Below, in pieces: positions 1-24,184 of a DNA stretch of 24,184 nt. Origin of the DNA: a virus (taxonomy: Duplodnaviria; Caudoviricetes). The position numbers were made by a program, and so were the translations under genes. Below the pieces are notes generated by a model. That model was not told where the DNA came from. It was given only the letters and a program-made list of their open reading frames with translations, and did no database searches. The stretch spans positions 1 through 24,184 of the IMG/VR virus record IMGVR_UViG_3300020044_001866. The stretch is one strand, 5' to 3'. How positions within the stretch are numbered: position 1 is the stretch's first letter; every line of letters begins with the position of its first letter.

Positions 1-68
1 TCAGGCGGGGTCATGACCGTGGTCATGTTGAGCAGGCTGGTCAACGCAGGAGGTACATATTGGTTCAT
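1..68 (-). CDS. 5' end of a gene running off the window (MNQYVPPALTSLLNMTTVMTPP...)
   Basis: ATG at 68-66 overlaps the TAA of the preceding gene (TAATG coupling); frame open to the window edge. Confidence 0.6.
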   Translation of the reverse strand, partial: MNQYVPPALTSLLNMTTVMTPP

Positions 69-415
69 TAGCTGGTCCTCAACTGGGCTATGAGGGTGTT
101 AACTGTATCTCGCAGCACGGCGACATCATACGCCAGTGTCTGGATATCTTGCAACGCCTTTACGTAGTCTGACAAAAGTGGGACGGCTACACCGCTAACC
201 TTTGCGCCAACTGCCTTAGCAGTTAAACCATTGAAAGTATTCGATGCCTGTGCGGTCGTAATGCCTCCGGAAAGCAAAGCTACGCTGGCCCGGTCGGGCT
301 CACCCCGCTGGTTGGTCAGAAGCTCGACATTTTCCTTGAGCGCATACAGGATACGTGCCAGTTGCGGCTCGGTGCTCTCTAAAGAGACAGACGGGATACC
401 GGAGAACCTAGCCAT
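68..415 (-). CDS. Hypothetical virion protein, C-terminal coiled coil (115 aa)
   Basis: TAATG-coupled to the nozzle-like gene; heptad-like C-terminus LQDIQTLAYDVAVLRDTVNTLIAQL. Confidence 0.7.
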   Translation of the reverse strand: MARFSGIPSVSLESTEPQLARILYALKENVELLTNQRGEPDRASVALLSGGITTAQASNTFNGLTAKAVGAKVSGVAVPLLSDYVKALQDIQTLAYDVAVLRDTVNTLIAQLRTS

Positions 416-3075
416 TATACAGCCGCCAATCCAATGGGGGTTTCAGCAATGTGAATAGCCCGGACACGTACTGGACTGTAAATTTCAACTTCAAATGTAT
501 CGCTCTTATATCCAGTTGGTAGCCGGAAGATGCCGCTGTCAGTACGGACTGTCGTAAAGATAAGCTGCTTGTTGATATACAGGTTAAATATGATCGGCAA
601 GCCGCCGTCCCACTGAAGGTCGTACGTATTCCAATTATCGTTTATGGTTTCCCAGATCGGACTATCTATACCGCCGGGGCTGTAGTCGGCAACGACACGC
701 GCAGCGCCAAGGTTCATCGGGGCATCAGTTATGAACACCTTCGACTTCCAGCGCATGGTCATGTTCTGCGGGGTGGGGTTATCCCACTGGTAGATATCGC
801 CGCTGGTGCCGACCGCCGTGTAGAGCGAGTTGGTCTCGTTGTCGTACCACGAAGCACTGTACTGAAAATCAAGGTCAACGAAAGACAGGCCAGTGCCGCC
901 TTCGCCTTCGACGGCCTCTAGTGTAAGGGCCGCAGTAGCGGTCGATCCGATGTAGTTTTCTTTATAGACCGCCCCAACGATTTCCTCAGGGTTTACGTCC
1001 GCGTTCCATGTATCGCTATAATGGACAACTCTGGTCAGAAGCTGAGCACCGCCGCCACCATATACGGCGAGGCCGTCATGCGTAGCCCATACAACACCGA
1101 AACCCGTAGCGACAACGGATGCCGCACTCACACACGGATACATTACAGCAAGTTTCTGCGCGACCATAGTGGCCGGATAGTTACCCTCAACGATGTATGG
1201 GTAACCCCTAGTCAGTACCAATAGAATACCGCCAATAGCAGCAAGAGCCACGATGTCGTACTCAAACGAAATACGGTACTGGCTGGGCCATGCATGGTAC
1301 TGACCCGGCTCACAGAAGTATAGATCGTTACCAACAAAGCCAGCCATCATCTGGTTATGCAAAGCGATAATGCCCTGCATTCCTTCGGGCGGTGCCTCAT
1401 ACTCAGTCGAAGACAGCAGACTGGTTAGACTGAGATAGCTGAAGTCATCAGTAAAAGTATAAACACCACCGTCACCCCAGTAACGAGCAGCATCCGTTTT
1501 GCGTTCAGCGACATCATAATAGACAAGCCCAGTTACGGTTGTCGTAGTGACGGTACCGCCAGCTAATGTGTACTCAAATGCCTTGCCACTGACGATCCGC
1601 GTAACAATAGCACCGGTAAGACTAAGGCTCGGAATAGTGTTGCACACAACCTTGAGCCGATCACCCACAATCAAATTGTGGTAGTCAGCCATAGTGACAC
1701 GGACAGTGTTGCTCGTACGGCTAATCTGCGACATAGCAGCGGGGAACCACAGTGTCTTGAGCAAGAAGAACCCACTGCCAGCCGTGGAACTCAGAGAACG
1801 ATATAGTTTGACGCCGCGAATATTGTTTTTACCGGCAGGAGCGGCAGTCGGCAGGCCAGTGATTATCGCGGTCTGGCCTTCGCGCATGTACACGGGATCG
1901 GTCGGCTCAGAGCCAATGCTCTCCTCGCGCCACGGGGTGTACCACGTATAAAGATACGAGCGCCCTTGCACCTGATCACCGAGATCGACGGTGCCGACAA
2001 CGAGATAAACATTGACGCTACCGCTGGTCGTAGCAGATACAGGCAGAATGACCGTGAAGGTATTCGCGTTTACAACCGTAACATCGTAGGTACCAGACGT
2101 GGCGGTACCGGATGTGAAGTTCAGATAGACAAGCTCACCGGATGCAAGGCCATGGGCGCTAAGCGTAATTGTTGCCGTAGCACTGGCCACCTGTGTGTAA
2201 GTGCCAGCGCGAATTACTGTCGTTGTGGCAATCTCGGGACCAAAAGCAAAATAAGAGATCGTCGTGCTGTTGATAACCGAAACAGACGCAATCGTGTTGA
2301 GGTCGCGGATATCCCACTTTACTTTGCTGGTACTAGCGATAGCACCGGAGGCAGTATCGGTACACGTAAACGTATTCGGTCCAGTTACATTTACGGTATA
2401 GTTATTTGTTGTTGCCCCGCCGGAAGTGAATTCCAGAAAAACAGTGGCACCAGTTGTGAGGCCGTGGTTCGAGATCGTGACTGTAATCTGTGTGCCCGTA
2501 CGCGAATACGTACCGTCGCGGTTAGAAAAACCGCTGATCGAGGCAACAGCGCCAGTCTTCAGATTATGCGGCGCAACCGTCGTTAGCGTGACCTGATTAG
2601 CGTTGTCACGGGCGTAGCTGACAACCGTAGCTGGCGTAAACGACACGACCGAAATAGTCGGCCTAGTCGTCGGAAGGGGAAGCCCGAGATCATAGTAATC
2701 AACGGGGTAAGGGCCGGATGCGCTACCCGTAGTAGCCAGAGAGTAGTTGCTGACCTTGGGTACGCCGTCACCCGTGTAATAGAACCGCCGTTCTTCAAGT
2801 TCGTCAGTGGACGGCGTGGCAATCGACACAAGCGAAGTAAACGACAACCACTTGATCGGTGAACCGGTACCAGCCGTGCTCTCACGCAGACCATAGATGG
2901 TGCGAACTGTTCCGCTACGGTTACTGTCCGCTACAGATACAGGCTCAGGATACGGGATCAGATCACCAGAATACAGCTTACCATTACGGGCAACCTGCGC
3001 GGCTGTATCCGCTAAAAGCTCAGGGCTATTACGGGGTGCCGTACCGATAAACTTAGTGATCTTGATAGCGACCAT
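415..3075 (-). CDS. Tail nozzle / tail tubular protein B-like (stabilisation protein) with inserted beta-rich repeat modules (886 aa)
   Basis: Follows two adaptor genes; beta-propeller-like C-half (GFVGNDLYFCEP..HAWP, WATHDGL, MRWKSKVF); four H[GN]LxxG modules in the N-half. Confidence 0.7.
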   Translation of the reverse strand: MVAIKITKFIGTAPRNSPELLADTAAQVARNGKLYSGDLIPYPEPVSVADSNRSGTVRTIYGLRESTAGTGSPIKWLSFTSLVSIATPSTDELEERRFYYTGDGVPKVSNYSLATTGSASGPYPVDYYDLGLPLPTTRPTISVVSFTPATVVSYARDNANQVTLTTVAPHNLKTGAVASISGFSNRDGTYSRTGTQITVTISNHGLTTGATVFLEFTSGGATTNNYTVNVTGPNTFTCTDTASGAIASTSKVKWDIRDLNTIASVSVINSTTISYFAFGPEIATTTVIRAGTYTQVASATATITLSAHGLASGELVYLNFTSGTATSGTYDVTVVNANTFTVILPVSATTSGSVNVYLVVGTVDLGDQVQGRSYLYTWYTPWREESIGSEPTDPVYMREGQTAIITGLPTAAPAGKNNIRGVKLYRSLSSTAGSGFFLLKTLWFPAAMSQISRTSNTVRVTMADYHNLIVGDRLKVVCNTIPSLSLTGAIVTRIVSGKAFEYTLAGGTVTTTTVTGLVYYDVAERKTDAARYWGDGGVYTFTDDFSYLSLTSLLSSTEYEAPPEGMQGIIALHNQMMAGFVGNDLYFCEPGQYHAWPSQYRISFEYDIVALAAIGGILLVLTRGYPYIVEGNYPATMVAQKLAVMYPCVSAASVVATGFGVVWATHDGLAVYGGGGAQLLTRVVHYSDTWNADVNPEEIVGAVYKENYIGSTATAALTLEAVEGEGGTGLSFVDLDFQYSASWYDNETNSLYTAVGTSGDIYQWDNPTPQNMTMRWKSKVFITDAPMNLGAARVVADYSPGGIDSPIWETINDNWNTYDLQWDGGLPIIFNLYINKQLIFTTVRTDSGIFRLPTGYKSDTFEVEIYSPVRVRAIHIAETPIGLAAV

Positions 3076-3078
3076 TCG

Positions 3079-3849
3079 TTATGCAAACCCATTGCTGCGG
3101 GCAGTCATGCTAGCACGAGCGTTACCTAGATTGGCGCGGGCCCGCCGCTCTGTCATACGGAAAAGGTACTGCCGCGCATGATAGGATGCCAGTGTGTTAT
3201 CGTTCCACACGACTTTTGGCATGACCAGAAGCTGCTGCAGCGCACCATGAACAAGCGCATCTTCAAGATCGCCCATCACGACTTCATCCATACCAGTGGC
3301 GGTACGCGTTGGTTTCAGGGCGTAGAACATCCGGATCGTATAAATACTATCGGTGCCCGGCATAGGCAACACAACATATTTGTCTGGAGTAAGCTGGGTA
3401 AGAACACGCGGCTCACCGCCGCCCTCACTAGCATCAGAGGGGATCGTAACAGTCGTACCGCCGTTGAACAGGGCATCGTTGTACTGATCGTCGTTGAAGC
3501 CATCCATAGGCGTAAGCGACCAGAGATCGGCGGTACTCACCCCGTTGAACTGTTGCGCCCACTCAGGGAACATTTCAATGGCGTCTTCCAAGACAACGCG
3601 CTGCAGCAAGCGACCATTACAGGTTGCACGAAACACTACATGCACATCTGTCTCAGGTGGCTTATCAAACAGATTGATATATGAGCCCGGCAGAATATCG
3701 AACGGCGGCTGCACATAGCGCCATGCAAGGGAAGTTTCGCAGGTGCGGATGGCCACATCGCGGATGTACTGCAGAATGAGCGGCTGCGGCGCGCCCGGTA
3801 CAGACGGCATGATCTTCGGTAACAGGGACGTGAATAGGCGAGTAGCCAT
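3079..3849 (-). CDS. Head-tail adaptor/connector protein (256 aa)
   Basis: VPGAPQPLI..IR..AI..C start, ALKPTRTA and ALVHGALQQLLVMP..W motifs typical of podophage adaptor-like proteins; gene order. Confidence 0.65.
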   Translation of the reverse strand: MATRLFTSLLPKIMPSVPGAPQPLILQYIRDVAIRTCETSLAWRYVQPPFDILPGSYINLFDKPPETDVHVVFRATCNGRLLQRVVLEDAIEMFPEWAQQFNGVSTADLWSLTPMDGFNDDQYNDALFNGGTTVTIPSDASEGGGEPRVLTQLTPDKYVVLPMPGTDSIYTIRMFYALKPTRTATGMDEVVMGDLEDALVHGALQQLLVMPKVVWNDNTLASYHARQYLFRMTERRARANLGNARASMTARSNGFA

Positions 3850-4514
3850 TAATACACCTCACCAAGTTGCGCGACCGGCGGGGCCGCAGAAAGGCCCGCC
3901 TGCTTCGTGTCATTGAGCGCCCGGTTCTGAAGCGATACACCAAGTTGCTGTGTGAAGCTATCCAAGAAGAGCTTGGCCCGGCCAGAACTGACATGCTCAT
4001 CGTCAACCGACGAAGCGAGGAACAAAACCCCATCAACCAAAGCGCCAAGGAAGCTGGTGGGCGGCTGATCAATAGACTGGTTGATCGTATAATCAGCAGG
4101 CGTTCTAGCATACTCACCGACAAGGGTAATGCCTGTAGACGGCTTCGGATACAGGAAGAACTTGGTGGGATTACGCACATGCCGCATGAAGTTTACCGGA
4201 GTTCCAGCCGCATCGGACATCCACGAGGGATACGCGCGCGAAATGGTCTCTCGGTCTACTTCCGTTACCGCATCACCGTCCTTGATCTGGAAGATGTCGA
4301 TCAAGCGATGGGCATCTGCAGGTAGCGTCTGCAGGCTGGCATTGGCAACTACAGTGATATCGCCAGTTGCCCCGAACAAGTCAGGGCGAAGGACAGCAGT
4401 ACGCTTAAGTGTCTGATTAACATAGCCGAGCAACATCGCATCGCTATAACGATACGGTATAGACGTGTCATTCAGCAATCGACGGCACTCGACTATGATA
4501 TCAGCGGGTGTCAC
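3849..4514 (-). CDS. Head-tail adaptor protein (DUF6682-like, 221 aa)
   Basis: II..CRRLLND...RYSD..LL.YVN......LRPD start and FFLYPKP motif, recalled from phage adaptor families; ATGA overlap with upstream gene. Confidence 0.7.
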   Translation of the reverse strand: MTPADIIVECRRLLNDTSIPYRYSDAMLLGYVNQTLKRTAVLRPDLFGATGDITVVANASLQTLPADAHRLIDIFQIKDGDAVTEVDRETISRAYPSWMSDAAGTPVNFMRHVRNPTKFFLYPKPSTGITLVGEYARTPADYTINQSIDQPPTSFLGALVDGVLFLASSVDDEHVSSGRAKLFLDSFTQQLGVSLQNRALNDTKQAGLSAAPPVAQLGEVY

Positions 4515-4786
4515 TTGTGACGCTTCCTCGTACGGACAGTAACTTCAGCGTTCAGTTCTTCGTTCGCCACGGGGGCGGGTTCCTCAGGGATCATATCCGT
4601 GAAGAGCCCAAGCTGTTCCGTATGCTTTGCCTTGATCTCTTCCATCTTGGCGATGATCTGCGGCGAAGCGTACTTCTCAGGGAATAGCTCTTCGTCTGTA
4701 ACAACGCGGAGCTTGTGATGCTTAACGAGGATTTCATGCCAGTCATACAGCGATCCATCCTCGACGTGCTGGAGCCAGAGCTTCAT
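4511..4786 (-). CDS. Hypothetical protein (91 aa, MKLWLQHVEDGSLYDW...)
   Basis: Start re-assigned to the ATG at 4786, just after the upstream stop; the track's longer start overlaps the 225 aa gene. Confidence 0.7.
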   Translation of the reverse strand: MKLWLQHVEDGSLYDWHEILVKHHKLRVVTDEELFPEKYASPQIIAKMEEIKAKHTEQLGLFTDMIPEEPAPVANEELNAEVTVRTRKRHK

Positions 4787-4793
4787 GATGTCA

Positions 4794-5471
4794 CTACTTC
4801 TTTGAACCGGGTTCTTCACCAATACGACCACGGGCACCACCCAAGGTACCGCCGCCGCTTGAACGGCTGGGGCTGGTGCCGCCACCTATACGACCACCCC
4901 CGCCGCCCGTAGGACCAGCCTCGCCAAAGCGGCGCTCCGCGTTAGCCATCATGGCACCGTAAGCCGTTCGTTCGGTCTTGCCCGCAACGCCGGGCTTGGA
5001 CACGCTGGTGCCCGTCGTCTTGCCCGTCGTGAAGCCGGTGGTATCGCCGGTGCGCGGGTTGATGGCCATGCGAGTGGGCTGCGTAACTCTGGTCGGTGTC
5101 GTAGACCCGCGAGTGATAGGCTTAGCGGCGGCAGGCGGCTTCTTGGCCGGAGCCTTTTTGGACGGGGCCTTCTTGGCCGGAGGCGTAACAGCGGCAGGCG
5201 GGGGCGCGAAAATAGACCCGATACCACGAGTTTTGGGCTTAGCTGTCGGCGCATAAGTGCGCGGGACATTCTTGGTGGGAGCGTTCACGTTCATATTACG
5301 CGAAATAGTCGTAGCGTAACTATCACGCGCATTTGGCGCGTAATCAGTCTTCTGACTGCGCGTCATCTCCGTACCATAGCTATTGCGTGCGCGCGACGAA
5401 TAATCAGTCTTAGCGCCTGCGCCCTGATAACCCGAGCCCGGTGACTTTCCTCTGGTAGAATTTCCGGCCAT
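4794..5471 (-). CDS. Basic, low-complexity G/T/R/K/P-rich disordered protein with histone H1-like PAKK repeats (225 aa)
   Basis: AGGAG RBS at 5481-5485; PPAKKAPSKKAPAKKP tract; Gly/Arg-rich C-terminus; duplicated KTDYxxxARxSY. Confidence 0.75.
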   Translation of the reverse strand: MAGNSTRGKSPGSGYQGAGAKTDYSSRARNSYGTEMTRSQKTDYAPNARDSYATTISRNMNVNAPTKNVPRTYAPTAKPKTRGIGSIFAPPPAAVTPPAKKAPSKKAPAKKPPAAAKPITRGSTTPTRVTQPTRMAINPRTGDTTGFTTGKTTGTSVSKPGVAGKTERTAYGAMMANAERRFGEAGPTGGGGGRIGGGTSPSRSSGGGTLGGARGRIGEEPGSKK

Positions 5472-5502
5472 TGTATGTGTCTCCTATAATCAGTGTGATT
5501 AT

Positions 5503-5727
5503 TTATCGCGTCGGCCCAACGGGGCGCTTGCGGATGGTCTGCTTAGTTATCGGACGGCGTGTCATTATCTGGCCGTCCTTAACGGTTGCGCCGCCGAGCG
5601 TATAACCAGCATTCATTGTAGCATCGAATGTACGCTGAAGAGACTGCTTGATTGCAGGGCCCCTTTTTGGCTTGCCAATCATGTATGTAGGTAATTCGCC
5701 ACCGGGACGCGGAATTCTATTGGCCAC
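5503..5727 (-). CDS. Small basic hypothetical protein (74 aa)
   Basis: GTG start preceded by AGGAG/AGGA; fills the gap between neighbours; Arg/Lys-rich. Confidence 0.65.
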   Translation of the reverse strand: MANRIPRPGGELPTYMIGKPKRGPAIKQSLQRTFDATMNAGYTLGGATVKDGQIMTRRPITKQTIRKRPVGPTR

Positions 5728-5746
5728 TGTTCCTATCTCCTAATGG

Positions 5747-6802
5747 TTACGCGATCCGATCCGCCACGACAATGGCAGACGGAGTGGCGGGGATAGCAGG
5801 CGGGCCCGTAACCGCCGCTGTATGGTCAATCGTGACGGCTACGTTCTCAGGAAGCCACATTACTTCGATGTACTGACCGGCAGTGACAGTATCGTAGAAT
5901 ACGATCTGAAAAAATATAGCGCCGCCATCAGTGGATTTTGGGACCGTGACACGCGTAGCGGAGCGGGCAATATCAGTACCGTTCTTGCGTAGCCATATGA
6001 TTACATCATGGTCAGAGTTATCTGAGTTGGCAAATTGCAGGTTAGGTGCAACCATGTAGGTCCCAGCGGCAGCAAAGGTAATGCGCGTCAGGTTCGTACC
6101 ATCCGTGACGATAGAAACTCCATTGCCGTTAATTTCGTTGGTGCCGAACTTGACCGCAGTCGGCGTAGTCGTGCTACCGGTCTGATCAGTAATGTCAGAG
6201 AATGAACCAAACGCACGGCCAGACAGTACACCGAACGAAACAGAGCCGCCTGTAATTGCGACGTTGCTGGCATCCTGCGTGGCAATGGTTCCGAGGCCGA
6301 GTGTCGTACGCTGCGCTGCAGCATCGGCGTCATCCAGAATGGCGCGGCCAGCGGCAGTGATAGTGCCTTCAGCCCAAGTATCTACGCCAGTCGTATAAGC
6401 GTACTTGTCGGCAGCCGTGCCGAGAGCAGCCAGAGATTGAAGCGTGGCATCATAAGCCTGCACGTTTGTGCCGATAGCTAGGCCAAGATTGGTGCGTGCA
6501 GTGGCAGCATCAGAAGCACCAGTGCCGCCATCGACAACAGCAAGATCAGTAATACCAGTGATCGAGCCGCCGGTAATCGTTGGGGTGGAAATAGCCAGCC
6601 CACTTGCGGGGGTAATGGGGGCAATAGAGTTACCGGTAAGACGGACGTTACCGATAGAAATAGAGCCATTCCCGACATTTAGTGCGGTAGCAATACCGTC
6701 ACCGGTACGCACTGGCTTTTCGGTAGCGGCCACACCGCCATCAAGATGCAGAAGCTGCCCGTACGTATCGCGTACCTTGGAGCCTGTAAGTGATGTCGGC
6801 AT
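5747..6802 (-). CDS. Tail fibre-like protein with C-terminal C1q/TNF-like head (351 aa)
   Basis: Fibre shaft motifs LAVVDGGTGASDAATARTNLGL and QAYDATLQSLA; C-terminal ITFAAAGTYMV..WLRKNG..AGQYIEV jelly-roll pattern. Confidence 0.75.
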   Translation of the reverse strand: MPTSLTGSKVRDTYGQLLHLDGGVAATEKPVRTGDGIATALNVGNGSISIGNVRLTGNSIAPITPASGLAISTPTITGGSITGITDLAVVDGGTGASDAATARTNLGLAIGTNVQAYDATLQSLAALGTAADKYAYTTGVDTWAEGTITAAGRAILDDADAAAQRTTLGLGTIATQDASNVAITGGSVSFGVLSGRAFGSFSDITDQTGSTTTPTAVKFGTNEINGNGVSIVTDGTNLTRITFAAAGTYMVAPNLQFANSDNSDHDVIIWLRKNGTDIARSATRVTVPKSTDGGAIFFQIVFYDTVTAGQYIEVMWLPENVAVTIDHTAAVTGPPAIPATPSAIVVADRIA

Positions 6803-6814
6803 GTATCCCTCTTG

Positions 6815-6845
6815 AATAAGAAGGTAGGGGGCCGGGGCCCCCTAC
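6815..6845 (-). terminator. Intrinsic terminator after the capsid/decoration genes
   Basis: 9-bp stem GTAGGGGGC/GCCCCCTAC with 4-nt loop, followed by CTTCTTATT on the minus strand. Confidence 0.7.
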
Positions 6846-6847
6846 TA

Positions 6848-7225
6848 TTACGAGGCCATAATGACCCAGTTCGTGCCATCGCTAACCAGCATGGCCCAAG
6901 CACCGGCGGTAGCGGCGAGAATAGCCGTACCGGCAGTATCAGAGTTAGCAGGCTTCACGTTGGACGAAGCCGAGATCACCGTATAGGTACCCGACAGGTT
7001 CTTGATGGTGACGACACGACCCGGAGCAGACGAAGCAGCCGGAAGCGTAACAGTCACGTTGGCAGCCGCGCCCTGCACAATCACGAAGTTTTCGTTCGCG
7101 CCAAGCGTAAACGAAGCCGTCTTGATTGCAGGCGGGGCATTGTTGGTAACACGCACACTCTGGAGAACGGCATTACCACTGGTAATGGTTACGTTATCCT
7201 GAGCAATGCCAGTATAAACACCCAT
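6848..7225 (-). CDS. Putative head fibre/decoration protein (125 aa)
   Basis: TVTLPAAS..GRVVTIKN and LVSDGTNW motifs of fibre-tip domains; strong RBS; near the capsid gene. Confidence 0.6.
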   Translation of the reverse strand: MGVYTGIAQDNVTITSGNAVLQSVRVTNNAPPAIKTASFTLGANENFVIVQGAAANVTVTLPAASSAPGRVVTIKNLSGTYTVISASSNVKPANSDTAGTAILAATAGAWAMLVSDGTNWVIMAS

Positions 7226-7242
7226 GAGTTCTCTCTCCTATG

Positions 7243-7267
7243 AAAGGAGGGGGCTTGCGCCCCCGCC
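7243..7267 (-). terminator. GC-rich hairpin / probable leaky terminator
   Basis: GGGGGC-GCAA-GCCCCC (GNRA tetraloop) followed by TCCTTT; short U tract. Confidence 0.55.
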
Positions 7268-7269
7268 AA

Positions 7270-7740
7270 TTACGTTGCGTTGGGGATCGAACCGGGGTTG
7301 GCCATGACATCCACCACGACGATGGACAGGAGCACACGGCACACATCCATACTATTGGAGTCAACCGTCATCACCACGTTGGTGTCAGCGGTGAGCGCAG
7401 CCGCCGTAGTAGCAGCAACGATGGTATTCAGCGTGGTGTTGCAGTCGAAATTGCTGGCAAACAGCGTGAGCGAACCCGTGATGCCGAGGTCGATGGTGGC
7501 AGTAGCACCTTCGGCCTTTAGCAACTTGACCATACCACCGAGGATCATGGAACCCTTTGGCAGGGTCGCAAGCACGAGCGTGTCGGTAGCAGCCAGTGCG
7601 GTAGCACCGGCAGCCGTACGCGCGGCAGCGATCTTGGCAAAGTCGATGGTGTAGTCCATCACATTGAAGTGATTGGTGTACGAGGAGGCAAGGGCGACAG
7701 AACCCTTATTAATGCCGAGGCTGTCAGTATATGCAACCAT
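7270..7740 (-). CDS. Putative capsid cement/decoration protein (156 aa)
   Basis: Immediately downstream of the capsid gene with AAGGAG RBS; beta-sandwich-like D.L.LATLPKG...ATIDLG pattern. Confidence 0.6.
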   Translation of the reverse strand: MVAYTDSLGINKGSVALASSYTNHFNVMDYTIDFAKIAAARTAAGATALAATDTLVLATLPKGSMILGGMVKLLKAEGATATIDLGITGSLTLFASNFDCNTTLNTIVAATTAAALTADTNVVMTVDSNSMDVCRVLLSIVVVDVMANPGSIPNAT

Positions 7741-7753
7741 TATTCAGGTCTCC

Positions 7754-8677
7754 TTAGAACTGCACGACAGCCATCGACAGTGCTTCCGGCTTAACGACCT
7801 TATAGCCGTAAACCTGAAGACCGCGAATGATGTCACCAAAAGTGCTTTCCGCGCGGATGCTCTCCATCTCCGTCATCTGCGATGCGAAGGTGAGGCCCAT
7901 CTTGGTACCAGCGATGATGCTGAACTTGCCGGAAGACACGTTGAGATTGTGGCTGACATAGACCGTGAAACGGTCGATCATACCAAGGCGACCGTTACGC
8001 ATGATCGACTGGCTGTCGCCAGACAGAGAAGCGTCCTTGAGTTCGGACTTCTTGATGAGACCAGCCATGCGGGCCGGGATCACGAGGAAGCGACCGCTCT
8101 CAGGGCAGTTATTCTCATCGAGCACGGTACCCATGTCAACGATCAGATCGGTCACCGGGGTCGTCGCACCAGCACCATCCTTGGTGACAGTGAGAGGAGA
8201 CACGGAAGTACCGAGGTTGAACGCAGCCGAGATACGACCAGCGGTCGCACCCTTATTCTGGGCAGAGATGTCGGGCAGCATGTCGGTCAGAACGCGCTGA
8301 TCGATCTTGACTTTCATCTGCTCGGACGCATCCTTGGACCACGTGTCCATGAGGTTGATGTCCGACTGCACCTTGTCGATGTCGTCTTCGACGCAAGCGA
8401 AATACTCGCCCTTGTCGATGAGAAGCTGCAGCTTCGGCTTGTCGGGGTTCTCCACGACAAGGTTCTGACCCTTGACGTAATCACGGATCGTGATGTTGGG
8501 CTGCGTACGGATGTTGACCGTATCGCCCTGACCCTTGATTTCGCCTTCGTAGTCCGTGTTAGAAATAGCCGCGAGAACAGTGGCATCGTAGAAGTTCTCG
8601 ATGAGCTTGCCCGACCAGATTTCCGGAATGAAGTTGCCGGAATAATTCGGGCGTCCGGGTGCGACAGGAAACGCCAT
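7754..8677 (-). CDS. Major capsid protein (HK97 fold, P22-coat-like, 307 aa)
   Basis: FIPEIWSGKL, NTDYEGEI..QGDTV.I and F.D.IRGLQVYG.KV..PEAL motifs; follows the scaffold gene. Confidence 0.92.
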   Translation of the reverse strand: MAFPVAPGRPNYSGNFIPEIWSGKLIENFYDATVLAAISNTDYEGEIKGQGDTVNIRTQPNITIRDYVKGQNLVVENPDKPKLQLLIDKGEYFACVEDDIDKVQSDINLMDTWSKDASEQMKVKIDQRVLTDMLPDISAQNKGATAGRISAAFNLGTSVSPLTVTKDGAGATTPVTDLIVDMGTVLDENNCPESGRFLVIPARMAGLIKKSELKDASLSGDSQSIMRNGRLGMIDRFTVYVSHNLNVSSGKFSIIAGTKMGLTFASQMTEMESIRAESTFGDIIRGLQVYGYKVVKPEALSMAVVQF

Positions 8678-8690
8678 TTATGTGCTCCGT

Positions 8691-9692
8691 TTAACCATTA
8701 GCGACAATGCGATTTTCCCGCTGTGCGGAGAAGATATCGCGTTCAATACGGTCGCGCTCGGTCTCACGGCCTTTGTAAACGCCCTTGCGTACATCATCGA
8801 AGAACTTTGAAATCTCCGAAGGCGAGTACGTTTTGGGTCTGTCACCAACGGGTGCAGCCGCGTTGCGGCTACGTCCGGGGGCAACCTGTTTCTCTAGCTG
8901 AGACTTTGCAGCGTCCCGAGGTTCTTGAGCAATGCTGTGGCCTGTATTCCCCTGCCATGCAGAGAAGAACGCAGCAACACGACGAGCATCCAGACTACGC
9001 TGGGCATTCTCAAGGTGAGACTGGCGGGTAACACCCGTCAGCGGATCGACCTCAAGGAGCCAAGAGTGGAAGTCTTTGCTCTGGTTGATATCACGCCAAT
9101 TCGGAACAACCGCTGACAGATCAGCCCAGAATGCCTGCTCAACCGACTGAGCCTGTCGCTGTGCGACCTGCTCGACACGCGGAACAACGCTTACCTGAAG
9201 ATTACGCATGGTATTCTCCAGATCAGCGATCTTCTGCTGATAGTACGATGTCTCTTCCTTGGTCACGCGGCGCATGACTTCGATAGAGTCCCCATACTCC
9301 TCAATATCTTTATCGGTGATGAGCTTAGACTGGGCAGGCGCTGCCTGTGCAGATTGAGACGAAAGGGACGAAAGCAGCTTTTCAAGCTGTTCAACCCGTG
9401 CGGTGAGTTCCTGCTTTTCCCCCCGAAGTCGGGCGGTGTCGGCATTATACATACCCTGAAGGGTACGATAACGCTGTTCAGCAGTATCGTCTGCGGTGGT
9501 AGCCGGTCGTCCTTGCTCGTTAGACGCGGCTTCAGGTGCAGTCTTACTAGCACCGTTGGCTTCTTCAGATGTGGCTTCGGGCGCGCCCGCGCCTTCCTGC
9601 TGATCAGCAGGCGGCTGTTCGTCGGCGTGCATCTCGGCGTACAACTTGGTGATAGCCTCGGTCTGCTTACGTAGCTGCTCGGGTAGGGCCAT
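8691..9692 (-). CDS. Capsid scaffolding protein (333 aa)
   Basis: Acidic disordered N-terminus, RYRTLQGMYNA motif, coiled coils; directly upstream of the capsid gene; GAGGAG RBS. Confidence 0.8.
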   Translation of the reverse strand: MALPEQLRKQTEAITKLYAEMHADEQPPADQQEGAGAPEATSEEANGASKTAPEAASNEQGRPATTADDTAEQRYRTLQGMYNADTARLRGEKQELTARVEQLEKLLSSLSSQSAQAAPAQSKLITDKDIEEYGDSIEVMRRVTKEETSYYQQKIADLENTMRNLQVSVVPRVEQVAQRQAQSVEQAFWADLSAVVPNWRDINQSKDFHSWLLEVDPLTGVTRQSHLENAQRSLDARRVAAFFSAWQGNTGHSIAQEPRDAAKSQLEKQVAPGRSRNAAAPVGDRPKTYSPSEISKFFDDVRKGVYKGRETERDRIERDIFSAQRENRIVANG

Positions 9693-9731
9693 TACAAACG
9701 CTCCTCTCGGTATGCGTGCCAGTGTCTGCCG

Positions 9732-9959
9732 CTATCGGTTCTTCGATTGTGCGGTCAAATCACGAGAATTATTAACAAGTTTGCACAACTCTGTCAATAC
9801 TTGGCATCTGCCTTGGGCTGTAGCGACAACCGCAGCAGATACATTGGGTAATTGCTCAAGCTCATGCTGCCGCCACTCGTTCAGCCACTTCGCTACCTCT
9901 GGGTAGTGAGAAGCCATGCGGGCAAGCATCCCAACCAGTTCTGGTTGCGGACGTATCAT
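9732..9959 (-). CDS. Small portal-adjacent protein (75 aa)
   Basis: ATGA overlap with the portal stop; helical, with the AQGRCQVL motif typical of small genes between portal and scaffold. Confidence 0.75.
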   Translation of the reverse strand: MIRPQPELVGMLARMASHYPEVAKWLNEWRQHELEQLPNVSAAVVATAQGRCQVLTELCKLVNNSRDLTAQSKNR

Positions 9960-12013
9960 CGGCCAGTCTGCTGATTAGAAACGATATTCGTGCCGCCAGC
10001 GGGGGTACCGCCAACGTCCATATTCTGTGCGGCAGGGGCCTGCCCCGGAGGCTGAGCCTGCATAGACAGTGCAGCTTGCTGCTCCATGGCACGCTTCTTG
10101 GTAGCCAAGTTTTCACGCGAAGGAACGACTTCATCAACCGGCATCTGCAGTCCCTTGGCGATTTCGCGCAGAATGGCAGCGCGTCCATCCGGACCCATGA
10201 TACCCATATCAATCTCGTTGGCCGTGGCATTCAGGAACTCAACACGACGGACGTTCGTGGTTTCCTTAACGGCAAGATTGACAGCACCGCGCGGCACGAC
10301 CTGCGCGTCACCCTTGATGCTCTCGTCATCATCATAACGCATGTTGTAAACAAACTGCCGCTGGATGATCGGCTTCACAACATCGTGGTCAATATGCATG
10401 ACGACCTGTCGGATACCCTTACCGGCGGAGCCCATCAGCATGGACAGACCAGACGCGGTGCGACCAGCGCCCTGCACATCGGTGTCTCCGTAGATATACG
10501 AAGGAATACCAGAGTGGTCATCAGCCAAGCGGCTGAACCGCTCATAGACAGCCATCAGGGTAGACGAGTTGTCGTTCGGCTGGTTGAACCGGACAGCGGG
10601 TGCGGAAGAACCCAGCGGGTCATTGAGAACCTGCCAGATTTTCCACGGGTGCATCTGAGTGATGTCCTCGTTCGGCGGGATACGCTCAAGGTTCACTTCG
10701 ACCTGCGGGCCGGATGCGATGCCCATGTTGTTAACCAGTGCGCGGGCAGCCGCGTTGCAGATGTTCTGGAGGTCTTCGATGATCTCAGGGATAGCACGAC
10801 CCCAGAACGACCCCGGCGTCTTGATGAACGAAGTCTTGGCGTAAGGCTTCTCGCCCAGCGGGTCGTAGTTCAGCACCGCCTTGATCACCAGAGTGCCGAC
10901 CATCCAGACGTTCGCGTCGTATTCCTTGGCTTCGTCAGGCACCTCGGCTTCCGTCATGCCCCATTCACGGAGCATCTTACCGGACACCTTGCCCCAGAAC
11001 TCCAGCGCGTCGAACACATCGGTCGGGCGCATTTCGGTGTAGAACTTGCGTTCCTCTTCCTCACGAGCGTACTCGGTCGGCTCAAAAACAAACGCAGCCT
11101 CAGGCCCATTATTCAGTGCCTGACGGATAGCTTGGTCGTCATAGCCCGGAATGCCAATCAGATCAGCCAGAGCCTGTCGGGGAAGCTCGTGGTGCTCGAA
11201 CAGATAACCGTCGTTGATCCGGGTAATGCCCGGTTCGATATAGATATTGAACGGGCTGACACGCTCAAACTCGGGAGCGATACGCTCGCCCTGTTCCACG
11301 GCGGTGCGCCCGTTAGGATCAGATACCCACTTCAGAAAACGCTGGCGGCGGACAATCGGGCCCTTGAGGAAGGCGCAGGGGAACGTCACTAGATCAGTCA
11401 GGAACTCGTTAAACGCATCTGCCCAGCCGCCCTGTGCAAGTTGGTCCTCGATGCGGATTTTCATCTTGTCAGCGCGGTTCTGCGCCGCCTGCAGGACCTT
11501 GAAGCGGAACTGCTGGGCGACGACTTCCTTCAATTCCAACATGTCGTTGCGGGTGGGGGCCTGACCCGTCTGCTGAATGGTGACCATTACCTGTTCGGCA
11601 AACGCCTGCTTTAGTTCGTCCATCTGGACGGGCGACAGGTCGGGCTCGGGCGTCGGCTGCATATCCCACGGGGGCGTACCATTATCCATCAGGATATCAC
11701 GCAGCCAGCTTTCGGCGGCGCGGCACTTGATTTCGGTGAGCATCATATAAACTTCTGAGCCACCTTGTGCGCGGATAGCATTCAGCTTCACGGGTTCATA
11801 TTCGCCGTTTCGCTGGCGCAAGGCCTTGAGCATGATGTCGTTGATGGGGTCTTTTGCCATGCGGGCGGCGTCCCAGCAGGTACGCAGATGAGCCGCCAAA
11901 CCCAGAATAATCGGGTTCTGCTGACGCGCTTCCATCTCAGCCTGAAGCTGAGCGCGCTCCTGCTTGGCAAGTTCGTCGCCACTCACAACGCGGAGAAGTG
12001 TAAGACCGGCCAT
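9956..12013 (-). CDS. Portal protein (685 aa)
   Basis: Size and position; LKGP, ALEFWG, PGSFWG..IPE, NAAARALVNN..IASGPQV and GAGRTASGLSML motifs of P22-like portals. Confidence 0.9.
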   Translation of the reverse strand: MAGLTLLRVVSGDELAKQERAQLQAEMEARQQNPIILGLAAHLRTCWDAARMAKDPINDIMLKALRQRNGEYEPVKLNAIRAQGGSEVYMMLTEIKCRAAESWLRDILMDNGTPPWDMQPTPEPDLSPVQMDELKQAFAEQVMVTIQQTGQAPTRNDMLELKEVVAQQFRFKVLQAAQNRADKMKIRIEDQLAQGGWADAFNEFLTDLVTFPCAFLKGPIVRRQRFLKWVSDPNGRTAVEQGERIAPEFERVSPFNIYIEPGITRINDGYLFEHHELPRQALADLIGIPGYDDQAIRQALNNGPEAAFVFEPTEYAREEEERKFYTEMRPTDVFDALEFWGKVSGKMLREWGMTEAEVPDEAKEYDANVWMVGTLVIKAVLNYDPLGEKPYAKTSFIKTPGSFWGRAIPEIIEDLQNICNAAARALVNNMGIASGPQVEVNLERIPPNEDITQMHPWKIWQVLNDPLGSSAPAVRFNQPNDNSSTLMAVYERFSRLADDHSGIPSYIYGDTDVQGAGRTASGLSMLMGSAGKGIRQVVMHIDHDVVKPIIQRQFVYNMRYDDDESIKGDAQVVPRGAVNLAVKETTNVRRVEFLNATANEIDMGIMGPDGRAAILREIAKGLQMPVDEVVPSRENLATKKRAMEQQAALSMQAQPPGQAPAAQNMDVGGTPAGGTNIVSNQQTGR

Positions 12014-12259
12014 TTATTTGTACCTGCATTTCTTGCGGAAGTTATCCCATTCGCCACCGCGCCTGTGACACTCCTGCATTCTCTGTTCATCTTCTGGCGA
12101 CATACGCCTAGTAACATATTTTAGTATATGTGGCCATAATACCGTTAAAGACCGAGAGCCAAATTCGATCCAAAAGGCAGGGCGCTGTGCGACCATATAC
12201 ACCCCGGCTCCAAGGCCGAGGAGTATAATAACGGTCGCTACAGCTTCCTGCCATGTCAT
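12014..12259 (-). CDS. Membrane protein of the lysis cassette (81 aa)
   Basis: ATG at 12259 overlaps the upstream TGA (TGATG); N-terminal hydrophobic segment; basic C-terminus with two Cys. Confidence 0.7.
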   Translation of the reverse strand: MTWQEAVATVIILLGLGAGVYMVAQRPAFWIEFGSRSLTVLWPHILKYVTRRMSPEDEQRMQECHRRGGEWDNFRKKCRYK

Positions 12260-12432
12260 CAAGCAGGTTTCTTATTCGGCACCGCCCAGACCAGCACGGG
12301 GGTAAGCAGACCGATGATGGTGGCCACCGTATCGTGGCTCAGCCACGCAAGGTTAATACCGGAGTAGGTCTGCACGATAAACAGGATGCCCATGATGGCG
12401 GCGATCAGCGCCTTGTCGATTGACGTAAACAT
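12259..12432 (-). CDS. Putative holin, two transmembrane segments (57 aa; not in ORF track)
   Basis: Manual translation MFTSIDKALIAAIMGILFIVQTYSGINLAWLSHDTVATIIGLLTPVLVWAVPNKKPA; GAAAGGA RBS; directly after the endolysin. Confidence 0.75.
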   Translation of the reverse strand: MFTSIDKALIAAIMGILFIVQTYSGINLAWLSHDTVATIIGLLTPVLVWAVPNKKPA

Positions 12433-12447
12433 AAGGTTGTCCTTTCT

Positions 12448-12882
12448 TTACACTGGGAACCCATTCTTCTTGGCCCAGACTTTGGCCGCGAAGGACGGGC
12501 AGGCTTTCTGAACACCCGGAAAATCACGGTGCCCAAGAACTTTGGCAGTAGGGTACATTTTTGTGAGTTTGGCAACAAGCGATTGTAAAGACTTCCACTG
12601 TGCTGGCGTGAAGTTGTCTGCTGGCTTCCACGTCTTGTCATCAATGCCGCCGACCATACAGATGCCGACGCTATCAGCGTTATGGCCCTGAACATGAGAG
12701 CCAATATCGCCAACGGGACGACCTGTCTCAATCATGCCATCGCGGCGGATCACGTAGTGATAGCCGATGTCCTTCCAGCCCTTGTCGAGATGCCAGCGGC
12801 GAATGTCAGCCGCCGTGAAGTTCTGCGACCCGCGCGTTGCGCTGCAGTGGATGACGATCCAGTTGGTCTTACTTCTGGCCAT
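12448..12882 (-). CDS. Endolysin, N-acetylmuramoyl-L-alanine amidase (T7 lysozyme-like, Amidase_2; 144 aa)
   Basis: IVIHCSAT, GWKDIGYHYVI, GHRD and KACPSF: His/His/Cys zinc ligands and catalytic Tyr of T7-type amidases. Confidence 0.93.
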   Translation of the reverse strand: MARSKTNWIVIHCSATRGSQNFTAADIRRWHLDKGWKDIGYHYVIRRDGMIETGRPVGDIGSHVQGHNADSVGICMVGGIDDKTWKPADNFTPAQWKSLQSLVAKLTKMYPTAKVLGHRDFPGVQKACPSFAAKVWAKKNGFPV

Positions 12883-13138
12883 TGGCTGTTGCGCTCTCTA
12901 GCTTAGCTTCAATCCGCTTCAAGGAGTCGGTTATGTAGTTAAGCTGTTGTTCTACTGCGATAATTCGGCCTTCCTGTGACTTGCTGTCCTCGTTCAGCCG
13001 CTCAAGGGTGCTGATCCTGAAATCGACTTCAGTCTTCCATGCCGTACCGACATAGATAATCCCGAGTGTCTGCAGCACCAAAGCTACGATGATGGTGACG
13101 GGTACTTTCTTATCAAGGTGCCATGCTTCAGCCGTCAC
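12869..13138 (-). CDS. Single-TM plus coiled-coil lysis-associated protein (89 aa)
   Basis: WHLDKKVP start, one hydrophobic helix, coiled coil ending SLKRIEAKLE; overlaps the endolysin start; GAGG RBS, GTG start. Confidence 0.7.
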   Translation of the reverse strand: MTAEAWHLDKKVPVTIIVALVLQTLGIIYVGTAWKTEVDFRISTLERLNEDSKSQEGRIIAVEQQLNYITDSLKRIEAKLESATANGQK

Positions 13139-13153
13139 GATCCTAACCTCTAT

Positions 13154-13567
13154 TTAGACACCAAGATTACCAGCAGCTACAAACGTATTCGCCACGGGGC
13201 AGATCAGCGAAATAACCGCATACTGACCCATCGTACTGAACAGACTGGAATATGATACCAAGGTCTGGCTGTTCGCTGCAACAGTAACTTTACCTGCGCC
13301 GCCCTGAAGAATGGTGCAGTTAAACCCGGCCCCGAGCCCTGCCGCACAGTTGATGGTTACAGCAGAACCACTGGTGCAGTAGATGATCTTGCCGTTGTCA
13401 GTAGCCGACAGAGTACGGGTCGTACCGCTTTCAGTCACGATGACACCGGTCAGCAACTGCTGAACCGTTACCTTCTTCGTGGTGCTGCTCTGAACAGCAG
13501 GAAGCTCTTCCGTAAGCGCCAGCGGCGTTGTTACAGCAGTCAACTGAGAGATTTTTTTATCAGGCAT
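13154..13567 (-). CDS. Short fibre/spike protein (137 aa)
   Basis: N-terminal MPDKKISQL...TKKVTV module; C-terminal TLSATDNGK...QGGAGKVTV...GQYAVISL fibre-tip-like domain. Confidence 0.65.
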   Translation of the reverse strand: MPDKKISQLTAVTTPLALTEELPAVQSSTTKKVTVQQLLTGVIVTESGTTRTLSATDNGKIIYCTSGSAVTINCAAGLGAGFNCTILQGGAGKVTVAANSQTLVSYSSLFSTMGQYAVISLICPVANTFVAAGNLGV

Positions 13568-13623
13568 TTACTTGTCCTCTAAATTGGCCTGTGCAGCACG
13601 ATTTGTTACGGTAGTCAAAAGGG

Positions 13624-15033
13624 TTAGATTTGCGACCAGTTACCCGTGCTGGAATTGTAGGAGAACGTGTACGCGCGGTTCGTAACCAAGGCGAGGTTGA
13701 CGCCGCCGGTCAGCAAAAACTGCCCGGTTCCGCCGCCGCCAAGATGCGCCAGTGTGGTGTTGGCGTCGCCAGCCGTAATGGTAAGTTTAGTTCCGAGTAT
13801 TCGCGGGACGTTGGCCGTCCGGTTGATAGTGGTAGGCGCGGCGTTCAACACAAAAATTGAGTTATACAGACCACCTTGCGCCACAAGAATATTGTTGTCC
13901 AAGGTAGACGTTGTAGCCGAGCGGGTAACACTTAAAATGCTTTCATTGCTGGTAGTTTGAAACCAATCAGTCAACGGCGTAGCGTCTGCTACAACAGCAC
14001 TATTTAACCTCACGTAAGGGATCGAATTGCCAAAGGACGTACGAGACTGATTTATAACTGCGCCGACATTTGTTGTTCCGCTTAGGTTTACAACTGCAGT
14101 AGAACCAGCATTAAGACCAAAGTTACAGCTCATAATCTGAGTGGCAAATGTATTTTTTAGGTCTACGCCAATTGTTGCAGAACCTCCTGATGGATAACCA
14201 CGGCAATTTGTAATAAAAAGAGATACAACGCCGAGGCTTGCTGTTCCTGTCCATCCATAGCCTGCACGAACGTAACAAGTCGACGGATTTTCTATGTTAA
14301 TACCGTCAAGTTTAATGTCCAAACACGCATAGGTACTTCCGGCTGCTTCACCAATGCGGATTGGTATGCCTGTGCTTTCAATTGCGCCGCCAAGGACAGT
14401 CCCAGTGGGGCAGCGGTCTATATCCAAGCCTGATACAGCACCAACACCGCCAGAAGCGATATAGTTTTCTTTGAATGAAAATGCTGTAGCATAGTCCAGC
14501 CACACTTGGGCAGTGCCGCTTGACCCGTTATTCTTAAACAAACATCCGCTTACGACTGGTTGGTTAGAATTAGCAATCACCAAACCATATTCGGTCGCAC
14601 CATTAAACTGGCAGTCTCTGATATTGGGCGCGTGAGCGTAATTAATAGATATGCCACGTTTAGCGCCCGATACACAATTAATCTGAAGTTCAGCAATCGT
14701 ACCCCAATATTGGTAGACCCCTATTCCTGACGAAAAGGTAAGACCTGTCGTAACAGAGGCACCTGAAAACTGCAGTATTGATCCGTTATGCTTCCCTTCA
14801 CCTACGATAGAAAACCCATATTGGGAATTTGCTGGTGTAGGAACCGTGATATTTGACGTTAGCAGATATGTACCAGCAGGAATAAACAAAGTCTTTCTTT
14901 GTGCTACCGCAGCAGCAATAGCCGCGTTCATCGCAGATGTGTCGTTATCTGCGCCGTTTCCCTTCGCGCCGTAATCCAAAATATTAAGGTAAGCGCCGGA
15001 AATCATAGAGTAGGTAGCTTTGGTCAAGCCCAT
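13624..15033 (-). CDS. Tailspike / putative polysaccharide depolymerase, right-handed beta-helix (469 aa)
   Basis: Pectate_lyase_3-type start NILDYGAKGNG..DTSAMNAAI...LFIPAGTY; Asn/Gly beta-helix rungs. Confidence 0.8.
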   Translation of the reverse strand: MGLTKATYSMISGAYLNILDYGAKGNGADNDTSAMNAAIAAAVAQRKTLFIPAGTYLLTSNITVPTPANSQYGFSIVGEGKHNGSILQFSGASVTTGLTFSSGIGVYQYWGTIAELQINCVSGAKRGISINYAHAPNIRDCQFNGATEYGLVIANSNQPVVSGCLFKNNGSSGTAQVWLDYATAFSFKENYIASGGVGAVSGLDIDRCPTGTVLGGAIESTGIPIRIGEAAGSTYACLDIKLDGINIENPSTCYVRAGYGWTGTASLGVVSLFITNCRGYPSGGSATIGVDLKNTFATQIMSCNFGLNAGSTAVVNLSGTTNVGAVINQSRTSFGNSIPYVRLNSAVVADATPLTDWFQTTSNESILSVTRSATTSTLDNNILVAQGGLYNSIFVLNAAPTTINRTANVPRILGTKLTITAGDANTTLAHLGGGGTGQFLLTGGVNLALVTNRAYTFSYNSSTGNWSQI

Positions 15034-15040
15034 GTTAACC

Positions 15041-16291
15041 TCACTTTGAGAACGCTTGAACTTCAGCGTTCAAAAGACGCTGCGGCCAATATTGAATTTT
15101 ACGTGCGTGGCCATTCATGTACGGGCCACTTAACCTATTACCAATTCCCATCTGTGACACTGTAGGGATAGTACCAGTGCTATCTGTACCGGGTGTGCCT
15201 CCGTTCAAGGCGGCAACAAAGCTATTAGCTTTATATGCTCCGACCATCTTAAACACAGTGTTTAATGTAAGAGCTCCGGTATCTATAGAGCATTGCGTAC
15301 CGCTGTTACTTACCTGAAGAGCAGGCGCGGCAGCCGTAAACATAATTAAATCAATACTAACAGCGTTAGATACGCCGTTAGACATTTGGGTGAAGTTTAC
15401 AGTTGTAGAACCTTGATCTACAAAAATAGACCCTTCAAACGAAATCGTACCTTCGCTGGCGTTATACCAATCGCTGAAGTTGGTACCCGTCATATTCACA
15501 TCATCGGCGTTTCTTGTCAGGCTTGTGGTCGTCGTCGGAATGTAACTGGTGGCAAATGCACCTGCTTCAAGCTGGGCACCCCACATGAATACGCCAGACG
15601 TTCCATCTCCTTGATACGAGACGGAACCCGCAGCATTTGCTAAAAACAAGACGAGCAAGGGCGCAAAGGCCGAGACCGTTGTATAAGTCATGCTACAACG
15701 ATACCAATTATTTCCAGCAGGCGTTACTACACCAGTTGCACCACCAACAACTGTAGTAGCAGTCAAAGCCGTTAAGTCAAACAAAACGGCATAAGAGGTA
15801 GATGCTGACTGTTGAAGTCTGAACTTAGTACGTCCGGATGCTTTAACATACATTGAATATGTATAAGTACCAATAGGCTGACTAGTGCCTACAGCTTGGT
15901 AGATATCGTGAGCTGACGTTGCTAAGTTCTCAACCAGTTTATCGGCTGATGTTGTTCCATCTGGCGCTGTTTCCGTTGATACGTTTGGACTAACCGTAGC
16001 TGCGTCTAAAAACCAAACACCAGCATTATCAAATTCAGCCGACCGGATAAGCAAATTTGCCCGCGTTAACTCAATCAGCAAGCCTTTTGGTGCAAGAGTT
16101 ATAGGATCGTAGTCAAATCTAGGAAGGTTAGCGTTAACCGTTTCAATATATCCGCTGCTATTAACACGAGTAGCTGTGTTGAGCGCACGGGTTATAGTTA
16201 CACGGCTGTCTAAAGATGCAGTTGTAAAGTCCAACGCTAAACGCGGAAGAACTCGTTCAGTTGCAGTTGGGCTGTATGCGGGAGTTATCAT
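15041..16291 (-). CDS. Spike/fibre protein with carbohydrate-binding-like and LamG-like domains (416 aa)
   Basis: ATRVNSSG...PRFDYDP...GLLIE..RANL and WGAQLEAGAFATSYIPT...TRNAD motifs recurrent in phage head-spike/fibre proteins. Confidence 0.7.
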   Translation of the reverse strand: MITPAYSPTATERVLPRLALDFTTASLDSRVTITRALNTATRVNSSGYIETVNANLPRFDYDPITLAPKGLLIELTRANLLIRSAEFDNAGVWFLDAATVSPNVSTETAPDGTTSADKLVENLATSAHDIYQAVGTSQPIGTYTYSMYVKASGRTKFRLQQSASTSYAVLFDLTALTATTVVGGATGVVTPAGNNWYRCSMTYTTVSAFAPLLVLFLANAAGSVSYQGDGTSGVFMWGAQLEAGAFATSYIPTTTTSLTRNADDVNMTGTNFSDWYNASEGTISFEGSIFVDQGSTTVNFTQMSNGVSNAVSIDLIMFTAAAPALQVSNSGTQCSIDTGALTLNTVFKMVGAYKANSFVAALNGGTPGTDSTGTIPTVSQMGIGNRLSGPYMNGHARKIQYWPQRLLNAEVQAFSK

Positions 16292-16303
16292 TGACCAGCC
16301 TCC

Positions 16304-18529
16304 TTAGCCGATGAGTTTCCAATCGGCAGTCGTAAGCCCAGTTGATTTATACCAGTTATTGGCGGCAGTATCTAAATACTCTTGGCCAACAAAGAATGGT
16401 GTTACTACACCGATAGGTGATACAGCAGCCTGTCGAAAACCCTGAAAAGCAGCAGGGACAAGCTGATGCGCTTCAGTAGCAACTGTAACGGTTCCGCTTA
16501 CTGTCGAAGTAGCATTGCTATCCAATGTGATTGTGCTGTAATCTGCCGCGCGTGAGACTACGCGCCTTTGTTCTGTAGCAGACGCATAACCAGCAGAAAC
16601 AGTCACCCAATCACCAACTTCGGTTGGAAAGAAGCCGCTAGCGCGTGTAAGCGTTGCGCTACCACTAACTGTAGAACATGCTGCGTAACTGTTACCAGTA
16701 TCCTTGCTATGACGCTGCGACCACCACAGTGCTATATCACCCGTTTGCGATACGGTATGGACAACAATTTCACCGGGAGTAAGTCTAGCCCCGTTGAATG
16801 TCCAGCCGCTTGTAGCACTGGTTCTTAGCATTGGAATAGCGTTTGAGAAGTTTCCCCATTTGTCACGGTGGACCAACTTGTTTGCCCACCAGTTATCTGT
16901 AAAAAGCTTACGGTTTGTTACCGTATCGCGAGCGCGGCTGAACAATTCAAGATCATCACCAGCAAGTGAACAATCAGAATAGAAACCGTCGCCGGGGAAC
17001 ACTAGATCAGGTGCGAAAAGTCCGGTGATAGTAATCTGTGTTGCTGGATCAATATCACTAGCACTCTCTGCAAATCGTGCAACGCTCTGGGTACTCAATC
17101 CGGCAATGACAACAGACCTAGTTCCACTGGTTGTAGAAAGAATAGAACGGGTATTGGCAAGATAACCAGACAAAGTACATTGCCGAACATCACCTAGATC
17201 AAGTAGCTTGGTGTTTGCCGGAATGCCTCCCGAATAGCCCATCCCCGGACGAAGATTGATTGTAAGATCAGATTGGTAGAAAGCACCAACCGTTCCTGTT
17301 CTACCCCAACGGAATGCATATCCTGCATCTGTACGAGGGACATTCTCCATATAAATGTCAAACTCGACGCTATTTGCTTTTTCGGCAATTGCTACGCTAT
17401 CGACACTTTCGACGGTGCCAACAATCCTGATACCAAACAGAGCGAAATCGTACATTAGATAGGCAATTGGACCATAGGAAATATAAGCATCAATAACAGT
17501 AGTCGTAGATACGCCACTTCCCGTTCCCAAGAGATTGCTACACTCAACACCGCATACAGAGAAGCCCTGAACACCGCCACTAAGTCTGCAGTCAATCCAT
17601 GTTTCTATACGGACCCAACGACTAATTCCGCCATAAGCAAAGAAGTCAATATCACCATTATAGAGATAGGGTAGGTCTAGACAGTAAACTGTGTTTGTTC
17701 CATTACCGTTGACGCAAAATCCCTTAATTGTTGCGCCCTTAAAAACATAGCTAGACGGAGCAGTTTTCCATGCAAATAGGCGACTTGGCGTTGTCGGTCT
17801 AAACTTAATTTTGCAACGGCTGTTTGAATACTGTGCTACCCCACCTGAACCTTGCAAATTAGCCCCGTAAGGAAGTTGCAATCCAGTGGTAATTAAGTAT
17901 TCGCCATCAGGGATATACAGTGGAACTTCGGCATCAAGTGCTGCCTGAAAAGCATCTGTATCATCATCAGTACCATTGCCAATCGCGCCAAAATCTTTGA
18001 CGGAGACAGTTTCACGAAGCTTAGCCTGAACTGTGCGTATTGCAGCGCCTGTACCAGACTGAAAGAAGCCTACCAAATTCGATCCGGCGGGGGCGTACAA
18101 AGCTAAGTCAGCCGCCTCAAGTGCATCCGTACGTGCATCAAGCGCATCAACACGCCCGTTAATTGCAACGTCTTCGGCTTCCAAAGCATCGAGTTCGGTG
18201 GTGATATCAACCACGACTTGGGCTGCGCCATCATCGACAGCATCATAGATCGACTGCGCCGTGACCCGCATGTCGATGCGGGCTCCGGACGGGAATGCTT
18301 GTGCTGCCGTGCCCTCCTGCGCGCGTGCGATGCTGAGCACGTTCCCAACGCGAGAAGCTACTTTGACAATCTCCAGCGCGCCAGTGGGTGCTACCAGAGT
18401 AGCGTAAAAATATTGCCCAGAAGTCGGAGTCGGAAAACGGTTACCGTCCGTCACCGTCAGCGAAACACTGCTGGCCGTGATATCGGCTGCTAGGGTGGTG
18501 GAAACGTTGTTGGTAAGAATTACGGTCAT
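16304..18529 (-). CDS. Tailspike with N-terminal virion-attachment domain and beta-helix (741 aa)
   Basis: N-terminal domain shared with 20506-21201; coiled-coil neck; RTVQAKLRETVSVKDFGAIGNG.DDDT.AFQAA pectate_lyase_3 motif. Confidence 0.82.
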   Translation of the reverse strand: MTVILTNNVSTTLAADITASSVSLTVTDGNRFPTPTSGQYFYATLVAPTGALEIVKVASRVGNVLSIARAQEGTAAQAFPSGARIDMRVTAQSIYDAVDDGAAQVVVDITTELDALEAEDVAINGRVDALDARTDALEAADLALYAPAGSNLVGFFQSGTGAAIRTVQAKLRETVSVKDFGAIGNGTDDDTDAFQAALDAEVPLYIPDGEYLITTGLQLPYGANLQGSGGVAQYSNSRCKIKFRPTTPSRLFAWKTAPSSYVFKGATIKGFCVNGNGTNTVYCLDLPYLYNGDIDFFAYGGISRWVRIETWIDCRLSGGVQGFSVCGVECSNLLGTGSGVSTTTVIDAYISYGPIAYLMYDFALFGIRIVGTVESVDSVAIAEKANSVEFDIYMENVPRTDAGYAFRWGRTGTVGAFYQSDLTINLRPGMGYSGGIPANTKLLDLGDVRQCTLSGYLANTRSILSTTSGTRSVVIAGLSTQSVARFAESASDIDPATQITITGLFAPDLVFPGDGFYSDCSLAGDDLELFSRARDTVTNRKLFTDNWWANKLVHRDKWGNFSNAIPMLRTSATSGWTFNGARLTPGEIVVHTVSQTGDIALWWSQRHSKDTGNSYAACSTVSGSATLTRASGFFPTEVGDWVTVSAGYASATEQRRVVSRAADYSTITLDSNATSTVSGTVTVATEAHQLVPAAFQGFRQAAVSPIGVVTPFFVGQEYLDTAANNWYKSTGLTTADWKLIG

Positions 18530-18859
18530 TTACTTTGGACCCTGCTTTTTAGCGGCATAACGATCAAGCAATGCCCGCCCTTTACTCTTGGCATCTGCTT
18601 TGGATGAAGCACCCCACGCCTGCAAACTCAAGAGCAACCGCGTCGGCTGCCCCTTGGCATCACGCTCAGGCCCCGGTGAGCCCCCCATACGCGTAAGGAA
18701 CGAACCCTTACGTCGCATCTGCTCAGGCCCCGTAGGCGTACCTTTGACGGGTGCCTTGAGGTTCATCCCCTGTGCTTTGGCAGACGCACGGCCAGCAGCA
18801 TTCAACCCGCCTTTGGGGTTCTGCCCTACCTTACGTTGCCAAGCCGGGGTCTTGGCCAT
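18530..18859 (-). CDS. Basic phage protein, DUF6321-like (109 aa)
   Basis: AWQRK.GQNPKGGLNAAGRAS...SFLTRM.G...PTRL.LSL.AWG recalled as a conserved phage family; family name from memory. Confidence 0.75.
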   Translation of the reverse strand: MAKTPAWQRKVGQNPKGGLNAAGRASAKAQGMNLKAPVKGTPTGPEQMRRKGSFLTRMGGSPGPERDAKGQPTRLLLSLQAWGASSKADAKSKGRALLDRYAAKKQGPK

Positions 18860-18960
18860 TACTTCTTACCCTTGGCCATGCAGCGGCCCATGGCCTTGCA
18901 CTTGCCCGGATTGGGGCACTTGGAGCAGGGAGTGAACTTCGGCATCGGCTTCTTGGCCAT
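18859..18960 (-). CDS. 33 aa Lys-rich four-Cys microprotein (not in ORF track)
   Basis: MAKKPMPKFTPCSKCPNPGKCKAMGRCMAKGKK; GAAAGGG RBS; TAATG coupling to the next gene; fills the gap. Confidence 0.75.
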   Translation of the reverse strand: MAKKPMPKFTPCSKCPNPGKCKAMGRCMAKGKK

Positions 18961-18974
18961 GGTACGTCCCTTTC

Positions 18975-19901
18975 TTAGAAGCGGCTAGTTCCGGGGTTAA
19001 CTTTAGATGGTTCTGTGCGGGCAGGTGCCGAAGTTGGACCGCTAGAAGGTCCTTTGCTGCTTGTCGTGGAGCGCGACGGACCACTGTTAGCCCCAAGCGG
19101 ACCGGCGGGGCCTTTGTTGCTCGATCCGCCTGAACGAGACGGGCCGCTATTGGGGCCATTCGGACCGGCAGGACCTCTGCTGTTGCTCGATCCACCCGAA
19201 CGTGACGGACCACTGTTAGCACCGAGCGGGCCTGCTGGTCCCTTGCTATTGCCCGATCCGCCTGAACGAGACGGGCCGCTATTGGGGCGGCTGGCTGATT
19301 GCAAGTCACCTTTACCGCCTGCGACCTTGGGGGCTGAACCATACGACCCGCCAAACGCGGTGACACCTCGCCCACCAGTCACAGAAATCTTGCCCGGTCG
19401 AGATGGCGCTGTGCGGTTAGGTGCGCTGAGCGAACCGCCGCCGGGGCCTTTACCCTTTGAATTTCCGGCCATGAGCGGGCCTGATGGCTTTGCTTCAAAT
19501 CCATCGCCAGTAGGTGTGGTCATACCTACCAAAGCGCCAACCGGACCGGCGGCTCGCAGCGCACCGCGAGCAACACCCCCAGCAACAGTTTTGGCAGCAT
19601 TGGCAACCTTTGAAGCCATCGAGGGAGCTTTAGGCCCATAAGCGTATTTACCGGAGTTTATCGTCCACCCTTTAGGCGGTTTGTTTGCATTGCTTGGCTT
19701 TGATGAAAACTCAGGATCAGTAACATCGAGTTTGGGTCGGACATTTGTGTTAGCGGGCTTGCGCGCGGATTCAAGCGTACGTAGCAGCCCCTTATAAGAG
19801 CTGTCGGGCTTAGAACCAAAAGACTTAACGCTACCGCGACTAGTCATCGTAGTGTTTGCGCGAGGGCTTCTGCTGGACATTCTGGATACGTTATTTGCCA
19901 T
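18975..19901 (-). CDS. Basic G/S/P/K-rich disordered repeat protein (308 aa)
   Basis: Fills the gap between coupled genes; very few acidic or aromatic residues; tandem 21-22 aa repeats. Confidence 0.75.
   Translation of the reverse strand: MANNVSRMSSRSPRANTTMTSRGSVKSFGSKPDSSYKGLLRTLESARKPANTNVRPKLDVTDPEFSSKPSNANKPPKGWTINSGKYAYGPKAPSMASKVANAAKTVAGGVARGALRAAGPVGALVGMTTPTGDGFEAKPSGPLMAGNSKGKGPGGGSLSAPNRTAPSRPGKISVTGGRGVTAFGGSYGSAPKVAGGKGDLQSASRPNSGPSRSGGSGNSKGPAGPLGANSGPSRSGGSSNSRGPAGPNGPNSGPSRSGGSSNKGPAGPLGANSGPSRSTTSSKGPSSGPTSAPARTEPSKVNPGTSRF
19045..19290. repeat. Coding tandem repeat, ~66 bp unit, about four copies
   Basis: NSGPSRS recurs four times; 35 bp exact match at 19122-19156 and 19254-19288. 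Confidence 0.9.
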
Positions 19902-19909
19902 AATCTATC

Positions 19910-20143
19910 CTATCGAAATCTTGAGATTTTCTTGGCGATGGTCGCCGGTTGAGGCACGAACTGTTTACCCTTGGCCTTGCCAGAACGCTTGGCCCTAGTT
20001 GTAGCAGCATATTCTGACGGAGACAAAGCCTTGATAGCCGCTTCCGGCAGGTATCGCTCACCCGTCTTGGAAGACGGCTTGCCGGACTTCGTGCGCCATT
20101 TCTGCGCGGTCCATGCCTTCAGAGACTGCTGCGAAGGCTTCAT
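19910..20143 (-). CDS. Small basic protein (77 aa)
   Basis: SQQSLKAWT.QKWRTKSGKPS..TGERYLP...KGKQFV; ATGA overlap; 19 K/R vs 3 E. Confidence 0.8.
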   Translation of the reverse strand: MKPSQQSLKAWTAQKWRTKSGKPSSKTGERYLPEAAIKALSPSEYAATTRAKRSGKAKGKQFVPQPATIAKKISRFR

Positions 20144-20328
20144 GACGTGTAGCCCCCGCCCTTGGACTTGTACTGCTTGGCCAGAAGCTGTGCTTTACGG
20201 GCGGACCACTGCCCTGCCTTGGTGCCCTGCACCGGAGCTGCCTTGATCTTCTCGAACAGCGTCTTGCGCATACCGGGCTTGGTGTAGTTCCCAGCAGCGT
20301 TAACTTTGGATTGAGCGGATTTCTTCAC
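20140..20328 (-). CDS. Small basic protein (62 aa)
   Basis: NYTKP.MRK...GQWSARKAQLLA..YK.KGGGY; GTGA overlap; 14 K/R vs 1 E. Confidence 0.8.
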   Translation of the reverse strand: MKKSAQSKVNAAGNYTKPGMRKTLFEKIKAAPVQGTKAGQWSARKAQLLAKQYKSKGGGYTS

Positions 20329-20504
20329 TTATTGAAGCCCTTGAGTGTCTGAGCGAGGCGGGCACGCTGACCCATCTTACCGCCCTTCTTGGCAGCCGCA
20401 GCCAGTGTCTTGGCGGGGATGTTCTTGCCCTTGGGCGTGCCAAGCTGAGCACGAAGAGCACCCGGCTTCTTGATGGCACCAGCAATCCAGTTCTTACCCT
20501 TCAT
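20325..20504 (-). CDS. Small basic protein (59 aa; not in ORF track)
   Basis: MKGKNWIAGAIKKPGALRAQLGTPKGKNIPAKTLAAAAKKGGKMGQRARLAQTLKGFNK; GAGGT RBS; 15 K/R and no D/E. Confidence 0.8.
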   Translation of the reverse strand: MKGKNWIAGAIKKPGALRAQLGTPKGKNIPAKTLAAAAKKGGKMGQRARLAQTLKGFNK

Positions 20505-20505
20505 G

Positions 20506-21201
20506 TTACCTCACAAGGACTTCGATAACTGAGTTAAGCGGCGGTGCTTCGGAAAACGTCAGGGTTGTACCGGCCACTGTATAGGTGGACTTATTCTGAT
20601 ACACACCGTTGATGTGGATACTGGTGATATTCTTGATACCGAGCGTCGAAGTAAGGGTAAACGCAACAGTCGAACCATTACCGGTAAAGTTATCTATATT
20701 GGGCGTACGAAGCTCTTGTAGCGCCGTTTCTACGTTCGTTGCTGCATAGCGATTACCTACATCGGTAATTGTTACGTCAGCCGCAGCGCCACCTTGGGTG
20801 CTAACCTGAGCAATAGCGTCCTGAACATTGGTCGCAGTGATAGGTCCTGTCGGGACAAAGCTGATCTCAGATGCCTGATCCTTCAGTGCCACGCGGTCAG
20901 CAATGGCATCAATTACGGACTGGGCCGTAACCCGCAGATCAATTCGGCTTCCATCCGGAAACGCAATGGCTGTAGTGCCTTCCTGCGCACGAACGATAGT
21001 AAGGATATCGCTAACACGCGAAGTACACTTTACAACTTCGTAAAGACCAGTGGGTGAAATAAGGGTCGCATAAAAATACTGCCCCGCACTCAATGCAGGG
21101 AAGTTAACACCAGTGCCAGCAGATACAGCTACGGATGTAGATGATGCTGTAAGCGACCCAACAATCGAGCTTGAGGTATTGTTCTTAAGAACGACAGCCA
21201 T
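20506..21201 (-). CDS. Fibre/adaptor virion protein (231 aa)
   Basis: N-terminal domain paralogous to 16304-18529; two ATNV.xA shaft repeats; C-terminal FTGNGSTVAFTL...TLTFSEAP module. Confidence 0.75.
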   Translation of the reverse strand: MAVVLKNNTSSSIVGSLTASSTSVAVSAGTGVNFPALSAGQYFYATLISPTGLYEVVKCTSRVSDILTIVRAQEGTTAIAFPDGSRIDLRVTAQSVIDAIADRVALKDQASEISFVPTGPITATNVQDAIAQVSTQGGAAADVTITDVGNRYAATNVETALQELRTPNIDNFTGNGSTVAFTLTSTLGIKNITSIHINGVYQNKSTYTVAGTTLTFSEAPPLNSVIEVLVR

Positions 21202-21203
21202 GG

Positions 21204-21329
21204 TTACTCCAGCAGGATATACGAGCCGTCTTCTTGCAACAGGTCGTCGCCGTCCTCAGACAGCAGGTTGTTCAGCAGAGCCGATGTCTGCCTCCGTACC
21301 CGCCGCATGATGAGGACAATGTTCAGCAC
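21204..21329 (-). CDS. 41 aa microprotein with LLxEDG repeats (not in ORF track)
   Basis: GTG start 1 nt after the upstream stop; (M)LNIVLIMRRVRRQTSALLNNLLSEDGDDLLQEDGSYILLE; ends 2 nt before the next ATG. Confidence 0.65.
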   Translation of the reverse strand: MLNIVLIMRRVRRQTSALLNNLLSEDGDDLLQEDGSYILLE

Positions 21330-21330
21330 G

Positions 21331-21684
21331 TCAGCCCCGCAGGACCATGGTCACGTTAATGGAATTGGCCGAGCCGCTGGTCACAACCGGTCGGAGATAA
21401 ACCGCTGCAGTGGTGAACTCGAACAGCGCCGCCGACGTGGCGCTGATGACCGTGCCGCCCAAGTCCTTGATGTCGAAGTAGGTAACACCATCGTTCGACG
21501 CCTGCAAGCCAACCGTGGCACCACCGAAGGTACCGCCGATCTGGACACAACCCGCCACAGCAGCCTGCGCTGCAACGATGAGCGGATCAATCGTATCGCC
21601 CGTGACGATAGCAGCCCACACCGTCCGAGGCACTTTCGAAGACTGCGCCTGAACAAAACTAAATGCAGGAGAAACGGTCGCCAT
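21331..21684 (-). CDS. Putative virion beta-sandwich protein, possible spike base (117 aa)
   Basis: VQIGGTFGGATV.LQASNDG...YLRP pattern; first gene after the promoter at 21720-21748. Confidence 0.6.
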   Translation of the reverse strand: MATVSPAFSFVQAQSSKVPRTVWAAIVTGDTIDPLIVAAQAAVAGCVQIGGTFGGATVGLQASNDGVTYFDIKDLGGTVISATSAALFEFTTAAVYLRPVVTSGSANSINVTMVLRG

Positions 21685-21719
21685 CGGCTAAACCCTTGTG
21701 GTTATGGTCAGTCTGCCGC

Positions 21720-21748
21720 ACGGTACACCAAGTAAACGCGCGATGCAA
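21720..21748 (-). promoter_or_regulatory. Sigma70-like promoter for the fibre/basic-protein block
   Basis: TTGCAT-N17-TACCGT immediately downstream of the terL terminator. Confidence 0.5.
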
Positions 21749-21752
21749 CATC

Positions 21753-21784
21753 ATAAAAATCCCCGGCAGCGGTGACTACCGGGG
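21753..21784 (-). terminator. Intrinsic terminator downstream of terL
   Basis: CCCCGGTAG-TCACCG-CTGCCGGGG stem (one G-U pair) followed by ATTTTTAT. Confidence 0.8.
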
Positions 21785-21870
21785 CTAGTCCAACAGGGAG
21801 GGAAATGTCACCAAGGGCAGGTGGATACGCACCCCCAGCACAATTACCCTATCCCAAACGTCCGTTCCGG

Positions 21871-23262
21871 TCAAGTCCACCCTGCCGACACGACGGGTCG
21901 AATGTCGCGCTTGATCGTCTGGTAGAGAAAATCCCCGCTGGCGTTGCTCAAATGCAGGCAAAGATATTGCAGTGCTTCTGCTACGTGCGAGTGCTTGTTC
22001 TTGTCGATAGCGTTGTCACCCGTGGGCTTGTACCGATATCCGCCCATCATCGCCGCCTTCAGATGCGTGCATGACGGGTCCACGAGAAACGCCGGATCGC
22101 CATCAACCTGCCGCATGAGGTAGTCATCCACCGCCGAGATACGCGCCGAGATGGCGTTCGTCCGCGCCGGAATAACCCGCAACCCCTCGGCCTTCACGAT
22201 ATCGACCGCACTGCGCTCGTCCGTCTGGGCCCTAGCCGTACCTGCCGGATCAACCACGACCAGCACGGGGCACCCCGAGAACCGCTCATACAGCAGCGGC
22301 TTCAGCAGCGTCCGGACAAACCGCTGGATACCCATGTCGTAGCTCACACACTCAGCCATCACCAGAGCGCGACCGCGCGGGTCTTGCTGCCCGATCACCG
22401 CTGCCGGGGTGAGCCCCAAGTCCATACCGACGACGACAGGTCGAGTGCCGCCAGTGAAAGCCCGGAGGCTGTTGCCAGCCATATGGTAGTCAGGCCGGAA
22501 ATACTTGTAGACAGGCATACCAGCGAGGCTAAGGCCATATTCGCCGTCAATGTACACACGGACATACTCATCGGATCGACCTTGTGTGTCATAGTACCCC
22601 TCCGGTAGGTTCTCGATATTCTCGGCGTAGACACTGCGCCCAGACGGCTGCTTGAATACATTCCAGCCATTGTCGTTGAGAGACACCCCATCCGTGGGAT
22701 CGAGATGCTCAAGCTGGTAATACCACCACGTATCCATGGTGGGCGGATTCGTATCTCCCCACATCCCGAACCACGTCGGCCCGCCATCCTTGGCACTGGG
22801 AAAACGACCGATACGCTTGGACATCGCATCGACAATCGCCGGGTCGATATCCCGGCACTCGTTGAACCACGCGCCCGTAAGTTCCAGTGAGTTCAGGTTC
22901 GCTACGTCATCCGCATCATCCAACGCGCGGAACATAATCTCAGCCTCGACATCCCCGACCTTGAACAGATAGGTCTTCGTCGTACGCATGAACTGCCCGC
23001 ACGGCCCCGGCGGAAACCAGTCGAGGAACGTCTTGATGGTCGTATCCTGCAACTGCCGCGCAGTTTCACGCACGATGGCCCAGCGACTGCGCCTGCGGCC
23101 ACTGGCGTCTGGTTTCTGCAAGCTGGCCCGGCGGATCACCTCGAACGAACAGGTAACCGATTTACCAGAGCCGACAGGGCCCATGAGCACGCGCATCTTC
23201 GCATCGCATTCCATGAACTTCTTGCCGGTAGGCGGCGGTGTGTAATCTATCTCAAGTGCCAT
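21871..23262 (-). CDS. terL: Terminase large subunit (463 aa)
   Basis: Walker A GPVGSGKS, Walker B variant AWFNE, coupling motif DTNPP, RNase H-like nuclease GMDLG. Confidence 0.93.
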   Translation of the reverse strand: MALEIDYTPPPTGKKFMECDAKMRVLMGPVGSGKSVTCSFEVIRRASLQKPDASGRRRSRWAIVRETARQLQDTTIKTFLDWFPPGPCGQFMRTTKTYLFKVGDVEAEIMFRALDDADDVANLNSLELTGAWFNECRDIDPAIVDAMSKRIGRFPSAKDGGPTWFGMWGDTNPPTMDTWWYYQLEHLDPTDGVSLNDNGWNVFKQPSGRSVYAENIENLPEGYYDTQGRSDEYVRVYIDGEYGLSLAGMPVYKYFRPDYHMAGNSLRAFTGGTRPVVVGMDLGLTPAAVIGQQDPRGRALVMAECVSYDMGIQRFVRTLLKPLLYERFSGCPVLVVVDPAGTARAQTDERSAVDIVKAEGLRVIPARTNAISARISAVDDYLMRQVDGDPAFLVDPSCTHLKAAMMGGYRYKPTGDNAIDKNKHSHVAEALQYLCLHLSNASGDFLYQTIKRDIRPVVSAGWT

Positions 23263-23265
23263 GTG

Positions 23266-23457
23266 TCAGTGTGGCTTACGCAAGCCGTCCTCGTAATCCT
23301 CGCGCCGGTCATAGGCGTGATGGGTGATAATCTTGTCGTCATCGTCGTCGGTCTCCACATCCGGGCAGCACCAGCAGGAACCAGTGGCATCGAAGACGTG
23401 GGGATACAGATCACCCTTGGGTGCAAAGTGGTAGACCGGAATAGGGCGCTTAGTCAT
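23266..23457 (-). CDS. Small His/Cys-rich acidic protein (63 aa)
   Basis: Start re-assigned to MTKRPIP (GGAGG 6 nt upstream; overlaps the previous stop); H..CWCCP...DDDDD...HH. Confidence 0.65.
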   Translation of the reverse strand: MTKRPIPVYHFAPKGDLYPHVFDATGSCWCCPDVETDDDDDKIITHHAYDRREDYEDGLRKPH

Positions 23458-23656
23458 CGACATCCTCCAGCAGAACGATCTGGTAGTAGGTCCCGCGCTT
23501 GCGCGAGCGGATAATCCGTGTCTGATAACTGATCCCCGCCTCGGCAAGGGTACGCTCAATCTCGCGGGCAGTCGATGCTGAATAGACCCTTGCCACGTAG
23601 CGGCTCGTTTCCGGGTCTTCGCCAAAGGCGTCAAGGATGGCGTCAGGCAGGTTCAT
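23450..23656 (-). CDS. Hypothetical protein (68 aa)
   Basis: Overlaps the terS stop and the next start; protein-like composition. Confidence 0.7.
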   Translation of the reverse strand: MNLPDAILDAFGEDPETSRYVARVYSASTAREIERTLAEAGISYQTRIIRSRKRGTYYQIVLLEDVDD

Positions 23657-24125
23657 CGTCTACGACTTCATCGTGCTCGATCACGTTCTGGTCGTAATAG
23701 GTATCCTCGGTTTCCACAGGTTGGTTGAGGTTGATGGTAATCCGCACGCCACCGCCAGCGGTGACTTCCGTGTCGTTCTTGGGTTCCAGCCCGCCCCACT
23801 TGACCGTCTGCTTGATCAGGTCAGCCTTGACTGCTGCTGAGACATCCGGGCTGTGGATCAGGGTCCAAGACGTGACAAGAAGTTCCTCTGCCTGTGCCCG
23901 AGCTTTCATACGGAACGTCAGTCCTTTTTCGCGGACCTCCTCCCGGTAATGCTCCACCTTCTTGAGGAAAACCGGGTCCTTGCTGAAGACGAGGATTTCG
24001 TCTTGGCTGATCCGGTGACGGCTCAGCATCTCGCTCATCTCCTCGCCACTGCCCTCCAGCAGCAGGGCCATGTCGAATGCCAGACGGTCTGACCACTTGG
24101 TGTAGTTGAATGGGCTCAGGTCCAT
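23643..24125 (-). CDS. terS: Probable terminase small subunit (160 aa)
   Basis: Upstream of terL; HTH-like N-terminus, helical middle, GVRITINL strand and acidic tail. Confidence 0.65.
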   Translation of the reverse strand: MDLSPFNYTKWSDRLAFDMALLLEGSGEEMSEMLSRHRISQDEILVFSKDPVFLKKVEHYREEVREKGLTFRMKARAQAEELLVTSWTLIHSPDVSAAVKADLIKQTVKWGGLEPKNDTEVTAGGGVRITINLNQPVETEDTYYDQNVIEHDEVVDDEPA

Positions 24126-24133
24126 GTTCGGGG

Positions 24134-24162
24134 ATTATGTTGGTGGGTGAGGGGTTTGTCAA
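24134..24162 (-). promoter_or_regulatory. Sigma70-type promoter of the packaging operon
   Basis: TTGACA (24162-24157), 17-nt spacer, CATAAT (24139-24134). Confidence 0.75.
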
Positions 24163-24184
24163 CTGGTTTACGGTAATGTAAACT

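Follow-up and report, generated by a model that had tools for sequence, protein, structure and literature searches.

The stretch of DNA analysed here (the window, 24,184 nucleotides) is a 24 kb contig of an uncultured phage with a short tail. Homology, with PDB entry 8JOV as reference, places it among the GP4-like podophages, and the tail features of GP4/Bcep22-like phages are present, namely two adaptors, a GP4-type nozzle and an LxNN fibre. The first-pass annotation had drawn attention to fibre and spike genes with distinct short N-termini and to threefold motifs or small domains elsewhere; every one of these was found in the sequence, all on the minus strand (Table 1). Most of them lie within positions 13154-21684, as that annotation had it; the exceptions are the W loop, the FN loop and the LTG gene. 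Its list of fibre and spike genes also needs amendment, in that the KKISQL protein (137 aa) and the 231-aa LxNN protein resemble adaptors rather than receptor-binding spikes. The claim of a spike with almost no anchor did hold for the LTK protein, because its beta-helix match begins at residue 16.

Table 1. Fibre starts, repeats and host genes in the window
Feature	Position	Strand	Context or basis
KKISQL	13541-13558	-	start of 137-aa protein
LTKATYSMI	15001-15027	-	start of 469-aa spike
MITPAYSP	start of 15041-16291	-	416-aa fibre
LxNN, two copies	starts of 16304-18529 and 20506-21201	-	
LTGSKVRDTY	6761-6790	-	N-terminal module of 351-aa tail fibre
Three 8-residue LLxEDG-type units	21207-21266	-	microprotein
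W-x6-W-x6-W loop	607-654	-	in nozzle gene 415-3075
FN-x3-YN-x3-FN loop	3460-3498	-	insertion in adaptor II, gene 3079-3849
FTGNG domain	C-terminus of 20506-21201, from residue 168	-	231-aa adaptor
Jelly-roll protein of 117 aa, probably the pentameric base of a head spike	21331..21684	-	AF2 fold and structural matches
41-aa microprotein: alternating hydrophobic N-terminus and three LLxEDG-type units	21204..21329	-	
231-aa adaptor: LxNN anchor domain (residues 1-99) and C-terminal FTGNG domain	20506..21201	-	
741-aa beta-helix tailspike, LxNN anchor domain	16304..18529	-	Pfam PF12708, PHROG tail spike/fibre
416-aa fibre, Rcc01080 homologue, MITPAYSP start	15041..16291	-	phmmer
469-aa beta-helix tailspike, only short LTK N-terminal peptide	13624..15033	-	PF12708
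137-aa two-ended adaptor: KKISQL module (residues 1-45) and C-terminal domain (residues 46-137)	13154..13567	-	
351-aa tail fibre, LTG..DTY N-terminal module	5747..6802	-	PHROG tail fibre matches

The same annotation had paired each fibre start (plug) with one repeat or domain (socket): LLxEDG (EDG) with KKISQL (KKIS), the W loop with LTG..DTY (LTG), the FN loop with LxNN, and the FTGNG domain (FTG) with LTKATYSMI (LTK). Co-occurrence and adjacency, the check it had suggested, reveal that motifs and modules are not independently distributed. In 290 dereplicated loci, which were chosen by plug, end at 10 kb, include kin that are not independent (the largest gene-content group holds 82/290) and had already been seen when strict patterns were chosen for EDG and W and the profile for FTG was set, EDG occurs in 45/106 loci with KKIS vs 1/184 without, W in 21/54 with LTG vs 0/236, the relaxed FN-type repeat in 55/97 with LxNN vs 20/193, and FTG in 71/98 with LTK vs 10/192. 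Counted over 75 gene-content groups, the sockets are found with and without their plugs in 10/21 vs 1/54 (EDG), 9/18 vs 0/57 (W), 15/29 vs 9/46 (relaxed FN) and 17/22 vs 2/53 (FTG). The relaxed FN pattern thus also occurs without LxNN, and the strict pattern is narrow, being confined to 2/29 groups. Recurrence of the motifs exceeds chance, since shuffling the residues within these ORFs yielded means of 0.4 EDG, 0 W, 0 strict FN and 2.8 relaxed FN loci, against 45, 20, 15 and 50 observed.

Adjacency points the same way for the three repeats, the socket gene lying directly 5' of its cognate plug gene for EDG-KKIS (13/106), W-LTG (13/54) and FN-LxNN (16/97), with non-cognate repeats directly before a plug gene in 0-2 loci. 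The FTG-LTK pair is the weakest by this measure (3/98); a single ORF with both FTG and LTK (1/290 loci) was set aside as a match that looks spurious. About half of the plug loci have no visible socket (61/106 KKIS, 33/54 LTG, 42/97 LxNN), and several loci carry degenerate repeats or are cut by the 10 kb end.

An unlikely alternative, though the strongest of those considered, is that the partners are real but some are indirect or wrongly assigned, so that FTG, for instance, binds LTK, MLK-type starts and perhaps KKIS, and the joints are not strictly orthogonal. The FTG gene does lie directly 5' of KKIS genes in 41/106 loci, MLK-type N-termini fill the same gene slot and occur with FTG in 16/17 loci (always with LTK there), and one socket type is common to the two LxNN proteins of the window. 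Conditional tests nevertheless split FTG-LTK from FTG-KKIS and EDG-KKIS from EDG-LTK: among LTK-bearing loci EDG accompanies KKIS in 28/67 vs 0/31 without, and among KKIS-bearing loci FTG accompanies LTK in 48/67 vs 4/39, whereas the cross pairs show no effect (EDG-LTK 28/67 vs 17/39; FTG-KKIS 48/67 vs 23/31). These within-family tests hold for the two pairs. Because the distributions are not independent and off-diagonal pairs fade when the cognate partner is controlled for, the four proposed pairings survive this genomic test and can be regarded as supported.

On the presumed head side, the AF2 model of the 117-aa protein (pLDDT 96) has XepA and YomS as its best structural matches (Z 11.0, rmsd 3.0-3.4, 101-102 aligned residues; next Z 8.0), and the modelled fold is that of these pentameric proteins; Rcc01079 is not among the profile or structural matches listed. 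Its gene lies 5' of the microprotein gene, an order seen in seven of the loci, and the GTG start of the microprotein, which is conserved in relatives, falls 1 base past the upstream stop. Fold and gene order together suggest a likely pentameric base on the capsid vertices. The KKISQL module, which the EDG motif tracks, has at least 7995 homologues, is N-terminal in 120/120 examined, and was not found fused to EDG among the best 120. For the C-terminal domain of the 137-aa protein, which also follows several distinct N-terminal plugs, sequence comparison gave no match in the PDB, and Atlas offered only weak leads. A fifth pair joins this domain to the MITPAYSP fibre (33/41 vs 3/249 of the 290 loci; 18/18 vs 3/88 among KKIS loci), with both gene orders occurring at 0.5-3.6 kb. 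Neither this pair nor the head-spike context figured in the first-pass annotation. The MITPAYSP protein had also been considered as a beta-helix spike, which is ruled out by its homology to the RcGTA head fibre Rcc01080 (6tb9_F3; phmmer E 2e-37), and MITPAYSP shows no link with the FTG domain (11/30 vs 70/260 loci).

On the tail side, the nozzle matches the GP4 nozzle (8jov_A, E 3e-62), the N-terminus of the 231-aa adaptor matches a GP4 fibre (8jov_1, E 3e-20), and adaptor II matches GP4 gp81, which lacks query residues ~98-143; the FN loop of adaptor II is conserved in relatives. The FTG profile matches a K64-1-type depolymerase (9K4A, E 2.5e-7), a tail adaptor (7Y22, 2.6e-6) and the P-SCSP1u fibre (8I4M, 4e-5), with chains of T4 gp10, G7C and CBA120 not among the matches listed. 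The LTK start is conserved in 122 loci; no named phage was matched by the LTG module with tblastn. Entry 8JOV holds an 18-chain LxNN fibre (gp76) alongside a 6-chain nozzle (gp74) with an FN-type triple repeat at about residues 482-494, and the site of the W loop in the nozzle is, in GP4 and relatives, a helical arm bearing an FN-type repeat. The site shows a swap of repeats: among 38 loci of at least 9 kb with GP4-type nozzles, eight have both W loop and LTG, one has the W loop without LTG, none has LTG without the W loop, and 29 have neither, so that a W repeat goes with an LTG fibre in 8/9 and an FN-type repeat is seen in GP4.

Could the motif and module genes simply travel together as linked DNA without mutual binding? 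Socket and plug genes are often adjacent and each sample is dominated by few families, but we consider this improbable, as the repeats recur in unrelated hosts (two nozzle families, an adaptor, a major-tail-protein family match, siphophage tail proteins and microproteins), insertions in core genes of the window lie 5 kb (W) and 13 kb or more (FN) from the plug gene, and the fifth pair keeps together in either gene order and over variable distance. Further cases come from named phages outside the sample. DSL-LC05 has the order small beta protein, EDG microprotein, FTG adaptor, KKIS fibre and LTK spike. In the Erythrobacter siphophage R6L, a variant 8-residue triple repeat stands at the end of gp79, and the very next gene is a KKISEL gene; siphophage F10 has an FN-type triple repeat at the start of gp16, immediately 5' of its LxNN gene. 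Two other phages count against the pairings. In myophage ECML-117 an LxNN-type fibre is accompanied by no clear FN-type repeat within 50 of the 67 kb. In crAss001, gp22 uses residues 1-26 to dock into a hub of three chains; its KKIS-like stretch is weak (E 0.005), and the 37 kb examined hold no strict EDG repeat. KKIS matches of a Flavobacterium siphophage were rejected, being internal and lacking KIS, with no EDG repeat seen over 17 kb. Calcium-, glycan- or self-association motifs are often acidic or aromatic, as are the EDG and W repeats, yet a reading of the repeats as independent motifs, structural or ligand-binding, that fibre-rich aquatic phages commonly carry is highly implausible, for it predicts neither the tracking of one module by one repeat nor the nozzle swap.

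Since each repeat or domain tracks one fibre start, these are likely interchangeable snap-on joints for host-recognition fibres. From the presence, homologies, co-distribution and mobility of the motifs we infer, with a probability of roughly three in four, a fibre apparatus built of mutually specific joints, three of which would use single-chain triple repeats to plug trimeric fibre starts, one repeat per subunit; the binding, the copy numbers and the division between head and tail all belong to this reading. For LxNN and the spikes, homology suggests a trimeric state, which is assumed for KKIS and LTG. On the head, a single microprotein would be gripped at its hydrophobic N-terminus by the jelly-roll pentamer, its three LLxEDG units would in turn grip a trimer of the KKISQL adaptor, and the C-terminal domain of that adaptor would grip the Rcc01080-like MITPAYSP fibre. 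On the tail, FN loops of the adaptor II ring would hold trimers of LxNN domains, those of the 741-aa spike and of the 231-aa adaptor, whose FTGNG domain may act as a branching domain for the LTK tailspike, and the nozzle W loops would grip the LTG..DTY fibre. Co-occurrence cannot show contact, and all of the support is genomic.

The balance tilts slightly towards a broader reading, in which tailed phages share portable tags joining one chain to a trimer (8-residue LLxEDG, 7-residue W and 5-residue FN-type) that may be appended to any virion protein, with microproteins converting five-fold vertices to three-fold docks in a four-tier head appendage. Sequence would then suffice to predict fibre position in thousands of uncultured phages, and the tags would be natural orthogonal connectors. 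The joints themselves, if real, would provide several short, probably orthogonal peptide-trimer connectors, make thousands of 'hypothetical' phage microproteins and loops readable, the tag telling which fibre sits where, and explain how fibres move among head, neck and tail without remodelling of core proteins, and between podo- and siphophages. The earlier claim of novelty stands in part: peptide-to-branching-domain docking is already published (PMC6872550, PMC13352976), but for a mobile, mutually specific triple-repeat set no description was found in the literature searched, where the motif strings retrieved no phage paper, although the GP4 paper or supplements of the other papers may mention the repeats.

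Several known systems resemble parts of this arrangement. In KP32, KP34, K1-5/SP6, G7C and CBA120, the secondary spike carries a short conserved peptide at its N-terminus, by which it docks on a branching domain (XD, like D2/D3 of T4gp10) that lies behind an anchor domain of the primary fibre or of a short adaptor, as validated by deletion and swaps (PMC6872550, PMC13352976). The LTK spike is similar in its short N-terminal peptide, and the KP34-type heptapeptide MALxxLV resembles its start; as far as the available accounts go, however, the parallel is limited to joints of the FTG-LTK type, with neither single-chain triple-repeat plugs nor several different joints on the same virion. The Ralstonia podophage GP4 has homologues of the nozzle, of adaptor II and of the LxNN fibre start of the window, but bears its FN-type repeat on the nozzle, whereas the window has the FN repeat on adaptor II and a W repeat in the nozzle loop. 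Zheng et al. reportedly described, in J Mol Biol in 2023, GP4 fibre III as sitting on the nozzle. The RcGTA head spike consists of an Rcc01079 pentamer and an Rcc01080 fibre, one peptide with repeated (iso)leucines binding five subunits of the jelly-roll base (PMC7296036). The window is alike in its small jelly-roll base and homologous fibre body; in the RcGTA account the fibre itself bears the pentamer-binding peptide, whereas here a microprotein and the KKIS adaptor would be inserted between. The Rcc01080 homologue of the window starts with MITPAYSP and not with pentamer-binding Ile/Leu-Gly repeats, and Leu/Ile-Gly repeats are found on microproteins of related loci, that of the window having only an alternating hydrophobic stretch. 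One chain also grips a trimeric fibre in the Dit arm and hand of p2 (PMC7472080) and in the fibre docking loop of Mu gp48 (PMC11915804), but by their descriptions these are fixed parts of one baseplate protein, whereas the repeats of the window recur in unrelated virion proteins.

The fibre and spike N-terminal modules ("plugs") had been proposed in the first-pass annotation to dock to particular repeats or domains ("sockets"), namely KKIS (KKISQL) to EDG (three LLxEDG-type units), LTG (LTG..DTY) to W (W-x6-W-x6-W), LxNN to FN (FN/YN/FN) and LTK (LTKATYSMI) to FTG (the FTGNG domain), and these four pairings are supported by genomic co-distribution in 290 loci as well as in 75 gene-content groups. 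Loci were centred on each module with flanks of up to 10 kb (80 KKIS loci kept from 190 confirmed; 120 LTG and 122 LTK loci, 80 of each with flanks; 80 of 141 MITP (MITPAYSP) loci; 45 genome contigs and 125 viral loci for LxNN, 80 of the latter with flanks), and the 369 of at least 6 kb gave 290 after dereplication. Among these loci, which were sampled by plug, end at their flanks and share kinship, EDG occurred in 45/106 with KKIS versus 1/184 without, strict W in 21/54 with LTG versus 0/236, and FTG in 71/98 with LTK versus 10/192, the three patterns having been set after inspection of the same loci. Strict FN was found in 15/97 loci with LxNN versus 1/193 without, and relaxed FN, defined before the LxNN loci were retrieved, in 55/97 versus 20/193. 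Controls gave 0-4 matches per set on the opposite strand and 0-2.8 in shuffled sequences. Since KKIS and LTK often occur in one family, the tests were conditioned on both: EDG tracks KKIS (28/67 versus 0/31) independently of LTK, and FTG tracks LTK (48/67 versus 4/39) independently of KKIS. The pattern survives collapse to the 75 groups (plug present versus absent: EDG 10/21 and 1/54; W 9/18 and 0/57; relaxed FN 15/29 and 9/46; FTG 17/22 and 2/53), with strict FN confined to 2 of the 29 groups containing LxNN.

The contig, which is the whole window, is a 24 kb podophage structural module lying entirely on the minus strand and encoding terminase, portal, capsid, nozzle and two adaptors. Chains of the Ralstonia phage GP4 (PDB 8JOV) were matched by the nozzle (E 3e-62), by the LxNN fibre start (E 3e-20) and by adaptor II (E 4e-9), whose FN loop forms an insertion when compared with GP4 gp81. 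The RcGTA head fibre Rcc01080 is a homologue of the MITPAYSP protein. All of the named motifs were found in the sequence, three of them outside the span 13154..21684 to which they had been assigned. A run of small basic low-complexity genes splits the fibre cluster, and a comparable run occurs in L001. The lower GC over the fibre genes fits exchanged receptor-binding genes, as expected, and the two small genes past the capsid gene, matching no family, probably encode decoration proteins.

Coordinates of the features discussed, in the window and in other loci (L numbers)
Sequence	Position	Feature
Window	415-3075	Nozzle, ~310 aa longer than that of GP4; insertions with a weak match to an endosialidase beta-barrel domain
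Window	6848-7740	Two small genes, 156 and 125 aa
Window	13001-18000	Fibre genes, GC 0.45-0.52 (0.53-0.60 elsewhere)
Window	13154..13567	137-aa KKISQL protein
Window	18530-20504	DUF6321 protein, Gly/Ser/Pro repeat protein, three Lys-rich 59-77-aa ORFs
Window	21204..21329	EDG microprotein
Window	21331..21684	117-aa protein
L005	10861-13590	One nozzle with EDG and W repeats
L101	4886-5167	GP4 gp77-like small protein
L105	19577-19894	GP4 gp77-like small protein

The repeats are carried by diverse proteins. Motif-masked hosts fell into 16 (EDG), 10 (W) and 21 (FN) clusters, a procedure that splits short hosts too finely; 5, 4 and 20 of these clusters include a host of at least 120 aa, and a few FN matches are probably due to chance. 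Among the hosts are a P22-type head-closure protein, GP4-type nozzles, adaptor II, siphophage tail proteins and a match to a major-tail-protein family, and the repeat is C-terminal in 40/50 EDG and 13/21 W matches. Members P0122 and P0131 of one small cysteine-rich family end in EDG, whereas the family member in L193 ends in a W repeat and an LTG gene comes next. A single loop of GP4-type nozzles exists in three states: it bears a W repeat, carries a helical arm with an FN-type repeat at its end, or has neither; across 38 loci with such nozzles, W loop and LTG coincide in 8, the W loop stands alone in 1, LTG alone in 0, and neither is present in 29. GP4 itself has two LxNN genes; its nozzle contains an FN-type repeat, and gp79 opens with a shorter one. 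The 18-chain LxNN fibre of GP4 reportedly attaches to the nozzle, according to the GP4 structure paper. The genome of L005 also encodes an EDG microprotein. In two distant phages, gp77-like proteins are flanked by a rope-like gene with an FN-type repeat at its start and by an LxNN fibre. Short starts of MLKTVSS, MLKVANS and MLKAAP types recur in LTK loci L303-L378, in the gene slot taken elsewhere by KKIS proteins, and are candidates for further plugs.

A search for genes enriched next to MITP fibres (41 loci versus 106) pointed to a candidate fifth pair, with the C-terminal domain of the 137-aa protein as the partner, present in 33/41 loci with MITP versus 3/249 without, and in 18/18 versus 3/88 among KKIS loci. 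Both gene orders occur. Because this domain tracks MITP fibres and sits behind several distinct N-terminal starts, the 137-aa protein looks like a two-ended adaptor.

Among named phages, DSL-LC05, R6L (with a variant repeat outside the strict pattern), F10, Mwe-JY07 and a Manatee Spring phage agree with the pairing. ECML-117, with no clear repeat in the 50 of 67 kb covered, and the KKIS-like stretches of a Flavobacterium siphophage and crAss001, which lack the KIS start, are inconsistent with the pairing or fall outside it.

Genomic evidence supports an interpretation as putative mutually specific docking pairs. In the simplest reading, three triple-repeat plugs would dock trimeric fibre starts, and two further joints would be of domain-peptide type. 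A literature search of the main texts of open-access papers turned up nothing that presents these repeats as tags both portable and mutually specific. Branching domains are published and validated as peptide docks (PMC6872550, PMC13352976), trimers gripped by single chains have precedent (PMC7472080, PMC11915804), and a rope-type mode of docking has been reported for GP4 relatives (PMC13730344).

The 117-aa protein, a candidate base for a head spike, has a confident predicted fold with XepA and YomS as best matches (Z 11), in agreement with an Atlas lead. XepA and YomS are pentameric. The RcGTA base pentamer Rcc01079 was not retrieved by the profile search or among the structural matches listed. 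At related loci, EDG- or W-bearing microproteins mostly come after a 90-120-aa protein and often start with Ile/Leu-Gly repeats. These starts resemble the pentamer-binding peptide of RcGTA, which takes the shape of a five-point star when bound to the pentamer of Rcc01079 (PMC7296036).
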